Source: a virus
Virus record (IMG/VR): IMGVR_UViG_3300046660_000510
Span: 10,927 to 74,926 of that record
Reading direction: 5' to 3' (one strand)
DNA: 64,000 bases
Part shown: one piece after another, positions 1 through 64,000 of the stretch
How the letters are laid out: each line of letters opens with the position of its first letter
Numbering within the stretch: position 1 is the first letter of the stretch
Notes under the pieces: generated by a model
What the model saw: the letters and a program-made list of their open reading frames with translations, nothing else
What the model was told of the DNA's origin: nothing
Databases searched by the model: none
Translations under genes and position numbers: made by a program

Positions 1-99
1 CCGCCCCCACCCCGTGACAACGCAGCACCGGTCGCCGCCTGTCGGTAGCAGGCGGCGGCCGGCCCCCCCAATCCTCTCGCACGATCAAGGAGCAGCAGC

Positions 100-621
100 A
101 TGACCGAGACCACCCCGCCCGCCGACCGGGCCGCGATCCTCAATGAGGCTGCCGACGTGCTGGCCGCCCTCCGCGAGAAGACGGACGTGAACGTCGCCGA
201 GTACGCCCGGTACGACTTCCGGCAGCGGATCGCTCTGAGCGACGGCATCTCCCGGCTGCGCCGCATGGCCGTCGAGGCGCAGCAGCCCGCGTCGACCGCA
301 CCGCTCGCCGCCAACCTCCCACTCGTCAAGGGCCGTTGCCCCGCCTGCTACGGGGCCAGCCTGTTCCTCGGTGATGGCGGCTACGTGACGTGCAGCCGCA
401 TCGACTGCCCCGAGCCTGACGCTGCGAGCACCGCACTGGAGCAGCCCGCCGTCGAGGCGCAGCAGCCCGAGACGCAGGGCGGGTGCAGCCAGTGCGGGCA
501 TCGCGCCTGCATGGGGCGAGGGCGCCGCTGTGGCGTGGTCATGACGTCGGAGGCAGGCATCGTGCGGCCCCCGTGCCAGTGCCTCGGCGCCGCCGTGTCC
601 CAGCCCGGCAAGGAGGCCTGA
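100..621 (+). CDS. modular phage protein with Cys-rich (DUF6085-like) segment
   Basis: RBS AAGGAG before ATG; GRCPAC..LFLGDGGYVTCSRIDCP module between two AVEAQQP repeats. Confidence 0.75.
   Translation: MTETTPPADRAAILNEAADVLAALREKTDVNVAEYARYDFRQRIALSDGISRLRRMAVEAQQPASTAPLAANLPLVKGRCPACYGASLFLGDGGYVTCSRIDCPEPDAASTALEQPAVEAQQPETQGGCSQCGHRACMGRGRRCGVVMTSEAGIVRPPCQCLGAAVSQPGKEA
268..469 (+). repeat. 22-bp direct repeat GCCGTCGAGGCGCAGCAGCCCG (268-289, 448-469)
   Basis: exact match read from sequence, 180 bp apart, in frame. Confidence 0.9.
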
Positions 622-881
622 CCGTGGCCACCGTCGACCGGAAGAAGCTGCTACGCCAACTCGAAGGCCGCATACGACGGGGAATCGCCCTCACCGACAC
701 ACGCTGGCAGCTCAGGGACACCGGCATGACAGCAGACGAAGTGTGGGCGTTCGAACTGCCGATCCGACGTCGCATCCGCGAGGAACGAGCAGGAAGGAAG
801 TCCGCGTGACCACCAACCCACAGCAGCTGGAAGCATCCGCACGCCGCGCCCTCGACGTCCCAGCCCGGCAAGGAGACCTGA
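597..881 (+). repeat. 25-bp gene-boundary repeat GTCCCAGCCCGGCAAGGAG(G/A)CCTGA (597-621, 857-881)
   Basis: one mismatch; contains RBS and TGA. Confidence 0.85.
624..809 (+). CDS. hypothetical protein
   Basis: GTG after AAGGAGG; packed between neighbours. Confidence 0.6.
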   Translation: MATVDRKKLLRQLEGRIRRGIALTDTRWQLRDTGMTADEVWAFELPIRRRIREERAGRKSA

Positions 882-1270
882 TGCCGCAGCGAGTCCAGCG
901 CAAGCGCACCCCCGGATGGACGCTGGCCGACTCCACCACGAACCCCCTCGGGGCGGTCATCGTCAGTCGGCCCAGCCGATTCGGGAACCCCTTCACCATC
1001 GCTGCTGCCATCGAAGCCGAGTGGAGCAACCCCCGCAGCGCCGTCACCGAGATGTACCGCGAGTGGCTACGCGTCGGCACCGAAGGCGGCTGGTACGAGG
1101 AGACCTACCGCATCGGCAAGCAGACCTTCGACCGGCGCCGCATCCTCGCCGACCTCCACCTGCTCCGCGGCAAAGACCTCGCCTGCACCTGCCCCCTCCC
1201 CGAGCCCGGACAGCCCGACCTGTGCCATGCCGCCGTCCTACTGCGGTTGGCGGCCCAGGCGAACGGATGA
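881..1270 (+). CDS. DUF4326-like protein
   Basis: MPQRVQRKRTPGW...RPSRFGNPF...LRGKDLACTCP...CHAAVLL signature. Confidence 0.85.
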   Translation: MPQRVQRKRTPGWTLADSTTNPLGAVIVSRPSRFGNPFTIAAAIEAEWSNPRSAVTEMYREWLRVGTEGGWYEETYRIGKQTFDRRRILADLHLLRGKDLACTCPLPEPGQPDLCHAAVLLRLAAQANG

Positions 1271-1473
1271 GCGACGTCAAGCGGTGCCGTGAATGCCACC
1301 GTCCTCTGCCCCGCAACAGCGGCGACATCGGCCCGGTCTGCGCCCGCCGCCTGACCGGGCCCACATCGCGCCGATCCCGCCGGCCCGCACCCGTACCGGC
1401 CGCCCCGGACTCTCTCCCAGGCCAGGACCAGATTGCCCTCTTCTACTTCCAAGCGACCCTAGAAGGAATCTGA
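1267..1473 (+). CDS. small zinc-finger protein (DUF6011-like)
   Basis: CRECHRPL...IGPVC; ATGA overlap. Confidence 0.7.
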   Translation: MSDVKRCRECHRPLPRNSGDIGPVCARRLTGPTSRRSRRPAPVPAAPDSLPGQDQIALFYFQATLEGI

Positions 1474-1724
1474 TGCCCGAGCGCAGCATCGCGGAGCAGC
1501 TCCGTGCAGCCGCTGACAAGGTGGCGCCCGCCTCCACCATCACGCCCGACCTCACCACCGAGTACCCGGACCTCGAGGCCGCCCACGCTCACCTCCTGCG
1601 CAGCGTCGCCTACGAGATGGACCTTGCCGAGGGAACCGAGTACCGGGCCAAGGGAGACGAGACGGACCCCATCACCTGGCAGCAGGCCCTCAAGTCCGCC
1701 CAGCAGATCAACGGATCAGCGTGA
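1473..1724 (+). CDS. hypothetical protein
   Basis: TGATG coupling, RBS GAAGGA. Confidence 0.7.
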   Translation: MPERSIAEQLRAAADKVAPASTITPDLTTEYPDLEAAHAHLLRSVAYEMDLAEGTEYRAKGDETDPITWQQALKSAQQINGSA

Positions 1725-1840
1725 TAGCCGACCTGCTGTCCGCCCTGGCCATCGTCGTCCTGGTCGTCGCGTGGACGTTCCTTGCCACCGTCCGCTGGGC
1801 GCGTTTCGACCGCACCCCACCCGAGAGGACCCGACCGTGA
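1721..1840 (+). CDS. 39-aa membrane peptide
   Basis: not in ORF track; VIADLLSALAIVVLVVAWTFLATVRWARF.., GTGA overlaps at both ends. Confidence 0.65.
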   Translation: MIADLLSALAIVVLVVAWTFLATVRWARFDRTPPERTRP

Positions 1841-2415
1841 CCGGCCCGGACGATCCCGCCTGGCGGTGGGAGTTCCGCTGCGAGGACTTCGTGTACGCCC
1901 GCCTCGCCGAAGACCAGACCACAGCCGAACAGATGCCACCCGGCTCCGCCCGCGATGCGGAACTGAACCGCGTCGACTCCCTCTACCTCATCGCCAACCA
2001 GCACAACATCTGGATCGACGCCCGCGGCCGCTCCTCAGCAACCTGCGTCACCTGCACCGGAGCCGCTGGCGTCCCCTGCACCACCATGCGCGGCCTCGCC
2101 CGCATCTGGCGCACCCACCCGGACTACGTGCCCGGCTGGAACGAGAACATCGACGACCCCCGCTGCCGCAGCAACATCTACAAGGACTACACGAAGCGCA
2201 CCACGATCTACCAGGAACGGAAAGCCGAGCTGGACGCCTTCTACGGCCGTTTCGACCTCGAAGAAGCCGACGGCGGCGAACGGTGGCGCTGCAAGACGTG
2301 CGGAGCGCACGGCGAGACGTGGAAGCCCTTCCCCGGCGCCTACGACTACCCCCACGCCATCGGTACAGCCGCCCACCGACACCCCACATGCGCAGAGCAG
2401 AAGGGACCGAAGTGA
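1837..2415 (+). CDS. hypothetical protein, DUF6221-like N-terminal part plus Cys motifs
   Basis: ARLAED...LARIWRTHPDYVPGW; CxxC pairs. Confidence 0.7.
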   Translation: MTGPDDPAWRWEFRCEDFVYARLAEDQTTAEQMPPGSARDAELNRVDSLYLIANQHNIWIDARGRSSATCVTCTGAAGVPCTTMRGLARIWRTHPDYVPGWNENIDDPRCRSNIYKDYTKRTTIYQERKAELDAFYGRFDLEEADGGERWRCKTCGAHGETWKPFPGAYDYPHAIGTAAHRHPTCAEQKGPK

Positions 2416-3233
2416 CCGACGAGCCGACTCTGGCCACGTTGACCAACCAACTGGCCGAGATGAAATCCGAACTTGCCATGCTTCGCATCTCCAGCAGCCT
2501 GCGAACCTGCCTGGTCCCGGCCTGCCTGCGCCAGTACGACAGCACTACCCACATGCTCGGCCGGCCCCCGGTACGTCCTGAGTGGTCCGGGCAGGGCTGG
2601 CACAAGGTCACCCGCGGTGTCGCCAACGGCGACCTCTGCCCCGACCACGTCGACATCGTCACCGCGCACCTGCCCCGCACCATCGACCTGCCCAACGGCC
2701 GGTGGACCGTGCACTGCGCGTGCGGCTGGGAGACGACCCCGCAGGCCTGGGGCGGTCTTCTGCGCCCGCTGTGGGAGCAGCACCTCCTCACCGCCATGGG
2801 CACGCTGCCAGAGCCTCCAGCGCACGATGAGACGCTCGAGCGGCTGCCGCTGGCCCACCACACCGAGGCCACGCTCACCGAGTTGTACGACGCCCTCGAC
2901 GACACCGAGTACGACCGCCGGGAGACCCGCGAAGCGGCGCAGGCCATGTTCCGCGCCTGGGACTGGCACCGGAACACCCTCGGCGGCGTATCCCGCGCCG
3001 TAGTGGCCGTGTGCAACATGATGCGGACGTCGGCCAACTTCCTGGACCGCTGCGACTGGACGGCAGACCGGATCGACGCCTACCTGTGGGCCGTCCTCAT
3101 CGGCTGGCACGACGACACCCTCCAGGAGGTCGCGGCCAAGCACCGGTGGAACGAGCACCGCGTGAAGTACGTACGCGAGATGCGCGCCCTCCTCGCCCCC
3201 ATCACCGACCCGCAGCAGCCGAAGGAGGACTGA
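2412..3233 (+). CDS. hypothetical phage protein
   Basis: GTGA overlap, typical high-GC codon use. Confidence 0.75.
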   Translation: MTDEPTLATLTNQLAEMKSELAMLRISSSLRTCLVPACLRQYDSTTHMLGRPPVRPEWSGQGWHKVTRGVANGDLCPDHVDIVTAHLPRTIDLPNGRWTVHCACGWETTPQAWGGLLRPLWEQHLLTAMGTLPEPPAHDETLERLPLAHHTEATLTELYDALDDTEYDRRETREAAQAMFRAWDWHRNTLGGVSRAVVAVCNMMRTSANFLDRCDWTADRIDAYLWAVLIGWHDDTLQEVAAKHRWNEHRVKYVREMRALLAPITDPQQPKED

Positions 3234-3234
3234 C

Positions 3235-4059
3235 GTGGGAGCAGCACTGCACCTTGCGCACGTGCACCAGCCGAGCCCGCCGAAGCGCCGGCCCAAGCGG
3301 AAGGGAGGCGGCGACGGAGGGAAGTTCTCCGAGTACGCGCAACGCATCTACCAGGACGACCGGGCGACCAGTGAGACCCGCAGCCTCCTTCTGGCCATCG
3401 CCTACGTCATCACGATGCAGCGCACCGACGACCCGAAGGAGCAGTGGCGCAACCTCCGCAAGGCGCTGGGCCGCAGCGAGAAGCACCGGTACACGGACTT
3501 CCTGCGCGATCTGGTCGAGCACGACCGGCCCCGCTACATACCGCCGGAGGATCGGCCCGGCGGCTACGACCCGTCCAAGCGGCTCTGTGTCGGCCCGCGT
3601 CTCCGCCCGTTCAAGGAGCGCCCCTACAAGGCGGAGCAGATGTCCCTGCCCGCCCGCGTCGAGCAGACCAAGCGGGACGCTGAGGACTTCCGCAACACCG
3701 ACAACGTGTGCGGCGCCCCCGGCAAGGACCGCGTCCTCGAGAAGCTGCCCGCCACCGGATGGTACCGGTGGCACTGGTTCTGCCAACGGCACCGCGACCA
3801 CGCCCAGCGGGTGAAGGAGCAGGTGAAGGCACAGAACGCGGCCGCGCCCGACCCCATTCCGAACGCGGGCGGGCTGATGCCTTGCTACTTCGAAGCGGAC
3901 TGGGTGCGCCTGTACCGGCACTACACGTGGGACACCTGGGAGCCGCCCGTGTACGGCGTCCGCGCCGACGACTGGCCCATCCCCGGCAAGCAGCCCGTTC
4001 CGCAGCGCGCCCGGCTCAGCCTGGTCATTGGCGGAGGGCTGGAGGATCCGGATGAGTGA
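3235..4059 (+). CDS. hypothetical phage protein
   Basis: RBS GGAGG, coupled to upstream gene. Confidence 0.75.
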   Translation: MGAALHLAHVHQPSPPKRRPKRKGGGDGGKFSEYAQRIYQDDRATSETRSLLLAIAYVITMQRTDDPKEQWRNLRKALGRSEKHRYTDFLRDLVEHDRPRYIPPEDRPGGYDPSKRLCVGPRLRPFKERPYKAEQMSLPARVEQTKRDAEDFRNTDNVCGAPGKDRVLEKLPATGWYRWHWFCQRHRDHAQRVKEQVKAQNAAAPDPIPNAGGLMPCYFEADWVRLYRHYTWDTWEPPVYGVRADDWPIPGKQPVPQRARLSLVIGGGLEDPDE

Positions 4060-4540
4060 CGAGGAGCGCCTGGCCAGACTGACGGAAGAGCTCTGCCACG
4101 CCTACCACTACGGCGTCGGCCTGGACGAACTCGACGAGGAAGACCCCGACCAGGCCCGCGCACACCGGCGGGCCGCACGGCGCTTCCTCCGCTGGCTCGA
4201 GAACGCTCCCGAGGAGGAGTTGAGCCAGGAGAGGCGGGCAGCCTTCCGGCGGGGCTACGACCGCGGCGCCGAGAACGCGAAGAAGTCGGCCGCCGAACAG
4301 ATCCAGCACCTCGAGGCGGAAGTCGCCGAGCTCCGCCAGGACCGGGACCCGGACGGGCTGCGGGCCCGTATCGCCGACCTGCAGTACGTGAACCGCGGGT
4401 ACTCCCGCATCGTCATGGGCGGTTCGGACCTGCGTGCGGACCTGGTGGACTCCCTGCGTCGGCTCGAGGCCGTGCAGCGGGAGCTGGCCGTGCTGAAGGG
4501 CGTGCAGCCGTCCAACGCCACCGGTGAGCGGCCGTCCTGA
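4052..4540 (+). CDS. hypothetical coiled-coil protein
   Basis: GGAGG RBS, overlap with upstream stop. Confidence 0.7.
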   Translation: MSDEERLARLTEELCHAYHYGVGLDELDEEDPDQARAHRRAARRFLRWLENAPEEELSQERRAAFRRGYDRGAENAKKSAAEQIQHLEAEVAELRQDRDPDGLRARIADLQYVNRGYSRIVMGGSDLRADLVDSLRRLEAVQRELAVLKGVQPSNATGERPS

Positions 4541-4544
4541 CCGT

Positions 4545-5681
4545 TCAGACCGCCGTGTCCGCGGCAGGCGCGCTGTCGTTGACGAGATGGTCCGGCGACA
4601 GGGCCCACTGATAGATCAGCTCGTTCAGCGTCGACACCCCCCACAATCCCTTCAGCGCGGCGATCCGCTCCTCCAGCTTCCGCTTCGACACCCCGATCCG
4701 GCGGGCGATCGCCGGCTGCGAAACTCCAGCCGACAGGTAGCGGAGGATTTCCCGGTCCCGTTTCGACGTGCGTACCCCGGTGGCACCGGACACGGTGTCC
4801 ACGGCGGCGCTGCCACGCGCACGGAGTTCCCCGGTCCAGGGCTGCGCGTACATCCACGTGGTGTCATACAGCCTTGCGAGAATCGCTATTACGGCGCGGT
4901 CGGTGACATGCCAGGCGCCGTGCTCGGGGCCACCGGTGATGTGGTCGGATATGAAAGCCTGTTCCCGATCCACAATGATCATTCGTTCGAAGGCGCCAGG
5001 CAGCGTCCGGTACTGCGCAGTCGACACCGTCGCATGTGTCGCCATGGTCCGCGCATACTCGGCCGTCACCGGATGATCCCGCACCGTGTCCCGGTATATC
5101 GTCCGCATGCTCACACCCCGCTCCAGCGCGGAAGCGTCCCGGTCGACCGCCATCGCTAAAACCGTCTTGTCGCGGGGGCCGCCCGGCTGCGCGGCAAGGA
5201 TCTCCCGTTTCGCACCGGCAACGACGTCCTGAATGCGCGCGTTCACGGTGGCCTGATCGCCGAGGTACTCGGAGGCACGCCCGGAACGGGACGAGGTGGC
5301 CGTGTACTGGCCGGCCAGCTGGTCCACGAGGCCCGGGAGGGCGGACATGAACGCGACGCGCCGTCTGGCCTCCTCGATCTGGGAGAACAGGACGTTTTCG
5401 AGGGCTTGCCGCGGATTCCTTACTACGGGCTTGCCGGGTCGGTCCGGGTCTTCGTGGATAAGTCCGAACGCGTCGAGTTCGCCGTATGCGTCCGGGTACT
5501 CGGCGGTAATATTTTCAGCCTGCACCCAGTCCTGCCGGGCATAAGCCCCAAACAGGCGGAACGCACCCGACGACAACAAATCCCCGTCACTGCGCGCTAT
5601 ACCTGTGGTCAAAGGATGATCCCCCGTCAAACACCCTAGATCAACTGCGAGTTCCCGCACCGCGAACTCACGCACGATCAA
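4545..5681 (-). CDS. TrmB-like/LuxR C-terminal HTH transcriptional regulator (start uncertain)
   Basis: central EILAAQPGG...RGVSMRTIY...RMIIVDREQAFI domain; C-terminal SKRDREILRYLSAGVSQPAIARRIGVSKRKLEERIA HTH. Confidence 0.85.
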   Translation of the reverse strand: MIVREFAVRELAVDLGCLTGDHPLTTGIARSDGDLLSSGAFRLFGAYARQDWVQAENITAEYPDAYGELDAFGLIHEDPDRPGKPVVRNPRQALENVLFSQIEEARRRVAFMSALPGLVDQLAGQYTATSSRSGRASEYLGDQATVNARIQDVVAGAKREILAAQPGGPRDKTVLAMAVDRDASALERGVSMRTIYRDTVRDHPVTAEYARTMATHATVSTAQYRTLPGAFERMIIVDREQAFISDHITGGPEHGAWHVTDRAVIAILARLYDTTWMYAQPWTGELRARGSAAVDTVSGATGVRTSKRDREILRYLSAGVSQPAIARRIGVSKRKLEERIAALKGLWGVSTLNELIYQWALSPDHLVNDSAPAADTAV

Positions 5682-5852
5682 AACGTTGAGAACACAAACA
5701 GCCTACGGCAACGTAGTCCCGGGGCGTCCCCCGACGCTCGTACACCGCATCCTCCCCACGCACCGCACACGTCTACTGCCAGAACTTCGGTTCGGTGCCA
5801 GGGGATCGCAGCAGGAAGCGGACCACGAGAATTCGGGCCAGGGCGCCCCGTT

Positions 5853-5869
5853 ATCGTTTCCGAAACGAT
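5853..5869. promoter_or_regulatory. palindrome ATCGTTTC-C-GAAACGAT, candidate operator
   Basis: 8-bp inverted repeat just upstream of the peptide gene RBS. Confidence 0.4.
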
Positions 5870-5883
5870 CGAGGGGACCCGTC

Positions 5884-6087
5884 ATGCCAAGTAAATGGCG
5901 TCATATCGCCGCCGGCCTCACCATCGCGGCCGCAGCAGCAACGGTCGGACTGACCGCAACGGAATCCGCAGCAGCACCCCACGCCAGGACGGTTGCCGAT
6001 ACCGGCTGGGGATCCCTGCCCGTTGACCTGCCCGTCACCCCACCGGTTGACCTGCCCGTGCTCCCGCTCGACACCGCCTGGGGCTGA
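5884..6087 (+). CDS. secreted propeptide with repeated DT(G/A)WG motifs
   Basis: GAGGGG RBS; Sec-type signal (MPSKWRH + hydrophobic + AAA), DTGWG internal and DTAWG at C-terminus. Confidence 0.8.
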   Translation: MPSKWRHIAAGLTIAAAAATVGLTATESAAAPHARTVADTGWGSLPVDLPVTPPVDLPVLPLDTAWG

Positions 6088-6095
6088 CCCGGCCC

Positions 6096-6139
6096 GGCCT
6101 GGCACGGCATGCCCAAGGGGGGACACCCCGTGCCAGGCC
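6096..6139 (+). terminator. 12-bp stem-loop after peptide gene
   Basis: GGCCTGGCACGG...CCGTGCCAGGCC. Confidence 0.55.
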
Positions 6140-6188
6140 CGCACCAACCCGGGGGAACACCCGCCGCGATCCGCGGGAACGTTGACGC

Positions 6189-6443
6189 ATGGATGCCCCC
6201 GCCAAGCCCACCACTACAGCCCTGCCCGACCCGTTCATCACCACCGGTCCGGCCCTTTTCTACGTCACCACCCAGCAGGCCGATGCGACTCAGAGCGTGC
6301 AGCGCATCGACCTCGACTACACCGGTGATCCCCGCGAACGCGCCATCTGCCGCGCCTTGCTCCACCACGCCCTCGCCCTCCTGGACGCCAGCGAACCCGC
6401 ACGCCGCGCACCCAGCGGGCCTGTTGAGGGCCGGAGGATCTGA
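6189..6443 (+). CDS. hypothetical protein
   Basis: TGATG-coupled to next gene. Confidence 0.6.
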   Translation: MDAPAKPTTTALPDPFITTGPALFYVTTQQADATQSVQRIDLDYTGDPRERAICRALLHHALALLDASEPARRAPSGPVEGRRI

Positions 6444-6850
6444 TGGCCAAGAACTCGAGCAGCGAACGGATCGAAGCACTTAGGGCCTGGCTCACCGCCA
6501 ACGGCATCAACCCCAACAACGTCCCCCTGGACGCCGACATGACCATCAGCGAAGGCACCGCAGGCCGCTTCCTCTGCTGCGAAGTCTTCGACCTCACTGC
6601 CGATGGCCACCGCCAGGTCGACGAACGCGGCACCAAGGCCGCCGTCACGGTCATCGCCATGCCCCTGAAGGTCGAACCCCCGGAGTGGTGGCAGCCGTAC
6701 GAGAAGCCGACCCGGGATCAGCTCCTGGAGACCCTGGAACGGGTGCAGCAGCTCGCCGAGCGGTGGAAGTACACCGGCGACCGGAAGAACGGGCCGCGGC
6801 AGGAACTCCTTCGGGCACTCGGCGAGCAGACCACGCCCTGGGCTCCCTGA
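6443..6850 (+). CDS. hypothetical phage protein
   Basis: GGAGG RBS, good codon bias. Confidence 0.7.
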   Translation: MAKNSSSERIEALRAWLTANGINPNNVPLDADMTISEGTAGRFLCCEVFDLTADGHRQVDERGTKAAVTVIAMPLKVEPPEWWQPYEKPTRDQLLETLERVQQLAERWKYTGDRKNGPRQELLRALGEQTTPWAP

Positions 6851-6980
6851 CACCGCTGAACGCCTCCGTCCGCTCGCGGTGGCATGGGAGACTCGCCGTG
6901 GTGCTGATGCCGTGAACGTCCCCCGTGGCGGCACCACGCCAGCTCGCTCCAGGCCGCGATCCGCAATCCGGTCCGGAAAC

Positions 6981-7019
6981 CCTGTGGCCCGCGTCTCTGA
7001 GGAGACTGCGGGCCACAGG
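6981..7019. terminator. stem-loop between convergent units
   Basis: CCTGTGGCCCGC-GTCTC...GAGAC-T-GCGGGCCACAGG. Confidence 0.55.
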
Positions 7020-7099
7020 CATGCCCGGCCCCGTTGTCAGTGGGCCGTGCCAGTCTGGCGTGAGCGCAACGGCCCGTCCTTCGTCGGCGAGGGACGGGC

Positions 7100-7441
7100 T
7101 CATCCCTCGAGGTAGCCCAGCTCCGAGTCCGGCCGGCAATGCGAACACGCGGCAACGCCCTCCACCAGCGCCCGCAGTGCCGCATCCCGCGGTACGCCCT
7201 TCGAGCGTTTCCCCGCCATGTGGCAGCCGCCGACGTGCACGTACACGGGCGGCGTGTCCCGGCCCAGCGCCTGCTCGACAAGCCAGTCCGGGACCGGCGG
7301 TCGCGCCCGCTCCCCCTGCTGCCGCTCCTGCTCGCGGCGCAGCAGGTCCGCCTTCTTCTCCCGCACCCGGCCCAGGGCAACCACCAGATACGTCTCGATC
7401 GCCTCGAGGCGTGGCAGGTCAGGCGGCAGATCATCGTGCAT
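7100..7441 (-). CDS. DUF6233-like protein
   Basis: PPDLPRL...W....VHVGGC...AALRAL..GVAACSHCRPDSELG. Confidence 0.8.
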   Translation of the reverse strand: MHDDLPPDLPRLEAIETYLVVALGRVREKKADLLRREQERQQGERARPPVPDWLVEQALGRDTPPVYVHVGGCHMAGKRSKGVPRDAALRALVEGVAACSHCRPDSELGYLEG

Positions 7442-7449
7442 GTGTTCGA
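7434..7449 (-). promoter_or_regulatory. LexA (SOS) box overlapping start codon
   Basis: minus strand TCGAAC-ACAT-GCACGA matches actinobacterial TCGAAC-N4-GNNCGA; -10 TACACT adjacent. Confidence 0.7.
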
Positions 7450-7459
7450 GTGTAGGCAC

Positions 7460-7504
7460 AAAAAAAGAGGGCCCCCTCGCTCCGAAGAACGAGGAGGCCA
7501 TCTC
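7460..7504 (-). terminator. intrinsic terminator
   Basis: GC hairpin followed by 7 T on minus strand. Confidence 0.75.
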
Positions 7505-7540
7505 CTATCGATGCCCCCAGGCGTGTTCTCACCGTACGTC

Positions 7541-8200
7541 TCACTGCCGGTGCGGTGGAAGAACCGCGGTCACACGCCGAGCCAGGACACCCGCGGCCGC
7601 CGGATCCATGCCCCGCGCGGCCTTCACCAGCTCCGGGACCAGGCGCTCCACGGACAGCACGTGCACCACCCCGCCCCCGGCCACCGGCGCGGGCAGGTAC
7701 CCGCCGCGGATGCGTGAGCCGTGGATGACGAGCAGCGGCCACACCGCCACCCCCGGCATCCCCAGCACCCGATCCACGCGAGCCGCATACCGGGCCACCG
7801 CCTCTATCTGGTCGTGCCGGTCCTCGAGCCCGCAGTGCACCCGACCGTCCTTCAACTCGATGTCCTGCTGGAAGTGCCAGCGTTTCGTGTCCAGCACCAC
7901 GACCGCAGTTCCGGTCGGCGGCACCAGGACGTGATCCAGGTCCGAGGAGTAGCCGGGGACCCGCCGGCCGTGAAGGACGTACCAGCCCCGGGACTCGAGG
8001 ACACGCAGCTCCGCACCGGTCCGCTTCTCCGCCTCCGCCCCGCGGGCTACACGTGCGGTCAGGGCGTCCGCACGCTTAGCCGCCGGGTTCAACCCCACCC
8101 AGGCTGTGACGCGCCGCCGTACGCCCTTCCTGGCCTTCCGGCGCTCCCGCGCAGCCCACTCCAATGGAGACTGGCCCGCAGCGTTCCCAGAGCGCTTCAC
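7541..8200 (-). CDS. NERD-domain nuclease-related protein
   Basis: GAEAEKRT...GWYVLHG...DLDHVLVPP...VVLDTKRW. Confidence 0.85.
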   Translation of the reverse strand: MKRSGNAAGQSPLEWAARERRKARKGVRRRVTAWVGLNPAAKRADALTARVARGAEAEKRTGAELRVLESRGWYVLHGRRVPGYSSDLDHVLVPPTGTAVVVLDTKRWHFQQDIELKDGRVHCGLEDRHDQIEAVARYAARVDRVLGMPGVAVWPLLVIHGSRIRGGYLPAPVAGGGVVHVLSVERLVPELVKAARGMDPAAAGVLARRVTAVLPPHRQ

Positions 8201-9330
8201 CGGTCCCCCTCCAGCCTCTTCAGGAATGCTTCCCGCGCAGCCGGGCCCTCGAAATGGTGGATAGCCCACGCCAAGGAGGTCCGGATGCCAGCGGCGATGC
8301 CTCCCTGAGTGGCCCGGCCCTCCTCCGCGCCCGGCCTCGGCGGCTGCGCAGCGCACGCGGCCATCTTCTTCAGGTCGGCCTCGAACTGGGCCTTCAGCCG
8401 CACGTACTCAGCCGGAACGGTCCCCCGCGTCGTCCCGGACTGGCCCGGTTCCGCCTCCTTCGCCCGGTCCATGGCCTCGAGCAGCCGGTCCGCGTAGTCG
8501 ACGGACACGCCGTGCGGGGAGCAGAAGTCCCGCATCTCGGCCGCGAACTTGCGGGCCGCCGCCACCTCCGCCTTGAGACGGCCGATCTCCTCGCAGAGCA
8601 GATCCGTCGTCGGGCCCGTCACGTACGCCACCTTCTCGTCCGTCAGCAGACGCAGCCGCTCCCTGAGACGCCCACTCTCCCCCTGGACGTCCTCGCCCGC
8701 CTGCCGGATCACGTCAGCCAGATCGGCGTGCGCGTAAGGGTCGTCGTCCTCCATGAACCCGGCATCGCACAGGGCCCGTCGGATGTCGTCGAGTTGGTGT
8801 TCCTTCACTCGGCGGGCCGAGTGGGCCAGGCGCAGCTTCTCCTGCAACTTCCCGACCTGCTCGGGCGCCTCGGCAACGAACTTGGCCTTCGCGGCGCGTA
8901 CCAGGGCAGCCACCGCTTCCTGGCCCTCCTCGGTGAGGTCGCCTGATCCGCGAACCCGAACGGTCTCTCCGTCGACCTCTACCGGACGACAGACGTCCTG
9001 CTCGCCGTGGTCAGCGGAGACGGGCCGGATCTCCTTCTGGTCGACGATCGCCTGCACGCGGCCCACCAGCCGCTCCGCCGCCGCCAGGCTGTACGACATT
9101 CGGCAGCCGCACGGTTCGTTCACCACCAGCCTGTTGTCGATATCCAGAGGCCCCGACAGGGGGCCGATCATCTGCTCCCGCACGTTCGCTGCGCACAGAG
9201 CACACGGCGGGACCGGGTAGACCAGGAGCTTGTGGCCGCGGCGCCGCTTCCGGTTCCGGTACTCGCTGGCCACCATCAGGGTCAGCAACTGTTCGTCGGT
9301 GAGTTCGGGGGTCTCGGTTCGGTCGCTCAT
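8197..9330 (-). CDS. modular hypothetical phage protein
   Basis: long ORF, AAGGAG RBS, 4-bp overlaps. Confidence 0.7.
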   Translation of the reverse strand: MSDRTETPELTDEQLLTLMVASEYRNRKRRRGHKLLVYPVPPCALCAANVREQMIGPLSGPLDIDNRLVVNEPCGCRMSYSLAAAERLVGRVQAIVDQKEIRPVSADHGEQDVCRPVEVDGETVRVRGSGDLTEEGQEAVAALVRAAKAKFVAEAPEQVGKLQEKLRLAHSARRVKEHQLDDIRRALCDAGFMEDDDPYAHADLADVIRQAGEDVQGESGRLRERLRLLTDEKVAYVTGPTTDLLCEEIGRLKAEVAAARKFAAEMRDFCSPHGVSVDYADRLLEAMDRAKEAEPGQSGTTRGTVPAEYVRLKAQFEADLKKMAACAAQPPRPGAEEGRATQGGIAAGIRTSLAWAIHHFEGPAAREAFLKRLEGDR

Positions 9331-9533
9331 GCCACTCCTTCAAGGGCGGTGGGGTTCCAGGTGTCGGGTCCGGGGATGGTGCGGACACGGCGGCCGCGGT
9401 GCCGAGTCGGCCAGAGCCGACCCAGAGGCCTGCCCGAGCGAGGGCAAGGCGGATTGCCGTGCCGGGACAGCCAGCCACTGGCGGACAGCGCAGTCGGCTT
9501 CTGGCAATCCGGGCACGGAATACGGATCGTCAT
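9327..9533 (-). CDS. small zinc-binding protein
   Basis: CPDCQKPTAL...RHGNPPCPRSG. Confidence 0.6.
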   Translation of the reverse strand: MTIRIPCPDCQKPTALSASGWLSRHGNPPCPRSGRPLGRLWPTRHRGRRVRTIPGPDTWNPTALEGVA

Positions 9534-9625
9534 CGGGTGCCCCCCGTCCGGTAGAACCCGCCCGAGATGGTCAGGGCGACGGGCCGTTTGCAGATCGTGC
9601 ACACGGCCTTGACGCGGGCCGTCAT
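9530..9625 (-). pseudogene. 31-aa truncated paralog of downstream Zn protein
   Basis: CTICKRPVALTISG resembles CPDCQKPTALSASG. Confidence 0.4.
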
Positions 9626-9855
9626 CGTGCTGCCGCCCTTCCGTGGCGGGGAACGGTGCGCCTGGACTGGGCCCGGGCGGTGAAGGCGTGCTCGAGGAGC
9701 GTCGCCACGCCCATCACGGCGGCCGCGGCGAGTGGGTTGACCCACAGCGGGGGCCGGTACGTGCCGGTGACGGCTATCCAGGCGCCAGCGAACAGCCCGG
9801 CGAGGGCGACGATGACGCCGATCTGATCGAAGAGGGTGCGGAGACGTGGAGGCAT
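9622..9855 (-). CDS. small two-TM membrane protein
   Basis: two hydrophobic stretches, GGAGG RBS. Confidence 0.65.
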   Translation of the reverse strand: MPPRLRTLFDQIGVIVALAGLFAGAWIAVTGTYRPPLWVNPLAAAAVMGVATLLEHAFTARAQSRRTVPRHGRAAAR

Positions 9856-9952
9856 CAGCCCTCCCAAGACGATGTGACGGTGGGTAGTTGCCCGCCTGGG
9901 GGCAGAGGAGACTTTCAACGGGATTTCGTCACGCTGCGTTGACTGAATTGGG

Positions 9953-10399
9953 CTACGGATGCCGTTCCGACAGGGCAGCCAGCACAGAAAGGCCCGCCTG
10001 GCGTTTCGCCGGAATGTGAATCCACCGAGTGGCCAGCTCTGTCACCCGATGCACGGAGTCCTCGGCGCGAGCGTCAACCGGCTGGGCAGTCCGAACGTCA
10101 GCCGGCCCGACAGGCCCCGCGCCTTGCGCGGTAGCCCTCCGCTTCCACTTCCACGCCAGATGGCGAGCGTTCATATACTTCCTGCGCAGCTCCGTGTCGT
10201 CCACCTCGTCCGAACGGACCTTGGCAAGCTGCAGGATCCCGTCGCGCAGCCGGCGCCCCTCGATGTAGTCCAGGCCGCCCTTACGTTCAGCACGGGCAAC
10301 GAGGATGAGCAGCTGCTCAAGGGTCGGCGGGTTTTGGTGCCTGGACGGGACGGGCCCGCCACCGTGAGGCGACGGGCCCACCTGCACCGGGGCGGTCAT
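9953..10399 (-). CDS. hypothetical protein
   Basis: ATGA overlap with DUF1643 gene. Confidence 0.65.
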   Translation of the reverse strand: MTAPVQVGPSPHGGGPVPSRHQNPPTLEQLLILVARAERKGGLDYIEGRRLRDGILQLAKVRSDEVDDTELRRKYMNARHLAWKWKRRATAQGAGPVGPADVRTAQPVDARAEDSVHRVTELATRWIHIPAKRQAGLSVLAALSERHP

Positions 10400-10962
10400 G
10401 ATGCGGCTCCGTACGGCTCGAGGACGGCCGCACCGGGCAGGTACAGCGGATGCCGCGGCTGGCCCGTCGACGTCTGCCCGAGGCACTGCAGGCGGACGCC
10501 GCGCGCCCGCAGGGTCTCCGCCACGTGGGTGCCACGTCCGTTGTGCTCGACACCGGCCGCACCCCACGCCGCGACCACTGTGCTCGCGCCCCCGGTGGCG
10601 CGCCGTATGAACGCGTCGTTCAACGGGCCGACCGGGTCCGGGTGGTGACGCAGCGCCCGCGGGTCGGTGGAGCACAGGCCGAACAGGTTCACCACCACCA
10701 GGCCCCCGGCACCCTCGCGGCGTGCGAAGGACGTGCACCGGCGGATCGTCGGGTCGTCGTCCATGGCGTCCGCTGTGCTCGGGTTGAGCATGACGAATAC
10801 GGCCGGCTTCACCGTCGGGTCCCAGATCCGCGTCAGCAGCAACCGGTAGGTGCGGGCCGGGCTGTCGAACACGGCGGCCGCGATACCCCCGGCCAGGTCC
10901 TGCTTCTGCTCCACGTGCACGGACAACTCGGTATCCGACGGCAGCAAGGTCAGAACGCTCAC
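10396..10962 (-). CDS. DUF1643 family protein
   Basis: YRLLLTRIW...FVMLNPSTAD..DDPTIRRC...NLF...AAWG...GQPRHPLY. Confidence 0.9.
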   Translation of the reverse strand: MSVLTLLPSDTELSVHVEQKQDLAGGIAAAVFDSPARTYRLLLTRIWDPTVKPAVFVMLNPSTADAMDDDPTIRRCTSFARREGAGGLVVVNLFGLCSTDPRALRHHPDPVGPLNDAFIRRATGGASTVVAAWGAAGVEHNGRGTHVAETLRARGVRLQCLGQTSTGQPRHPLYLPGAAVLEPYGAAS

Positions 10963-11543
10963 TCGCCACCGTCCAGGCGCGGCTCCACACGGGCACGGCC
11001 ACGGTTGTAGTGCGGCACCGGGTCCTTGCCCGGCATGAACCCGTACGAGTCGCCGTCCAGCTCCTCACCGTCCGAGAGACGCCGGTACGCGGTGTCCGGG
11101 CCGTGCCCCATGTCGTCGTCCCCGGTGACCTCGATGCAGGCCGCGTACAGCTCCGACTCGGTCATGTCCCGAAGCAGGTTCTCCTTGCCCGCGGTGACGT
11201 CGTACACGTCGGCCTGCGGGACGTGCGCGAACGCCTCCTCCAGCGTCTTCAACAGCGCCACGAACTTCGCCTGCCACTCCTGCGGCATCGACTGCAGCAG
11301 AGTGCGCGGGAGGACCAGGTAGTTGGCGTACGACAAGCCGAAGTGCTTGTGGATCGCATCGTGCTCGATCTGGCCGACCGAGGAACGGTAGGAGGCGGCA
11401 AGGCGTTCGATCGCGTCGAGGTGCTCCAACGCCTCGGTCGTGCTGCCAGCCTTGGCGTTCGCGTAGGCGTACCCGCCCTGCTGCTGGAGGCCAGCGAGCC
11501 AGAGGTGCGGCTTGTCGGCGGTGGTTTCGGGTGTGGCGGTCAT
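10959..11543 (-). CDS. conserved phage hypothetical protein
   Basis: HFGLSYANYLVLPRTLLQSMPQEWQ motif; AGGAGG RBS. Confidence 0.75.
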   Translation of the reverse strand: MTATPETTADKPHLWLAGLQQQGGYAYANAKAGSTTEALEHLDAIERLAASYRSSVGQIEHDAIHKHFGLSYANYLVLPRTLLQSMPQEWQAKFVALLKTLEEAFAHVPQADVYDVTAGKENLLRDMTESELYAACIEVTGDDDMGHGPDTAYRRLSDGEELDGDSYGFMPGKDPVPHYNRGRARVEPRLDGGE

Positions 11544-11557
11544 GCGGTGGTGCCTCC

Positions 11558-12118
11558 TTAGGCGGGCAGGTAGTGGATGCGGATGGCCTGGTCGTCGCCC
11601 TCGGCGGCGTCCCAGCGGACGGTCCACGGCGATTCGGCGTCCTCGGGCTCCCACTCGAAGACCGCCCAATAGGGCTGCAGGTCCTTGGCGTTGATCCAGG
11701 CCAGGTCCACGCCGACTTCCGTGGCGTACGCCTGCGCGGCCGCGTACGCCTTGGCGCGGTCATCGGTGACGAAGACCCAGTCCTCGCCGTCCTCGCCGAT
11801 CGCGGCGAAGAGGACGCCCTCCTTCTCGTAGAGGCCGTTCGTGTCGCTGCGCTCGGGCGTGAAGCGGCCCATCGGCAGGTCCGGCACCGGGACGACCTCG
11901 TCCAGGTAGGTCAGGCCCTCGTAGTCGACGGGCGGGGTGAGGGTGGAACGTGTGCCGTCGAGCCGCACCCGGGCCAGGAGCTTTCCGTTCACGGCAGTCT
12001 CAGTACCGGTGATGATCCCGGGGGTGTAGAGGGTCTCGGAGTCGGCGTGCAGGCTGCGGTAGTAGGCGAACTCGACACGGCGGCCGACGACCGCCTTCTC
12101 CGTCAGGGTGCTCGTCAT
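11558..12118 (-). CDS. hypothetical protein
   Basis: TGATG coupling, codon bias. Confidence 0.7.
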   Translation of the reverse strand: MTSTLTEKAVVGRRVEFAYYRSLHADSETLYTPGIITGTETAVNGKLLARVRLDGTRSTLTPPVDYEGLTYLDEVVPVPDLPMGRFTPERSDTNGLYEKEGVLFAAIGEDGEDWVFVTDDRAKAYAAAQAYATEVGVDLAWINAKDLQPYWAVFEWEPEDAESPWTVRWDAAEGDDQAIRIHYLPA

Positions 12119-12408
12119 CAGTCGTCGTCCTCGCTGTCGTCGTCTTCCTCGGCCTTGGCGAGCGCCTGGGCGCACTGGGATTCGTCGTCACCCAGGAAGT
12201 CGATGTCGCATCCGGTCCCGCAGTCGGGGCAGCCGTAGCCGTTGCAGCCGGGGGCCTCGCAGCCGGAGTCGTAGGCGTCCTGGCCGCACCCGTGACAGCC
12301 ACGCTCGTCGGGGGTGTCCAGCAGGCGAGGGCGGTCTGGATCGAGGATCTCGATGTGGGTGATGGTGCCCGCGGTCAGCTCGATCGGATTGATCGGGATC
12401 AGGGTCAT
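12118..12408 (-). CDS. small Cys-rich acidic protein
   Basis: CHGC..CEAPGC..CPDC..C; AAGGAG RBS. Confidence 0.7.
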   Translation of the reverse strand: MTLIPINPIELTAGTITHIEILDPDRPRLLDTPDERGCHGCGQDAYDSGCEAPGCNGYGCPDCGTGCDIDFLGDDESQCAQALAKAEEDDDSEDDD

Positions 12409-12502
12409 GACGTGGTGTTCTCCTTGGTGAGGGTGCGGTGCAGGTGGTGGAGGGTGCGGGGTGTGAGCTGCCAGACGGCCAGCGGCCACCGGAGGAACGC
12501 GC

Positions 12503-12898
12503 TCACCACGGCGGCTCGTCGCCTCCCCAGCCGCCGCCGACGGCCGTACGGTTGCGGCGAATCCGGAGCGGCATTCCCCAGCGCTGCTGGTCCAAGCGGG
12601 CCTGGATACGGAGCCAGCGGTGGCAGACGTCGGTCTTGCAGTCCGCGCAGTACGGGTCAGCGCTCTCACCGGTGTGATCGGCGGCCCAGGCGGTGGTGGC
12701 GTGGTACTTCACGGGCTCCACGGCCAGACGGGCGGCGCGGCGCCGCAGCATCCGGTTCAGGATGGTTGCCTGATCCGGCTTCTCCCAGGTGTGCGTGTCG
12801 CTGAGAGCAGGCGCCCAGCGGCGGCCGTGGCTGTCCTGCTCGGTTCCACACCAGAGGCAGCCATACGGCGCGTCGAAGGTCAGGCGCTTGACGGTCAC
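12503..12898 (-). CDS. hypothetical protein with CxxC motifs
   Basis: GCLWCG..HG, CADC. Confidence 0.65.
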   Translation of the reverse strand: MTVKRLTFDAPYGCLWCGTEQDSHGRRWAPALSDTHTWEKPDQATILNRMLRRRAARLAVEPVKYHATTAWAADHTGESADPYCADCKTDVCHRWLRIQARLDQQRWGMPLRIRRNRTAVGGGWGGDEPPW

Positions 12899-13060
12899 GG
12901 GTGGTGCCTTCCGATCGTGGATAAGGGAAGGGCCGCCCGCCGGCTGGCAGTGCGTGGCGGGCGGCCCGGACAAGGTGGGGGGATGGGGTCCTGCCCCGGT
13001 GTTGGGGGCGGGGCAGGACCCCTGGTGGCCTCCGAGGGGGGCGGAGGCCGGGAAGGTGGC

Positions 13061-13300
13061 TCAGGAGGCCAGCGCGACCTGGCGGGGGGCGTCAGCGAGG
13101 ACGGTGACGGTCTGCGCCTGGCCCATCGGCGCGAGCTGCGCACTGGTGGCCAGGTGCACGCGGGAACCGGTGCTGCACTGGAAGTGGATGACTCCGTTGG
13201 CCGCGACGCCGAGGACGGTGCCGGTCTTGAGGAAGACCGTGCGACGGCCAGCGGTGCGGTGGACTCGGATGCGGGTGCCCGCGGTGAGGTTGGTGGTCAT
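13061..13300 (-). CDS. hypothetical protein
   Basis: GAGGA RBS. Confidence 0.65.
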   Translation of the reverse strand: MTTNLTAGTRIRVHRTAGRRTVFLKTGTVLGVAANGVIHFQCSTGSRVHLATSAQLAPMGQAQTVTVLADAPRQVALAS

Positions 13301-13313
13301 GGGGCGTTCCTCT

Positions 13314-13427
13314 CTACTGGCCGTAGTGGTCGGACGGGTCGTCGGGTGCGCCGTCCAGGGAGGCGCAGCCGTCGTAGTGGATGCCGGCCGCTACGTCTTC
13401 CGGGTGGGCGCCGCAGTCGCAGTGCAT
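13314..13427 (-). CDS. 37-aa Cys/His peptide
   Basis: MHCDCGAHPEDVAAGIHYDGCASL..; first ORF after promoter at 13465-13495; not in track. Confidence 0.5.
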   Translation of the reverse strand: MHCDCGAHPEDVAAGIHYDGCASLDGAPDDPSDHYGQ

Positions 13428-13464
13428 GAAGTCCCCCGGGGTGGTGGTTGGTGCGGTGTGTCCA

Positions 13465-13495
13465 CTCTAGGGCATCTTCTATTACGCGCGCAATA
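13465..13495 (-). promoter_or_regulatory. promoter with palindromic operator (TTGCGC-18-TAGAGT)
   Basis: TATTACGCGCGCAATA at 13480-13495. Confidence 0.75.
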
Positions 13496-13564
13496 CAAGA
13501 GGCGGTGGAATCACGACACAGGGGCCCGACCCGAAGGCCAGACCCCTACGCCGAACACCCGCCC

Positions 13565-14077
13565 CTAGAACGGCGGAGCGTCGTCCCAGCCGCCACCCGC
13601 GGCCTGCCCCGCCTGCTGCGCCGCCGCACCCCACGGATCACCCGACCCCGCAGACTGCTGCTGACGCGCCTGCGCGTACTCCTGCCGACCCGAACCCCCA
13701 CCGCTCGAGCTAGCCTTCGTCACCTTCGCCGTCGCCATCTTCAGCGACGGGCCGATTTCGTCGACCTCCATCTCAAAGACGGTCCTCTTCACCCCCTCCC
13801 GGTCTTCATAGGACCGCTGCTTCAGCCGGCCCTGCAGGATCACCCTCATGCCCTTCTGAAGGGTCTCGGCACAGTGCTCTGCCTGCTGCCGCCACACCTG
13901 GCAGCTCAGGAACAGGCTGCCGTCCTTGTCGTCCTCCCACGCGTTCGTCTCGCGGTTGAACTTCCGTGGCGTCGACGCGACACGGAACTTGGCAACCGCG
14001 GCCCCGCTCGGAGTGAATCTGAGTTCCACCTCATCGACCAGGTTCCCGATGAGGGTCATGACGTTCTCTCCGGCCAT
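13565..14077 (-). CDS. ssb: single-stranded DNA-binding protein
   Basis: [34 protein letters not shown]; DPW motif and acidic DDAPPF tail. Confidence 0.95.
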
Positions 14078-14078
14078 G

Positions 14079-15002
14079 TCAGGCCACCTCTTCCATCTCG
14101 TTCTGGTTCAGGTTTCGTTCACGCGGTACGTACACGCGTCGCCACACACGCCGGCCGTCGGCCTTCGCCTTCTCCTTGATGCGCTCCCACTGCCGTTCCG
14201 CAGCGTCCGGGGTCATGTCGAGCTTCGCCGCGATCTCATCCATGGTGTCGTTGGTCCACTCGAACAGGTGCTGCAGGACTTCCCGTCGGTCGATACGGCC
14301 GAGGATCACCGACTCGCCCATCAGCCAGCGGGACGCGATGTTCTCGCCCTCCGTCGTGACCGGCTCCAGGGCGTCCGTGAGCGGTACCGTCTTCGGGTCG
14401 TCGATCGTTTCGTCGTCCCACGCCAGCGGACCGTGGAGGCCAGCGGACGCCGCCTGCTTTCGTGTTCGGTTTGCAAGCTGACCTTGTACACCGTGGTCCT
14501 CCGGCTTCTGCGACCACAGCCGGTCGTACAGGGACGCCACCTTCCGCGCGAATCGTGCAGATACGCGCTGGCCACGGAGACAGGTGTTGAAGTTGTCCTT
14601 GCCCATTCCGATCTCACGGGCCAGGCGGGCCCCCGACCAGCCCAGTACAGCCAGTGCTTCCGTCCGACGCCGCGTGCCAGTCGCGTCGATCAACGCCGTG
14701 TCCGGGAAGTCATCCAGGGTCGGCCAGTAAGCCAGGACAGCTTCCGCGGTCTCCCGTAGAACCGTCCGCCCAGGGGGCCTGCCGTTGGCGCCGCGCATTA
14801 CGTTCTTCAGAGCAGACTGAGGGAGGTTCAGGCGACTGATCACGGCGGCCTCCGACATACCGGCCTCACGCAAGGCCAACACGTGCGCGCGGACCGGTGC
14901 TGCGTCCACATCCGGAGACTGCCACTGGCCAATCGCCTGCAACCGGCGTCGCCGTTTCTGCATGTGCTGGCGTGCAGCGCGCTGCGAGACCGAGGCGCTC
15001 AT
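14079..15002 (-). CDS. multi-HTH phage regulatory protein
   Basis: [16 protein letters not shown]; [21 protein letters not shown]; [12 protein letters not shown]. Confidence 0.75.
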
Positions 15003-15460
15003 ACCGTCACCCCCTGGACGGCAGCGGCCTGCTCCCGCTCCGCGTTGAACAGGCTGACCGCCTTCGACATCGCGGTCTTGTTCACGCCCAGCTGTCGTGC
15101 AATCTCGTTCTGGCTGACCCCGCGGGCGAGCTGCTTCTCAATCCACGCCCGCTGGCTGAGGCACCTGTCCAGGTACGTTGGCCGCGACCGGTGCATCTCC
15201 TTCCGCTGGCGTGCCGACTTGCCGCCCCACACCCCTGCCGTCTGTCCGGTCTTCAGGGCCCACTCCAGGCAGGCCTCCCGCACCGGGCAGCCGCCACAGA
15301 CCTTCTTGGCTTCCTGGGTCTGCTTACGCCAGCCGGGCGTGTTGGCGATCGGGAAGTGCAGGTCACGGTCGCCGTACTGGCAGGCGGCGTTGGCGCGCCA
15401 GTTCTTGTCGGACGCGGCGGGTGTCGTAAGGCGGCGCGTCTCGGTCGCGGTGACGGTCAT
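14999..15460 (-). CDS. WhiB family regulator with C-terminal HTH
   Basis: WRANAAC...AKKVCGGCPVREACLEWAL...GVWGG; SQNEIARQLGVNKTAMSK. Confidence 0.9.
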   Translation of the reverse strand: MTVTATETRRLTTPAASDKNWRANAACQYGDRDLHFPIANTPGWRKQTQEAKKVCGGCPVREACLEWALKTGQTAGVWGGKSARQRKEMHRSRPTYLDRCLSQRAWIEKQLARGVSQNEIARQLGVNKTAMSKAVSLFNAEREQAAAVQGVTV

Positions 15461-15963
15461 GCGGTGGCTCCGGGAAGGGTGTAGAGGCGGATGATGGCGC
15501 CCGGCTCGGGCAGGGCTTCGGGGTGCTCGAGGGGGAAGGCCTTCGTGGCGGTGACGCGGATGATGCGGGAGTCATCGGCTACGGCCTGGGCGTCTGCGAT
15601 GCCGTCGAATGTCGACCTGAGGAGCTTGTCGAGGTCGCCGCTGTCGCGGGTGTTGGGCCAGGTGCGGCGCCGCTTGGGTGCGCTGGCGGGCTTCCTGACG
15701 GTGAACACGATCTCGGCCTCGAGTGGCCCGTCCAGGGGCTTGGCGATGTGGGTGGCGGTCATGGCCAGGCGGCTGGCCTGAGTGACGAGGGCTCGCCAGG
15801 GCTTGACTCGCTTGGACTGCTCCACGAGGACGGCGGAGACGCGGCCGGATGCGGAGTTGAGGCGGTGCCCGGCGTACTTCTTGCTGCCCTGCGGTGCTGG
15901 CCGGCCGTGGACGACGATGGTGAGGCGGAGTTGTCGTTCGGTGTCGGGGGCGGTGATGGTCAC
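15457..15963 (-). CDS. rusA: RusA-family Holliday junction resolvase
   Basis: GRPAPQGSK...KPWR...GDLDKLLRSTFDGI...DDSRI. Confidence 0.9.
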   Translation of the reverse strand: MTITAPDTERQLRLTIVVHGRPAPQGSKKYAGHRLNSASGRVSAVLVEQSKRVKPWRALVTQASRLAMTATHIAKPLDGPLEAEIVFTVRKPASAPKRRRTWPNTRDSGDLDKLLRSTFDGIADAQAVADDSRIIRVTATKAFPLEHPEALPEPGAIIRLYTLPGATA

Positions 15964-15980
15964 GGTGGGTGGTCTCCTGG

Positions 15981-16475
15981 TCAGGCGGCGCGGGATAGGG
16001 CGGCTTGGGTGCGGAGTTGCTGGCATTCGGTGAGGCAGAGGTCGATCTGGTTGCGGTAGAACTCGGCTTTCGCTCTCCACGTCTGCATCTGGGGGGTGTC
16101 GGGGTTGGTGGCGAGTTGGCGGGTGACGTCGGTCCGCAGGTCTTTGAGGGCCCACCGCCAGCGGGTGAGGTTGTCGGGGTGGCGGAGGGCGAGCCGGTCG
16201 GGAAGGTCTGCGGTGCGTTTCACGTCGGCGTCGACCAGGTTGGTGAAGTCGCGCATGGTGAGGGTGCGGAGGCGTGCGACGGCGTCTGCGGGTGCGGTCT
16301 CGTAGGCGGGGAGGGTTCCTGCGTCGTTACGGGTGAGGTGCCACAGGCCGCAGATGCAGAGGTAGGTGTAGAGGGCTGTTCCGTAGCGGAAGCCGTCTTG
16401 GGTGCGCTGGATTTCGGCGTCGTCTTCGGTGGCGTGCTTCTTCTTGTGTGGGGTGGGGCAGGGCCGCGTGATCAC
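15981..16475 (-). CDS. hypothetical protein with N-terminal Zn ribbon
   Basis: CPTPHKK...YLCICGLWHLT. Confidence 0.7.
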   Translation of the reverse strand: MITRPCPTPHKKKHATEDDAEIQRTQDGFRYGTALYTYLCICGLWHLTRNDAGTLPAYETAPADAVARLRTLTMRDFTNLVDADVKRTADLPDRLALRHPDNLTRWRWALKDLRTDVTRQLATNPDTPQMQTWRAKAEFYRNQIDLCLTECQQLRTQAALSRAA

Positions 16476-17479
16476 TAGGGCACCGCCGGGAAGGCGTCGT
16501 GGGTGCGGCCGTCCAGGACACGTCCGGCGTTCTTCTTGCCGACGCGGGCGAGCTCGACGCGGTGGCCGAGGTCGTCGACGGGGTCGCCGGCGAGGAGCGT
16601 TCCCTTGCTGGTGGCGCCGATGACGAGGTAGCCCGTGGGGGCGTACTCGCCGAACTGCTTGAAGAAGAACGGGATGTGGTCTTGCTTGCACTGGTCGCGG
16701 AGGCTGGTGGCCCACTGGGGGGCCATCGGCCTGGCGCTTCGGCCGGACTCGCCGCCGACGATGACCCAGTCGAGCTTGCGGATGTGGCCCGAATCGCAGT
16801 GGCTGTCGGCGCACCTGGCGCACGCCTCGCCGTGTCCTTCGCCTTCGCAGCAGGGGCAGGTCTGCCAGACGTGGTCGCTGATCCAGACGGGGCCGAGGAG
16901 CGGCTCGCAGGACAGGAAGCGGACGGCCGCGGGGGTGTCGACGAGTGCCGGGATGCGGAGGTCGGCGCGCTTCTGGTCCTCGACACTCACGCCCAGCCAG
17001 ACGTTCGGCAGCGGCCAGCCCGCCTTGGGTAGCGGCCAGGAGCGTCGGATCAGCTTCGGGTCAGCGAACGGCGGGAAGTGCAGCAGCTCGTAGTCGACCT
17101 GCTTCTCGAACTCCGGGTTGCCGAGCAGGGCCCGCATGCGGCCGTGCCGCTTGGTGAGGATCTGGTAGGTGTGCTGCGGCGTCAGTGCCATGACGGCGAA
17201 CGTGCGGGCGATGAACTCGTCGGGGATGTCCTTGTGGAACAGGTCGCTCATAGAGTTCACAAAGACGCGCTTCTTCTTGCGCCACTTCAGCGGGAGCGTC
17301 AAACGCTCCGGGCGGAGGGTGACGTCGAAGCCGGTCTCGAAGTGGTGCCCGGGGATCCCGCGCCAGCGCTCGGCGAACGTCCGGGCATAACACGAGTCGC
17401 ACCCCGGCGATACCTCGTCGCAGCCGGTCACGACGTTCCATGTGGCGTCTGTCCACTCGATCTTTGAGCTGTCAGCCAT
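16475..17479 (-). CDS. DUF5131 / phage Gp37-Gp68 family (radical-SAM-like)
   Basis: SKIEWTDATWNVVTGCDEVSPGCDSCYA; FVNSMSDLFH; FLSCEPLLGP; WVIVGGESG; FFFKQ. Confidence 0.95.
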   Translation of the reverse strand: MADSSKIEWTDATWNVVTGCDEVSPGCDSCYARTFAERWRGIPGHHFETGFDVTLRPERLTLPLKWRKKKRVFVNSMSDLFHKDIPDEFIARTFAVMALTPQHTYQILTKRHGRMRALLGNPEFEKQVDYELLHFPPFADPKLIRRSWPLPKAGWPLPNVWLGVSVEDQKRADLRIPALVDTPAAVRFLSCEPLLGPVWISDHVWQTCPCCEGEGHGEACARCADSHCDSGHIRKLDWVIVGGESGRSARPMAPQWATSLRDQCKQDHIPFFFKQFGEYAPTGYLVIGATSKGTLLAGDPVDDLGHRVELARVGKKNAGRVLDGRTHDAFPAVP

Positions 17480-17810
17480 GGTCTGCTGCTTCCTCGATGG
17501 GGGCGTTGGCGGGCTTTTCGGTGCTGGAGTCGGTGAGCTCGGCGGCGAGCTTGTGGATGTAGGCGGTCTCGGCTTCCATCTCGGCTGCGGCGAGGGCGGC
17601 CGTGTAGCCGGGCGTCGTCTCGGGCCGGTCTGCCTCCTGGGGCGTGTAGCTCTGTACGCCAGCCGCGGTGAGGACGGCTTCGACGACGTGCTGGAGGATT
17701 TCCTCCGGGTCGCCCTGGAGGACGATCGCCATGGCGGCGGCCGGGCAGAGCTGGTTGAGGGCGCCGGCTGCCACGTCGGTGAGGCGGGTGGCCTGGTCGG
17801 TGTCGGTCAC
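17472..17810 (-). CDS. hypothetical protein
   Basis: coupled to neighbours. Confidence 0.65.
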   Translation of the reverse strand: MTDTDQATRLTDVAAGALNQLCPAAAMAIVLQGDPEEILQHVVEAVLTAAGVQSYTPQEADRPETTPGYTAALAAAEMEAETAYIHKLAAELTDSSTEKPANAPIEEAADHG

Positions 17811-18448
17811 GGCTCGGGGTGCTCCTTCGGGGTCTCGTCATCGGCGGGGCGTGCGGCGGGGAGGTCGGCCTGCTTGAGGGGCTGGGTTTCGGCGGTGGCG
17901 GTCCTGGCGCGGGTGAGGCCGTCACCGAGGGCACGCACGGACGGATTCGGGGTGGGGTCGCCGGGGGCTTTGTCGGTGCGCTGGTCGCACTGGATGGTGA
18001 GGATCCGGGCGCGGTGGAGGTCTTGGGCGGTGTGGATGGTGTAGGCGTGTACGGCGCCGTGGGGGCAGCGGATTGCTGCGTGGAAGGTGGGGGTGCGGTC
18101 GGTGGTGGCGTGGGGCGGGGTGTGGGTGAGGACGGTGCCGTCGGCCAGTTGGGCGTGGGGGCCGGTCCAGGCGGAGACGGGGACGGGGAGGCGGGCGGCG
18201 GCGGAGGCGAGGGCGGCGCGTATGGCGGCTTGCTCGGTGACGCCCATGGGGCCGACGAACACCTTCCGGCGGACGGGGAGCGGGCGGCGGAAGTCGACGA
18301 CGGTGCCGTTGTTGACCGGGGCGGTCTTCGGGAGGGCCTTTTTAGCGGCCGGCTTGCGGGCCGGGCTGGCCGTCTTCTTCGCGGGCGGCTTTGCTGCGGT
18401 CTTCTTCGCCGGGGTGGTCTTGCGGGCGCTGTTGGTTCTGGCGGCCAT
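17807..18448 (-). CDS. hypothetical protein with histone H1-like PAKK N-terminus
   Basis: TPAKKTAAKPPAKKTASPARKPAAKK; GGAGG RBS. Confidence 0.7.
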   Translation of the reverse strand: MAARTNSARKTTPAKKTAAKPPAKKTASPARKPAAKKALPKTAPVNNGTVVDFRRPLPVRRKVFVGPMGVTEQAAIRAALASAAARLPVPVSAWTGPHAQLADGTVLTHTPPHATTDRTPTFHAAIRCPHGAVHAYTIHTAQDLHRARILTIQCDQRTDKAPGDPTPNPSVRALGDGLTRARTATAETQPLKQADLPAARPADDETPKEHPEP

Positions 18449-18562
18449 GTCCGGCCTCCGTCCTGTGCAGGGTTCTGGTGGTGCTCCGGGTCTGGTGCTG
18501 GTGGAGGGTGATGAGGAGTGCGCTGGTGGCGCTGAGGGCTGCGGCGATCCAGTCGGGCCAGG

Positions 18563-19243
18563 TCACGGCAGGGTGGGCGGGTAGTAGGCCCGGTTGGTGA
18601 TGAGGTGGCGGAACGCGGTGGCCTCGAAGGACGAGTAGCGGCGGGTGCTGAGGGACCGGTAGGTGTTGACGTCGCACATCAGGGGCTTGCGGCCGTACCG
18701 GTCCGTGGGGCACGTGTTGGGGTGGGCGAGGCCGACGGCGTGCGCGCTTTCGTGCCAGATGACGTTCATGCGGACGCCTTCGTGGAAGCGTCGTCCGGGC
18801 GCCCAGTAGTCGCTGTTGATGTAGACCGTGGCGCTGTATGGGGCGCTCTTGTAGGAGCAGGGGGCGGTGAAGGACCGGTTGGGGTAGGCCGGGTCGGGCT
18901 TGCTCATGTACCGGTAGGAGATGACGTGGCTGGTGACGCATTTGCCGCGGGTGATGGGCACGATCTTCGTGGTGACGGTGAACTTGACGCCCAGGTACGA
19001 GGTGAGCTCCGCGGCCGTGTTCTTCAGGTACGGCGTCAACTTGGCGCGGCTGGTGGTGTCGTGGAATGCGATCTGCCACGGCTGGGTGTCGATGTGGGTG
19101 ATGGCCGGCGCGTTGAGCTTCCAGCCGTTTCCGGAGACGACCGGGCCGACGGTGGCACTGTGGGCGCGGCTGGGGGTGGCGACGACGACGGCCGCCGCGG
19201 TGAGGGTGAGGGCGAACGAGGCGGCGGCTATTCGGATTCTCAT
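18563..19243 (-). CDS. secreted metzincin-type zinc metalloprotease
   Basis: signal peptide MRIRIAAASFALTLTAAAVVVA; HESAHAVGLAH (HExxHxxGxxH) and PLMC Met-turn. Confidence 0.8.
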   Translation of the reverse strand: MRIRIAAASFALTLTAAAVVVATPSRAHSATVGPVVSGNGWKLNAPAITHIDTQPWQIAFHDTTSRAKLTPYLKNTAAELTSYLGVKFTVTTKIVPITRGKCVTSHVISYRYMSKPDPAYPNRSFTAPCSYKSAPYSATVYINSDYWAPGRRFHEGVRMNVIWHESAHAVGLAHPNTCPTDRYGRKPLMCDVNTYRSLSTRRYSSFEATAFRHLITNRAYYPPTLP

Positions 19244-19518
19244 ACGACGCTCCTGTGGCGGCGGGTGATGGCCGACGCGAAGCCGGCCAGTTCCTTCTTG
19301 ATGGCGGCGAGCTCGGTCGTGGCCTGGTCGATCTGCTGCTGGATTTCGCTGCGGGGTGCCCATCCGGCGGCGCGCAGGGCGGCCACGTAGCGGCTGCGGC
19401 ACTGCTCGCAGCCTGGGCAGGTGCGGTCTCCGGGCTGGTTGCCGCAGACTCCGCACTGGGCGCCTTCGTTGCTGAGGATCTGGATGGCCTGGTCGTCGAG
19501 GGGGTTGGGCTGTGTCAT
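19240..19518 (-). CDS. small Zn-finger protein
   Basis: CGVC...CPGCEQC. Confidence 0.65.
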   Translation of the reverse strand: MTQPNPLDDQAIQILSNEGAQCGVCGNQPGDRTCPGCEQCRSRYVAALRAAGWAPRSEIQQQIDQATTELAAIKKELAGFASAITRRHRSVV

Positions 19519-19757
19519 CGGCTGGCCTCGCTGTCCTGTGGCTGGTTGAGGGCGGCGTTGCGGGCGATCTCGTCGAGGTAGCCGTCGGCGTATCCCTGGG
19601 CCCACAGCGGGTCGTACTCGTCGGCCATGGCGGCGCGGGCGATGGCGCGGCGGGCGGGGAGCTTGGAGATGGCGGCAATTTCGCCGTCGCTGTAGCCGGC
19701 GTTGTACGGGTTGTCGCCGGGCTCGGTGGTGGCCGAGGAGAAGGTCATGGTCGTCAT
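19515..19757 (-). CDS. hypothetical protein
   Basis: coupled ORF. Confidence 0.65.
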   Translation of the reverse strand: MTTMTFSSATTEPGDNPYNAGYSDGEIAAISKLPARRAIARAAMADEYDPLWAQGYADGYLDEIARNAALNQPQDSEASR

Positions 19758-19779
19758 GGGGTGGGGTTCCGTTTCGGTG

Positions 19780-20097
19780 TCAGGCGACGGTGGGGGCGAT
19801 GTCGGCGTCGATCTGGTCGGTGTCCAGGGCGAGGGCGTGGACCTGGATGGGCACGGGGTAGACGGAGCCCAGTGCGGCGTGGAGGGTCCACAGGACGACT
19901 CCGGTGCCGGCGGGCTGCTGGGTGATTCGGCAGCCGATGGGCATGAACCAGCGGGCCCACTGCTCGAGTTCGGCCAGGTCCGCGGTGAAGACGTGGGCGG
20001 TTCCGTTGTGGCCGGTGATCCGTCCGTGCGGGAGACCGTTCAGGTCGGCGGCTACTTCGGCCTTGTCGGCCAGGGTCAGGCTGCGGGTGGGCTGCAT
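19780..20097 (-). CDS. hypothetical protein
   Basis: GGGGAG RBS. Confidence 0.65.
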   Translation of the reverse strand: MQPTRSLTLADKAEVAADLNGLPHGRITGHNGTAHVFTADLAELEQWARWFMPIGCRITQQPAGTGVVLWTLHAALGSVYPVPIQVHALALDTDQIDADIAPTVA

Positions 20098-20142
20098 GGG
20101 GTCTCCCCTGGTGGTGTTCGGCCGGGGCGCGCAGAGCGCGGG

Positions 20143-20511
20143 TCATGCGCGGCCCGGCCTGTCTGTGGGTTTGGCGGGGGGGGGGGCGGGGTGCCGGTCG
20201 GCGCAGGTGGGGCACTGGCGGATCGGCAGGTTGAACCCGGCGGACTCTTCGATGGTTCGGGCGTCCGGGTCGGCGTTGTCGAAGATGGCGGGGCAGACGC
20301 AGGTGCAGGAGCACTTGAGGACTTCGCCGCCGCGCTCGATGTGGATGCCGGCGAGGAAGGCCGCGGCGAGCATCAGGGAGTTGTACTGGCCTGCGCTGGT
20401 GGTGTCGTCGGCGAGGTCCATAACCAGGTCGAACTGGGTTTGCTGGGTGGCGGTGAGGTCGCGGTAGTCGACGCTGGTGGGCTGCGTGCGGGCGTGCGTC
20501 ATCACGGCCAT
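20143..20511 (-). CDS. Cys-rich hypothetical protein
   Basis: CSCTCVCP...CPTC; first gene after promoter at ~20580-20609. Confidence 0.65.
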   Translation of the reverse strand: MAVMTHARTQPTSVDYRDLTATQQTQFDLVMDLADDTTSAGQYNSLMLAAAFLAGIHIERGGEVLKCSCTCVCPAIFDNADPDARTIEESAGFNLPIRQCPTCADRHPAPPPAKPTDRPGRA

Positions 20512-20578
20512 GGCGGGCTCCGGGAAGTCAGGAAGGGTGCACGGTGCGCCGGTTGGGGCGTTGTGTGCTGTGTGACCA

Positions 20579-20609
20579 CCATACCCATTCATCTATTGCG
20601 CGCGCAATA
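20579..20609 (-). promoter_or_regulatory. promoter with palindromic operator (TTGCGC-18-TATGGT)
   Basis: perfect TATTGCGCGCGCAATA at 20594-20609. Confidence 0.8.
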
Positions 20610-20631
20610 CAAGAGCGGGTGCGGGCATGAG

Positions 20632-20665
20632 AAAACCCCCGCCCCGGGTTCTCGGGCAGGGGTTC
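20632..20665 (-). terminator. intrinsic terminator
   Basis: GC hairpin followed by TTTT on minus strand. Confidence 0.6.
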
Positions 20666-20685
20666 AGCTCACAGGGGGTGGACGC

Positions 20686-20916
20686 TCAGGCGTCGCGGGA
20701 TCTGACGACCTCGGCGTGCACCTCGAGGAGATCGGAGTACGACACATAGTCGGTGCCCGCGACGCGCTCGACGGCGCATCCCTTGGCGCGCGCCCGGCGG
20801 ATCAGCGTGTTCTTGGACACGGGGTGTCCGGTCTCCCGGAAGATTTCGACGGCCTCTTTGAAAGTGACCGGGTCGGGGATGCTGGCGGGGATCGGCGAGA
20901 AGGACGTGGCGGCCAT
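20686..20916 (-). CDS. small wHTH (Xis/MerR-like) DNA-binding protein
   Basis: VTFKEAVEIF...VSKNTLIRRAR...YVSYSDLL; GGAGG RBS. Confidence 0.7.
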   Translation of the reverse strand: MAATSFSPIPASIPDPVTFKEAVEIFRETGHPVSKNTLIRRARAKGCAVERVAGTDYVSYSDLLEVHAEVVRSRDA

Positions 20917-21048
20917 CGGGAAGCCTCCCATGATCGACGGCCACAGTTCGCAGCTCCGGCGGCCGATGACGGGTGGATTCGGGGAATCCGGTTGTGATCA
21001 ACGTGTGTTCAATTGCGGGTGTTTCTAAGTAGACCGCTGTATGGCCGT

Positions 21049-21585
21049 TCAGGTTGCACGGCGCACGGAACTTTTCTGAGAGGTGACGGCTTGCGTGGCC
21101 AGGCGGGCGAGTGTCCAGGTCCGGCCCATTCCATGCCGGTCGAGGCACTTGCGGTTCCAGCAGTCGGCCCGGCTGGTGTTCCGGTTCCAGTGCAGGCCCC
21201 ATGTCCGGCAGGCCGGGCAGAGGTGGGTGCGGATCACACGGTCCTCACCGAGCCTGATCTTGTGCTCGAGGCGCTGACGCTCGATCACGATGTCACGGCG
21301 GAGCTGGACTTCGGGGGCCGCGTCCGCGGTGCTGTCGATCCACCATTCGTAGATGCCGGCGACGCGCGGCGGTAGCGGCTTGACCGGGCCGGGTGCGGCG
21401 GCGCGGACGTGGTCGACGGCCTCCTGCACGGTCTCGCTGATGTGGTCGACGATGCCGATGTTCAGCGGGGTGCCGGGGGTGGTGCTGGCGGGGCGGCGTG
21501 TGGAGGGTCCGGTGACGGCGGGGGTGCGGAAGTGCGTGTCCAGCAGGTGGAGGCTGGCTGCTGCATCGTCACTGTCACGGCCCAT
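21049..21585 (-). CDS. hypothetical protein with C-terminal Zn ribbon
   Basis: CPACRTWGL...CWNRKC. Confidence 0.7.
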   Translation of the reverse strand: MGRDSDDAAASLHLLDTHFRTPAVTGPSTRRPASTTPGTPLNIGIVDHISETVQEAVDHVRAAAPGPVKPLPPRVAGIYEWWIDSTADAAPEVQLRRDIVIERQRLEHKIRLGEDRVIRTHLCPACRTWGLHWNRNTSRADCWNRKCLDRHGMGRTWTLARLATQAVTSQKSSVRRAT

Positions 21586-21817
21586 GGTGTCCCCTGCCCC
21601 TCAGCGGCCGCCGGGGGCGCGGGACGTCCATGCTGGTGCTGGGGCGCGCGCCGGTGGCCGGAAAGTGTGATTCCGGTGGGTATCCGGACGCCCCACTATG
21701 GCACGTGAGCTACGGGAGGTGAACGTTCCGTAAGAAAGGATCAATGCCTGGGGCACGGGAGTTACCGGTCGGTGACCTTTGTGAAGATGAAACAACCCCC
21801 GGCATATTCAGGCAAAT

Positions 21818-22171
21818 TCACAGGAGTTCGGGGGCCGTCCTCAACCCGTCGATCATGGCGTGAAGTTCCATCCCCGTCTCCTCGTCCACCACTCCGTTCA
21901 CCCGGGCGCCCCCGAACAATTCGGCGACCAGGCCCAGCGTGATCAGATACGCCTCGCGTGTATCCGGATCGGTCAGGGTGCGGTCGCACCCCAGGAATGC
22001 CGCCTCCACCCGGTCGGCGAGGCGCTGGTGCAGTGACGAGTCACCAGGGTCCTGCTCCACGGGTTCCTCCCTGCGGCGCTTGGTCAGGCGCACGGAAGGG
22101 CGGTGCGGGAATCGGAGGACAGTGGCGCGGCCACCGTCCGGCCCGGGGTGGGCAGACTCTGCTACGGACAT
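21818..22171 (-). CDS. hypothetical protein
   Basis: GGAG RBS, plausible composition. Confidence 0.55.
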   Translation of the reverse strand: MSVAESAHPGPDGGRATVLRFPHRPSVRLTKRRREEPVEQDPGDSSLHQRLADRVEAAFLGCDRTLTDPDTREAYLITLGLVAELFGGARVNGVVDEETGMELHAMIDGLRTAPELL

Positions 22172-22795
22172 CGGGGCGTCTCCGCTCCTCCGGCAGAAAG
22201 GGAAGGGTCCTCGTACGCCCGGCCGGTGTCGGCGTTCCGCCCGGGCCCCCCGCGCGTCCGGCTGCCAGTCCAGATGCGTGGACTTGTCACTGTGGCATCG
22301 ATACCAGGCGGTCGGTAAGGCACTGCCGAGTATTGACGGCCTACTGACATTTATTCGATACGGTTTTGCCCAGAGGGTGACTGAGAGACTACATCCGGGT
22401 ACGGAATGCGTCCCTGTGCGGCCAGATGGTTCAGCCGCATCGAGGAGCTTCGGAGAGCCTGGCGGGCATGCCCGTTCGGTGACGGCAGTCTAATCCGGGA
22501 ACTCCCCATGCAGGTAGACGCGTTCCCCTACTTCTCTACGGGCCCGCGATGTGGGTGGCGGTTGAGCGCGGCCAGGGGAGCCTGCGGAGGGCTGCGAACC
22601 GCTGTCCCGGAGGGCTGCGAACCACGCGAAGGCCCCCCGGCCGTGCGGCCGCCGGCCTGGGGGACCGGCAACACCGCTACCCAAGGCGCATATATGCGTG
22701 CGGGGAAGAGGCCCGCACAGAGATCACCCAGGTGAGTGATGGAGAAACCGCGCCATCCCGCACGCATTCGACCGATTCTGATCGGTGCACGACGT

Positions 22796-22835
22796 GGCCC
22801 CGTTCCCCCACCGCGCGGGCGGGAGGAACGGGGCC
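22796..22835 (-). terminator. stem-loop downstream of parB
   Basis: GGCCCCGTTCC...GGAACGGGGCC. Confidence 0.55.
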
Positions 22836-22846
22836 TCGGTCCTCGG

Positions 22847-24001
22847 TCAGCCGGACACGGACGAGGACACCTCGAGGCCGTTCTCCACGGCGTACTCGTT
22901 CAGTACGCGCAGCGTCTTGACCAGCTCGCCCGTGGGCATCTTCCGGATGAGGTGCTGGCCGATGAAGTTCCCGTCGTCGTACGGCAAGGTACGCCCGCTG
23001 GGCAATGGCGCCTCGATTCCCTGCTCGGTGTGGCGAGGCTCGGGAATGACCTCCACTGCTGGCGAATCCGTTACGGGCTCCGTACGTGCGGGCGGGACCG
23101 GTTCGGGGACGCTGACGGACTGCCGCGCAGCGGTACGCGGCTCGGGGGGTTTTACGGCCGTAAAACTCTCCGGCCGGGTCTGGGCCGGTGCCGCCCTCGC
23201 GGCAGACGCGGCAACCGGGATCGGCTCGGCAGGAAGTGTCACGGGAGCGGCAGGCGTCGGGGGTGCCTGCTTGGCTTCCCTCCGGGCGGCCGTACGGGCG
23301 GCGGCGGCCGCGGCCTTGCGCCCCTGCTCCTCTTCCCACCACTGCAACTGCTCCTGGACGCCCCAGGCCTTGTCACGGGCCAGCTTCCCAAGGGACCTGG
23401 CCGACTCGAGGGGAAGAGCCTTCTTGCGGACCAGGTGCTGAACATCGGGCGCCAGGTGCGTCAGGAGGATGCGCTGGGTGACCCAGCCGTCGACGCGTTC
23501 GAAGTGCTGGGCGACCGCCCGGTTGGAGCCGAACTCGGCGACCAGGGCCTGTACGGCGTAGGCCTCTTCGATGGGGTCGAAGTTCTGCCGGTCGACGTTC
23601 TCGGAGACGACCGCTTCCATGAACGCCTTGCGGCTGACCGCGAAGTCGTCGTCGATCACGCAGTTGAGCATTGGGAGACCGACGACTGTGGCAGCACGGT
23701 AGCGGCGCTCGCCGCTGACGATGACGACGTCCACGTCACCGACGCGGTCCTCGTGATCGGGCCACAGTTTCAGGTACGCGGCCCGGGTGACGACGGGGCA
23801 GGGCTGGTTCTGGCGCCGTGCCAGGCTCTTACCGAAGTCGATCAGGTCGTCCTCGGTGCCGAAGTCCTTTCGCGGGTTGACCTGGTTCGGTGAGATCCGG
23901 GAGAGGGGAACCCGCAGCAGCCGGCCCGCAGCCTTCGTGTCGAGACGAGCGGCGTCCTCGTCGTCGTCGAAGAAGTCATCGAACTCGTTCCGGGAAGCCA
24001 C
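22847..24001 (-). CDS. parB: ParB/RepB/Spo0J partition protein
   Basis: VPLSRISPNQVNPRKDF; SGERRYRAA CTP-binding motif; ENVDRQNFDPIEEA. Confidence 0.95.
   Translation of the reverse strand: MASRNEFDDFFDDDEDAARLDTKAAGRLLRVPLSRISPNQVNPRKDFGTEDDLIDFGKSLARRQNQPCPVVTRAAYLKLWPDHEDRVGDVDVVIVSGERRYRAATVVGLPMLNCVIDDDFAVSRKAFMEAVVSENVDRQNFDPIEEAYAVQALVAEFGSNRAVAQHFERVDGWVTQRILLTHLAPDVQHLVRKKALPLESARSLGKLARDKAWGVQEQLQWWEEEQGRKAAAAAARTAARREAKQAPPTPAAPVTLPAEPIPVAASAARAAPAQTRPESFTAVKPPEPRTAARQSVSVPEPVPPARTEPVTDSPAVEVIPEPRHTEQGIEAPLPSGRTLPYDDGNFIGQHLIRKMPTGELVKTLRVLNEYAVENGLEVSSSVSG
23149..23166. promoter_or_regulatory. parS candidate GTTTTACGGCCGTAAAAC
   Basis: perfect 18-bp palindrome inside parB. Confidence 0.75.
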
Positions 24002-24735
24002 TACTTGCCCCCCGCGTACCGCTGGCGGCGCAGCTGGTGCTCGAGGGCCAGGGCGAGGAAGTCCTGCTTGGCTTTCGTGGCGGTGTGGTTGCTCTCGTAC
24101 TGCGTGCAGAAGCGTCCGTCAGTGATGCCGCGGGCGTGCAGTTTGTAGCGGCGGATGGTGGAGCTGTAGAGCGACCATCCGCGCTTGGTCACCATGCTGC
24201 GGGTTCGCTCGAGGTCCGCTTTGCTGTCGCGGGGGTCCCAGTTGGAGAGGACGACTCCGTAGGGGAGCTGGCGAGGGATGACGACCTGCTCGATGGTCGT
24301 CTTGGTGGGGGTGAACCCGGGGCCGTCTGTTTCGAGGGGGACGATGACGTCGTCGGCGACATCGAGGATGGCGCGCAGGGAGTCACCAACGGTTCCGTCG
24401 CCGAGTGGGTCGATGGAGTCGGCTACCCCGTTGAGGGGGAGGAAGCCGGGGGTGTCGACGATGATGATGTCGGCTTTGGCGCGGCGCAGGCGGCGCAGGT
24501 TGTCCACGTTGGAGCTGGCGTCGACCACGCGGAAGGGGACGGGGCGGCCGGCCTTTTCGACCCTGGTCGCCCATTCGATGCTGGTTCCCTGGGGGTCTAT
24601 CGAGACGACGGCGACGGACTGGTCGCCGTTGCCGTTGTTGCCGAGGATCTCTGAGTAGACGGCGGCGAGGTTGACCGTGATGGTCGATTTCCCAATGCCG
24701 CCCTTCTGGTTCAAGAGCACGGTGATGTAGGGCAT
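24001..24735 (-). CDS. parA: ParA partition ATPase
   Basis: deviant Walker A NQKGGIGKST; IDPQG; VDTPG. Confidence 0.95.
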   Translation of the reverse strand: MPYITVLLNQKGGIGKSTITVNLAAVYSEILGNNGNGDQSVAVVSIDPQGTSIEWATRVEKAGRPVPFRVVDASSNVDNLRRLRRAKADIIIVDTPGFLPLNGVADSIDPLGDGTVGDSLRAILDVADDVIVPLETDGPGFTPTKTTIEQVVIPRQLPYGVVLSNWDPRDSKADLERTRSMVTKRGWSLYSSTIRRYKLHARGITDGRFCTQYESNHTATKAKQDFLALALEHQLRRQRYAGGK

Positions 24736-24834
24736 GTTCTGTTCTCCGAGTGCTTCCCGATGTTCCGGTACTTCGGACGGGGAGCATCCTCTCAGACGCG
24801 CCAGCGGGTTCTGGAGAGGCGTGCGGAGTCCGGG

Positions 24835-24856
24835 GAGTTTTACGGCCGTAAAACTC
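24835..24856. promoter_or_regulatory. parS candidate GAGTTTTACGGCCGTAAAACTC
   Basis: perfect 22-bp palindrome upstream of parA, same core as 23149. Confidence 0.8.
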
Positions 24857-24862
24857 GAGCGG

Positions 24863-25012
24863 CTACGCCTCGTCCTCGTCGTCCTCGTCGAGCAGGGCGA
24901 GGCCTTCGGGGTATACCGGCTCCTGGAACAGCTGGTGGCGCTCCCATGCGAGCGCGGGCCGGGTCTGCCGGAGCGAGGCGGTGGCTTGGGTCTTGGTGGC
25001 GGTCTGTGGCAT
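24863..25012 (-). CDS. 49-aa acidic-tail peptide
   Basis: MPQTATKTQ...LLDEDDEDEA; GAGGAG RBS; not in track. Confidence 0.55.
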   Translation of the reverse strand: MPQTATKTQATASLRQTRPALAWERHQLFQEPVYPEGLALLDEDDEDEA

Positions 25013-25022
25013 CGGGGGCTCC

Positions 25023-25163
25023 TCAGGCGGTGATGAGGTGTTGGGCGCGGGCGTAGTCGTCCAGCCAGGCCCGTTCCTCGCGCTCCTCCTGCCGGTGCCA
25101 CTCGGGCGTGAACTCGGCGGGCGTCTCGGTGTCTTCGAGCGCGCGGGTCAGGGTCTCCAGCAT
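25023..25163 (-). CDS. 46-aa hypothetical protein
   Basis: MLETLTRALED...; GGAG RBS. Confidence 0.55.
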   Translation of the reverse strand: MLETLTRALEDTETPAEFTPEWHRQEEREERAWLDDYARAQHLITA

Positions 25164-25231
25164 GGTCGGCTCCGTTCGTGCGGGGTGATCGCGAACAGGC
25201 TGCCGCAGATCTTGCGGGGTGTTCCCTCCGC

Positions 25232-26017
25232 TCATGCGACGTCGAAGGCGCGGCGCACCGGTGCCGCGTCGCCACCGCCGCGCTTCCGGGCGATCGCAGC
25301 CCGGCGGATCTGTTCGGCCCGGTCCACCGCGGGCGCCGTGAGGCGCTCGAGCTCGGCGACGGCGTCCGTGAACGCGGTCTCCGGCTCCCGATTGGCGGGG
25401 TGGGCCAGGACCTGGTTCTGTCGCTCGATGGCGTCGACGACGTGCGGATCGGTGGGCTCCCGGCTGGCCTTGGCGGCCTGGTGGGCCTCGAAGGTGCGGC
25501 GGAAGCCGGCGCTGGCGGTCTCCCTGGTGCGGACGGGCGCGGGCTCCGGAGCGGGTTCCTCTGCGGCAGGGGGCGGCGCAGCGGTGGCTCCGGCGGCCAG
25601 GACTCGAATCTTGCGGACCGCGGGCCGGCCCAGCCGGTCGTTGAGGTGCTTGGCCAGCTGCCGCTCGAAGAGACGGATCTGCGTGGCGTATGCCGGACTC
25701 GAGGGCCGCAGGGTGAGTAGACCGTGTTCGGCGTCGTAGCTGACGGGCTGCACGGTGGTGGCGAGTTCGGTGGGGCAGATCTGCGTCCACTGGTCGATGA
25801 GTTCGCCGCCGCCGATGCTCTCCTTCCAGCCTTGTTCGGCGGTGAGGCGTTCGAGGATGCCGCCCAGCCCCATGGGGTCGCGGCCGCCGGTGCGGCTGTC
25901 TCGGACAGTGCGGCGGGTTTTGCGGACGGGTCCGGCCGGGCGGGTCTTCGCGGCCGCGCGGGCGGCGGCGAGGACCTGGCGGGCGAGGTCGGCACCGGAA
26001 GCGGTGGGCTCAGCCAT
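25232..26017 (-). CDS. DciA / DUF721 family helicase-loader homolog
   Basis: DLARQVLAAAR...RDPMGLG..L..L..EQGW...WTQI...GLLTLRPSSPAYATQIRL...LNDRLG. Confidence 0.85.
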   Translation of the reverse strand: MAEPTASGADLARQVLAAARAAAKTRPAGPVRKTRRTVRDSRTGGRDPMGLGGILERLTAEQGWKESIGGGELIDQWTQICPTELATTVQPVSYDAEHGLLTLRPSSPAYATQIRLFERQLAKHLNDRLGRPAVRKIRVLAAGATAAPPPAAEEPAPEPAPVRTRETASAGFRRTFEAHQAAKASREPTDPHVVDAIERQNQVLAHPANREPETAFTDAVAELERLTAPAVDRAEQIRRAAIARKRGGGDAAPVRRAFDVA

Positions 26018-26528
26018 GGTGGTTCTCCACTCCGGAGTCGGGGAAGTCCCACCGGCCGCGGTCGTTCAGGTAGATCGCGCCGAGCCGGTGCGCCTCGCGG
26101 ACCGTGCCGACGCCGTCCGCAGCGTGATCGATGGGCCCCAAAGCTTCGATCTCCGCAAGCTCGCGGGCCTGCGCGTCGGTCATCGTGCCGGCGCTGGCGG
26201 CCAGGGAGGTGACGACCTGGTAGGTCATCTCCAGCAGTTCGCTGATCTGCTGCGCGGTGCACGTTGCGGGCCCGGTGAAGGGGTCGTCCATGACGAACGC
26301 GTCCTGGCGGATGCACTGCTCCAGCCGGAAGTCCGCGACCGTCAGGGGGCCCTCGTACTCGTCCTGGAGCCAGGCTGTGCCGTCCTCGCCAAACTCCTCG
26401 ATCAGGAGGTCATCAGGGCACTGCTGGTCGTAGCCGGGGTGCTTCGGGCGGGCGGCGGGCATGGGGGCCGTGAAGGGGTTGCGGCGGCTCTTGTGCTTGG
26501 CGTTGCGGCGCTTCTTCGACTTGGGCAT
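26010..26528 (-). CDS. hypothetical protein
   Basis: coupled within rep operon. Confidence 0.7.
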   Translation of the reverse strand: MPKSKKRRNAKHKSRRNPFTAPMPAARPKHPGYDQQCPDDLLIEEFGEDGTAWLQDEYEGPLTVADFRLEQCIRQDAFVMDDPFTGPATCTAQQISELLEMTYQVVTSLAASAGTMTDAQARELAEIEALGPIDHAADGVGTVREAHRLGAIYLNDRGRWDFPDSGVENHHG

Positions 26529-26539
26529 GTCGTGTCCTG

Positions 26540-27910
26540 TCAGATGCGGGAGTAGCTGGCGGTCCGGGCGTCCTGGCCGATGGCGTACTTGCACAGGGCC
26601 AGGCCGTACAGGTCGATGGCGTCGTCGGGGTCGTCCTCGTAGTGGGCGATGACCTCGGGCCAGTTGTTCCAGTCCATGCGGACCGCCTTGCGGTCTTCGT
26701 CGGTGCGCTCCGGTTCGGGCGCAGGCTGGGCGAACAGCGCAGCCAGGGAGGCGAGGTCCGCCAGCTCACGGGCCGCGGTGCTGTCCTCCCAGGCGACGGC
26801 CTGCGCCAGGTCGTCCTGCATCTGCCGGTCCTGCTCGAGGCGCTCCTGCGCGGCCTGCAACTCGGCGGCGAGGAGGCGGTGCGGGCGGTCGGGCTGCCAG
26901 GCGAACCCGGCGGCGCGGGTGTGCCCGGCTTCGACGGCGAACCGGACGGCCTGGTCCTCGGTCCACTGCTGCTCGCCCATGTCGGCGCACACCCACCGCA
27001 GCTGGTCATGGGTGGCCCGGCACATCCACGGAACGCGGCTGCGGATGGCCCTGGCGAGCTTGTCCCCGAGCTGCATGCCCGCGGCGGTGACGGGGACTCC
27101 GAGGATCGTGGCCCGCTTCTTGCCGCTGGCGGTCTTGGTCGTTGCGGGGGAGTTGTTTCGCGACCGCGTTGCGGTAGTAGTAAAACCACCCACTAGATCA
27201 ACCTGACCCACTTCCTTAACCACCGTTAGGGAAGGGGGCGCATGGCCCTCCGAACTGGAGTTATCCACAGGCGGGTTATCCACAGGCTTCTGCTGGTCCC
27301 GGAGGTCCACAACGATCCGCGCGGTGTACCCGGAGCCGACGATGCGGTGACCCATGGCGTGGTCGTACGAGGGCGGGATGACCGCGGCGTACACGGTGGC
27401 GGTGGCCGCGTATCCGGGGAGGCCGAGGATGGGGCGCACGTTGGTGCGGGTGCCGTGTTGGACCCATGCGAGGGCGCCCAGCTCCCGCAGGTACTTCACG
27501 TGGCGCTTCACGGTGGCCTTGTCGATGCCGAGGCGGGCCGCGGTCTCGAGCATGCAGTAGCGGGCGTGTCCGGTGTCGTAGTCCATGCGCGCCGCGAGGT
27601 CTTCGGCGACGCGCTGCGTGGTGGCGTTCGCGCGGCCGTGTAGGCCGGCTGCGATCAGCCACGCGACTGCGCGAAGCCACCGACGCGGGCCGCTCCGGCG
27701 CGAGGCAGTGCACGCCACCTCTTGGGCGGCGCCGCGGACGAGAGCAACCTGGCCTGCACTGTAATCGTTCGTGCGTTCGATTTCGACAGTAGGGACGTGC
27801 GTGTCGCGGGTGGATTCGGTGCACTGGGTGTCACCCGCGCGAGGGGAGATAAGCGGCGAATCACCCGGGCGGGGAGCGGGAAGCTGACAAACGGTCGTGC
27901 GGTGCTGCAC
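26540..27910 (-). CDS. putative replication initiator (wHTH); start uncertain
   Basis: ETAARLGIDKATVKRHVKYLRELGAL HTH; internal DnaA boxes and lower-GC tract; upstream of DciA-ParAB. Confidence 0.7.
   Translation of the reverse strand: MQHRTTVCQLPAPRPGDSPLISPRAGDTQCTESTRDTHVPTVEIERTNDYSAGQVALVRGAAQEVACTASRRSGPRRWLRAVAWLIAAGLHGRANATTQRVAEDLAARMDYDTGHARYCMLETAARLGIDKATVKRHVKYLRELGALAWVQHGTRTNVRPILGLPGYAATATVYAAVIPPSYDHAMGHRIVGSGYTARIVVDLRDQQKPVDNPPVDNSSSEGHAPPSLTVVKEVGQVDLVGGFTTTATRSRNNSPATTKTASGKKRATILGVPVTAAGMQLGDKLARAIRSRVPWMCRATHDQLRWVCADMGEQQWTEDQAVRFAVEAGHTRAAGFAWQPDRPHRLLAAELQAAQERLEQDRQMQDDLAQAVAWEDSTAARELADLASLAALFAQPAPEPERTDEDRKAVRMDWNNWPEVIAHYEDDPDDAIDLYGLALCKYAIGQDARTASYSRI
27160..27295. 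other. putative replication origin: two DnaA boxes TTATCCACA (27261-27269, 27276-27284) next to AT-richer tract
   Basis: exact consensus DnaA boxes in direct orientation. Confidence 0.7.
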
Positions 27911-28147
27911 TATGTACCTGCCTTCGTTGATGGCCTTGCGGGAACGCAAAAGCCCTCGTTGGCGGTGAAGTGGTTCGTGGAGAACCTGTAGGTCGCTCGA
28001 ATCTCGGGCCGGTCGCCAAACCGGATCGAAGTTCGGGCCTTAGCTCCGAGCGTCAACTCGGGGCCGTGGCACGAAGGCCGCGCACGGTGCGCCAAACACC
28101 AGCGGCCAAGGCGGTAGAGGCAAAGGACCTCCCGCCCAGAACATGAG

Positions 28148-28528
28148 CTACGTCAACTGATCTCCCTCAATGGGTGAGGTCTGTTCAGTCCGCTCAACGA
28201 TCTCGAAGCGAACTGGGCTCGGTAGAGATCCGCCGCTGGGATCTCCCGTCTCGAAGTACAGGGATTGCAGCAAGGAGGCGAGACTGCGTTCCTTGCTATC
28301 CAGGGCGAAACCGACCTGCTTCCCGGACACCTGCGTACGCAGACGAACTGTGCGCGCCGTCAGAGTGAGGGAGGTTCCGCGCGCGAAGAAGACCTCCACC
28401 GTGCGTTGCACTCGCTCTGGTTCCAGGTGCCAAGCCTGCTGCCGGGCAGGGACTCGCGGCTTGGGGCGGGGGCAGGAGATGGTGACATCCCAGACGCGGG
28501 CGCTCGGCGCTCCGCCCTGGGCGGTCAT
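28148..28528 (-). CDS. hypothetical protein
   Basis: ORF with lower GC3, same orientation as neighbours. Confidence 0.5.
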   Translation of the reverse strand: MTAQGGAPSARVWDVTISCPRPKPRVPARQQAWHLEPERVQRTVEVFFARGTSLTLTARTVRLRTQVSGKQVGFALDSKERSLASLLQSLYFETGDPSGGSLPSPVRFEIVERTEQTSPIEGDQLT

Positions 28529-28882
28529 GCGATGGAAGGGGTAGTGGTGACAGTGGCCGAAACGCTCAACGCCGGTGTGATCTTCACGGCGGAGGTTCGG
28601 GTCTCACTGTCTGATCGCCCGGGTGTCCGGGTAGTCTGAGCCATGTCGGCACCTTTACTTCGTCGCAAGCGTTGTGGTGTCGTCAGCCCTCGCGTTCCGG
28701 CTTCGCAAACCGGGACCGCCACCAAGGTGGCAGCGGGGGCTTCCGACTTTGTCGGAGTGCGTCCTCCGCGCAGCCTCGCAACTGACTGCACCTCAAACGC
28801 AAGGCTCAGCCTACCGTTTCGACTGGTCATCTGTCCCGGTCCCTTCCCTCCGTGTCTTACGTACTACTAGTCACACCGCAGT

Positions 28883-29302
28883 TCAGTGCTCCCGGGTCCC
28901 GCCCACCTCGTCGTCCGCGGGATGCGCGGCCGCAACCAGACGAAGCGAACGCCCCACCGTCGCGCCCATCGCCTCGAACCCGGCATCCTGCAACTGGCCC
29001 TGGAGACGCGTCAGCTCATCCCGATAGAACCTCGGAGACGCCGCGTACTGGGCCGCCTGCCACACCACCGCCGCCGCCCGATCCCAGATCTCCTGCACCA
29101 GCACCGGATCCGCGTCCGGGAAGAGGTCCATCGGCAACTTCCGAGGCGTACCAGCCGTCTTCAACTGGCCCGCCGCCATCAACCCGGACAGGTACTGAGC
29201 CGTCGACGCGTGACGGCCCCCGCACACAAAATCCGCAGCCGACGGCGGCACCTGCTCCTCGGACGCTCCGGCAGCGTGCTTGGGGAGAGAGGGAGTGGTC
29301 AT
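28883..29302 (-). CDS. hypothetical protein
   Basis: ATGA overlap, GGAGG RBS. Confidence 0.7.
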   Translation of the reverse strand: MTTPSLPKHAAGASEEQVPPSAADFVCGGRHASTAQYLSGLMAAGQLKTAGTPRKLPMDLFPDADPVLVQEIWDRAAAVVWQAAQYAASPRFYRDELTRLQGQLQDAGFEAMGATVGRSLRLVAAAHPADDEVGGTREH

Positions 29303-30186
29303 GCGGCAGCCTCCAGCGGCGTGGCAGGGAACAGGGAACGAACATCGACGACCCGCGCAAGGCCGGCTTCCATCTCAGCGAGCAGCAAATCCAGCTGCCC
29401 GGGCACATCCACGAACCGGGCCCGCAACGGCGGCCGCCGCTCCCCCCTCCGCACCACGGGGGCCACCTCCTCCGTCACAGGCAGGCGGGCCAGGAGACGC
29501 TCGAACTCCACCGCCCACAACAGCAACTGGCCGTTCGGCTCGACCGTGTGGGTCTTCACCCCCGACGGGCACGCCGGCACCGTGCCGTCATCCGCGACCA
29601 CCAGGTCGGCGTCGACCAGACCGCGTTCCACCGCCGCGGTGAGGAGCTCCATCCGCGACGCCGTCCGCGACAAGCCCATGAGCGTGACGATTGCCGACCG
29701 CTGCCAGCCCGCCGTCCGCACATCCATCCGCGCCGCGGCCGCCACCTCATACGGATCCGTGTGCGCCGCCAGCGCCCGCAGCACCGCCAACTTCTGCACA
29801 GTCCGCAACTGACGGTCCGGCGCCGGTGCTGTCACCTCGTGCCGCGTCTTCACGAACGCCCGATGCCGCTCCAGGGCAGTCATCCCACCGAGGATCGCGT
29901 ACGGCTCCGCCAGCTTCCCGCCCACCGTCACCGACGACCCGTACGCCAGACACTGCAGCATCACCGGACAGCCCACACACACCTCGACCGCCGCCGCCTC
30001 ACGGGCACGCCGCTCGTGCTGCTCCTCCCCACCATCCACATCCGGGGCCTGCCACGCCCCCACCGGCAGAGCGTTGTCGCCGGCAGCCACAGCCGGGTTG
30101 TCCGGGTCGGGAGCGCAGCCCCGGTACCGGTAGTGGGAATGCTCGGTCAGCTGCTGCTGGGCGGTCGTCGGGTCCATCGTCTTCAT
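29299..30186 (-). CDS. WhiB-like protein with C-terminal HTH-like extension
   Basis: RGC...AAVEVCVGCPVMLQCLAY...AILGGMTALER. Confidence 0.8.
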   Translation of the reverse strand: MKTMDPTTAQQQLTEHSHYRYRGCAPDPDNPAVAAGDNALPVGAWQAPDVDGGEEQHERRAREAAAVEVCVGCPVMLQCLAYGSSVTVGGKLAEPYAILGGMTALERHRAFVKTRHEVTAPAPDRQLRTVQKLAVLRALAAHTDPYEVAAAARMDVRTAGWQRSAIVTLMGLSRTASRMELLTAAVERGLVDADLVVADDGTVPACPSGVKTHTVEPNGQLLLWAVEFERLLARLPVTEEVAPVVRRGERRPPLRARFVDVPGQLDLLLAEMEAGLARVVDVRSLFPATPLEAAA

Positions 30187-30464
30187 GCGGATCCCCCTTC
30201 CGGGTCGTGATGGGTAGCGAGAGCGGAGTCCAGGACCAGATCCGCGGCATCCAACACCGCCCGGTCCTCGAGCACCGCGTGAAAGCGGACACTGAACGCT
30301 TCGATGTCACGGATGTGAGCGGCGCCCTCGAGACGCCGAACGGCGCGCTCCGCGAGCAGAGCGCGCCGCAACTTGCGATGCCGGCGCACAGCGAGCGCAC
30401 CGCACAGAGCCGCCGCGGTGAGGACCGCGGCAACGGCTATCGGACGAACAGACACGGCCTTCAC
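30183..30464 (-). CDS. hypothetical membrane-anchored protein
   Basis: N-terminal hydrophobic helix; GGAG RBS. Confidence 0.6.
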   Translation of the reverse strand: MKAVSVRPIAVAAVLTAAALCGALAVRRHRKLRRALLAERAVRRLEGAAHIRDIEAFSVRFHAVLEDRAVLDAADLVLDSALATHHDPEGGSA

Positions 30465-30505
30465 CTCCAGGGCAGGGGCAGGGATGAACGGGGACGGGAG
30501 AGCAG

Positions 30506-30805
30506 TCAGGGGCGGAAGAGCGCGTTGACCTCGGTGGCACGCTCCACCGCCAGGCGAGCCGCGTCCTCCGCCCGCTCCCGCGCCTCCGCCCTGGCCCGCT
30601 CGAACGCGTCAGCCGCATCGAGCGCAGCCCCATCAGCAGCGGCCTGCTCCTGCGTGGAAAGGCGCCGCCACGCCCGCATCTGCTCGACATGGGCGGGAAC
30701 GCTCGAGCGGCGCTTCTCCCGCCGCAGCATCCACGGGATGCCGAAGACAGCGATCAGCAGAAGCAGCAAGGGAATCGACGCCCCAAGGATTCGGGCAGCA
30801 GGCAT
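30506..30805 (-). CDS. hypothetical membrane protein
   Basis: N-terminal TM then coiled region. Confidence 0.65.
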   Translation of the reverse strand: MPAARILGASIPLLLLLIAVFGIPWMLRREKRRSSVPAHVEQMRAWRRLSTQEQAAADGAALDAADAFERARAEARERAEDAARLAVERATEVNALFRP

Positions 30806-30876
30806 GACGGAGCTCCGTTCGGCGGTGGCCGGATGTGGGATGTGGTGCGGAAGCCCCGTGGGGTAGGGCTGGAAGG

Positions 30877-31929
30877 TCAGGCGGCGGAACTGATCTCGTC
30901 CGCGCCATTCATCGGGATACCGAACCCGGCAGCGACAACGTGCTGGGCCAGCAAGCAGGGGACGGCGTTCCCGATCTGTTCGAGCTGCTTGGTGCGGCTC
31001 CCCCGCCAGGCGTGATCAGCAGGGAAGGACTGGAGGGCGGCGGCGTCCTGGACGGACAGGCGGATCGTGTCCCGGCGACCTCCCCGATAGGCAGGCAGAT
31101 CCTCCGCAGCCACCATGCGGGTGCACTCGATCCAGCGGCCCGCATCCCGCTCCCCGTACAACGTCGCCCGGGCGCCGGATCCACCGACGCACGAAGGGTC
31201 GGGCCCACCGGCCGCCGTACCGACCGCGACCGTCAGCGCCGGACGGGCCGTCATGCCCCAGCCGATCGCGTCGGCCATGGACACCCACGGCAGGAGACCA
31301 AAAGCCTCCTGGACCTCGGTGACACCCTTCCGGTAGCGCTGGTGGGTCGGCTCCGGAAGCCGTGCCTCGCCGTTCAAGGAGGCCACGAGAAACGCCCGCG
31401 CACGGGTCTGGGGGACGCCGTACTCCTCGGCGGACAGCCTGCCCGTCACGACGCTGTAGCCCTCCGCACGGAGGAGCTCCGCGAACGCCTCCCACACCGG
31501 GAGCACAGTGGGCACCTGCTCCAGCATCACCGTCCCGTACGGGCGCCCCGCATCCATTGCTTCCAGGGCCCAACGCAGCGGCTCCAGCACCAGGCCCGTC
31601 CGCTCATCGTCGAACTCCTTCAGCGCCGGGGCGATGCTCTGCCGGGCGGCCAGCCGCTCCGAGAGGGCGAGGACCGTGTCCAGCGCCGCGCGGCCCCGGC
31701 CCTTGCCCCCGACCGAGAACGGCTGACACGGAGGCGAGCCGATTACGTCCGTCGCCTCCGGGAAGTCGGACGGGCCGAAGTCCCGGACATCACCTTCCAC
31801 AGTCGCCAGGCCGACCGCGCGGCGCGTCTCGCACGCCGCGTGATCCCGCTCGATACCGACCACCTCCAGGCCGAGCCGGGTAGCCCCGACGTCCCAACCA
31901 CCGGGGCCGGCGAACAAGTCGACGATCAC
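30877..31929 (-). CDS. DNA (cytosine-5)-methyltransferase
   Basis: DLFAGPGG (I), SPPCQPFS (IV), EQV (VI), QTRARAF (VIII), LQSFP (IX), IGNAV (X). Confidence 0.92.
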   Translation of the reverse strand: MIVDLFAGPGGWDVGATRLGLEVVGIERDHAACETRRAVGLATVEGDVRDFGPSDFPEATDVIGSPPCQPFSVGGKGRGRAALDTVLALSERLAARQSIAPALKEFDDERTGLVLEPLRWALEAMDAGRPYGTVMLEQVPTVLPVWEAFAELLRAEGYSVVTGRLSAEEYGVPQTRARAFLVASLNGEARLPEPTHQRYRKGVTEVQEAFGLLPWVSMADAIGWGMTARPALTVAVGTAAGGPDPSCVGGSGARATLYGERDAGRWIECTRMVAAEDLPAYRGGRRDTIRLSVQDAAALQSFPADHAWRGSRTKQLEQIGNAVPCLLAQHVVAAGFGIPMNGADEISSAA

Positions 31930-33179
31930 GCCGCCACCTGCCACTCCATCATCGGCACACCCGAAACGGCGGACACCACGTGAGCGGCCAGCAGCGGCGG
32001 AACGGCATTGCCTATCTGCTCGAACTGCTTCGTCTTCGTCCCCTGCCACGGATAGTCGGCGGGAAAGGACTGCAACACGGCGGCCTCGGCCTGCGTGATG
32101 CGGACCGTCTCCGGACTGGCGAACTGCGACTCCCCCTTGGCGGACCGGTCGCGGTGACCGGGCGGGGCGATCCGGTCGGTGGCACACACCGTGGTCGCGG
32201 GGCGCTGCTGGACCCACTCGATCCTGGCGGAGTTGTTTCCGAACGCCATCGTCGGGGCGGGCTCGTCTCCTGCACGGATCGCCGCGTTCGGCTGGTTGCC
32301 ATTCCGCAGGACCCACGACACGTCGTTGCAGCGGGCCCCCAAAAACAGCGTCCCGGCCGGCTCGTCCAGCTCGCGGACAGCGGCGTTCTTCTGCGTGCCG
32401 TTGCGCAGCGCCCACGACCGGGCCTTCTCCGTCAGGCACCATGACGGGCCGTCCGCCGGAAACTCGTTCCCGCCAGGCGTCTTCCGCTCGCCGCGCGTAT
32501 TGACGAACAGACCGCCATCCCAGCCGAGCGCTTCAGCCATGGAAACCCAGCGGGCCCGGCCCGGCCCGAACAGACCGGCATCCTCAGCGCGTTCGGCGTG
32601 CGTGGGCTCGGGCGCGGTCACAGACCGCACCCGGGAGGCGATCAGGATGGCCCGGCGACGGGTCTGCGGTACCCCGTAGTCGGCGGCGTTCAGGATGCCG
32701 ACCCACACCGAGTAGCCCCAGCCACGGAGTGTCTCGGCGTACTGCTTCCACAACGGCAGCACGTCGGGCACCTCTTCCATGCAGACCCACTCGGGCCGCA
32801 GGTCGAACAGCCACCGCATCGGCTCGGCGGCGAGAATGCTCCGCTGGTCCTTGCACGCCGCCTTCAGCTCTGACCGGGTGTCACGGCCATACGCGAGGTC
32901 GTGGACGGCCTGGTGAACAAGCGGCTGGTCCGCCAAACCGAGCCCCTTCCCGGCACGCGACCACGCCTGGCACGGGGGAGACCAGATCTGCTTCTTCGCC
33001 CGACCCTTGAACGGCGCGGTCGGGTACTGGGCGACGTCGCACTGGACAGTCAGATGGCCTGCGACAGCGCGCGTCTTGCACGCTGCGGTGTCCCATTCCA
33101 GTCCCACGTCACGGAGGCCCAGGAGGCGCAAGCCTTCCGACCAGCCTCCAGGACCCGCGAACCCGTCGAGGATCGTCAT
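31926..33179 (-). CDS. DNA (cytosine-5)-methyltransferase
   Basis: DGFAGPGG, SPPCQAWS, EEV, QTRRRAI, LQSFP, IGNAV. Confidence 0.92.
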   Translation of the reverse strand: MTILDGFAGPGGWSEGLRLLGLRDVGLEWDTAACKTRAVAGHLTVQCDVAQYPTAPFKGRAKKQIWSPPCQAWSRAGKGLGLADQPLVHQAVHDLAYGRDTRSELKAACKDQRSILAAEPMRWLFDLRPEWVCMEEVPDVLPLWKQYAETLRGWGYSVWVGILNAADYGVPQTRRRAILIASRVRSVTAPEPTHAERAEDAGLFGPGRARWVSMAEALGWDGGLFVNTRGERKTPGGNEFPADGPSWCLTEKARSWALRNGTQKNAAVRELDEPAGTLFLGARCNDVSWVLRNGNQPNAAIRAGDEPAPTMAFGNNSARIEWVQQRPATTVCATDRIAPPGHRDRSAKGESQFASPETVRITQAEAAVLQSFPADYPWQGTKTKQFEQIGNAVPPLLAAHVVSAVSGVPMMEWQVAA

Positions 33180-34105
33180 CAGGCGGCCTGCCCTTCACCG
33201 GCGTCGGCCTGGACGGCCTGCTGCTTCAACTGGGCGATCCGGCGCGTCAGGAGGTCCTCGACACGCACGTCCATCTCGCCGACCTTCACCGTCTCGTCCA
33301 GCAGACCGTGCTTCCGGGCGTCGGCAAGGTTCTGCTCACACGACAGGCGGTTCGACCAACCTGCATTGATCTTCCCCTTCAGTGCCTCCAGGGTCGTTCC
33401 GCCCGCCTGCTCCTGGCGGCGCGCGTCCTCACGCTGCTCCGCCGGCCCGGTCTGCTCCTGCTCCGGCGGGACGGTGTCCTCGGTGGGCTGCGATCCCGGC
33501 TCGGGCCGCACCGGGGCATCGTCCGGCTCCGGAAGCGGCGCCGCAACCTTCTCCCACTGCTCCGGCGGATGCGCGGCAGAGAAGTTGACCACCGGGGCCG
33601 GGGAGCCGTCGTTGTACAGGGACAGCCCGAACGCGTCCCCCAAGTGGGTAGCGGCCCGCTTGAACGCCTGAGACGACGCGGTCTTCATCCCCATGTCGTG
33701 CGCGTCGGCCAGGTTCGGCAGGTTGTTGCCCGCCCCGGCCGCTTCGCCGTCCCAGTGCCCCAGCTCCCGTCCCTGCACGTCCTTCACGATCAGACGGACT
33801 TGCGCCCGGTACACGACCGTCCACTTGGAACGGTTCCCGTTGGGAGTCTCGATCTCCCTGACCAGAGCCAGCTCGCGGTTCTCGGTGTCGTAGCCGGCGA
33901 ACCCGAACACGCGGAGCAGGTACCGCTTGATGTCCCAGGCCTGCATGTGCGCGAAGCCCTTGTCGTCCTTACCGACACGCTTGGGGTCGACGGCCCGGTG
34001 CAGCAGCCGAAGCTGAGGCGCGGTGAAGCGGCTGACCTGGTTTTGGGTGTGCGGGGTGGGGCCCTCCGCCGTCGTGCTGGCGGGGGCCTCGGTGGCCGTG
34101 GCCAT
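33179..34105 (-). CDS. Rad52/Rad22-family (Sak) single-strand annealing protein
   Basis: GFAHMQAWDIKRYLLRVFGFAGYD...KTASSQAFKRAATHLGDAFGLSLY. Confidence 0.88.
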   Translation of the reverse strand: MATATEAPASTTAEGPTPHTQNQVSRFTAPQLRLLHRAVDPKRVGKDDKGFAHMQAWDIKRYLLRVFGFAGYDTENRELALVREIETPNGNRSKWTVVYRAQVRLIVKDVQGRELGHWDGEAAGAGNNLPNLADAHDMGMKTASSQAFKRAATHLGDAFGLSLYNDGSPAPVVNFSAAHPPEQWEKVAAPLPEPDDAPVRPEPGSQPTEDTVPPEQEQTGPAEQREDARRQEQAGGTTLEALKGKINAGWSNRLSCEQNLADARKHGLLDETVKVGEMDVRVEDLLTRRIAQLKQQAVQADAGEGQAA

Positions 34106-34185
34106 GAGGTCTCCTAGTGATGCGTGATGTGGCAGCCAGCCCGGGGAAGTCGTGGTCCTTCCGACCCGGGCTGGCCGCGCGGCCG

Positions 34186-34710
34186 CTACTCGGCGGCCGC
34201 CTCAGACTCTCCGGCCGCAGCCGGGTACTTGCGGGCGATCCACTGCACCGCGATCTGCCGGGCGTTCAGCTTGTACCCGCGGCCCGTCGGCCAGTCCTTC
34301 TCAGCGACCATCCGGTCCGCCGCGGCCTCCACCTCGGCCACCTTCGCCTGCGGCGCCCGCACGTTCAGGACCGACTTCGCCTGACCCGCCCCGTGCGCCG
34401 CACGCTGCGGCTTCTCCGGCACGAACTCGCCGGACAGGAACGCCTGCCAGCCCTCCAGGACATCCGCGCTCAGGTTGGCCGACCCCTCATAGGCGCGCAG
34501 GTGCAGCGCCGACTCGATCGGGATCGCCACGTTCGGATCTCCGCCCTGCGAAGAACGGGCCTCCGCCTGGCCGGCCGCGTTCAACGCGTACTCGAGAACG
34601 GTCTGCACCGCATCCGCCTGCCGTACGGCGCCACGCGAACGCAGCGACTCGATGGCCAGCTCAACCTGCGGGGCGGCTTCAGTGACGCGGGCGCGCTTGC
34701 TCGGGGGCAT
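34186..34710 (-). CDS. hypothetical protein, candidate regulator (possible RHH-like segments)
   Basis: first gene of leftward operon next to operator pair; KSVLNVRAPQAK strand-helix pattern. Confidence 0.6.
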   Translation of the reverse strand: MPPSKRARVTEAAPQVELAIESLRSRGAVRQADAVQTVLEYALNAAGQAEARSSQGGDPNVAIPIESALHLRAYEGSANLSADVLEGWQAFLSGEFVPEKPQRAAHGAGQAKSVLNVRAPQAKVAEVEAAADRMVAEKDWPTGRGYKLNARQIAVQWIARKYPAAAGESEAAAE

Positions 34711-34805
34711 GGGAACGGCGTGTCCTTCCGGTCGCCGGCGCCGCTCAGTGCGTCCGGGCGGGCGCCGCGTGTGGGGTGTGGGCACGCCTAGTCTCCTCCA
34801 CTTTC

Positions 34806-34906
34806 TATTGCGCGCACACCGGGGGGTGTGTGCTCCCGGGCCGTTCCCGGTACCCCAGATCATACGCACCCTTGTATTGCGCGCGCAATAGATAGATGGG
34901 TAAGGT
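34806..34906. promoter_or_regulatory. divergent control region: partial operator (34806-34816) and full operator-promoter TTGCGC-18-TAAGGT (palindrome 34875-34890)
   Basis: same TATTGCGCGCGCAATA motif as at 13480 and 20594. Confidence 0.8.
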
Positions 34907-34937
34907 GAGACCACACCACAGCGAGGGGGACCCCACC

Positions 34938-35387
34938 ATGAAGCACACCAAGAACCAGAACCGGGTCAAGACCCTCGCCGACCTCTACCGAGCCCTCGCC
35001 CGCCAGGAGGCCGTAACGATCACCTACCTGAAGCCCGACGAGACCGAGCCCACCATCCGCACCATCGAGATCAGCGAACTGCGCACCAGCAGCGTGAAGA
35101 TTTCCAAGACCGGAGAGGTCGAGGGCGGCGACATCTACGTCATCGCCATGTGCCGCCTCCGCGGCCAGGCAAGGGAATTCGCGTTGTCCGGCATCATCAG
35201 CTACACGCTGCACCGCGTGGCGTACGTCCTGGAGCGTCCCGCCAACACCACCTACCAGACCCCCGAGCCCCAGCCGGCCGACGACGCGGACGCCTTGTTC
35301 TTCTACGAGCTGGCCCGCGACCAGGACGACGCCGACTACCGGCCGCGCCGCAAGCTCGCTCAGACCGACACCGACCTCGCCGCATAA
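34938..35387 (+). CDS. stand-alone WYL-domain protein
   Basis: VTITYLKPD..PTIRTIE...YVIAMCRLRGQAREFALSGI. Confidence 0.8.
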   Translation: MKHTKNQNRVKTLADLYRALARQEAVTITYLKPDETEPTIRTIEISELRTSSVKISKTGEVEGGDIYVIAMCRLRGQAREFALSGIISYTLHRVAYVLERPANTTYQTPEPQPADDADALFFYELARDQDDADYRPRRKLAQTDTDLAA

Positions 35388-35396
35388 GGGGCCCTG

Positions 35397-36110
35397 ATGC
35401 GTACCCACGCCACCGCACAGCTCATCGGCGACCGCTCCCACCAGTGCGACGCCACCGCCACCTACACCCACAACGGCATCCACGCCTACGCCCTCCTCGA
35501 CGGCATCGGCTCCACCGACGAGATCCGCGACTGGACCCGCACCGCCGCCCGCCGTCTGGCCCGCACCGCCGCCGTCCACGCCGACGCCGAGGCCGGCCTG
35601 CGCGCCGTGTACGCCCGGTACGCCGCCGAACCCGACCGGCAGGACCCGTACAACCGGCTGCCGACAGCGTGCGCCGTCATCGCCGTCCACGCGCCGGGGA
35701 AGCCGCTCACGGTCGCCTGGTGCGGCGACGCCCGCGCCTACGTCCTCACCACCAGCGGCACCACGCTGCGGCTGACCGAGGACCACAACCTGCGGCGCGT
35801 CTGGCCGCCTCACGGCAACCGCAACCGGATCACGTCGTGGCTGGGTTCGGAGCTGACGGACGAGCAGGTGAAGAGCGAAGTCGGGCACCCGGCGATCGAG
35901 ACCGCGATCCGCCACCCGGTCCGTGAGCGTCTCCTTCTCGCCTCTGACGGCGCCTACGAGCCGCTCGAAGACAACGGGCTCACCCTGTCCGACTACCTCA
36001 CCGGCACCCCCGCAGAAGCCGTCCGCCGCTTCACCGAGTCCGCCATCGCCTTCGCCGGTGAGTACGCGGACAACGCCACCGTCCTCATAGCCGACCTGGC
36101 GCACGCATGA
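35397..36110 (+). CDS. PP2C/PPM-family Ser/Thr phosphatase
   Basis: QCDA, LLDGIG, AWCGDARAY, LTEDHN, LLASDG, DNATV. Confidence 0.9.
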   Translation: MRTHATAQLIGDRSHQCDATATYTHNGIHAYALLDGIGSTDEIRDWTRTAARRLARTAAVHADAEAGLRAVYARYAAEPDRQDPYNRLPTACAVIAVHAPGKPLTVAWCGDARAYVLTTSGTTLRLTEDHNLRRVWPPHGNRNRITSWLGSELTDEQVKSEVGHPAIETAIRHPVRERLLLASDGAYEPLEDNGLTLSDYLTGTPAEAVRRFTESAIAFAGEYADNATVLIADLAHA

Positions 36111-36113
36111 CGA

Positions 36114-36144
36114 AGGCCACCGACCCGAACCGGGTGGGTGGCCT
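36114..36144 (+). terminator. stem-loop terminator
   Basis: AGGCCACC-GACCCG-AAC-CGGGT-GGGTGGCCT. Confidence 0.65.
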
Positions 36145-36253
36145 GAGATCCACGAATGGCGCAAGCGCAGCTTAGCCGAACATCTCCCCATGCTGGTAGA
36201 GGCGTTGAGCAACTTCTGCACCACCCCGGCCCGCTCCCCGGAAAACGTCCGGG

Positions 36254-36276
36254 TTGTCAGCGGCCACCACTAGACT
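36254..36276 (+). promoter_or_regulatory. RecA-NDp / PafBC-type DNA-damage promoter
   Basis: TTGTCAGCG-N8-TAGACT matches tTGTCRgtg-N8-TAnnnT. Confidence 0.7.
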
Positions 36277-36453
36277 TCCGATCCAGCGGCACGACGCGTA
36301 CGCCGCCAGCCGAACACCCCACCGTCGCACCCACGCTGCGACACCGGGCAGGCGAAGGTCTCACGGGGCCCGCGAAGAACAGCACCCTTCCTGTCACGGC
36401 ACCCTCTGTGCGGCGGAAGGCGTGGGCACCCGCCGAGAAACCGGAGACTCACC

Positions 36454-36831
36454 GTGCCGAAGAAGCAGTCGACCGCCGCGAAGAAGGCCCGCGCCGCCCA
36501 GCGCTTGGCCGGCGGCAAGCACACCGCCCTGCTGGCCGCGCAGGTGTGCGGCGAGCGCCTGGACCCGTTCCTTGAGTTCCCTGAGACCTGCGCCCGGGCG
36601 CCGCACTCCCCGTGGGAACCGCACTCCGAGGACCGGGACTTCGACATTGCCGCGTGGCGGGAGAAGGTGGCCGCCGAGCAGGCGGCGGAGGAAGCCCGTC
36701 GGGCCGCCCTCACTGACGAAGAGCGCGCCGAGGAGGATGAGCAGGCCCGGGAGTGGGAGTACGACGAGATGCGGGCGGCCGCAGCCGCCGAGTACCCGAA
36801 CGACGAGAAGTACTACGGCGACGAGGACTGA
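36454..36831 (+). CDS. hypothetical protein
   Basis: GGAG RBS; basic N-terminus MPKKQSTAAKKAR, acidic C-terminus. Confidence 0.7.
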   Translation: MPKKQSTAAKKARAAQRLAGGKHTALLAAQVCGERLDPFLEFPETCARAPHSPWEPHSEDRDFDIAAWREKVAAEQAAEEARRAALTDEERAEEDEQAREWEYDEMRAAAAAEYPNDEKYYGDED

Positions 36832-36833
36832 CC

Positions 36834-37055
36834 GTGCCCAACACCCGCAACGTCGAAGAGATCGCCCGCGCCTCCGGCTATGAGAAGCACGGCACCACCT
36901 TCCTCGGCGGCAGCTTCGCCTCCTGTATCTGTCCGAAGAAGCCGTGCGGCGGTGTTGCATCGGACGATGAGCTGCAGGACTGTCCCGAGCATCGTCGGAC
37001 GCCGACGCAGCTGTGGCACTGGGCTGCCGAATGCCCGGGAGACGCCGCCGTCTGA
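36834..37055 (+). CDS. small Cys/His-rich protein
   Basis: CICPKKPCG...CPEH...HWAAEC. Confidence 0.65.
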   Translation: MPNTRNVEEIARASGYEKHGTTFLGGSFASCICPKKPCGGVASDDELQDCPEHRRTPTQLWHWAAECPGDAAV

Positions 37056-37471
37056 GCATGCCTGCGGGCCCGGCTGGTGGAGTGCGCGGGCCCGCGGCAG
37101 GGGCGGGAGCGCAATCAAGGGGGTACTCGCTGCGACCGCCGTCCGGGCACCGTACGTCCCCCAGCCCCCGTGAGGGAACACCCCGGACGTGCGGAACTCC
37201 GCCGGCTGACGCGCCGTGAGGGGAGCAGGGGCAACGTCCCGCCGCATCCGGCATAGGTTGCTGTCACGGCCCCCGGACACCGCCCCCGGATCCCGCCGAT
37301 ACCGCATCTGACCTGCAAACTTCCAAAACTTCGGCCCCCACCCTCCAACCCGCACACGCGCGCCGCCCACCCCGCACATTCCCGGGACCCGCACCACAAG
37401 CAGCACCTGGGCCGAGGCAGCTCAGAAGTTTTGTAATCGATCACCCGGGGGTTTTCGGGCAGGATAGGGGC

Positions 37472-38335
37472 ATGGACCCCGAGGAACTGCTCAACGACTG
37501 GCTCGCCACCAGCGCCCTGCGGCCCTCCACCCGCGCCGAATACCACCGCGAAGTGAGCTCCTTCCTCACCTGGTGCGCCCGCCGGCCCCGGCCCGTCGAC
37601 CCCATCGCGGCCCGACCCGCCGACATCGCCCAGTGGTCCCACGACACCTACCTCCGTGAACTCCTCGACGGCCGGCCCTTCGACGGACCCGACGCCCTCG
37701 GCTACCTCGCCGACCACCACCCCGACGCCGCCCGCACCCACGACCGCCGCATCACCGCCCTCACCGGCTACTACGACGCCGCCACCGCCCGCCGCATCAT
37801 CACCATCCCTCCCGACCTGAAAGTCCTGCGCTCCGGTGTCCCCCGGCCGCCCGGCGCCAAGAACCGGTTGACGCCCCGCGAACGCGCCGTCCTCCTCGCC
37901 TGCACCGGCGCCTGGGGACCCACCCGCTCGAAGCACTGGGAACGCGACCAACTGTGCGTCTACCTCCTCCTCGAGGGCCTCCGCCCGGCGCAGATCGTCC
38001 GCATCGACCGACGCCACCTCTACCCCCAGCCCGACGGCTCCTGGGACGTGCGCGCCCCCGACGACGCAGAGAACGTCGGCAAAAAAATCACCCTGGACCC
38101 GCTCACCGGCGCGGCATTGAAGGCCTACCTGGCCGTACGCCTCGAGCCAGCCGACCCCGGCGAGCACACCCTCATCCTCTCCAGCCGAGGAACCGCCACC
38201 TTCTCCCGCTGGCCCAACAAGCTCATAGGGCAGATCACCGCCACGCACCCGCTGCTCGCCGAACGCGACCCCGCCATCACCGCGGACGCCGTCGCCCACA
38301 CGGGCCTGTGGGACACCCCCGGACAGGGCGACTAG
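37472..38335 (+). CDS. tyrosine-recombinase-like protein, apparently catalytically incomplete
   Basis: core-binding N-terminus (LRPSTRAEY...FLTW); LEGLRP retained, HxLR replaced by DAVAH, ends before catalytic Tyr. Confidence 0.75.
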   Translation: MDPEELLNDWLATSALRPSTRAEYHREVSSFLTWCARRPRPVDPIAARPADIAQWSHDTYLRELLDGRPFDGPDALGYLADHHPDAARTHDRRITALTGYYDAATARRIITIPPDLKVLRSGVPRPPGAKNRLTPRERAVLLACTGAWGPTRSKHWERDQLCVYLLLEGLRPAQIVRIDRRHLYPQPDGSWDVRAPDDAENVGKKITLDPLTGAALKAYLAVRLEPADPGEHTLILSSRGTATFSRWPNKLIGQITATHPLLAERDPAITADAVAHTGLWDTPGQGD

Positions 38336-39393
38336 GTCAGGTCGACCGTGGAGTTGTCGTCCCAGCCGTCCTCGATCTGGAAGTAGCCGTTCATCGACCT
38401 CGAGTGCCGGGCCCACCCGCCCTGGTCGGCGATGACGATGGCGTCCTTGCCCTGCTTGCGGGCGGTGGAGGCGTGGCCGATGCGCAGGCTGTGGCCGGTC
38501 CAGGCGAGGTCGACGCCGGCGCGGGTGCTGATGCGTTTGATGGCGCGGGTGATGGAGTCGGGGACCATGCCGCCGGTAACGCGGCCGGAGCGGTGGATGC
38601 CGACGAACGCGGGCGCGTCCGGGGCCAGCCAGCGCGGGTCGGCCTCGGCGGCCATACGCTCGCGGTACGCCTTCCACGCTTGGACGGGGCAGATCTCAGG
38701 ATCCTTCTGGTATCGGATCTTGGCGTCGCGGACGGAGTGCTTGGTCTTCCCGGTGAGGATGGAGATGACCAGGCCGCGCGGGTGCAGGGTGACGTCTCCC
38801 GCGAGCAGGCCGGCGGGGTCCTGGGCGCGGGCGGCGTAGTGGAAGCCGGTGAGGATGAGCGCCTTGTCGCGTGCGCCCGCCAATGTGTCGGGGCAGGCCC
38901 GTACGACGCGGTAGAGGTCGGGGACTTGGGCGGTGGATGCTTTGCCGCGGCCGCGGCGTTCCTTGTTCTGCAGCAGCTTGACGGTCAGGCCGTCGAGGGC
39001 GGCGCGCGCTTCGGCTTGGTCGTCGCGGCTGACGGTGACGTCTCGGTCGCGGAGTTCGACGACGGTTCCGGCGAGGATGGTGGAGGCCGAACTGGGGGCG
39101 TATCCGGTGCCGTTGGTCTGGCCTTGGCGGAGCATCCAGGCGACGTAGGCGACGAGCGCGCCGCGGGAGCCCTCGAGAAGTGGCAGGCCCTGGGAGCTGG
39201 TGAAGCGTTCCCACACGCGCCAGCTCTTGGTGTAGGTGTCGGTGGTGTTCTCGGGGGTGATCTCTCGTGCGACGGCGTCCGCGAGGTCTTCGGCCTGGGC
39301 GAGCCGGTGGGCAGTGTCGATACCGTGCCGGGCGGCCCACTTCTGGATGAGGGCCGCGCGTTCGGGGCTGGTGGTGGTGTCGAGTTCGGTCAC
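38332..39393 (-). CDS. Cre-like tyrosine recombinase
   Basis: RDKALILTGF..AAR, KT, GHSLRIG, GGW, ..GY catalytic set. Confidence 0.9.
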   Translation of the reverse strand: MTELDTTTSPERAALIQKWAARHGIDTAHRLAQAEDLADAVAREITPENTTDTYTKSWRVWERFTSSQGLPLLEGSRGALVAYVAWMLRQGQTNGTGYAPSSASTILAGTVVELRDRDVTVSRDDQAEARAALDGLTVKLLQNKERRGRGKASTAQVPDLYRVVRACPDTLAGARDKALILTGFHYAARAQDPAGLLAGDVTLHPRGLVISILTGKTKHSVRDAKIRYQKDPEICPVQAWKAYRERMAAEADPRWLAPDAPAFVGIHRSGRVTGGMVPDSITRAIKRISTRAGVDLAWTGHSLRIGHASTARKQGKDAIVIADQGGWARHSRSMNGYFQIEDGWDDNSTVDLT

Positions 39394-39764
39394 GGCCGCC
39401 AGTCCTCGCGGTAGCCGGGCCGGTCCGCGTAGGGAAGGGCGGCGTGCGCCACGGCGACGCGCAGCCCTTCCACCCGGCCGACGTCCACCATATCGGCGAA
39501 CGAGCCGAGAGCCTCCTCGGACTCGGCGTACTCGGTAAGCAGCTTCCGCTTGGCGTCAAGCTCGCGCAGTCCGAAGCCGACGTCGCGGTATGGAGTCGCC
39601 CTGGCGGCTTCGAGGTGCAGTACGCACGAGTCGTACTCGTCGTAGGCGGCGGGGTCCTGGCCCTCGTAGTTGATGCACGGACCGTCATGACCGTCGCGGT
39701 AGCGGAGGAGCGCGGCCCGGTCCTCGGCAAGTTGATCTCCGAGCCACTGCGCGATGTCTTCCAC
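39390..39764 (-). CDS. DUF6221 family protein
   Basis: WL..QLAED...RELDAKRKLL...ALPYADRPGYREDWRP. Confidence 0.85.
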   Translation of the reverse strand: MEDIAQWLGDQLAEDRAALLRYRDGHDGPCINYEGQDPAAYDEYDSCVLHLEAARATPYRDVGFGLRELDAKRKLLTEYAESEEALGSFADMVDVGRVEGLRVAVAHAALPYADRPGYREDWRP

Positions 39765-39784
39765 GGGTCCTCACCTCTGTGTGA

Positions 39785-39807
39785 TCGGATAAGGAGAGGT
39801 TATCCGA
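39785..39807. other. lox/dif-like site TCGGATAA-GGAGAGG-TTATCCGA
   Basis: 8-bp inverted arms with asymmetric 7-bp spacer, just upstream of recombinase operon. Confidence 0.55.
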
Positions 39808-39885
39808 CGCCACACGCGATGATCCCTCCGCTCACCGGGCGCCGAACACACGTTAAGCGCTGCTGAGAGAGGGATCCTGCCGGTT

Positions 39886-40113
39886 TCATCGGCGGTTCCC
39901 CCACACGACGAGGGCGATGCGGACACAGACGACCGGCCAGGCGATGAGGAGCACGGCCACGAGGAACGGCAGCTGGTCCTCGAGGTCCCACAGCAGGAAC
40001 CCGGGATCGTCTTCCTCTGGGCAGGACTTGATGAATCGGATGATCTCGTAGGACGAGAGCATCCAGCCGAATACCCAGACGAACGCCAGGACTAGGAAGG
40101 GAAGGGGCATCAT
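39886..40113 (-). CDS. small two-TM membrane protein
   Basis: two hydrophobic helices. Confidence 0.6.
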   Translation of the reverse strand: MMPLPFLVLAFVWVFGWMLSSYEIIRFIKSCPEEDDPGFLLWDLEDQLPFLVAVLLIAWPVVCVRIALVVWGNRR

Positions 40114-40227
40114 GCCGTCAGCGTGTCACCTTTGATCTGGCGTGTTCCCCACGGATCTGATCCCTGTCGGCCGGGGAAATATCCATTATCCGGAGCCAGG
40201 TGCACCGTTGCCCACGAGCGGCGTCGG

Positions 40228-40461
40228 TCAGACCTCCTCGACTGTGACGGTGACCGACGTTCGACGGCACGCCAGACGATGCTCGACAGACGACGCAGCC
40301 CACGACCGCAGCCGCCCCAGGCGCTCCATAGCCCGCGCGCGGTCCTCGTACCACTCGGTGGTCGTGTGCCAGTTCCCCTGGAAGCCGACCTGCACGGCCC
40401 ACTCGGTGGACTCGGAGTCCTCGATGAGCACGGACGGGCTGGATATCTGATTCATGGCCAT
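40228..40461 (-). CDS. hypothetical protein
   Basis: ORF with plausible composition. Confidence 0.5.
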   Translation of the reverse strand: MAMNQISSPSVLIEDSESTEWAVQVGFQGNWHTTTEWYEDRARAMERLGRLRSWAASSVEHRLACRRTSVTVTVEEV

Positions 40462-40623
40462 ATGTGAGCTTATCGGGAACCATGCGAGGCGTTCCGGTCC
40501 AACGACCCGTCAGCGTGCCGCCGCGTTCGAGCCGTTCGATTATTGCCCCAGATCGATCCTAAGCTCGGGCCGTTCCGAGCGTCCGGGCACTTCGGCTCAG
40601 TGACGCACGTTCGCGTGCACCTA

Positions 40624-40661
40624 TTGACGCATGCGTTAAACCCTGCGACCATTAACGCATG
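40624..40661 (+). promoter_or_regulatory. promoter (TTGACG -35) with inverted repeat CATGCGTTAA-N12-TTAACGCATG overlapping ATG
   Basis: perfect 10-bp IR; probable leaderless, autoregulated transcript. Confidence 0.65.
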
Positions 40662-41048
40662 TGGAAATCCGATGGCCGGAGGGGACGCCCCGTCGTGGGC
40701 CCCAAGGTAGAGACCCGGCTCCCTGAATCCGACCTCCAGAAGGTCGACGCCTTCGCGGCGCAGCACGACATGTCCCGGGCGGAAGCCCTCCGCCAACTGA
40801 CCAGCGACGGTCTACTCCTTGCTGACGCCAGTACCCGAGAGACCATCGCACCGGACGCCGTTCAGAGCCAGAAGATCGCGTCTGGCGCCGTCGAGTCCGG
40901 GAAGGTCGACCCGAACGACCCTCTGTTCGTACACACCCTGGTCGTGTGGGCATTGAAGAAGGTCGGCATGGGCCAGGAGGAAGCCGACCAGTACGCGACC
41001 GCCCATCAGCAGCACGCGGTAGACGCCTACCGCACCACCGAGAAGTGA
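40659..41048 (+). CDS. ribbon-helix-helix (CopG-like) protein
   Basis: GRPVVGPKVETRLPESDLQKVDAFAAQHDMSRAEALRQL. Confidence 0.8.
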   Translation: MWKSDGRRGRPVVGPKVETRLPESDLQKVDAFAAQHDMSRAEALRQLTSDGLLLADASTRETIAPDAVQSQKIASGAVESGKVDPNDPLFVHTLVVWALKKVGMGQEEADQYATAHQQHAVDAYRTTEK

Positions 41049-41059
41049 GGACACCGACC

Positions 41060-41281
41060 GTGAGCAAGCCCATCAGCCTCACCACGATCTCGCTGTCCGA
41101 CGCGCACTGGGTGGACCTTCTGACCACCGCGCGGCTCCACGCCTATCGAGAGGTTCGGGAGATGCCCAACGTGACAACCGCGCAGTGTCAGCAGATCGTG
41201 GCGGCGGCCGTCGCTGGGGTTCGCACGCAGATCGAAGAGTGGGCCGCACAGCAGACCACCGACAGCGCCACCGAGCAGTGA
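41060..41281 (+). CDS. cassette ORF 1 (73 aa)
   Basis: starts and ends within linker copies. Confidence 0.7.
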   Translation: MSKPISLTTISLSDAHWVDLLTTARLHAYREVREMPNVTTAQCQQIVAAAVAGVRTQIEEWAAQQTTDSATEQ

Positions 41282-41292
41282 GGGCACCGGCC

Positions 41293-41427
41293 ATGGAGCA
41301 GGATGAACTGGGCGCGCAGCAGGAGGAATTGCTCCGGGACCTGGACGACGTCCTGGACGTAGAGGCAGGTCTGGAGGACCTGCTCCGCAGGCTCGGCCCG
41401 CCCGCCGACCGAACCACCGAGAAGTGA
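41293..41427 (+). CDS. cassette ORF 2 (44 aa, very acidic)
   Basis: MEQDELGAQQEELLRDLDDVLDVEAGLEDLL...ADRTTEK. Confidence 0.7.
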   Translation: MEQDELGAQQEELLRDLDDVLDVEAGLEDLLRRLGPPADRTTEK

Positions 41428-41438
41428 GGACACCGACC

Positions 41439-41645
41439 ATGGCGGACGCGCAACCGCAGCCCACCTCCGGCGGGAGCATCCAGATCGGAGAACCGTCGCA
41501 GCTTCAGACTTTCGCGGTCCGCACTCAGGCGGACTGGGCCGACGTCGAGATCGAGCACTATCAGCAGACCGGCGAAACGCCTCTCGCTCGACTGCACCGC
41601 GAGAACCTCGACGCGCTCCACGCCGACCGCACCACCGAGAAGTGA
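41439..41645 (+). CDS. cassette ORF 3 (68 aa)
   Basis: ends ADRTTEK within linker. Confidence 0.7.
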   Translation: MADAQPQPTSGGSIQIGEPSQLQTFAVRTQADWADVEIEHYQQTGETPLARLHRENLDALHADRTTEK

Positions 41646-41656
41646 GGAGCACGACC

Positions 41657-41833
41657 GTGAGTGCTGCCGCCTACTCCACCTTCGCCACTGTTTTCGGCTT
41701 GATCGCATTCGGACACGGACTGCTCGCCTGGACCAACTGGCGGCGAGGGAAGCGTGGCGCCTCCTTCAACTACCTAGCCGCTGCTGCCGTGTTCTTCGCC
41801 GGGGTGGCCTCTTGGTGCGCCATGCTCGGGTAG
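41657..41833 (+). CDS. cassette ORF 4 (58 aa, two TM)
   Basis: starts in linker; two hydrophobic helices. Confidence 0.7.
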   Translation: MSAAAYSTFATVFGLIAFGHGLLAWTNWRRGKRGASFNYLAAAAVFFAGVASWCAMLG

Positions 41834-41858
41834 TCATGGGAGCGCAGCACGAACGCAA

Positions 41859-41893
41859 CGGTGCCCCGGCTGAGGAAAGCAGCCGGGGCACCG
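41859..41893. terminator. 14-bp stem terminator between convergent genes
   Basis: CGGTGCCCCGGCTG-AGGAAAG-CAGCCGGGGCACCG. Confidence 0.75.
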
Positions 41894-41902
41894 GCGTGCA
41901 CA

Positions 41903-42175
41903 TTACTTCAGCCGAACCTCAATGCCTTGGCCAGCCTGAATCTGCTCAGCGAACTGCGTAAGTTCCGGGTCCGTTACGCTACCGCCGGTGTGCTGAGCCC
42001 ATATGCGCTGAATCTCAGGCTTGATCTGCGCCAGAGGCTTCCCCTGATAGCGCGCGGCAAGTGTGCCCAGCGCCCGTGTCAGATCGGAGGCCATGCTCGC
42101 GATCTCCTGGTTGACCGCCTTCTTCAGCGCCCGGTCATCAAAGTTGAAGTTGAACTCGATGTTGGACTTGGCCAC
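41903..42175 (-). CDS. hypothetical protein
   Basis: AAGGAGG RBS, own promoter at 42246-42268. Confidence 0.75.
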   Translation of the reverse strand: MAKSNIEFNFNFDDRALKKAVNQEIASMASDLTRALGTLAARYQGKPLAQIKPEIQRIWAQHTGGSVTDPELTQFAEQIQAGQGIEVRLK

Positions 42176-42245
42176 GTGGGCCTCCTTGTGCAGGGACTCC
42201 CGCGCTCACAGAGCCCCGCGGCCCCCGGCAGTCCGAACTGCCTCA

Positions 42246-42268
42246 ACGGTACTAGGTGCCACTGACAA
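42246..42268 (-). promoter_or_regulatory. RecA-NDp / PafBC-type DNA-damage promoter
   Basis: minus strand TTGTCAGTG-GCACCTAG-TACCGT. Confidence 0.7.
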
Positions 42269-42279
42269 CAGGCGTTCCG

Positions 42280-42450
42280 CTACTTCTTCGCCTGCCGCTC
42301 CCGTACTGGGCCCAGGCAGACGACGCACAGCGGGCAACCGCCCAGGCCGTACCGGTGGGTGGGGTGGCCGCAGCCCGCGCACGGGCCGACCTGGGCAGGC
42401 GCGCACGTCGGGGCAGGCGGCTTCGGGCGGGATGATGCTGGGGTGCTCAC
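42280..42450 (-). CDS. small Zn-finger protein
   Basis: GPCAGC..PTHRYG.GG.PLCVVC. Confidence 0.55.
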   Translation of the reverse strand: MSTPASSRPKPPAPTCAPAQVGPCAGCGHPTHRYGLGGCPLCVVCLGPVRERQAKK

Positions 42451-42473
42451 CGGATCATCGTACGTACGCCCGG

Positions 42474-44561
42474 TTACGCGCCGACTGCCACCCACGGACC
42501 GGCGATATCCGACCCCACATTCGACGACGGGGTGATCGACGACGGCAACGCGGTCAGTCCGGTCCCGTTCTTCGCAAACCGGTACGCCGACGCCGCCAGG
42601 CCCAGGTTCGCAGCCGTGTCGACGCCGGTCCAGCCGGACGCGCGGGTCAGTGTCGGTGTGACCGAGGCGTTGAACAGCAGCGCGACCCAGTAGAACGATC
42701 CGGCCGACAGTGCCGTGGACGTGATGGTGGTGGTCTTCAGCGTGGCCGAGGAGAAGCCGGTGTCGACGTTGGTGGACGCCAGCAGCGTGCCAGCCGAGTT
42801 GTACAGACCGACCCAGTTCTGGTTGGTGGTGGCCCCGGATCCGGTGTTCGCCACCCACCAGTACAGTTTCGTGGCGTTCAGGGCGGCGGCGATGTTCACG
42901 CGGACCAGGTACAGCGTTCCGGCGGTCAGCTGCGTCGAGTTGACGGCCAGCGCCGGGTCGTAGCACCAGGCGGCCACCCCGTGGGCGGCCGGGAAGTTCT
43001 GTCCCAGTGCGTTGCCGGTGACGTTCAGGCTGCCGCTGATGGTGCCGCCCGCGGCCGGGAGGGCGCCGGTGATGCGGGCGTCGTCACCCGCGGCCACCGT
43101 GCCCGCTCCAGTGCCGACAGTCAGGGCCGGGGTGCCGTGGGTGTGGTCGCCCCGGGCGTAGGTAGCAGCGGATCCGGCCGCCGATGACTGTCCGAACGCT
43201 GTCTCAGCCGTGACGCTGCCGGACGCCGAGGGCGGTGCGGGCGGGCTGGTCCAGGTACCGGGTACCCCGCCCGCAGTGCACAGCCACCACACCCCGGCGG
43301 AGTCCTGGACGGCGTCCCCGGTGGCCCAGGTGCCCGTGGTGGGTGCTCCGGTGGTGGCGCGGCGCCCGCACAGCCTGATGTTGGTGAGGCCGTTCTTGGC
43401 GCCGAGGCTGGCTACGCCGGTGCCGGAGTCGATGTCGTGGACGTCGTCGAACGCGCCGGTGCCGAACTGAACGCGGCCAATCAGGTGCGGGCCCGTGGCT
43501 TCCCAGCGCATGACGTTGGTCTGGGTACCGGTGAAGTCGGGGTTCGTCCACTTGGAGACGAAGACGTCGAGGCCGGCGATCTCCAGGTCGAGGCCGCTGC
43601 CGGTGACGCGGAACCGGTAGGCGCCGGTATCGTCCGCGCGCTGCACGGTCAGGTTGTGGCCGTCGACGGTGACGTCGCCGGTGAAGGCCGCCCCGGAGAG
43701 TGGGGCGAGGGCGGCCAGGGCTGCGGGGAGTCCGCTGACCTGGGACTGGGATACGGACACCGGGTCGCTCCCGGCCGCCGCATGCGAGGAGGCGTGGGCC
43801 GTGGGGGTGCGGGAGTTGGTGGTGGTCGGGTCGTCGGAGCGCAGCGCGATGGTGGATCCTGCACCGGCGGCTCCGAGCGGCGGCTGCGAGCCGGTGGCGC
43901 CCGTGTCGCCCTTCGGGCCGGTCGCACCGGTGTCGCCCGTGGGGCCTTGGGCGCCGGTCGCGCCGGCGGGTCCTTGCGGGCCCTGGTCCCCGGTGTCCCC
44001 TTTAGGTCCCTGGGCGCCGGTTGCTCCGGCCGGCCCCGTGGCTCCTGCGGGTCCCTGCACTCCCGCCTCTCCCGGGTCTCCGGGGTCGCCCTTCGGTCCC
44101 TGGGCGCCAGTCGCTCCAGTCGCTCCCGTGGGGCCGGTAGCTCCGGCCGGTCCGGGCTCGCCCTGGGGGCCGGTGGAGCCGGTCTGCCCGGTGCCGAGGT
44201 AGACGACGGTTCCCTGCCCGGTCTGAGTGCTGGACAAGTCCGCGCGGATCGCCCCCACCCAGTACGTGCCGGTCTCCGGGACGACGATGTAGGTGAGGAT
44301 CGGCGAGCCGTCGCGGGCGCGCCCCTCCTGGATGGCCCACAGGGTGTCGCCCGACTGGGATTCGATGAGCGTGTTGGCGGTCAGGGTGACCGTCCAGGTG
44401 CCGTCGCTGCCCGCCTGAATGGGGACGTCCTTGACCAGCTCGCCCGACACGGAGGCGACGTAGCCGACCGCGGGCTGCCCGGTCACGTCGACCAGGGTCG
44501 CCTTCATTTCCACCCGCTGCGGAGCGGACGCCCCGATCAGCTTCCCGTTCACGACAGTCAT
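42474..44561 (-). CDS. collagen-repeat tail fibre-like protein
   Basis: long G-X-Y run, [12 protein letters not shown] motif, beta-rich C-terminus; AGGAG RBS. Confidence 0.8.
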
Positions 44562-44571
44562 CGACGCACTC

Positions 44572-45252
44572 CTAGCTTCGGCGGTTGAGCAGGCCGAGCG
44601 GGAGCAGCGCGGACTGGCTGTCGCTCGGGGACGGTTGCTGGCTGGGGCTGGGAGACGGAGAAGGATCCGGGCTGGCGGTGCTGGTCTGCGTGCACCGGTA
44701 GCGCGGATGGTCCGGGTCGAAGTTGTCGGCGGGGACGCACTGGTAGGTGTTGCCGTCCTGGTCGGTGTACGTCCACTCCGACGGCGGCGCCCCGCTCTTG
44801 CCGTCGCTGCCGTCCTTGCCGTCCGAGCCCGCCGCACCATCAGCGCCGGCCTGCCCTGCCGGACCGGTGGGACCGGGCACGGTGGAGTCGGCGCCCGGCG
44901 CCCCGGAAGGTCCCGGTGAACCGCTGGGTCCTGGGCTGCCGTCACTGCCGTCCTTGCCTGGCTTGCCGGATTCCCCCGACGAGCCCGACGGCCCGGACGG
45001 GCCGATCAACCCGGCCGCCCCGGTCTCCCCCCGTGGCCCGGCGACCGGGGTCCCTCCCATGTTCTCTACTTGCTGGGTGAGCAGGGCGACATCGCGGTGC
45101 GCGCTATCCAGTTGCCTGGACATGATCAGGAATCCGGTGACCACGCCGGCCAACGCGCAGGCGGCAAGGAGCATCGCCGCAGCAGCGTTCAGGTTGCCGC
45201 GGCTGCGCCGCTTACGTGTTTCCGCCCGGCTGCCAGGCCTCGGGGGGTTCAC
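44572..45252 (-). CDS. membrane-anchored collagen-like protein in lysis cassette
   Basis: N-terminal TM, coiled coil, G-X-Y repeats, Cys pair. Confidence 0.75.
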
Positions 45253-45593
45253 TACTTGCCTCCTGCCATGAAAAGGATGACGGGCACGAGAATCCCGAGC
45301 AGGGAGATCACCGCGCCGACCAGCCAGCGCCGGGTCTGCGTGATCCGGTCAGCATCCTGGACGCGCTGTTCCTGGACGGCTGCCATGTCCCGGTCGTGCT
45401 TGGCGGACAACTGCTGATGCGCCTTCTCCAGATCGGACAGGTCTTTCAGCAGGGCCGCCTTTTCGACGGCGTACACGTCGATCGACACCAACCGATCAAG
45501 GCGGTTGTTGATCTGCGCGTAGTCATCGCGTACGTCGCCCCGAAGGGCCTGGATGAGCCGTCCGAGCTCTCCCAAAGACGGCTCATCGGCCAT
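45252..45593 (-). CDS. coiled-coil protein with C-terminal TM (lysis cassette)
   Basis: EPSLGELGR...RRWLVGAVISLLGILVPVILF. Confidence 0.7.
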   Translation of the reverse strand: MADEPSLGELGRLIQALRGDVRDDYAQINNRLDRLVSIDVYAVEKAALLKDLSDLEKAHQQLSAKHDRDMAAVQEQRVQDADRITQTRRWLVGAVISLLGILVPVILFMAGGK

Positions 45594-45632
45594 TTGGTGC
45601 TCCGTGTGGGGGGCGTAATCGTGCGGGCAAGG

Positions 45633-46016
45633 TCAGGACACAGGCCGCGGCTTCACAGGGCTGGACTCCTCGAGCGGTGTGACCGGCACCGGCGCGGTGA
45701 CCTGGGTCCGCTCGAACAGCGCCAGCAGCGCGGCGACCATCGCCATCACGAGGCCCTGCTTGTCCGCGGACCAGTCCAGGCCGAACCCGACGAACAGCGC
45801 CATCACCGTCTGCGCGAGCTGGATGAGGGCGGCCGCCCAGGCGCCGCTGTGGGCGACGATGGCGAGCCACACGCCGACAGCGGCGGCGAGGACGGCGTTG
45901 ACGAGGGTCTGCTGATCCGCAGTGACGTCCATGCCGAACGCGGTGAGCAGCTTGAGGGCTGCGGCGGCGAAGCCAAGCAGCAGCGCCGGCTCTCGGCCGA
46001 AGATCTTCGGGGACAC
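45633..46016 (-). CDS. holin
   Basis: four hydrophobic segments, IFGREPAL..RTQVTAP, directly after endolysin. Confidence 0.8.
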   Translation of the reverse strand: MSPKIFGREPALLLGFAAAALKLLTAFGMDVTADQQTLVNAVLAAAVGVWLAIVAHSGAWAAALIQLAQTVMALFVGFGLDWSADKQGLVMAMVAALLALFERTQVTAPVPVTPLEESSPVKPRPVS

Positions 46017-46055
46017 AGTGGTCTCCTTCTGAGGGGTGGGTGTGGTGAGGGGTGG

Positions 46056-47333
46056 TCAGACCTTGGGGATCTTGAGCGCTGCCCAGGTCTTCGGGCCGGG
46101 GTAGCCGTCGGCGTCGCCCTTGAGGTCGGCGCGCGACAGCTGGAAGTCGCGGACGTTCTCCCGGTCGGCATTCGTCCAGTCCGGGCCCGGGCCGTGCTGG
46201 TAGTGCTTGCCGAAGCCGAGCTGGACCAGCCGACGGCCCATCGCGGTGATGATCGGGCTGTGGCGGCCGCCGTGGAAGAAACCGGCGCCAGGGAACGGCT
46301 CATAGACCGGCTGCGCAGGCTTCGGGGCGGGCTTCACGGCGGGCTTCTTCGGCAGGGAGCCGAGAAGCTTGACCAGGCTGGTCGCCCCGGGAACACCGTC
46401 GGCGTCCTGGCCGGCCGCGGTGCCCTTGAAGCCCAGGGACTTTTGGAAGTCAGAGAAGTTCCGGGTGTCGGCGTCCCCCCACGTCGTATCGGGGCCGTCG
46501 GTGTAGTGCTTCCCGAACCCGGCCTTCACCAGGGCCGTACCGACCGCGGTGACGTGCGCGCCCTTCGCCCCGTACCCGTACTCCAGGCCGCCGATGGTCA
46601 CCTTGTAGCGGGCCGGAGTCGTAGCGGTGACGCCGCCGACCGCGGGGTACTTGGGGCGGCCGAACCCGGCGATGTCGTGGACGACTCGGACGCGGCGGGC
46701 GCACACGTTCGCCGAGTTGCCCTCGATCGTGAACACGTTCTTGCCGTCGCTGGAGACGCTGGTCACGACACCGACGTGGTCGATGCCCCCGATCTCCGAG
46801 GACCCGTCCCAGTCAAAGAAGATGACGTCACCGCGGCGGATACCGGACTTGAGGATGCCGTTGGTCATCGGGGTCCACTGGCCGGCGGCCTTGAAGGCTG
46901 CCGCGTGCGCGACGGTGTACGCCCAGTCCTTGCCGAAGCAGACGGCCTCGTAGTTGTCGGAGGCGAAAGCGGAGATGGTGACGGTGGCGTCACACCAGGC
47001 GAAGTTCCCGGAGTAGTCCGCGCCGTTGCGCTCCCGGTACCAGGCCTGGATCGCATTCGGCTCGCCGGTGCCCAGCCACGCCTCCATGGCCTGGATCATC
47101 TTCTCGAGGCCGCCGGTGTTCCCGCCGAGCTTGCGCGGCCCGGCGCCGTCCTCGGGAGCGTCTTCGGAGTCGGTGTCGGGGGCGCCGTAGATACCGCGGG
47201 TGTCGGCCGGGCCGAACTCGGCAGCGAGGAGCTCTTCCTCGTTGTCGACGGTGGGCCCGTTGCTGGTACTGGTGAGCAGGGCGGCTTGCCGCTGCTGCGT
47301 GATGTCGTCCTCGATGGGGCGGGGCTCGCCCAT
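46056..47333 (-). CDS. endolysin (CHAP amidase + two peptidoglycan-binding domains)
   Basis: AWCDAT, GDVIFFDW, DHVGVV, TIEGNS; ADGVPG/ADGYPG PG-binding repeats. Confidence 0.9.
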   Translation of the reverse strand: MGEPRPIEDDITQQRQAALLTSTSNGPTVDNEEELLAAEFGPADTRGIYGAPDTDSEDAPEDGAGPRKLGGNTGGLEKMIQAMEAWLGTGEPNAIQAWYRERNGADYSGNFAWCDATVTISAFASDNYEAVCFGKDWAYTVAHAAAFKAAGQWTPMTNGILKSGIRRGDVIFFDWDGSSEIGGIDHVGVVTSVSSDGKNVFTIEGNSANVCARRVRVVHDIAGFGRPKYPAVGGVTATTPARYKVTIGGLEYGYGAKGAHVTAVGTALVKAGFGKHYTDGPDTTWGDADTRNFSDFQKSLGFKGTAAGQDADGVPGATSLVKLLGSLPKKPAVKPAPKPAQPVYEPFPGAGFFHGGRHSPIITAMGRRLVQLGFGKHYQHGPGPDWTNADRENVRDFQLSRADLKGDADGYPGPKTWAALKIPKV

Positions 47334-47368
47334 GACCGGTCTCCTTTGTGGGGCGGGGGAAGGTGGGA

Positions 47369-48193
47369 TTACTGGCGGGTGGCGTCGAGGCGCGGCTGCA
47401 CCAGGTCGATGTCGCTGCGTTCGGCCTGGTAGAGGGCTAGTGAGAAGCGGAAGCTGCCGGAGTCCCCCCAGGAGGAACTCCAGCTGTTTTGGGCGCGGAG
47501 GATGGTGTCGACGTAGTTGAGGGCTCCGGTGTCGTCGGTGACGACGTCCTCGAGGGCGGTGATGCAGACTTCGTGTCCGCCCTCGATCGGTGAGTTGGCC
47601 CATCCGGGGGCGGTGTCGATGAAGCCGTTGCTGTCCGGCTCGCTGAAGGCGGACCGCCAGGCCATGCCCATCAGGACCGGGCCGGTCTGGAGGAGCATGC
47701 ACAGCTCTTCCGCGGTGGTGGCGTGGCCGTACTGGTCGACGAGGTTGAGGCTGCGCAGGGCCTTGGCTACGCCGAGCCCGGATGATCCGCAGTCGTTGGC
47801 GGGCCAGGCGGCGTCATGCCACTGGTCCTTGGTGGTCGCTTCGGCGTACAGGCCGATCGCCCACCGCTCCGCCGCCTCAGGGTCGACGACATTGAGGCCT
47901 GCGGCGGCGAGGGTGTCTGTGTCCTGGAGGACGGAGACCAGGGCGGTCGCGGCATTGGCCGTGCAGGAGCCGAGGGCGTCCACGTCGTCGACACCGTCGA
48001 ACATCTGCGAGGTGTGAATGCCTTGCGCGATGAGGTCCTGCTGGTCCAGCACGGGGACCTTGGGGGCCCACTCGGTGGGCTTGAGGGGTTCGCCGTTGTA
48101 GCGGCGCCGGTAGGCCAGGCTCCGCGGGTCACGAACGAGGTGCCTGCCTAGCTGCGGCGTGACGTCGTACTGCTTGATGTCGAGGTCGGGCAC
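47369..48193 (-). CDS. papain-like (C1) cysteine protease
   Basis: LDQ...GSCTANA, GGHEV, QNSWSSSWGDSG. Confidence 0.85.
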   Translation of the reverse strand: MPDLDIKQYDVTPQLGRHLVRDPRSLAYRRRYNGEPLKPTEWAPKVPVLDQQDLIAQGIHTSQMFDGVDDVDALGSCTANAATALVSVLQDTDTLAAAGLNVVDPEAAERWAIGLYAEATTKDQWHDAAWPANDCGSSGLGVAKALRSLNLVDQYGHATTAEELCMLLQTGPVLMGMAWRSAFSEPDSNGFIDTAPGWANSPIEGGHEVCITALEDVVTDDTGALNYVDTILRAQNSWSSSWGDSGSFRFSLALYQAERSDIDLVQPRLDATRQ

Positions 48194-48344
48194 TCGCCCG
48201 TGCTCCTGCACTCCCCGCGCCCAGAGCTGACGTTGTGGCGGACCGCTGTGGTGCGGTCGTCCCTCGGGGGTGTGGAGCGTGGGCGGGCGGAGGGTCGCCC
48301 GGCGATCTCAGGCTACGTGCTGGCGGGACTGGTGTTGCCCCCGC

Positions 48345-48632
48345 TCACGCCTCAGGTTCCGGGGCAGGCGGGGTGTAGAGAACTGCGCTGCCGTCGAAGA
48401 TCTCGCCCTGCCAGCCGCGGTACATCTTGACCGTGTAGTCGGGGTGGTCAGCGATGATGCGCTTGACGATGACCTGGACCAGGTCATCGATGTCCTGGTC
48501 GGTGAGGGCGCCGATGGCGAAGTCTGGGAAGTCGAAGGTGATGGGGAACGAGTCCGCGGCGTCGTCGTTCGGGCCGCCGTTGATGTTCACGGTCATCCGG
48601 TGGAATGTTGCAGTGGTAGGCGTGGTGATCAT
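48345..48632 (-). CDS. small tail-associated protein
   Basis: AGGAG RBS after tail fibre gene. Confidence 0.65.
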   Translation of the reverse strand: MITTPTTATFHRMTVNINGGPNDDAADSFPITFDFPDFAIGALTDQDIDDLVQVIVKRIIADHPDYTVKMYRGWQGEIFDGSAVLYTPPAPEPEA

Positions 48633-48647
48633 GCGTTCTCCTGTTTG

Positions 48648-51023
48648 CTAGTCCTGGATGAAGGTGATGTGCAGGCGTAGGTTGCGGCCCTGGCCGGCCT
48701 GGCTGGCGTCGCCAGTGATGTCGGCGTAGGCGGTGCGCAGGGTGCAGATGCCGTCTGTGCCGACGACCCAGCCGCCGAAGGTGGTGCCGTCGTCCCAGGC
48801 GCCGTTGATGGTGTTGTGGGTGGGGCGCCATCCGGCGGGCAGGGTTGCGATCGCGACGTCGGTGAGGTTTCCGCTGGTGGAGGTGATCGTGGTGCCGCTG
48901 CGGTGCATGTACAGGTCGATCGCAACGACCTTGCCGAACCGGTATCCGTAGAAGCCGCCGCTGTTGATGGTGAAGCCGCTGGCTGCGGTCAGCCCGGTCG
49001 TGGTCGACGATGAGGCGGCGGTGATGGTTCCGGCGGCGGTGGTGTTGCCGTCTTTGTCGACGGTCAGCTTGTCGACTGCGGCAACACTCAGCCGTAGCAG
49101 GTTGCCGGTGTGTCCGCTGTCCGCCGTGGCGTACAAGGCGCTGCTACTTGAGGCGGGTGCGTAGACCTCGTACCGGGATTTCGACAGCTGGGTAACCCCG
49201 CTCGAGAACATGGTCAAGATGGCGTCCTGGGTGGCGGCTGTCGTGTCCTTGTAGCCGAAGGCGGCGGCCGCGTCGGTGAGGGCAATGCGGCCGCCGATTA
49301 CGGTGTTGGTCGCGGAGTCCCGGACGCGTTCGGCAGTCCAGAAGTCGCTGGATCCGGACAGGCCGAAGAGGGTGCGCCACTTCATATCCGAGAACGAGCT
49401 GCCTGTGTAGATGCCGGAGTTGAGGCCCAGGACGGCGTTGGCGCCGGACACGTTGACGATGGCTGAGGCGGTCTGGCCGACGTTCGTCAGTTTCAGGTTG
49501 GGGAACGCATTGTTCGGGTCGAGCTGCAGGATGGCGCCGTTGGTGCCTTTGACGAGGAGTCCCGAGTCGGATAGTTCTCCGATCGCTGTCCCGCTCGAGT
49601 TGTAGACGAGGACCTTGTTGGCGGACGATTCGTTGAGGGTGATGCGCTGCCCGGTCGTGGCGGTCTGGATGAGGGCGCCGGTGATGGTGCCGCCGGTGAT
49701 GGTCTTTCCGGTGATGGCGTTCGCTGCGAGCGCGGTCGCGTCGACGGCCCCGGCCTGGATTTTGCCGACGGTGATGGCGTTCGCGGCGATCTCAGCAGCT
49801 GTGATGGTGAGGGCGGCGATCTCCCGGGCGGTCACAGCGTCGGCGGCGATCTTTCCTGCGGCGATCGCGTCCGCGGCTATGTTGCCCGCGAGGATCGTCA
49901 GGGCGGCAATCTCGGTAGCCGTGACGGACCCGGCGGCAATCATGCCGCCCGCTACCAGCGTGCGGACCTCCGCGTTGTCGAACCACGCCTCCCCCGCAGT
50001 CACCGCGGACGCTTCGACGACGAGGACGGCGGTCTTTGTGCCGGTGGGGGCCTGCACCTGGGCGGTGGCGCGGGCCCACGGGTCGCCAGGGGTGAACGTG
50101 TGATCGGCGACGCCGTAGCCGAGGACCGTGGCGGCCGCATCCTCGTAGCGGAACATCAGCTTGACGCCGCTGCCGTTGAAGGTGGCGGACGTCTTGTAGT
50201 CGACGGCCAGGTAGTGGCGTTCGCCGGGGAGGACGGGGTAGCGGGCGAGTTCGATGTTCTTCCAGGTGGTGAACCCGCTGGTGCAGTCGACATGCAGGGC
50301 GTGTGCCGAGTTGTTGCCGGGGGCGGTGACGGACCAGTCGGCGTGTCCGGCGATCAGGGCCGCCGTGTAGGCGCCCTCGAAGGACGGGTCGGGGGCGAGG
50401 TTGCCTATACCGAGGGCAAGCTGGTCGGAGCCGATCGCGCCGACGGCGACCTTCGCCGCGGTGACTGCGTCGTCCGCCAGCTTCAGGGTGGTGACGATGC
50501 CGTCCACGAGGTCGTCGGCGACGACCGGGGTAGGTCCGAACGGGCCGATCGTCCCGGACGCAGTGGACGCGGCCCCGGAGGTGTTGCGGGCCACCAGGCG
50601 CACGTACACGGGCGTATCGCAGGGGACGACGACGGTGGCGCCCTGCGCGGTCTCGATGGTGCCCTGCAGCGTTGCGGGGGACGGATCGTAGACGGCGGTG
50701 ATCGCGGCGTGGACTTCGACCCGGGCCCAGTCCAGCGGGATGACTGCGCCGCCGGCGAACTGGCCGTCCCAGGAGACGGTGACCCCGCCGAGGACGGACG
50801 CGACAATCGGGTCCGACGGCTGCGGCGGCGGGCCCCCGTTGACGATGTTCACCGCGGCAGTGCCATCCGCCTGGACGCCGACAAGGCCCTTCAGGCCGCC
50901 CGTACTGTCGCGGATCTCCACCGACGTGTTGTCGATGGAAGCGTGCGACAGCCGCGGGGAGCGCTCCATGCGGGTCAGGCGGGCGTTGAGCTGCTGGAGT
51001 GCACGGCCGATGTCGATGCTCAC
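48648..51023 (-). CDS. minor tail / receptor-binding protein
   Basis: NLAPDPSFE CBM-like domain, (A/G)AVTA.KIA repeats, C-terminal IATLPAGWRP. Confidence 0.85.
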   Translation of the reverse strand: MSIDIGRALQQLNARLTRMERSPRLSHASIDNTSVEIRDSTGGLKGLVGVQADGTAAVNIVNGGPPPQPSDPIVASVLGGVTVSWDGQFAGGAVIPLDWARVEVHAAITAVYDPSPATLQGTIETAQGATVVVPCDTPVYVRLVARNTSGAASTASGTIGPFGPTPVVADDLVDGIVTTLKLADDAVTAAKVAVGAIGSDQLALGIGNLAPDPSFEGAYTAALIAGHADWSVTAPGNNSAHALHVDCTSGFTTWKNIELARYPVLPGERHYLAVDYKTSATFNGSGVKLMFRYEDAAATVLGYGVADHTFTPGDPWARATAQVQAPTGTKTAVLVVEASAVTAGEAWFDNAEVRTLVAGGMIAAGSVTATEIAALTILAGNIAADAIAAGKIAADAVTAREIAALTITAAEIAANAITVGKIQAGAVDATALAANAITGKTITGGTITGALIQTATTGQRITLNESSANKVLVYNSSGTAIGELSDSGLLVKGTNGAILQLDPNNAFPNLKLTNVGQTASAIVNVSGANAVLGLNSGIYTGSSFSDMKWRTLFGLSGSSDFWTAERVRDSATNTVIGGRIALTDAAAAFGYKDTTAATQDAILTMFSSGVTQLSKSRYEVYAPASSSSALYATADSGHTGNLLRLSVAAVDKLTVDKDGNTTAAGTITAASSSTTTGLTAASGFTINSGGFYGYRFGKVVAIDLYMHRSGTTITSTSGNLTDVAIATLPAGWRPTHNTINGAWDDGTTFGGWVVGTDGICTLRTAYADITGDASQAGQGRNLRLHITFIQD

Positions 51024-51024
51024 G

Positions 51025-52128
51025 TCACACGCCTCCGTACTGGTACATGGAGGCCGGCTTGAGGCTGATGACGGCCTGCGGCCCGCCCTGCGCGGTGGGC
51101 TTGATGGTCCAGCCGGTGATGCGGCACCAGCCGGTGTAGTCGGTCCACGCGTTGTGGATCCGCACGTAGATGTCGTCGCCGACCTGCCAGGACCCGAACG
51201 GTGCGGCGCTGGTGTTGCGGATGGTGACCTGCTCCACCGAGCCGAGGGTCTGCCGCCAGGCGCGCTCCCATTCCACGCGCTGCTTGAGGACGTCGTTGCC
51301 GTTGATCTCCGGGTAGTCGACGGCGGCCTCGAGGCGCAGGCGTCCGTTGCGGACGGCGGAGATCTGCCGGAGTTTGGCGCTGCCGTCGCCGGCGCCGGAG
51401 CCGATGACGACCTGCGCGTAGTCGTCGCCCGCGAGGGCCTCTTCGGGCTCTTCGATGATGTTGACGCCGGACGCGATGGAGATGTCGGTGCGGCGCGCGC
51501 CGAGACGGGGCCAGCCGAGGCGGATCCGTTTCACCACATCCGTCTTGGCCGCGTTCCAGGCGGTGGCGCACGTGTAGTCGGGGGTGGCGTCGTCGGAGAC
51601 GATCTCATCGACCTGGTCGCCGAGCGCTTTCATGTCGTACCAGAACGAGTTGTACGGCTCCGCCGGGGTGCCGACTTTCGACGTGGACGTGGTGGAGTCG
51701 ACGACGACGCCGAGGTTGCCGTCGGCAATGGACTGTGCGTACGTCCAGATGTTGCGGACCACGTCGCACCGGTCCGTGTAGACGTAGGGTCCGCGACCGC
51801 CGTGCTGGCCGTCCACGTCGAACCTCTTCTGCAGGTAAGACGACCACGAGGCGGCCTCAATGCTGTAGTCGTTGCCCTCGGCGCGGACGTCCCAGACGAT
51901 GCCGCCCCACTGCAGCTGGCCGGACGATTCGACGTAGATGAGCGTGTTGCCGGGGTCGGCCAGGGCGGGGCTCGAGGCGACCAGGCGGGGCGACAGCTTC
52001 CCCGACAGGCTGCCGGGCCCGTTGAGTTCGTCGCCGTACTCCAGGTCCGTGACGGGCAGCGCGGTGGACAGCCAGGCGCCGGTGAGCGCGTTCTGCGTGA
52101 GGACCCGGTCGGGCAGGGGGGCCGTCAT
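51025..52128 (-). CDS. minor tail (baseplate hub/Tal-like) protein
   Basis: ELNGPGSLSG...WGGIVW; position after Dit. Confidence 0.8.
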   Translation of the reverse strand: MTAPLPDRVLTQNALTGAWLSTALPVTDLEYGDELNGPGSLSGKLSPRLVASSPALADPGNTLIYVESSGQLQWGGIVWDVRAEGNDYSIEAASWSSYLQKRFDVDGQHGGRGPYVYTDRCDVVRNIWTYAQSIADGNLGVVVDSTTSTSKVGTPAEPYNSFWYDMKALGDQVDEIVSDDATPDYTCATAWNAAKTDVVKRIRLGWPRLGARRTDISIASGVNIIEEPEEALAGDDYAQVVIGSGAGDGSAKLRQISAVRNGRLRLEAAVDYPEINGNDVLKQRVEWERAWRQTLGSVEQVTIRNTSAAPFGSWQVGDDIYVRIHNAWTDYTGWCRITGWTIKPTAQGGPQAVISLKPASMYQYGGV

Positions 52129-53060
52129 CGGGGCGCCTCGAGGAACTCGATGTCGGCGATCAGGGTGGTGGACCCGTCGACACCGACCTTGCCTGCGTTG
52201 CCGGGAAACCCGCATGCCTGGAATCGCAGGGTCTGACTGGTGCCGCGGTAGGCGGACGGAATGGTGAGGGTGTCGCCGAGGACGATGGTGCCGCGGCGGG
52301 TGCCGGTCTGGTTGTCGTCGAGGTTGACGGACTGCACGGTCAGGGAGGCACCGAACGTGGCGCGCAGGCCGCCGAAGAACGCGGCGGTGTTGTAGCGGAT
52401 CTGCCCCACGGACAGGGACAGGACGGCCTTGGTGGCCCAGGAGGGGATGGCCACCGACCAGCCGGCGGCGGTGGAGAAGTTGCTGTACGTGCCGGAGGTT
52501 CCGCTGATGTCGGTGGACAGGGCCGTCGGGGACTGGGTGAGGAGGGTCCGCTGGCGGCGCGGGTTCGCGACCTGCCGCAAGTCGGTGATCATCGCGTCTG
52601 TGATGGTGCTGGTGCTGGCGGGGATGTCGATCCGGGCCAGCGGAATCCCGGTCCGCCCGTCAGGGATGGCGGTTGCCGACGATGACACGTTGGAGATCAC
52701 CTGGAAGTAGGTGACCTGGTCGACGGTCGGATCGAGGGTTCCCTCGTACTCGGGGTCTTCCACGCGCAGGATCACCATGTCGGACCGTGCGGACCCGCCG
52801 GTGGCTGCGATGTCCACGTTGACGGCCCCGGTGTTGCACGCCGAGTAGTGCCCCTGGAAGGCGTTCACGCGGCCCTGAATGACCCCGGAGCCGTCGGCGA
52901 CCGTGACTCCGGCACCGGGGGTTGAGCGCTGGGTGACCTTCAGGTCGTCGCCTTCGGTGATGCCTTCGGCGCCGCGCGCCAAGTCCCGGACCAACATGCG
53001 GAACTGCTGCGCCGAATGGGTGGCCCCGTTGGTGAGGATGGGCCGCGGAAACAAGGCCAT
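52125..53060 (-). CDS. minor tail protein
   Basis: DLKVT..PGAGVTVADG...RSDMVILRVEDPEY...IPLARI. Confidence 0.8.
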   Translation of the reverse strand: MALFPRPILTNGATHSAQQFRMLVRDLARGAEGITEGDDLKVTQRSTPGAGVTVADGSGVIQGRVNAFQGHYSACNTGAVNVDIAATGGSARSDMVILRVEDPEYEGTLDPTVDQVTYFQVISNVSSSATAIPDGRTGIPLARIDIPASTSTITDAMITDLRQVANPRRQRTLLTQSPTALSTDISGTSGTYSNFSTAAGWSVAIPSWATKAVLSLSVGQIRYNTAAFFGGLRATFGASLTVQSVNLDDNQTGTRRGTIVLGDTLTIPSAYRGTSQTLRFQACGFPGNAGKVGVDGSTTLIADIEFLEAPR

Positions 53061-53073
53061 AACTCGGCTCTCC

Positions 53074-53976
53074 TCAGAGTGCGATGTAGGCGTCGCGCCA
53101 GGTCAGGCGCATGCGGGCGGAGTTGGTGGAGTCGAATGCCGTCCAGCGCATCTCCGACTGGCCGGGCGGCAGGGAGAACAGGTCGATGCGGGACGACGGG
53201 GACAGGTAGGCGGAGGCGTTACCGCCGTTGTCGCGGGTGACGGTGCGGTAGCCGGGCCGGGTATCGATCTCCACCCACTGGCCAGCGGTGAGACTGAGAG
53301 TGGGCAGCGCGAGGGTGCGGCCGGAATCGGCGTGAATGACGGATACGTTGGAACACGGCCCGGTGATACGGATGATCGGCCACGCGTCGGACGTCCCGTT
53401 GTTGGTGACCCAGCCGGGCCGGTCCGCGGCCACGGTGCCGTCCTGCACGTAGATCGGCGCGACGAGGGGGGCGGCGAACCCGCCGCCGGTCAGCCAGCCG
53501 AGCGGGATCTCGGTGGTGGACTCCTCGTCGGCGTAGAACGTCGGGTCGTGCGCGAAGAACTCCATGTCGAGCGGCACCCATCCGTGGATGATCTGCTCGT
53601 CGTCGGGGTCCAGCCTCCGGGCCCGCACCGTCAGGGATTTCGTCGGCCGGCCGGGTCGTTTGATGCGCAGCACCATGCCCTGCCCGCCGACCAGCCGTAC
53701 GTCGGCGGCGTCGGTCACAGCCTGAATCTGGGCGACCATGTCCTGGCAGGCGGCCGGGTTCCCCGGGATTTTCACCGCCGCATCCAGCTGTATCTGCCGG
53801 GCCGCCCAGTAGTCGGGGCCGGCGAACTGGCCGTCCATGGACGGCTGGTCGACGTCGGCGTCCCTCACCGGGGGCCTGCCCAGCCCGTCGGTCTTGATGA
53901 CGTTCACGCTGGTACCGGAGCCGATGAGGACTCCGCCCAGGTCGTACTGCCAGTCTTCGAGCTCAAGCAGCGGCAC
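53074..53976 (-). CDS. distal tail protein (Dit)
   Basis: after TMP; FFAHDPTFY, NNGTSDAWPIIRITGP, WRDAY. Confidence 0.85.
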   Translation of the reverse strand: MPLLELEDWQYDLGGVLIGSGTSVNVIKTDGLGRPPVRDADVDQPSMDGQFAGPDYWAARQIQLDAAVKIPGNPAACQDMVAQIQAVTDAADVRLVGGQGMVLRIKRPGRPTKSLTVRARRLDPDDEQIIHGWVPLDMEFFAHDPTFYADEESTTEIPLGWLTGGGFAAPLVAPIYVQDGTVAADRPGWVTNNGTSDAWPIIRITGPCSNVSVIHADSGRTLALPTLSLTAGQWVEIDTRPGYRTVTRDNGGNASAYLSPSSRIDLFSLPPGQSEMRWTAFDSTNSARMRLTWRDAYIAL

Positions 53977-56900
53977 GGGCGGCCACCCCTCCCCTGCGGG
54001 CCCGGCGCACGCTGCGCCCGACCTGGCTTCCGATGTCCGAGGCGGTGGCGTTGGTGCGGACCGCGGTGACGCTGACGTGGGTGTCGCCGCCCCCGCGGAC
54101 GATGACGACCGGGCGGGTGGCGGCCACGTCGGTCAGGCCGAGGCCGAAGCGGTGCGCGACATCCGAGAGGACGGGCAGTGCGTGGCGGCGCTTGTTCGGC
54201 CCGAGGGGGAGGTAGGCCTCGCCTCCGGTCTCCGGTTCCGCGAAGGTGACCGCGCCGCCGCGGGTGGAGTAGATCCCGGAGCGGATGCCGCCGTTGGCGT
54301 ACGCGAGGTGCTTGTTGGCGTTGCCCAGGTCGGCGAGGAACTTCGCGGAGCGGGAGCCCAGCGACGACTGGATCTGGCTCTTCGCTTTGTTGGCCACGGT
54401 GATGATCTCGTCTTCGCCGATCCCGGTCTTCCCGGCGACGTCGTGGATGCCGGTCTTGCTGCTGGAGATCGCGGCAATGATCTGCACCAGTTCGGTGAGC
54501 TGGTCGCTGGTCAGGCTGTTCGCCGAGGACTTTGCCGCACTGTTGGCCTTGGCCGCCGACGAGGGCGACTTCACGGCGTCCGCGGCGAGCTTCTGCGCGG
54601 CATCGTCTCCCTGTGCGGCAAGCTGGGTGGCCAGGTCGCCGTAGCCCATGCCGGCGAGCTTCGCGAGGTTCGCCTGGAACGCGGCGGAGGTTTTGGTGGA
54701 GGCGTTCAGCTGCTTCGTGTAGTCGGCGAGGGTGGCCTTGGCGATCGGGGCGAGCTTCCGAAGGTTCGCGACGATGCTGTTGAACTGGGATTTCGATGCC
54801 TTGGCGAGGGCGGCGACCATGGTGGCGCCTTCGGCTCCCATGTCCCGCAGCTGGTCGACGACGTCCGCACCACCCCGCGATGCGATCTTGTTCAGGTTCG
54901 CCTCGTAGGCGGCATTCGCCTTCACCGCGCCGGAGAGGGTCTTGTTCCAGTCCGACAGGGAGAACTGCTTCTTGTAGCGGGCCTCCGCGCTCTTCGCGGC
55001 ATCGGTGGCGGTGGCCACGCCTCGGCGGGCCTTGGCGACCGCGTTCTCCGCTGCGACCAGCTGGGCGTGGGTGTGGTGACCCTTGCGGACCTGCGCCAGC
55101 CGGGCCTCGGCCGTGCGCAGCGAGCCCACCGCGTTCGCCTGCGCGCGGAGCTTCTTGGTGTACTCGTCCTTGGTGATCGGCTGGTGGGCGCTGGTGTAAG
55201 CGGACGACACGTCCGAGATGGACTTCATGGTGCCGGTCGGGCTGTAGGTGAACCCGCCGGACGCGAAGTGCTGCACACCGCCCGCGATGCCGCCGTCGGC
55301 GAACCGCATGGCCGTCCCGTAGCGGCCCCACATGTTGAGGGCCTTGATGATGCCCTGCCCGCCCATTCCGGTGGTGGCGGCCAGCTTACGGACGGTCTCG
55401 GGAACGAGGACGCCTTCACCCGGGGAGAGGATGGCGGGGACGATGTCGCGGCGCGGGGCGTAGCCGGGCACGAACAGGCCGTTCGCGGCATGGGCGATGC
55501 CGCCGTCGGCGTACTTCGATACCCCGCCCTGGCCGGAAGCGGGGCGGCCGATGGTGGAGTATTTGGCGATCGTCTCCCGGACCGTAGTGATGGTGACGGT
55601 CTTGGACCGCAGGCCAGCGATCGCGGCCTGGATTTCGCGGGCGATGCCGCTGGCCCGGTCCCGCGCCGCCAGCGTGATCGTCTTGTCTTTCAGGCCGTTG
55701 CGGGCGGCCTGGACGGCGGCAAGGTTCTTGCTCGCGGCACCCGTGAGGGCAGTCACCTTGAACTGGCCGTTAGGCAGCTGCTTGACCTTGAACCCGAGGC
55801 TTTCCAGCAAGGAAACGGCGTCCTTGGTCAGGGCGCTGACGGTGACGGACTTCGAGTTCGGGGTCTTCTTGATGGCGGCGATCACAGAGTCGAGGCCGTT
55901 GATGGCGTCCTCGGTGCGCATCTCCAGGGTGGTGGACTTCTTGTCCGGGATGCTGAGGATCTGGTCGGCGAGCAGCTTGGCCTGGCTGCTGGTGAGGCCC
56001 ATCGCCTCCGCGGACTTGATGAACGACGCCCGGCCCCGCTCATAGATCCCGTTGACGGTCTCCCACGACGCCCCCGACTCCCGCGCGGCCGTAGCCGCGC
56101 CGTCCGTCTTGTCTGCGAGGTCCTGCAGGGCGCCCGCCGCGTTGCGGGCCTTCTCGCTGTTGAGGTCCAGCTGCCCGTGCGTCATGCTCAAGGCGCCTGC
56201 GTTGTCCTTCGCAGCCTTCGATGCAGCGTCAATGGCAGCCTCGAAGCCGATCATGCCGCCCAAGCCCTGGCGCTGCGCATCGTTGAGGGCCACGATGCTC
56301 TGGCGCAGACCGTCCGCCGAATTCTTCTGAGCGTCGAGCTTCGCCTGCGTGTCCTGTGCGGCCTTCCCGAACACGCCCATGCTGGCCGCGGCGAGTTCCT
56401 GCTCGAACCTTTGGTCGGCCAGGGCGCTCTTGTAGTCGTCCAGCCGGTCCTTGAGTTCCTTGCCGCTCATGCCCTGCTTGCGCATCGCAGCCGCGATCTT
56501 GTCGAATGCCTGCTCTGCGATGTCGGCCTTGCCGCCCTGTACGAGGCTGGCCAGTGACTTGTCGACCGCGTCGAGGTTCTTCTTGGCGTCCGCGACGGGC
56601 GTGGAGTCCATCCCCACAAGCTTGGTCAAAAACTGCTGGGTCTTGTCCATGTTGGACGGCCTGGACAGGGTGCGCAGGCTGTCCGACAGCCCGGAGAAGT
56701 CTTTGCCGAAGGCGCGGGCGGCCTCCCCGCTGACCTTGCCCGACTTGCCCAGGTTGCCGAGGCTGGTGGTGAGCCTGTCGACATTCGGCGGGGCCTTCTT
56801 GCCCATGTCGGACAGGCCCTTGAGGACCAGGACCACTGCGGCAATACCGGCGACGACGAGGCTGGCCTTCGCCGCGGTACCCAGGGAAAGGAACGCGGCC

Positions 56901-58630
56901 CGGAGCCCGGCCAGCCCGCCGCCCGCCGCCGCGGACACTCCGCTCAGGGTGACGATCTGGGCGCGAACCCGGGCGATCCCTCCGGCAAGGGCGGCCATTC
57001 CGGCACCGGACAGCTGCAGGATCTTCAGGGCCGACGCCACGCTGAGGATGATCCCGACGAGCTCCGGCGGCAGTGCAGCGACCAGGCGGGCGGCTGCGGT
57101 GACCAGGGCGAGCATGCCCGGTCCGGCCTGCGCGGCGCCTTGCACGAGGGTGATGACGGCCTGTGAGATCGCGCTGATCGCTTCCCGGGCGGCGGGCCCG
57201 TTCTGCCGCGCGTAGTCGATGATCGCGCCCAGTGCTCCGCCGCTGACGTCGCCCTCGGACAGCACCCGGATGAAGTGGATGACCTGGTCGGTCAGCTGGT
57301 CCAGCTTGCCGTCCGTGAAGGATGCGATCTTCGTGGACAGGGAGTCGAAGCCCGGGGTGGCGATGGCGCCGCCCGCGACGGCGACGAGCCGGTTCAGCTG
57401 GGTGGAGGCGGACTTCACCTCTGGGGTCAGGCGCGGGATCAGCGTGTCCAGGATGGCGATGCCGTTGGTGACCGGCTCCATCGTGAAACGGGCCATGCTG
57501 TTGGACCAGTCGCTGAAGTTGCCCTTCAGTGTGGACAGCGCGACCGCGGCCCTCTGCGTTTCGGGCGGCATCTGGGCGAGCTGCTGCTGATATGCCAGCT
57601 GCGCCTGGAGGGCTTGCTTCGAGGTCCGTCCGTGCTGGACGACAGCTTGCTGGTACTTCTTCTCCGCGTCGGCGGCATCGCCCAGCGGGCCGATCTGCCC
57701 GGCGACGGCAATTCCGAACGCGGCGCCGGCTATGCCTGCGGCACCGAACTCGGTGGCGAGGGGCGCCAGGTCCGCCGTCAGACCGGCCACCAGCGGGATG
57801 GCGGCCGGGGCGAGTGTGAGCAGCCCTGACAGCACGCCCTGGAGACCACCGGATCCGTTATCGCCGGACCCGGACAGGCCGCCTACCCGGCCTCGCAGAT
57901 CCCCCAGCCTGCCCCCCACTCGGGTCAGTGATCCGTCCAGGTCGTCCAAGTCGCCACGGAAGGTGCGGGTGCTCGCCGAAAGGTCGTCCAGCCGGCCGCC
58001 GGCCCGGTTCGACGCAGTGTTCAGGGAGCGGACTCCAGCAGCCGCGGTGACCGCACGGGTGCGGAGTTCCGCCAGTTCGCCCCCTGCTTCCCGCGCGGCC
58101 CGCTGGAGGACGTTCAGGGAATGCGCGGTGTCCCTGGCTTCTTCTCGAAGCGTGCTCAGCGATGCCGACACGCGGCCGCTGGTGCGGCCCAGGCTGCCCG
58201 CGTCCACATCGAGGGGAATCGTGATGCGGTTCCCGGTCCCTGCAGCCGTGAGGGCCCGGCGGACTTCGGCGCGCAGGCTGCCCGCGTCCACGTGAAGAGG
58301 GATGGTGATCCGGTTCCCGGTGCCCGCCGTTGCAAGAGCGCGGCGGACTTCGGACCGCAGGCGGGTGCCGTCCACGCCGAGGGGGACCGTAATGCTCTGC
58401 CCGCCGGCGCCGCGAGCGGCAGTCTGAATCTGTCGCCGCAGGTCGCCGGCGTCGACGCTGACACGGATACGGATGTCGCCGCGGGCCGCCTGCCGGAGCT
58501 GGGTGATGTCACGGCGGGCCGTGTTGATGTCGCGGGAGAGGGTCCGGGCCTCGCGGGAGGCGTCCCGCAGGATGCGGGACAGGTCGGATCCCTGCCCTGA
58601 CAGGCGTACCGACAGATTCCACTCGGACAC
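53963..58630 (-). CDS. tape measure protein
   Basis: 1555 aa Ala/Gly-rich helical; after tail chaperones; FADGG repeats; N-terminal 28-aa tandem repeats. Confidence 0.93.
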   Translation of the reverse strand: MSEWNLSVRLSGQGSDLSRILRDASREARTLSRDINTARRDITQLRQAARGDIRIRVSVDAGDLRRQIQTAARGAGGQSITVPLGVDGTRLRSEVRRALATAGTGNRITIPLHVDAGSLRAEVRRALTAAGTGNRITIPLDVDAGSLGRTSGRVSASLSTLREEARDTAHSLNVLQRAAREAGGELAELRTRAVTAAAGVRSLNTASNRAGGRLDDLSASTRTFRGDLDDLDGSLTRVGGRLGDLRGRVGGLSGSGDNGSGGLQGVLSGLLTLAPAAIPLVAGLTADLAPLATEFGAAGIAGAAFGIAVAGQIGPLGDAADAEKKYQQAVVQHGRTSKQALQAQLAYQQQLAQMPPETQRAAVALSTLKGNFSDWSNSMARFTMEPVTNGIAILDTLIPRLTPEVKSASTQLNRLVAVAGGAIATPGFDSLSTKIASFTDGKLDQLTDQVIHFIRVLSEGDVSGGALGAIIDYARQNGPAAREAISAISQAVITLVQGAAQAGPGMLALVTAAARLVAALPPELVGIILSVASALKILQLSGAGMAALAGGIARVRAQIVTLSGVSAAAGGGLAGLRAAFLSLGTAAKASLVVAGIAAVVLVLKGLSDMGKKAPPNVDRLTTSLGNLGKSGKVSGEAARAFGKDFSGLSDSLRTLSRPSNMDKTQQFLTKLVGMDSTPVADAKKNLDAVDKSLASLVQGGKADIAEQAFDKIAAAMRKQGMSGKELKDRLDDYKSALADQRFEQELAAASMGVFGKAAQDTQAKLDAQKNSADGLRQSIVALNDAQRQGLGGMIGFEAAIDAASKAAKDNAGALSMTHGQLDLNSEKARNAAGALQDLADKTDGAATAARESGASWETVNGIYERGRASFIKSAEAMGLTSSQAKLLADQILSIPDKKSTTLEMRTEDAINGLDSVIAAIKKTPNSKSVTVSALTKDAVSLLESLGFKVKQLPNGQFKVTALTGAASKNLAAVQAARNGLKDKTITLAARDRASGIAREIQAAIAGLRSKTVTITTVRETIAKYSTIGRPASGQGGVSKYADGGIAHAANGLFVPGYAPRRDIVPAILSPGEGVLVPETVRKLAATTGMGGQGIIKALNMWGRYGTAMRFADGGIAGGVQHFASGGFTYSPTGTMKSISDVSSAYTSAHQPITKDEYTKKLRAQANAVGSLRTAEARLAQVRKGHHTHAQLVAAENAVAKARRGVATATDAAKSAEARYKKQFSLSDWNKTLSGAVKANAAYEANLNKIASRGGADVVDQLRDMGAEGATMVAALAKASKSQFNSIVANLRKLAPIAKATLADYTKQLNASTKTSAAFQANLAKLAGMGYGDLATQLAAQGDDAAQKLAADAVKSPSSAAKANSAAKSSANSLTSDQLTELVQIIAAISSSKTGIHDVAGKTGIGEDEIITVANKAKSQIQSSLGSRSAKFLADLGNANKHLAYANGGIRSGIYSTRGGAVTFAEPETGGEAYLPLGPNKRRHALPVLSDVAHRFGLGLTDVAATRPVVIVRGGGDTHVSVTAVRTNATASDIGSQVGRSVRRARRGGVAARAAA

Positions 58631-58649
58631 CGGACCACTCCTTCCTGGG

Positions 58650-59033
58650 TTACCTCTGCGGGATGCGGGTGCGGGCGACCTGCATGGCCGCGTGGACGCT
58701 GGTGGGGATCAGGAGGACCTTCACGCCGTGCCCTTCGTCGCCGTCGGGGACGGTCTTATGCCGGTCGGCGAGGAGCTGGCAGCCGATGCAGCGGTGTGTG
58801 ATGGCGGTGTAGGCGTCGTCGTCTCCGCCTGCGTCCTCATCCCATTCGTCGGCGCGGGTGCCGCAGGACGGGCACACGGCGCGCTGGTAGTCCTCGAGGG
58901 CGAGGGCTTTGCGCCGGTCGAGGTCGGACCAGGTGCCGTCGCCGTGCCCGCGGAAGAGGCTGTGCGGGATGCGGTAGGTCCGGCACAGCTCCATCTCGGC
59001 ACGGAAACGCTCATCATCGATCAGCCTTTTCCC
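58650..59033 (-). CDS. tail assembly chaperone, -1 frameshift extension (gpT-like)
   Basis: open -1 frame GKRLIDDE... from slippery GGGAAAA. Confidence 0.8.
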   Translation of the reverse strand, partial: GKRLIDDERFRAEMELCRTYRIPHSLFRGHGDGTWSDLDRRKALALEDYQRAVCPSCGTRADEWDEDAGGDDDAYTAITHRCIGCQLLADRHKTVPDGDEGHGVKVLLIPTSVHAAMQVARTRIPQR

Positions 59034-59554
59034 AGGTCGGTCCGCTGGGTGTGCTGGATGGACCAGGCCGCGTTCCACAGCGAGCTGGCGTCGCCCGTGG
59101 ACCAGGTGTCGAGGTAGCGGGCGGCGGCTTCGACGGGCATGCCGTCCAGGGATGCTGCGGAGACGAGGGCCGGGCCGAAGGTGGCCATGGCGTATTCGTC
59201 GCCCTTGGCCTCGTCGGCCTCGCTGGCCGGATGCTGGGTCTGGAGTCGCTCGAGTTCCTTGCGCTCCAGAGCGGCGAAGCGCAGCACGATGATTTCGGCG
59301 TCGTACGCCTTGCGGGCCGCCGTGAGTTCGGTGGCTGCCGCCTTGGCTTCCTGCTGGTAGACGGCGCGGGCGTCCGGATCGGTGTCCTTGGGCAGGTCCT
59401 TGAGGTGCTGCTGTGCTTCCTCGTCGGCGTACTGCGCTCGGAGGAAGCGGTCGCGGATGTCGGTGTCCTGGCACAGCCTGAAGGTGCTGACCGGCTTCTT
59501 GACGTTGTCGAGGCGCTTCGCGAGGGCGTCCCAGGTGCTGTCGGTGGTCGTCAT
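59021..59554 (-). CDS. tail assembly chaperone (gpG-like)
   Basis: between tail tube and TMP; ends CTG GGA AAA GGC TGA. Confidence 0.85.
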   Translation of the reverse strand: MTTTDSTWDALAKRLDNVKKPVSTFRLCQDTDIRDRFLRAQYADEEAQQHLKDLPKDTDPDARAVYQQEAKAAATELTAARKAYDAEIIVLRFAALERKELERLQTQHPASEADEAKGDEYAMATFGPALVSAASLDGMPVEAAARYLDTWSTGDASSLWNAAWSIQHTQRTDLGKG

Positions 59555-59658
59555 TTGGGTCTCCGTGGGAAGGCCCGGCCGGGCGCGCGCGGCGCCCTTC
59601 CCAGATACACCGGGGCCCGGCCGGGGGCTGGTGGGGATGCGGCAGGTTCAGGCCGGGG

Positions 59659-60123
59659 TTACGGCGCGGTGCCGTTGAACAGGGGGCGGCCGGTGATCGT
59701 GAACTGGACGGTGATCTTCGCTGCCTCGTTGTCCGCGGTGTAGGCCTTCGAGTTGCTGACCACGGTGATCGGGTAGACGTCCATGCCCTTGGCGCCGGTC
59801 GTCTTGCCCTTGGAGAAGATGACGATGAAGCCCGACGTGCCCTTGGCCAGGTCCGTTTCGACGTCGTCGAGGGCGGAGTCCTCGTAGAAGGTGAGCGAGG
59901 AGTCCGCGGCGGAGTCGTCGCCGCCGATCTTGGAGACGAACGTGGACGCCATGTCCGGGGTCTCGATGGGCTGGTTTTCCAGCGACCAGCCGTCGATGGC
60001 GTTGATCTGCGCCGTGTAGTCGGTACCAGCGGTGATCTCCGAGCTGGTCGGGATCAGCGTCGTCGCGGCGATGGTCGGCAGGTAGTAGATCTTGGTGGTG
60101 CCCTTGCGGTTGAACCTTGCCAT
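59659..60123 (-). CDS. major tail (tube) protein
   Basis: GTTKIYYLPTIA...PT..EI.AGTD...TPDMAS.FVSKI.G. Confidence 0.85.
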   Translation of the reverse strand: MARFNRKGTTKIYYLPTIAATTLIPTSSEITAGTDYTAQINAIDGWSLENQPIETPDMASTFVSKIGGDDSAADSSLTFYEDSALDDVETDLAKGTSGFIVIFSKGKTTGAKGMDVYPITVVSNSKAYTADNEAAKITVQFTITGRPLFNGTAP

Positions 60124-60245
60124 GGTGGCCCCTCGCGGATAGGGGCCAATGGGGACCCCTGCTACACGTGTTGGTGTGTGGCGGCCACCAGCTGTGGTGG
60201 CGTCCGCGTGGGGTCCCGCCGCGGTGCGGTCGTACTACGCCCTTG

Positions 60246-60713
60246 TCAGGCGGTCGCTTCCAGATAGAACCGGAAACGGATCACTGCTGTGATGATGGCA
60301 TCTCCCGCGTCGGATGTTCCCCCCGCTTCCCGTGCCTCCCGGCAGTAGCAGGTGACGCCGGGAATGGTCAGCGGGTGCGCGTAGCCGGGACTGCCGTCCA
60401 CGGGCCGCTCGATCACCTTGCGCCCCTTGTCGGCCAGCCACTGCGCCTGGACGACCGTCCCCTGACTATCCGGGTGGCCCGGGGTGGGGCCGGACACGAA
60501 CGTCGCCTGGTAGTCGGAGACGGCCACCCGGTGCCGGTCGGCGATCGTCCCGTCGTCCGAGTTGTGGTCCAGCGGGTACAGCAGCGTGTAGGGCGGCGGG
60601 TACGGCTGGCTGGTGTCAGGATCCATGGGCACGGTGACCAGTCCGACGGGCTTCCCAGTGAGGGCGGCCAGCAGGCCCATGACGCCGTCGGTAACGGGCT
60701 GACGGTCGATCAT
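60246..60713 (-). CDS. tail terminator-like protein
   Basis: PPPYTLLYP, YQATFVS; synteny. Confidence 0.7.
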   Translation of the reverse strand: MIDRQPVTDGVMGLLAALTGKPVGLVTVPMDPDTSQPYPPPYTLLYPLDHNSDDGTIADRHRVAVSDYQATFVSGPTPGHPDSQGTVVQAQWLADKGRKVIERPVDGSPGYAHPLTIPGVTCYCREAREAGGTSDAGDAIITAVIRFRFYLEATA

Positions 60714-61108
60714 CAGGCTCCCCCGAAGATGCGGTCCAGGGCGTCCTTGAACGCGTCCTCGTACTGCGTGGACAGTTCGTTGACGGACGGTTCCACGTGC
60801 GGGAACGGCGGCTGGAAGTAGTGTCGGCCGATGCTGTCCGTCATGTCGTAGAAGCCGAACTCGAGGCGCCTACCCTGCGGCTTACGGGTGCCGACCTCTA
60901 CTCCACCGCCGTCCGGCACGGTGAAGGGTTCCGGTGTCCAGGAGCCGCGGTAGTCGCCGGAGATGACGTTCGGTCCCGGGCGTCCGGAGGCGCGCTCCAT
61001 GATGAGGGCGCGCAGCAGACGGCCCTGCTGCTGCACCGTTCGGTTCACCTCCGGGCCCACCCGGTCCGCGGCCCGCTCGAGACGGCCGGCAAGCTCATCG
61101 AGGTCCAT
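60713..61108 (-). CDS. HK97 gp10-like tail completion protein
   Basis: SGDYRGSW...RRLEFG...QPPFPHVEP. Confidence 0.8.
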   Translation of the reverse strand: MDLDELAGRLERAADRVGPEVNRTVQQQGRLLRALIMERASGRPGPNVISGDYRGSWTPEPFTVPDGGGVEVGTRKPQGRRLEFGFYDMTDSIGRHYFQPPFPHVEPSVNELSTQYEDAFKDALDRIFGGA

Positions 61109-61554
61109 CAGCTGGCCGCCTCCCTCGTCTGCTGCACCTGGTCCAGCCCGGTGATGCGAACGACGGCGATGGTGCCCGCGTTCGACGGATCCTGGACCCG
61201 CCACTGCCGACCCAGCAGCGCCAGGTCGCCACCCGCGTGGACCTGGACGACGGAGACGAGCATGTCCTTCTCCGCGATCGGCGCATCGAGCGGAGTGAGC
61301 GCCACGTACTTGGAGTTGGTCTCCCCCACCCAGGGAAGGTTCTGCCCGGGCAGCGCGGACAGGCCGCCCGGCGTGCCGACGACCTGCACGGCGCCCTTGC
61401 CCTCGTACACGGTCTCCGCCTCCGGCCACACGTACTCGCCCGTGCCCTGGTCGAAGACCGGGGACCCTGCGGCGGGGCGGGAGATGCGGACCGTGTCGAG
61501 CAGGATGAACCCCTCGAGGAACACGGCGACCGAGGACAGGTCCAGTCCGGGCAT
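61108..61554 (-). CDS. head closure protein (DUF6093-like)
   Basis: DTVRISRP...D..TG...TVYEGKG.VQ. Confidence 0.75.
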   Translation of the reverse strand: MPGLDLSSVAVFLEGFILLDTVRISRPAAGSPVFDQGTGEYVWPEAETVYEGKGAVQVVGTPGGLSALPGQNLPWVGETNSKYVALTPLDAPIAEKDMLVSVVQVHAGGDLALLGRQWRVQDPSNAGTIAVVRITGLDQVQQTREAAS

Positions 61555-61940
61555 TACGCGCCTCCCTTGCCCTGCGCCCAGTCGGCGAGTGTGGCGAGCA
61601 TGGCGCGCGCCGTCGCCCCCTCACCGCCCCCGTAGTCCGCGCGGTTGAGTGCGGCCTGGTCCAAGAGGACAGGGTCGACCTCGGCGAGGAAGGCGGCCAC
61701 CAGCTCGCCCGGGCTCTTGCTGATGCCGACCGCGACCCGGGCCAGTCCCTCCCACACAACACCGTCCGCATGCCGGGTGTGTAGCACAAGGGTGGGCAGC
61801 TGGTCGGCGATGGAGTGGTGGAGGGTGTAGCCGGTGACCTGCCCTGCGGGCAGCGGGGTGCCGTCCAGGCTGATGGTGGCGCTCCCGGGCTGCGCGTCGA
61901 TACGCACGCCGTGGGCCTGCGGCTCATCCGGGGTGGTCAT
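61554..61940 (-). CDS. hypothetical protein
   Basis: coupled in head-tail region. Confidence 0.65.
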   Translation of the reverse strand: MTTPDEPQAHGVRIDAQPGSATISLDGTPLPAGQVTGYTLHHSIADQLPTLVLHTRHADGVVWEGLARVAVGISKSPGELVAAFLAEVDPVLLDQAALNRADYGGGEGATARAMLATLADWAQGKGGA

Positions 61941-62173
61941 TCGTCGCCCTTCTTCCCGATCTCAGCCTGGTTGATGATCTGCTGCGCTGAGGTGAGCAGC
62001 CCGTTCTGTTCGATCCACGACAGGCCTTCGCTGGAGGCGAGCATGAGGGCTACGTCGCCGTCCTTGTCGACCACCTTGGCGATGACGAGTGCGGAGGCGA
62101 TCAGGTCGCCCTCGTCGAGTTCGATGCGGGTTCCCAGGCCGTCCAGAACTGGCCCGATGGGCTGGTCGGTCAC
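61937..62173 (-). CDS. hypothetical protein
   Basis: AGGAG RBS, GTGA overlap. Confidence 0.65.
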   Translation of the reverse strand: MTDQPIGPVLDGLGTRIELDEGDLIASALVIAKVVDKDGDVALMLASSEGLSWIEQNGLLTSAQQIINQAEIGKKGDE

Positions 62174-63006
62174 AGGGCTGCTCCTGATCGGATTTCGGTA
62201 CGGCCGATGAGGTCGAGGCGGGGCAGCAGCTCGCGCTGGCAGTGGGGGTGTGCGACCGGGTGGGCGAGGGCGTCCTGGACGGTGCGCAGGGTGCGGTTGG
62301 CGCGGTCTGGGTCGTCGTGTGACGTCCATCCGCAGTCCGCTCCGTCTCGGACCTCGAGCCACTCGGTGCCGAGTTCGTCCAGGGCGGTGCGGGCGGCCGC
62401 GGTGTTGGCGGTGGTGACGGCCTGCCAGGTGATGGAGGCGCGCGCCCACGAGTCAACGGGGTGGCGCGCCTGGTTGGCGTAAATCACCGTGTCGAGGGGG
62501 TGGTCGCGGCGCAGCTGGTCGGTGTTGATGCGGCCGCTGGTGTCGCGGGCGGCGTCCTGGGCGGCGCGCAGGAACGCGCGGGCACGGCGGAGGGCTTCCT
62601 GGATACGGCCGGTGAGGTCGGCGTAGTACTGCGCGGACATGGTGGTGATGGCGGCGCGGTGCCGTCCGGTCCACGTGAACAGGGCATGGGGGCGGTCGGC
62701 GTTGTCGAGCATGGTGAGGGCGCCCTCACGGTAGATGAGGGGCAGGTCGGCGGCCGCCCACCGTTCGGCCATCGCGCCGGCGGCCCGGTTGAAGGTGGCC
62801 AGCGAAGTGTTGAAGGCGGCGATCGCTGCGCGCAGGCGGCGGCTGACGCCGTTGCGGGTGGGCGGGATCGTGGCGAGGGCGTTCAGCAGCCGGGTCTGGG
62901 CGAGGGTGAGGACGCTCCATGCGGCGCGGAGCCGGTCGACGGCGCCGGTGATGTAGGCGAGGAGGCGGGAGCGGAGGGTGCGGCCGCGGCGCACGTGGGT
63001 AGTCAT
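62170..63006 (-). CDS. MuF-like minor capsid protein
   Basis: DGADCGW..H...HPVAHPHCQR. Confidence 0.75.
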   Translation of the reverse strand: MTTHVRRGRTLRSRLLAYITGAVDRLRAAWSVLTLAQTRLLNALATIPPTRNGVSRRLRAAIAAFNTSLATFNRAAGAMAERWAAADLPLIYREGALTMLDNADRPHALFTWTGRHRAAITTMSAQYYADLTGRIQEALRRARAFLRAAQDAARDTSGRINTDQLRRDHPLDTVIYANQARHPVDSWARASITWQAVTTANTAAARTALDELGTEWLEVRDGADCGWTSHDDPDRANRTLRTVQDALAHPVAHPHCQRELLPRLDLIGRTEIRSGAAL

Positions 63007-63335
63007 CGGCGGGGCCGTTCGACCAGGTACAACACGCCCAGGTCGCCGCTGATGCCGGTGCCGTCGTCGGGGTCGTCGGGCGCTGGGGGTTCGCCGACCT
63101 CGAGGGCGGCGATCTGCCGCTCGTAGGCCCGAATGTTCTCGGTGAAGGAGACCCCGACGACGCTGGACACGTTGACGGTGGACGGCTGCTGGCGCAGGGC
63201 TGCGAGCCGTTCGCGCAGGACCTCGAGGGCGACAGCACGCGCCGTGCCGAGCCGGGTGTAGCGGGTCTGCAGGTCGGCCTGGTCAGTGGCCGTACCGAGC
63301 TGGGCAAGCAGCCAGGCCTTTACATCGACGTCCAC
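63003..63335 (-). CDS. head-tail adaptor-like protein
   Basis: synteny after capsid; GGAGG RBS. Confidence 0.6.
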   Translation of the reverse strand: MDVDVKAWLLAQLGTATDQADLQTRYTRLGTARAVALEVLRERLAALRQQPSTVNVSSVVGVSFTENIRAYERQIAALEVGEPPAPDDPDDGTGISGDLGVLYLVERPRR

Positions 63336-63377
63336 GGGGCGGCCTCCAGGAGCGGGTTGAGGGGGAAGGGGGTGCGG

Positions 63378-63424
63378 GTGCGGGCCCGCCGGATGGCGCC
63401 CCCACCACGGGGGCGGGCCCGCAC
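63378..63424 (-). terminator. stem-loop after capsid genes
   Basis: GTGCGGGCCCGCC...GGCGGGCCCGCAC. Confidence 0.6.
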
Positions 63425-63429
63425 ACGCT

Positions 63430-63699
63430 TTAGTCGCCGCTGTCGCCCTCGTCAGCGGCGCTCCGGCCCCGAGCCGGTTTGCGGGCCGCGGTCTTCTTCG
63501 CGGCCGGCTTGGACTCCGCAGCGTCGTCGCCCTCGGGCGTCTTGGCTGCGGTGTTCTCGGAAGCGTCGTCTTCCCAGGCCGCCGGGTTGGTGACCAGGTC
63601 GGCGAGACGCTTCTCGGGTGTGGACCCTGCCTCGAGGACGACGCTCTCGTGGCTGTCCGGGTCCGTCACGTACACGGTCGCTGCCAGCTTCCGCCCCAT
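63430..63699 (-). CDS. small capsid-linked protein
   Basis: LAATVYV...VLEAG..P...LVTNPAAWE, basic tail. Confidence 0.7.
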   Translation of the reverse strand: MGRKLAATVYVTDPDSHESVVLEAGSTPEKRLADLVTNPAAWEDDASENTAAKTPEGDDAAESKPAAKKTAARKPARGRSAADEGDSGD

Positions 63700-63701
63700 G
63701 A

Positions 63702-64000
63702 TCAGAACACCGAGGCTGCGATGTGGATGTCCGGCACGTACAGCACCGGCATCGCGACTGCGGCGCCCTTCGTCCACACCTGGACCGGGTCGTCGGTGTA
63801 GCCGTGGGTGACGACGATGCCGGGCGCCTCTTCCCGCTCGATGGCCGGGTTGCTACCCGAGGACAGGACCAGCGACTCGGCGGTGACGCCGTACTGCGTC
63901 TCGCCCCAGGTCTGCGGGTTCGGCGGCAGCATCAGCCACTTGTTGTCGGGGATCGGGCGGGCCATGGTGCCGTCGTCCTTGGGGATCTGGACGTCGTACA
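63702..64000 (-). CDS. major capsid protein (gpE-like), C-terminal part, runs off window
   Basis: IPDNKWLMLP...GETQYGVTAE...DDPVQVWTKGAAVAMPVL. Confidence 0.8.
   Translation of the reverse strand, partial: YDVQIPKDDGTMARPIPDNKWLMLPPNPQTWGETQYGVTAESLVLSSGSNPAIEREEAPGIVVTHGYTDDPVQVWTKGAAVAMPVLYVPDIHIAASVF

Follow-up and report, generated by a model that had tools for sequence, protein, structure and literature searches.

A conserved gene pair for a putative secreted peptide and a divergent regulator in Streptomyces phages and plasmids is probably a new family of peptide-signalling modules

The stretch of DNA that we analysed (the window) is 64,000 nt long and corresponds to positions 10,927-74,926 of the IMG/VR record IMGVR_UViG_3300046660_000510. 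An earlier reading of the letters without database searches (the sequence-only reading) had assigned it to a phage-plasmid of an actinomycete. The element is a phage-plasmid of Streptomyces: the window contains genes for a tape measure protein, tail fibres, a neck protein and ParA. The module described here lies at 4545-6139 and consists of a 67-codon gene for a pre-pro-peptide and a divergent regulator gene, separated by 271 bp. Its features are:

4545-5612, minus strand: regulator, 355 amino acids from the likely TTG start at 5612 (the open frame extends to 5681)
5646-5659 and 5661-5674, no strand: tandem TGCG-N6-CGCA palindromes of 14 bp each, candidate operator of the regulator, between the divergent promoters
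5686-5714, plus strand: element resembling a promoter for the peptide transcript (-35 TTGAGA at 5686-5691, 17-nt spacer, -10 CAACGT at 5709-5714)
5721-5850, plus strand: structured leader RNA of about 130 nt, from conserved fold and covariation in the pSAM1-like clade
5773-5782, plus strand: apical loop CUACUGCCAG of the leader
5806-5812, plus strand: invariant unpaired UCGCAGC of the leader, with the U-rich UUAUCGUUU downstream
5853-5869, no strand: palindrome ATCGTTTC-c-GAAACGAT, whose arms can be lengthened to 15 nt (5846-5876)
5871-5877, plus strand: ribosome-binding site GAGGGGA, directly behind the palindrome
5884-6087, plus strand: pre-pro-peptide gene, 67 codons, from the open reading frame and the family alignment
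about 5884-5973, plus strand: signal peptide, by inspection
5998-6012, plus strand: core 1, DTGWG, from translation
between cores 1 and 2, plus strand: spacer with a duplicated PVDLPV, LPVDLPVTPPVDLPVLPL, from translation
6070-6084, plus strand: core 2, DTAWG, from translation (stop codon at 6085-6087)
6096-6139, plus strand: terminator-type hairpin behind the peptide gene, an inverted repeat with 19-nt arms that are 84% complementary

The small gene has all of the elements that the sequence-only reading had described (a signal peptide, DTGWG, a doubled PVDLPV and a terminal DTAWG, with a hairpin after the stop codon), except that its ATG is at 5884 and not, by one base, at 5885. The N-terminus of the precursor is basic (K4, R6, H7) and is followed by the hydrophobic stretch IAAGLTIAAAAATVGL and an alanine-rich end. 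Judged by eye, this peptide and 32 aligned relatives all have a Sec-type signal, with a basic N-region, a hydrophobic core of 12-20 residues, and small residues at -3 and -1. The GC3 of the open reading frame is 0.69, which is without coding bias, and none of PHROGs, NCBIfam or Pfam assigns a family to the peptide. Its D..WG terminus is not due to chance: it is found in just 1 of the 817 open reading frames of at least 40 codons in the window.

A profile search for the peptide family gave 201 cluster representatives, and among the best 149 of these, 141 end in D-x-x-W(x). (Metagenomic homologues of the peptide include P0002, P0004 and P0005.) In our alignment of the family, D63 and W66 are the sole invariant residues and the spacers, which are rich in proline, threonine and alanine, are not constrained. 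The core is repeated 2-4 times per precursor, although some precursors have a single core. In 115 of 139 multi-core precursors, the cores are identical to each other, as compared to 19 expected (the mean of 2,000 shuffles, whose maximum was 33). From lineage to lineage, the core sequence varies, with at least 17 distinct terminal cores across the family, and at paired loci the residue after D-x-x-W is G, D, N or nothing. Cores that agree inside each precursor but vary by lineage fit a signal. The last core is always the exact C-terminus of the protein, and in the phage Chymera, at loci L035 and L018, and in others, the first core lies flush behind an A-x-A type site, so both boundaries point to a pentapeptide.

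The regulator probably begins at TTG 5612, as residues 1-33 of the full open frame are unstructured in the AF2 model (pLDDT 78) and gene callers begin there. The model has four parts, numbered here in the 378-aa frame:

residues 38-88: winged helix
residues 90-130: long helix, a coiled coil
residues 137-278: PLD-like alpha/beta domain, without the HxK catalytic motif
residues 305-366: four-helix LuxR-type HTH

In a Foldseek search with this model, the best matches were to TrmBL2 (5bpi/5bpd, E about 1e-11, or 7.5e-12), TrmB (3qph, E = 2.4e-07) and the sugar-binding domain of TrmB (2f5t, E = 1.6e-05). The PLD-family nuclease Nuc (1byr) ranked after TrmBL2 and TrmB, and no TPR protein was among the best matches. 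The fold is thus as guessed from the letters, TrmB-like with E values of 1e-11 to 1e-7 and with a probable LuxR-type HTH at the C-terminus. By sequence, the regulator has just sub-threshold matches in PHROGs, NCBIfam and Pfam: Regulator_TrmB at 16 bits (cut-off 22.2), GerE at 17.9 bits (cut-off 23.5), and DUF7436. The profile of the regulator family matches the HTH of FixJ, VpsT and NarL weakly (E = 0.006-0.06), and some homologues carry PF00196. We found over 300 homologues, mostly from Streptomyces.

Searching for loci with the peptide alignment gave nothing in viral, genome or metagenome collections, a route for which the peptide is neither long nor uniform enough, and we used the regulator to find loci instead. 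The related loci total 428 kb with 5,458 open reading frames, of which 31 end in D..WG, and all 31 lie divergently upstream of a regulator homologue; there was none at any other position. Conservation of the pairing across genomes was the main test that the sequence-only reading had proposed, and the pairing passes it strongly. It persists down to about 30% identity of the regulator, including in the plasmid pSAM1 and the temperate phage Chymera. A divergent open reading frame with a signal peptide is present at 16 of 17 Streptomyces loci that were found with the regulator, on 4/4 viral contigs, on the plasmids NBC_01483, pSAM1 and MBT27, in Chymera, and at 18 of the 30 loci from 401 Streptomyces species genomes. 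Altogether, an open reading frame with an export signal and the regulator have the same arrangement at over 40 loci. Some clades of the regulator have no peptide (those of Kitasatospora chromosomes and of L040, L047, L048 and L051-L054). In Chymera, the pair adjoins the integrase and the immunity repressor, in the lysogeny region. The pair turns up in phages, plasmids and prophages of Streptomyces alike, which makes the module a strong candidate for peptide signalling.

Stranded RNA reads from pSAM1 show that a homologue of the peptide gene is expressed, as the sequence-only reading presupposed, as a discrete mRNA that is short, sharply bounded and abundant. Read depth over the peptide gene was 48 and 140, on the expected strand, versus 1-5 in the flanks. 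Directly past the stop codon, coverage falls from 82 to below 2 and read ends pile up. Sense coverage begins in the region that matches the promoter-like element at 5686-5714, where TTGA and CAnnnT are kept at a fixed spacing in the alignment, and the transcript is predicted to start near 5721. We assigned this putative promoter of the peptide transcript by conservation; a scanner for the sigma-70 consensus called no promoter.

Between the promoters, the GC..GC..GC..GC columns of the tandem palindromes are invariant in 16 loci, and distant loci hold similar TGCx-N6-xGCA sites. The pattern is also found upstream of regulators in a clade without the peptide, and the regulator may well bind at 5646-5674. 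The tandem TGCG-N6-CGCA occurs once in the window, or one candidate operator per element, so no output gene was identified. The sequence-only reading had instead proposed the palindrome at 5853-5869. This palindrome is present, but it is not conserved: we rejected it as the operator of the family, as it recurs only in L038, the element with the closest peptide.

The leader is a single long irregular hairpin that is closed by GGGGCGUC/GGCGCCCC. All 12 of 12 leaders share the fold (z from -2.7 to -6.0), and a covariance model found one copy per element at 20 loci. At 17 of the 43 pairs, both sides have changed, versus 10.9 in shuffles, and 77% of alignment cells pair, versus 32-47% when the alignment is slid. 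Neither gene is as well conserved as the leader. Its strand was set by the RNA reads from pSAM1 and not by folding energy, as the antisense strand folds equally well or better. Rfam 15 has no match to it (5400-6300 scanned, E up to 1). Distant loci that keep the open reading frame (in Chymera, MBT27 and chromosomal prophages) lack the leader.

Core types follow the clades of the regulator, but shared descent alone can account for this. Also, the peptides of the window and of L038 share 81% identity while the corresponding regulators share just 58%, so peptide and regulator have been reshuffled between elements. Within the regulator, conservation is highest in the PLD-like domain, with a mean pairwise identity of 60% as compared to 34% in the N-terminal part. 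All domains have a dN/dS below 1, with dS near saturation, which gives no hint of receptor diversification. The residues that are common to both DTWWG-linked regulators cluster at 66-86, but linkage explains this equally well, as it is the most variable region and adjoins the peptide gene on the DNA. When the mature portion of the precursor was co-folded with a dimer of a regulator, without controls, the score was 0.31 against a mark of 0.32, which leaves the odds of binding as they were. We know of no peptide receptor with a TrmB/PLD-like fold.

We propose the following mechanism. The small gene would be transcribed from its own promoter as a small and abundant mRNA that opens with a structured leader. 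The precursor would be exported via Sec and cut to pentapeptides D-T-x-W-G (here DTGWG and DTAWG), which would build up outside the cells that carry the element. For DTGWG and DTAWG, the calculated [M+H]+ is 535.21 and 549.23, and the predicted peptides of pSAM1 and Chymera are DTAWG and DPGWG, respectively. The divergent regulator would bind the tandem sites and control the promoter of the peptide gene, and probably its own promoter as well. An oligopeptide permease of the host would re-import the peptide, with the regulator as the likely intracellular sensor, and the density of carriers would feed back on lysis/lysogeny, induction or maintenance of the element. We infer the export, cleavage to pentapeptides, re-import, binding by the regulator and output.

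The module is real and conserved, and we are nearly certain that it functions as a secreted peptide with its regulator. That the peptide is an extracellular signal seems fairly likely to us; that the regulator is its direct receptor is a possibility that we lean slightly against. The best explanation, by a modest preference, is that a temperate phage-plasmid of Streptomyces carries a peptide-signalling module of two genes. Alternatively, the DxxWG units might act outside the cell on a target in the host or a competitor, for example by blocking a phage receptor (superinfection exclusion) or by inhibition of an extracellular enzyme, with the regulator controlling transcription only. The secretion signal and the high expression in cultures that carry pSAM1 would suit such an effector, as would an operator that is restricted to the intergenic region of the pair, the independent recombination of the two genes, and the missing fold precedent for peptide sensing. 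We consider it unlikely, as it does not explain why a single dedicated family of regulators remains tied, in phages, plasmids and prophages, to the peptide gene even at about 30% identity, or why the short repeated cores agree within precursors and differ by lineage, which is typical of signal types; and effector proteins seldom reduce to a conserved unit of five residues. It is quite improbable that the small protein stays whole at the membrane or cell wall, with its hydrophobic stretch as an anchor and DxxWG as surface-docking motifs. Cleavage is indeed a prediction and the spacers resemble surface linkers, but in many members the first core is preceded by an A-x-A type site, often directly, the protein always ends with its last core, the length and sequence of the spacers are free, and there are precursors with one core.

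Conserved repeated cores with variable spacers also look like a multi-core RiPP precursor, in which unlinked host enzymes would modify the tryptophan or the aspartate of the cores to give a bioactive product. Tryptophan is a common site of modification in RiPPs, and it is invariant here. However, as the sequence-only reading had noted, no RiPP-modifying enzyme lies next to the pair. When we compared its neighbours in the window to family libraries, none belonged to a RiPP-enzyme family (they are DUF4326, DUF6085, NERD, DUF6233, DUF1643, or without a family), and there was no gene for a modifying enzyme, protease or transporter beside the pair in annotated relatives or in any context that we inspected. 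Because the hosts and elements are also very diverse, and Sec signal peptides are not normal RiPP leaders, we give this reading a very low probability. Finally, the structured RNA could be the functional product and the open reading frame incidental. This would fit with a leader that covaries and outdoes both genes in conservation, and with the unbiased GC3, but the signal peptide and the terminal D..W core are kept where there is no leader, which makes it highly improbable.

Signalling is the reading that we prefer, and the sequence-only reading's idea of a peptide communication system that is analogous but not homologous to known ones is supported by the conserved pairing, a regulator fold outside RRNPP, a transcribed homologue and the core pattern. 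This comparative support falls short of proof, with the direct binding of peptide to receptor and any effect on lysis/lysogeny as predictions. As in arbitrium (AimR-AimP-AimX of SPbeta-like phages of Bacillus), a temperate phage or mobile element carries a gene for a small secreted pro-peptide beside a DNA-binding regulator of the cytoplasm, the mature peptide presumably corresponds to the last 5-6 residues of the precursor, the peptides differ by lineage, and the Chymera pair sits in the lysogeny region. Unlike arbitrium, the presumed receptor is TrmB/PLD-like with a LuxR-type HTH and not a TPR/RRNPP protein, the genes are divergent rather than co-directional, the cores are repeated, we found no AimX-like downstream output, the host is an actinomycete, and the module is known from sequence and transcripts. 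The RRNPP pairs of Firmicutes (Rap-Phr, PlcR-PapR, NprR-NprX and Rgg-SHP) also have adjacent genes for a Sec-exported pro-peptide and a receptor, with a C-terminal penta- to heptapeptide as the signal and more than one core in a few Phr precursors. The general picture is that such pairs are frequent on plasmids and phages (PMC10075063). Their receptors are unrelated to our regulator in sequence and fold, they belong to another phylum, and for our module, import by Opp is assumed.

ComQXPA of Bacillus shares a short tryptophan-containing peptide, and the ComX signal is strongly polymorphic between strains, but ComX depends on a prenyltransferase encoded next to it (ComQ) and on a histidine kinase in the membrane, and the module has neither. 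Archaeal TrmB and TrmBL2 have a winged helix, a long dimerising helix and a PLD-like domain in the same order as our regulator, with sequence similarity under the Pfam thresholds. In the model, a LuxR-type HTH stands where TrmB has its C-terminal sugar-binding beta subdomain, which is absent. RNAIII of the staphylococcal agr system, a transcript linked to quorum sensing that combines extensive RNA structure with a small open reading frame, offers a lead on our leader alone: the two are not homologous, and we saw no sign that the leader acts on other RNAs.

To our knowledge, phage peptide communication has so far been known from Bacillus-type hosts and a single receptor superfamily, and signalling in Streptomyces is thought to rely mainly on small lipid-like molecules such as butyrolactones. 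In the literature outside of subscription journals, we found no description of a DTxWG peptide/regulator module, and as far as our search found, no peptide signalling has been described in this group of Streptomyces elements. The tandem TGCG-N6-CGCA sites, the conserved promoter and the covarying leader of about 130 nt in the pSAM1-like clade are new in this analysis. More tentatively, and with some doubt, we suggest that this may be the first family of gene-encoded peptides for quorum sensing in Actinobacteria, dispersed by temperate phages, phage-plasmids and plasmids of Streptomyces. In it, D-x-x-W-G pentapeptides from multi-core precursors would be sensed by a class of receptors unrelated to RRNPP (TrmB/PLD-like with a LuxR-type HTH), and the co-transcribed leader RNA of the pSAM1-like clade would be an effector arm for lysis/lysogeny or maintenance. 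The module is directly testable, as pSAM1 resides in a laboratory strain (S. ambofaciens ATCC 23877), S. venezuelae is a host of Chymera, and the predicted peptides are easy to synthesise. If signalling is confirmed, then signalling between cells by viruses would have more than one origin, the main antibiotic-producing genus would have a testable peptide signal, and there would be many ready-made orthogonal sets of peptide, regulator and promoter for engineering.

The regulator gene and the small peptide gene of this module are divergently transcribed, and the features of the module are:

4545-5681, minus strand: regulator ORF, likely start TTG 5612, giving 355 aa
5646-5674: two tandem copies of the palindrome TGCG-N6-CGCA, the sole such tandem in the window
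5686-5714: promoter-like element TTGAGA-17 nt-CAACGT, conserved as TTGA and CAnnnT
5721-5850, plus strand: leader RNA of ~130 nt, one long hairpin with the apical loop CUACUGCCAG and the bulge UCGCAGC
5853-5869: palindrome before the peptide ORF
5884-6087, plus strand: peptide ORF, product MPSKWRHIAAGLTIAAAAATVGLTATESAAAPHARTVA-DTGWG-SLPVDLPVTPPVDLPVLPL-DTAWG
6096-6139: inverted repeat with 19-nt arms after the peptide ORF

The small DTGWG/DTAWG ORF described in the sequence-only reading is present, with its ATG one base ahead of the start given there, and the hairpin 3' of it was confirmed.

We fetched loci via the regulator and scanned the upstream strand for divergent peptide ORFs. Where a partner was present, it was divergent and encoded a signal peptide and one to four copies of a core, D-x-x-W followed by G, D, N, or nothing. 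We found such an ORF in 16/17 Streptomyces loci from a species-genome collection, in 4/4 viral contigs, and on the plasmids NBC_01483, pSAM1, and MBT27 (whose regulator is 38% identical). In the temperate phage Chymera, the regulator gp29 (30% identical) is paired with gp30, a peptide with two DPGWG, and the pair adjoins the integrase and the immunity repressor. Searching 401 Streptomyces species genomes gave the regulator at E of 1e-40 or better in 38 of them, and 18 of 30 further loci from Streptomyces species genomes had the peptide ORF. It was missing beside the regulator in 12 Kitasatospora loci and in one plasmid clade (L040, L047, L048, L051-L054). As a control, 31 of 5,458 ORFs of at least 40 codons (428 kb of related loci) end in D..WG, and all 31 are at the divergent position. 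The proposed pairing is conserved across phages, plasmids, and chromosomal loci. Within the window, 1/817 ORFs ends in D..WG.

The types of core track the clades of the regulator tree, which is consistent with co-inheritance and is not proof of co-evolution. Combinations of peptide and regulator are reshuffled among elements. The window is itself a mosaic: its regulator is nearest to that of L003 (71% identity), while its peptide and the palindrome at the ribosome binding site are nearest to those of L038, to which the peptide is 81% and the regulator 58% identical, implying recombination inside the conserved intergenic region. Upstream of the regulator in L040, L047, and L049 (220-kb linear plasmids and relatives), a short frame without a signal peptide ends in RRDSAWGC-stop and looks like a decayed remnant of the peptide gene. 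The clade with this frame is otherwise peptide-less and has an HTH gene upstream instead.

A word search with the window's peptide alone returned four close homologues. Searching 1.84 billion cluster representatives with a profile yielded 201 matches at E of 0.001 or better, nearly all of them 60-80 aa long and aligned end to end. Among the best 149 of these 201, 141 have a terminal D..W(x) and 139 have two to four cores; the cores are identical within 115 of the 139 multi-core precursors (shuffle mean 19, maximum 33 in 2,000 shuffles). There are at least 17 terminal cores in the best 149 of 201, most commonly DTAWG (47), DTTWG (41), and DTGWG (16). Variants across our loci include DTTWG, DTWWG, DVGWG, DIGWG, DLGWG, DSAWG, DPGWD, DSSWN, DSVW, and DTTW. 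Alignment of 32 precursors showed just two invariant residues, the terminal core's D and W, and spacers that are free to differ in both length and sequence. The last core is the end of the protein in every divergent signal-peptide ORF that we found, and in several precursors the first core is flush with an A-x-A type site (TAQA/DPGWG in Chymera, SVA/DTAWG in L035, VSA/DTAWG in L018). Because both ends of the unit are marked, these sequences point to a released pentapeptide as the mature product. In a chromosomal copy (L069:2627-2812 and a neighbouring frame), the signal peptide and first DTGWG share a frame that differs from that of the terminal DTGWG, due to either a frameshift or a sequencing error. 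RefSeq annotates the peptides as hypothetical proteins, and, subscription journals aside, we found no description in the literature of the module, its motif, or any peptide system in Streptomyces phages.

The window spans bases 10927-74926 of an IMG/VR virus record of 74.9 kb, and among its products are a tape measure protein, tail fibres, a neck protein, ParA, and DNA methyltransferases. It is related to complete circular Streptomyces plasmids of 88-93 kb; one of these is pSAM1 of S. ambofaciens, which is described as containing a prophage-like sequence that is activated in HT medium (PMC11302927). The phage-plasmid setting is therefore sound, as had been claimed. The composition of the module is odd for the element: GC3 is 0.79 for the regulator and 0.69 for the peptide, as compared to 0.81-0.93 for neighbouring genes, and intergenic GC is 0.62. 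A DUF6233 protein (7100-7501, minus strand; Pfam E = 2.9e-22, phrog_19953) is near the module in the window, NBC_01483, and pSAM1.

We mapped stranded raw RNA reads carrying the host species label, from two runs, to the pSAM1 copy of the module (L037):

3522-3749, minus strand: peptide CDS
4058-5125, plus strand: regulator

A sharp peak at 3470-3857 lies over the peptide CDS, with depths of 48 and 140 in the two runs and 1-5 in the flanks. The reads are from minus-strand RNA (orientation was calibrated on neighbouring genes), and read ends accumulate at 3469-3515, immediately beyond the peptide stop. Thus, in the carrier strain, the peptide gene is a discrete, strongly expressed, terminated transcript; this holds for the pSAM1 homologue, not the window's own element. 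The regulator is weakly transcribed (depth of about 6), with a start close to its candidate operator. One of the two runs shows antisense read-through at L037:4343-5400: reads from the convergent gene downstream cross most of the regulator at 10-100 times the sense depth, which could be antisense control of the regulator.

Gene callers report the 355-aa form of the regulator, and residues 1-33 of the longer form (378 aa, used for numbering) are unstructured in our AF2 model, so TTG 5612 is the likeliest start. The model (25 homologues as input, pLDDT 78) contains:

residues 38-88: winged helix
residues 90-130: 40-residue helix
residues 137-278: alpha/beta domain
residues 305-366: four-helix HTH

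Pfam matches (GerE, Regulator_TrmB, DUF7436) are all sub-threshold. Foldseek ranks TrmBL2 (E = 7.5e-12) and TrmB first and PLD-family proteins next; the HxK catalytic motif is absent from the regulator. The family profile weakly matches the HTH of FixJ, NarL, and VpsT. The modelled structure is that of a TrmBL2-like body with a LuxR-type HTH, so the earlier domain assignment appears right. Where this regulator has the LuxR-type HTH, TrmB has a sugar-binding subdomain instead. We found over 300 homologues, mainly from Streptomyces and often on 85-95-kb contigs.

The 270 bp intergenic region is more conserved than either gene (16 pSAM1-like elements). The TGCG-N6-CGCA pattern is also upstream of regulators without a peptide gene, with sites resembling it in distant loci, so the tandem is likely the binding site of the regulator itself. 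The sequence-only reading had suggested 5853-5869 for a DNA-binding test; that palindrome does precede the peptide ORF, but it is common only to the closest peptide relative.

The same leader hairpin was found in 12/12 tested elements (z-scores of -2.7 to -6.0), with its apical loop and bulge both invariant, and the leader is more conserved than the flanking genes. Compensatory changes are seen across 20 phage-plasmids. Both-sided changes occur in 17/43 pairs, versus 10.9 in shuffles (0/500 shuffles reach 17), and 77% of cells are paired, versus 32-47% with slid partners. A covariance model detected the leader once in each element (20 loci) but nowhere in distant loci, and no Rfam family matched. 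Possible roles of the leader are stabilisation of the mRNA, attenuation in concert with the U-rich tract downstream of it, or action as an effector RNA. That the module functions only as RNA is very improbable: the ORF persists where the leader is absent. The precursor might be a secreted effector acting on a target outside the cell, which we consider unlikely; a surface-anchored protein is more doubtful, and a RiPP precursor slightly more so again.

We found no output gene for the module. The regulator's best conserved part is the PLD-like domain, dN/dS is below 1 in all parts, and peptides and regulators are reshuffled, so we caution against over-reading the signal and sensor model. Still, the most economical reading, with a somewhat better than even chance of being correct, is a signal and sensor pair that would share the logic of arbitrium or Rap-Phr but be made of unrelated parts. 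The precursor would be exported and cleaved to DTxWG, which would accumulate, be re-imported, and act on the paired regulator sitting at the candidate site (5646-5674).

Follow-up and report, generated by a model that had tools for sequence, protein, structure and literature searches.

A single 38-nt junction sequence joins the genes of a small-gene operon carried by Streptomyces phage-plasmids. We propose, with a probability of about 0.7, that it is a translational-coupling junction that doubles as micro-homology for the in-register exchange of gene cassettes, resembling the PeSL cassettes of T4-type phages and not an integron. We observed the repeat itself, its presence across a family of elements at one syntenic locus, the mosaic content of the arrays that it punctuates, and exchange breakpoints that fall inside it. 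From these observations we infer the recombination pathway, the coupling of translation, expression from a single transcript and whatever function the cargo may have.

A repeated junction joins five small genes

In the analysed 64,000-nt stretch of viral DNA (hereafter the window), four copies of the 38-nt junction join five ORFs between positions 40659 and 41833, against a chance expectation of 0. All copies lie on the coding (+) strand: linker 1 (41025-41062), which runs from the last codons of ORF1 through TGA, GAGG and a spacer to a GTG start, linker 2 (41258-41295), the most diverged copy, linker 3 (41404-41441) and linker 4 (41622-41659). They differ from the 38-mer consensus at 2, 6, 1 and 4 positions, respectively, and their successive starts are 233, 146 and 218 nt apart, in agreement with the 1-6 mismatches and the unit lengths given in a preliminary description of this DNA. 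Across the window, a 32-mer allowed at most three mismatches matched three times (0.00 expected), and a 14-mer core allowed at most two matched five times, four of these being the linkers (0.47 expected).

The linker consists of a near-invariant core, GAGAAGTGAGG, with the flanks GCCGACCGCNCCACC and ACACCGACC-ATG. At every junction the TGA overlaps GAGG, which stands 9 nt before the ATG or GTG; the start codon lies 11 nt past the TGA, and each gene is read one frame back from the preceding gene. The C-termini encoded by the linkers are AYRTTEK, TDSATEQ, ADRTTEK and ADRTTEK for ORFs 1-4 in order, and at all four junctions we could read what had been described, namely xRTTEK-like residues and the TGA of one gene followed by the GAGG and start of the next. 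Fusion of cassettes by read-through or frameshifting was considered and rejected, as the start codon that follows lies 14 nt beyond the T of TGA and one frame back. Direct reading of the sequence revealed no slippery heptamer at the junction. The linkers contain no inverted repeat and show no conserved structure as RNA or as DNA, and a strict sigma-70 scan found no promoter-like hexamers in the linker or inside the array; single-strand DNA folding gave z ~0 in three of the four copies (+ strand), with no common hairpin.

The five-ORF array is bounded by an operator-like palindrome and a hairpin. The palindrome (40623-40668) comprises two ACGCATG-type half-palindromes with 17-nt arms that are 82% complementary; it is located in a divergent intergenic region and overlaps the start of ORF1, and the linker sequence does not resemble it. 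The hairpin (41859-41893), a perfect 14-bp stem between convergent genes, is likely a bidirectional terminator, and is shared with a second array (L075), the stem showing a compensatory G-C to C-G change. A promoter/operator and a terminator had been proposed at these places; the palindrome and the hairpin are present, but a strict sigma-70 and T-tail scan found neither promoter nor terminator around the array, and we therefore treat both as interpretations of these two structures.

The head gene, ORF1 (40659-41048, +; 129 aa), carries an N-terminal ribbon-helix-helix (RHH) regulator domain (residues ~4-52) that matches phrog_4738, 'transcriptional repressor', at 6.9e-10 and Pfam RHH_1 at only 0.12. 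Its residues 56-129 are 72% identical to a cassette of another array (L019:5444-5740) and, as aligned, ORF1 is an RHH domain fused to a C-terminal domain that occurs elsewhere as a free-standing cassette. Behind it lie orf2 (41060-41281, +; 73 aa), for which no relatives were found, the acidic orf3 (41293-41427, +; 44 aa; pI 4.05), the ORFan orf4 (41439-41645, +; 68 aa) and the tail cassette orf5 (41657-41833, +; 58 aa), which is hydrophobic and basic, lacks a linker-encoded C-terminus and has a composition consistent with two membrane segments. The gene order and lengths, the RHH assignment, the tiny acidic protein and the two-TM protein of the preliminary description are thus retained. Codon-position GC of the window ORFs (GC3 0.78-0.86, GC2 0.32-0.60) fits real coding, and pN/pS estimates, which are crude because the alignments are ungapped, suggest no more than weak to moderate purifying selection.

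Tyrosine recombinases and a Sak annealase had been noted nearby, and we located all of them: a tyrosine-recombinase-like gene (37472-38335, +), a tyrosine integrase (38332-39393, -) and a Rad52/22-family, Sak-like single-strand annealing protein (33179-34105, -; PF04098, 1.9e-16). The integrase and a DUF6221 gene (39390-39764, -) form a left flank that is syntenic with relatives, while the right flank consists of a collagen-repeat tail fibre gene (42474-44945, -) with holin and lysis genes next to it.

The linker marks one operon of pZL12-like phage-plasmids

The window comes from a metagenome and belongs to a pZL12-like Streptomyces phage-plasmid, a group that we define, after pSLE1 and pZL12, by a size of ~85-94 kb, 69% G+C, phage structural genes and two integrase genes. 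It has 69% G+C, encodes tail, lysis and tape-measure proteins and contains two integrase-like genes, and its parent record measures 74.9 kb at 83% completeness. Our census recovered 209 copies of the linker at 84 loci in viral contigs, Streptomyces genomes and soil metagenomes. The linker is present in 24 Streptomyces plasmids, mostly of 85-94 kb, and an array is found in pSLE1 (NZ_LN831788.1), described as a pZL12-like plasmid-phage (PMC4487206). Another lies at 79061-80775 of the S. seoulensis KCTC 9819 plasmid NZ_CP032230.1. In whole elements every copy lies inside one operon, whose position is constant between the integrase/DUF6221 genes and the tail-fibre/lysis genes, and no antisense copy was found elsewhere in five whole elements. 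Neither the region nor the linker was matched among INPHARED phages, and a literature search, including one with the linker sequence, returned no published description of it and nothing relevant.

Arrays are mosaics with breakpoints inside the linkers

The cassette pool comprises 51 families and 64 singletons in 71 distinct arrays. No similarity was detected between cassette families, whose members range from tens of residues to 299 aa and vary in predicted character. At least two different neighbours were recorded for 35 of the 39 recurrent families, 72 of the 76 adjacencies are unique, and seven family pairs occur in both orders. The reading of the preliminary description would have been refuted by invariant gene content in relatives, or by a linker restricted to this DNA together with ORFs that are diverged tandem duplicates; the content of relatives does vary, many other loci carry the linker, and no duplication could be detected among the ORFs.

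Individual exchanges can be read at the nucleotide level. A cassette of family f5 is 99.3% identical over 293 nt between two arrays (L005 and L006) whose adjacent head genes are 70% identical; the identity begins at the GAGAAG of one linker and ends at the CCGACC of the next. Nine cassette pairs are at least 93% identical with at least one unrelated flank. In the window itself, orf5 and the terminator recur in L075, where a 76% identical homologue of orf5 is the last cassette and follows a cassette other than orf4; the homology begins at the linker. By these alignments, single cassettes have moved between arrays with breakpoints within linkers. The claim that any unit can be gained or lost by repeat recombination and still be expressed accordingly stands as regards the breakpoints; that the new arrangements are expressed is what the junction geometry would predict.

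For orf4, a search of 5.8 billion proteins returned orf4 itself as the sole match, and a first metagenome scan with a 23-mer internal to orf4 gave no match. Run X4 placed orf4 beside different flanks (loose ends at 41421 and 41656), each context resting on single contigs because metagenome contigs are short and of low depth; two listed metagenome joints with sides of only 23-24 nt were left out. Loose ends at 41605 and 41638 in runs X5-X7 were rejected as variants of the window, being linkers of other arrays.

Tandem duplication followed by divergence, with the linkers kept for translational coupling and no movement between elements, would likewise leave direct repeats at regular unit ends, and one array (L026) does hold the same cassette family twice. 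We consider this origin extremely improbable given that the cassettes share no detectable similarity, differ in size and predicted character, and include near-identical copies set between unrelated neighbours, as in the f5 case. Linkers within an array are no more alike than linkers across arrays (p = 0.47), as expected for a freely exchanging pool; within-array homogenisation, whether by concerted evolution or by a lineage-specific factor, was rejected on the same result.

Probable exchange by homologous recombination in place of an integron-like reaction

The preliminary description had recognised an integron-like logic without attC hairpins. Integrons and the linker arrays do have in common exchangeable cassettes and an adjacent tyrosine recombinase gene; a single promoter ahead of promoterless cassettes would be a further likeness, and the recombinase gene is transcribed away from where such a promoter would lie, an arrangement expected if the neighbouring tyrosine recombinase (or recombinases) acted site-specifically at the linker core. 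The linker, however, has neither dyad symmetry nor a hairpin. The array-side integrases of the window and of the S. seoulensis plasmid are only 36.5% identical, and an 87.5% identical integrase adjoins a locus without an array. We therefore regard a true integron analogue as highly improbable; as there are no attC-like hairpins and the linker is not tied to an integrase type, the integron logic holds as an analogy only.

Cassette exchange is best explained by homologous, and not site-specific, recombination. The Rad52-like annealase is clearly present in only two of five complete relatives, so no particular recombinase is implicated.

Constraint acts on the nucleotides of the linker

ACC encodes the Thr that precedes GAG in 67 of 67 cases, compared with a usage of 0.65 in cassette bodies, and the linker Arg codon is CGC in 48 of 52. 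Third-position C reaches 0.8-0.94 in the linker versus 0.53 in bodies, with first and second positions varying. Judged by these codons, the constraint is on nucleotides and not on the peptide. Many cassettes end in ADRxTEK-like residues, including some terminal ones with no gene behind them, as would be expected if the tail served as a degradation, sorting or packaging tag and the DNA repeat were secondary. This is very unlikely, given that synonymous sites are more conserved than those that determine the amino acid, that residue x may be A, T, D, N, V, H or I, that several families (f11, f12, f18 and orf5 of the window) lack the tail, and that the non-coding half of the linker is equally conserved. 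In two cassette models the linker-encoded tail is predicted to be disordered, an observation that is neutral with respect to a tag.

Conservation per position is 0.92-1.00 in the core, a value partly inflated because the loci were fetched, and the linkers called, by pattern, and 0.6-0.9 in the non-coding spacer, even among linkers that had no part in the fetching of loci. We rejected the idea that an extended Shine-Dalgarno sequence dictates the exact bases of the linker, since the pairing energy of the linker (-10.7 kcal/mol) equals that of a plain GGAGG (-10.7 kcal/mol). Predicted RNA accessibility is slightly raised at the linker (0.48 versus 0.38), which weakly suggests an unstructured ribosome-binding site. 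With equal energy and a slight gain in accessibility, the ordinary needs of translation do not account for its precise bases. Because selection for exchangeability is a second-order effect, a more direct cause may keep the near-invariant core in place.

One such possibility is that the linker is primarily a cis-regulatory site through which one trans-acting factor switches all cassettes together, exchange being a by-product; a translational repressor (as T4 RegA), an RNase processing site, an sRNA target and a stoperator-like DNA site are candidates. The conservation of core and spacer beyond Shine-Dalgarno needs speaks for it, as does the downstream half of the linker, which is non-coding where the upstream neighbour ends before it (L018, L020 and L031), and the Start-Associated Sequences (SAS) of Cluster K mycobacteriophages pose the same unexplained question (PMC3203893). 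We nevertheless consider it unlikely: no candidate factor co-varies with the linker, which stays unchanged behind head regulators of at least four unrelated families (Cys-rich f1, RHH f2, HTH_17 f4 and f8), it is unlike the operator palindrome and lacks the antisense copies and conserved structure sought above. More broadly, the 11-nt core could be the recognition site of a dedicated trans-acting function conserved in the phage-plasmid backbone or in Streptomyces, candidates being a regulator or a factor that recombines or anneals linkers specifically, a suggestion that we put forward as speculative and rather improbable. If it were true, the operon would have been built for cassette exchange, as a functional equivalent of the integron that does without hairpins, and its cargo would be a fast-turnover pool of host-takeover or anti-defence genes.

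Cassette cargo

Searches of Pfam and PHROGs with the window ORFs and 20 family representatives returned, beyond phrog_4738, only HTH_17 in one head family and a weak Phd match, and the ESM Atlas gave no usable match for the cassettes. The AlphaFold model of cassette f5 has weak winged-helix (MarR/RosR-like) matches (E ~0.03), a hint that this common cassette may be a small winged-helix protein; that of f3 is confident (pLDDT 84) with no clear PDB match. The proposal that the cargo resembles anti-defence or exclusion factors finds no support in these results, with almost no family matches and a single fold hint.

Discussion

In the model that we favour, a translational-coupling junction serving also as micro-homology, the array would be a hyperplastic accessory-gene operon of pZL12-like Streptomyces phage-plasmids, in which small-gene cassettes without promoters of their own come after the gene for a head regulator. 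Each of them carries standard ends, 5' ACACCGACC-ATG and 3' GCC-GAC-CGC-NNC-ACC, around the 11-nt core GAGAAGTGAGG, which comprises the final two codons and the stop (TGA) of one gene together with the Shine-Dalgarno sequence of the next. The fixed geometry would couple translation along a single mRNA, and the 27-38 nt of identity would offer a site for homologous recombination by host RecA or a phage annealase. Recombination between co-resident elements could then insert, delete or swap whole cassettes in register, so that each new arrangement would still be translated. It speaks against this model that CP075614.1, the nearest relative as judged by its integrase, lacks an array altogether.

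The closest known counterpart is the PeSL (promoter-early stem-loop) cassettes in the hyperplastic regions of T4-type phages (Arbiol et al. 2010, PMC2839356; Comeau et al. 2014, PMC4122927). In both systems short conserved expression signals are repeated between small, mostly ORFan accessory genes, and the breakpoints of indels and replacements lie in the repeats; recombination between PeSLs shuffles, inserts and deletes genes with expression kept, as recombination between linkers would. For PeSLs, mini-circles have been demonstrated (PMC2839356; PMC4122927). However, a PeSL is a transcriptional unit (a sigma-70 promoter plus a terminator stem-loop) of lytic myoviruses with Gram-negative hosts, whereas the linker has neither promoter nor stem-loop and forms a translational junction reaching into the end of the preceding reading frame, in a single operon of Streptomyces phage-plasmids.

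Two other actinophage repeats bear comparison. SAS and ESAS elements (Pope et al. 2011, PMC3203893) are, like the linker, asymmetric conserved repeats with a ribosome-binding site just upstream of starts, are conserved beyond rRNA pairing and precede genes of different families. They are 13 bp long (GGGATAGGAGCCC), are scattered over the genome in 11-19 copies, in many cases before genes >50 bp from their upstream neighbour, and have no reported role in shuffling, whereas the linker spans 27-38 nt of different sequence, takes in the stop and final codons of the gene before it and is restricted to one operon. Stoperators of mycobacteriophage L5 and Streptomyces phage R4 are genome-wide repressor-binding sites that block RNA polymerase (PMC10276819); they share with the linker a short length, asymmetry, a uniform orientation and a position at gene junctions of a temperate actinophage, but the linker is confined to one operon and differs from the local operator palindrome.

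Illegitimate recombination has so far been favoured as the explanation of phage mosaics. In their modular theory, Susskind and Botstein reportedly held that short conserved boundary 'linker' sequences mediate the exchange of phage modules. The boundary-sequence idea is discussed by Pope et al. 2011 (PMC3029335), and the likeness to our case lies in homologous recombination at short conserved gene-boundary sequences, which yields mosaics with intact genes. The Streptomyces linker is such a conserved short boundary sequence between unrelated neighbours, with exchange points inside it, and differs from the general theory in that one sequence occupies essentially every junction of an operon in dozens of elements.

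This operon, in which one standard junction would be both expression signal and exchange site, offers a concrete and experimentally tractable natural case of the linker model for phage mosaicism, with cultivable carriers in, for example, S. seoulensis KCTC 9819, S. ambofaciens ATCC 23877 and S. leeuwenhoekii (pSLE1). The junction could be used as it stands to connect genes without scars for polycistronic expression in Streptomyces, and across these phage-plasmids the arrays define more than 100 families of small ORFan genes whose exchange would be maintained by selection.

Organization of the operon

The operon at 40623-41893 runs from an operator-like inverted repeat through five ORFs on the plus strand to a perfect 14-bp hairpin. 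Its head gene, ORF1 (40659-41048, +), has an N-terminal ribbon-helix-helix (RHH) and matches phrog_4738 'transcriptional repressor' (6.9e-10); the four ORFs behind it (orf2 to orf5; 73, 44, 68 and 58 aa) have coding-type codon-position GC, and family profile searches returned no match for them. As the preliminary description held, all four junctions are copies of one 38-mer, the linker (2, 6, 1 and 4 mismatches to the consensus; spacing 233, 146 and 218 nt), none of which is expected in the window by chance. Reading the junctions also bears out what they were said to encode: each supplies the C-terminal residues xRTTEK or ATEQ and a TGA stop, whose GA begins the GAGG ribosome-binding site (RBS), followed by a 9-nt spacer and an ATG or GTG start, so that every gene lies one frame back relative to the preceding gene. 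We call each small gene between linkers a cassette, and the cassettes behind a head gene an array.

The recombinases and annealase described as neighbours are indeed there: to the left of the operon are two tyrosine-recombinase-like genes, a DUF6221 gene and a Rad52/22 annealase, and to its right are a tail fibre with collagen repeats and a holin. The recombinase-like genes (37472-38335, +; 38332-39393, -) are convergent, their 3' ends overlapping by 4 nt; the first falls short of the Pfam Phage_integrase threshold, which the second reaches. Near the Rad52-like gene, the backbone encodes a 295-aa WhiB-domain protein (29299-30186, -; PF02467, 4.6e-06) and a DNA methyltransferase (31926-33179, -; phrog_116, 3.3e-54). 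The tail-fibre gene (42474-44945, -) contains long collagen-like GxP/GxT repeats; relative to CP075614.1, its C-terminal part is conserved and its middle differs.

Distribution of the linker and its carriers

The proposed search beyond the window found the linker to be widespread and the cassette content behind it to vary. Exact searches for an 18-mer and a 20-mer of the linker hit viral contigs, Streptomyces genomes and metagenome contigs from soil or rhizosphere, giving 209 copies at 84 loci (two chance hits left out of the locus count), with up to 8 copies per array. In the whole records searched, every linker copy found belonged to one operon on one strand. The linker occurs in 24 PLSDB plasmids, all from Streptomyces, and in none of the 50,697 INPHARED phages. 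The operon on the S. seoulensis plasmid is flanked as in the window, with integrase and DUF6221 at one end and genes for the tail fibre and lysis at the opposite end, and its six genes are all annotated 'hypothetical'.

The window (69% G+C) covers 64 kb of an IMG/VR virus record that is 74.9 kb long, and the element is present in rhizosphere metagenome runs. The linker is found in Streptomyces records 85-94 kb long, many being complete plasmids, and carriers include S. leeuwenhoekii pSLE1, S. seoulensis, S. ambofaciens ATCC 23877, S. libani and S. tubercidicus. According to its published description, pSLE1 closely resembles the plasmid-phage pZL12, with which it is syntenic, and has two integrase genes (PMC4487206). 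Together, these plasmids and the likeness of pSLE1 to pZL12 identify the carrier as a pZL12-like phage-plasmid. Some records have linkers at two separate places (loci L037 and L045, both in pSLE1, IMGVR_UViG_2872922060_000001), and arrays also lie on very large contigs (L016, L026 and L027, 394-464 kb; up to 8 copies in L026) and on plasmids of 150-640 kb; relatives may thus exist in integrated form or reside on other replicons.

Cassette content and order

Of the 262 complete ORFs, 64 are singletons and the others form 51 families. Across 71 distinct arrays, 39 families recur, and 35 of these are next to two or more different neighbours on one side; 72 of the 76 adjacencies between families were seen only once, and seven family pairs were found in both orders. 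Certain families always come last, and head positions are taken by a few regulator-like families (Cys-rich, RHH, HTH_17 and others). The idea that units are gained and lost agrees with these comparisons: content is not invariant, the linker is widespread, and among the first 167 ORFs, with the linker-encoded tail removed, phmmer gave no cross-family hits at E < 0.05.

The commonest head gene, family f1 (14 arrays, ~100-120 aa; L019:4813-5127, L006:765-1100 and 12 other loci), has no Pfam match. Its conserved motifs, CxCGCG...GHDK and CPxGCGYRG...H..H, suggest an undescribed family of zinc-binding regulators.

No relatives of orf4 were found among 5.8 billion proteins, and an ESM Atlas search for the cargo gave nothing usable. 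A model of the common cassette f5 (pLDDT 77.5) bears a weak likeness to winged-helix MarR/RosR-type proteins, and one of f3 (pLDDT 84) gave no clear structural match; the linker-encoded tail has low confidence in both. Rough pN/pS values of 0.1-0.7 suggest that cassette proteins are fast-evolving yet constrained.

Breakpoints inside linkers

Breakpoints of cassette exchange lie inside linkers. The f5 cassette (85 aa) of arrays L005 and L006 differs at one position between the linkers and at two over a 293-nt segment, next to head genes that are 70% identical; the identical stretch opens with GAGAAG in the upstream linker and reaches as far as CCGACC in the downstream linker, after which the start codons already differ. 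Nine cassette pairs with 93% identity or more have an unrelated flank on one or both sides.

The window's orf5 shares 76% protein identity with the last cassette of array L075; homology extends from the linker through the terminator hairpin (41859-41893; ~3215-3250 in L075) and then ends, and the upstream cassettes are unrelated. The hairpin stem is kept by a compensatory G-C to C-G change (CGGCTG/CAGCCG vs CGCCTG/CAGGCG). In one metagenome run (X4), orf4 is found on single contigs that match the window only between the core of linker 3 and the end of linker 4. On both sides they continue into unlike sequence, the downstream continuation starting with an ORF similar by eye to family f18; these contigs agree, as weak evidence, with exchange at linkers.

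ORF1 residues 56-129 share 72% identity with a 99-aa cassette that stands alone as the fourth gene of array L019 (L019:5444-5740). ORF1 is a chimera of an RHH domain (residues ~4-52) and 74 C-terminal residues of a cassette type, so cassette material has also been recombined into fusion proteins.

Constraint on the linker

In 117 distinct copies, the best-conserved stretch runs from -4 to +22 nt around the G of GAGAAG, and conservation has faded by ~16 nt upstream; the 59 copies that played no part in fetching yield an identical consensus. It is the nucleotide sequence that is constrained, not the peptide. Thr before GAG is encoded by ACC in 67 of 67 cases (cassette bodies, 0.65 ACC and 0.23 ACG), the Arg codon is CGC in 48 of 52, and third-position C reaches 0.8-0.94 against 0.53 in cassette bodies, while the first two bases of the codon before Thr vary freely (GCC, ACC, GAC, AAC, GTC and others). 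Each linker half moves with its cassette: terminal cassettes often retain the upstream half and core and lose ACACCGACC, and the core and downstream half precede some cassettes although the upstream gene has already ended.

No dyad symmetry or common hairpin was found in the linker, in keeping with the earlier remark that attC hairpins are absent, nor did a strict scan find a promoter-like site. Pairing with the 16S rRNA 3' end is not stronger than for plain GGAGG, and predicted RNA accessibility is raised only slightly. A trans-acting factor may be a candidate for explaining the invariance of the exact core.

Mode of exchange

The system works like the promoter-early stem-loop (PeSL) cassettes of T4-type phages (PMC2839356, PMC4122927), except that PeSLs are promoter-terminator units whereas the linker joins stop, RBS and start in a translational junction that overlaps coding sequence. 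It illustrates the boundary-sequence model (PMC3029335) cleanly, and shares with the Start-Associated Sequences of Cluster K (PMC3203893) the puzzle of an RBS repeat conserved beyond rRNA pairing, but is confined to one operon. A literature search found no published work containing the linker sequence. Of the integron-like logic first proposed, exchange at linkers, with breakpoints inside them, stands; the array is nevertheless not an integron and shows no link to integrase type.

The plasmid CP075614.1, which has the closest integrase (87.5% amino-acid identity) and a related tail fibre, has no linker array at this locus (L055, 47742-48887); in its place lies ~1.1 kb of unlike sequence in which a single gene, hydrophobic and 61 aa long, is annotated, so the entire array is apparently replaceable. 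An integrase that does adjoin an array is 36.5% identical, a pattern that argues against site-specific recombination by the adjoining integrase. Head regulator families vary without association with the linker, which argues against linker binding by the head regulator. A Rad52-like annealase is clearly present in only two of five complete relatives, and linkers from one array are no more similar than linkers from different arrays. This uncoupling of the linker from integrase type, head regulator, annealase and array of origin counts against both proposals, and fits a shared cassette pool in which exchange proceeds by general homologous recombination.
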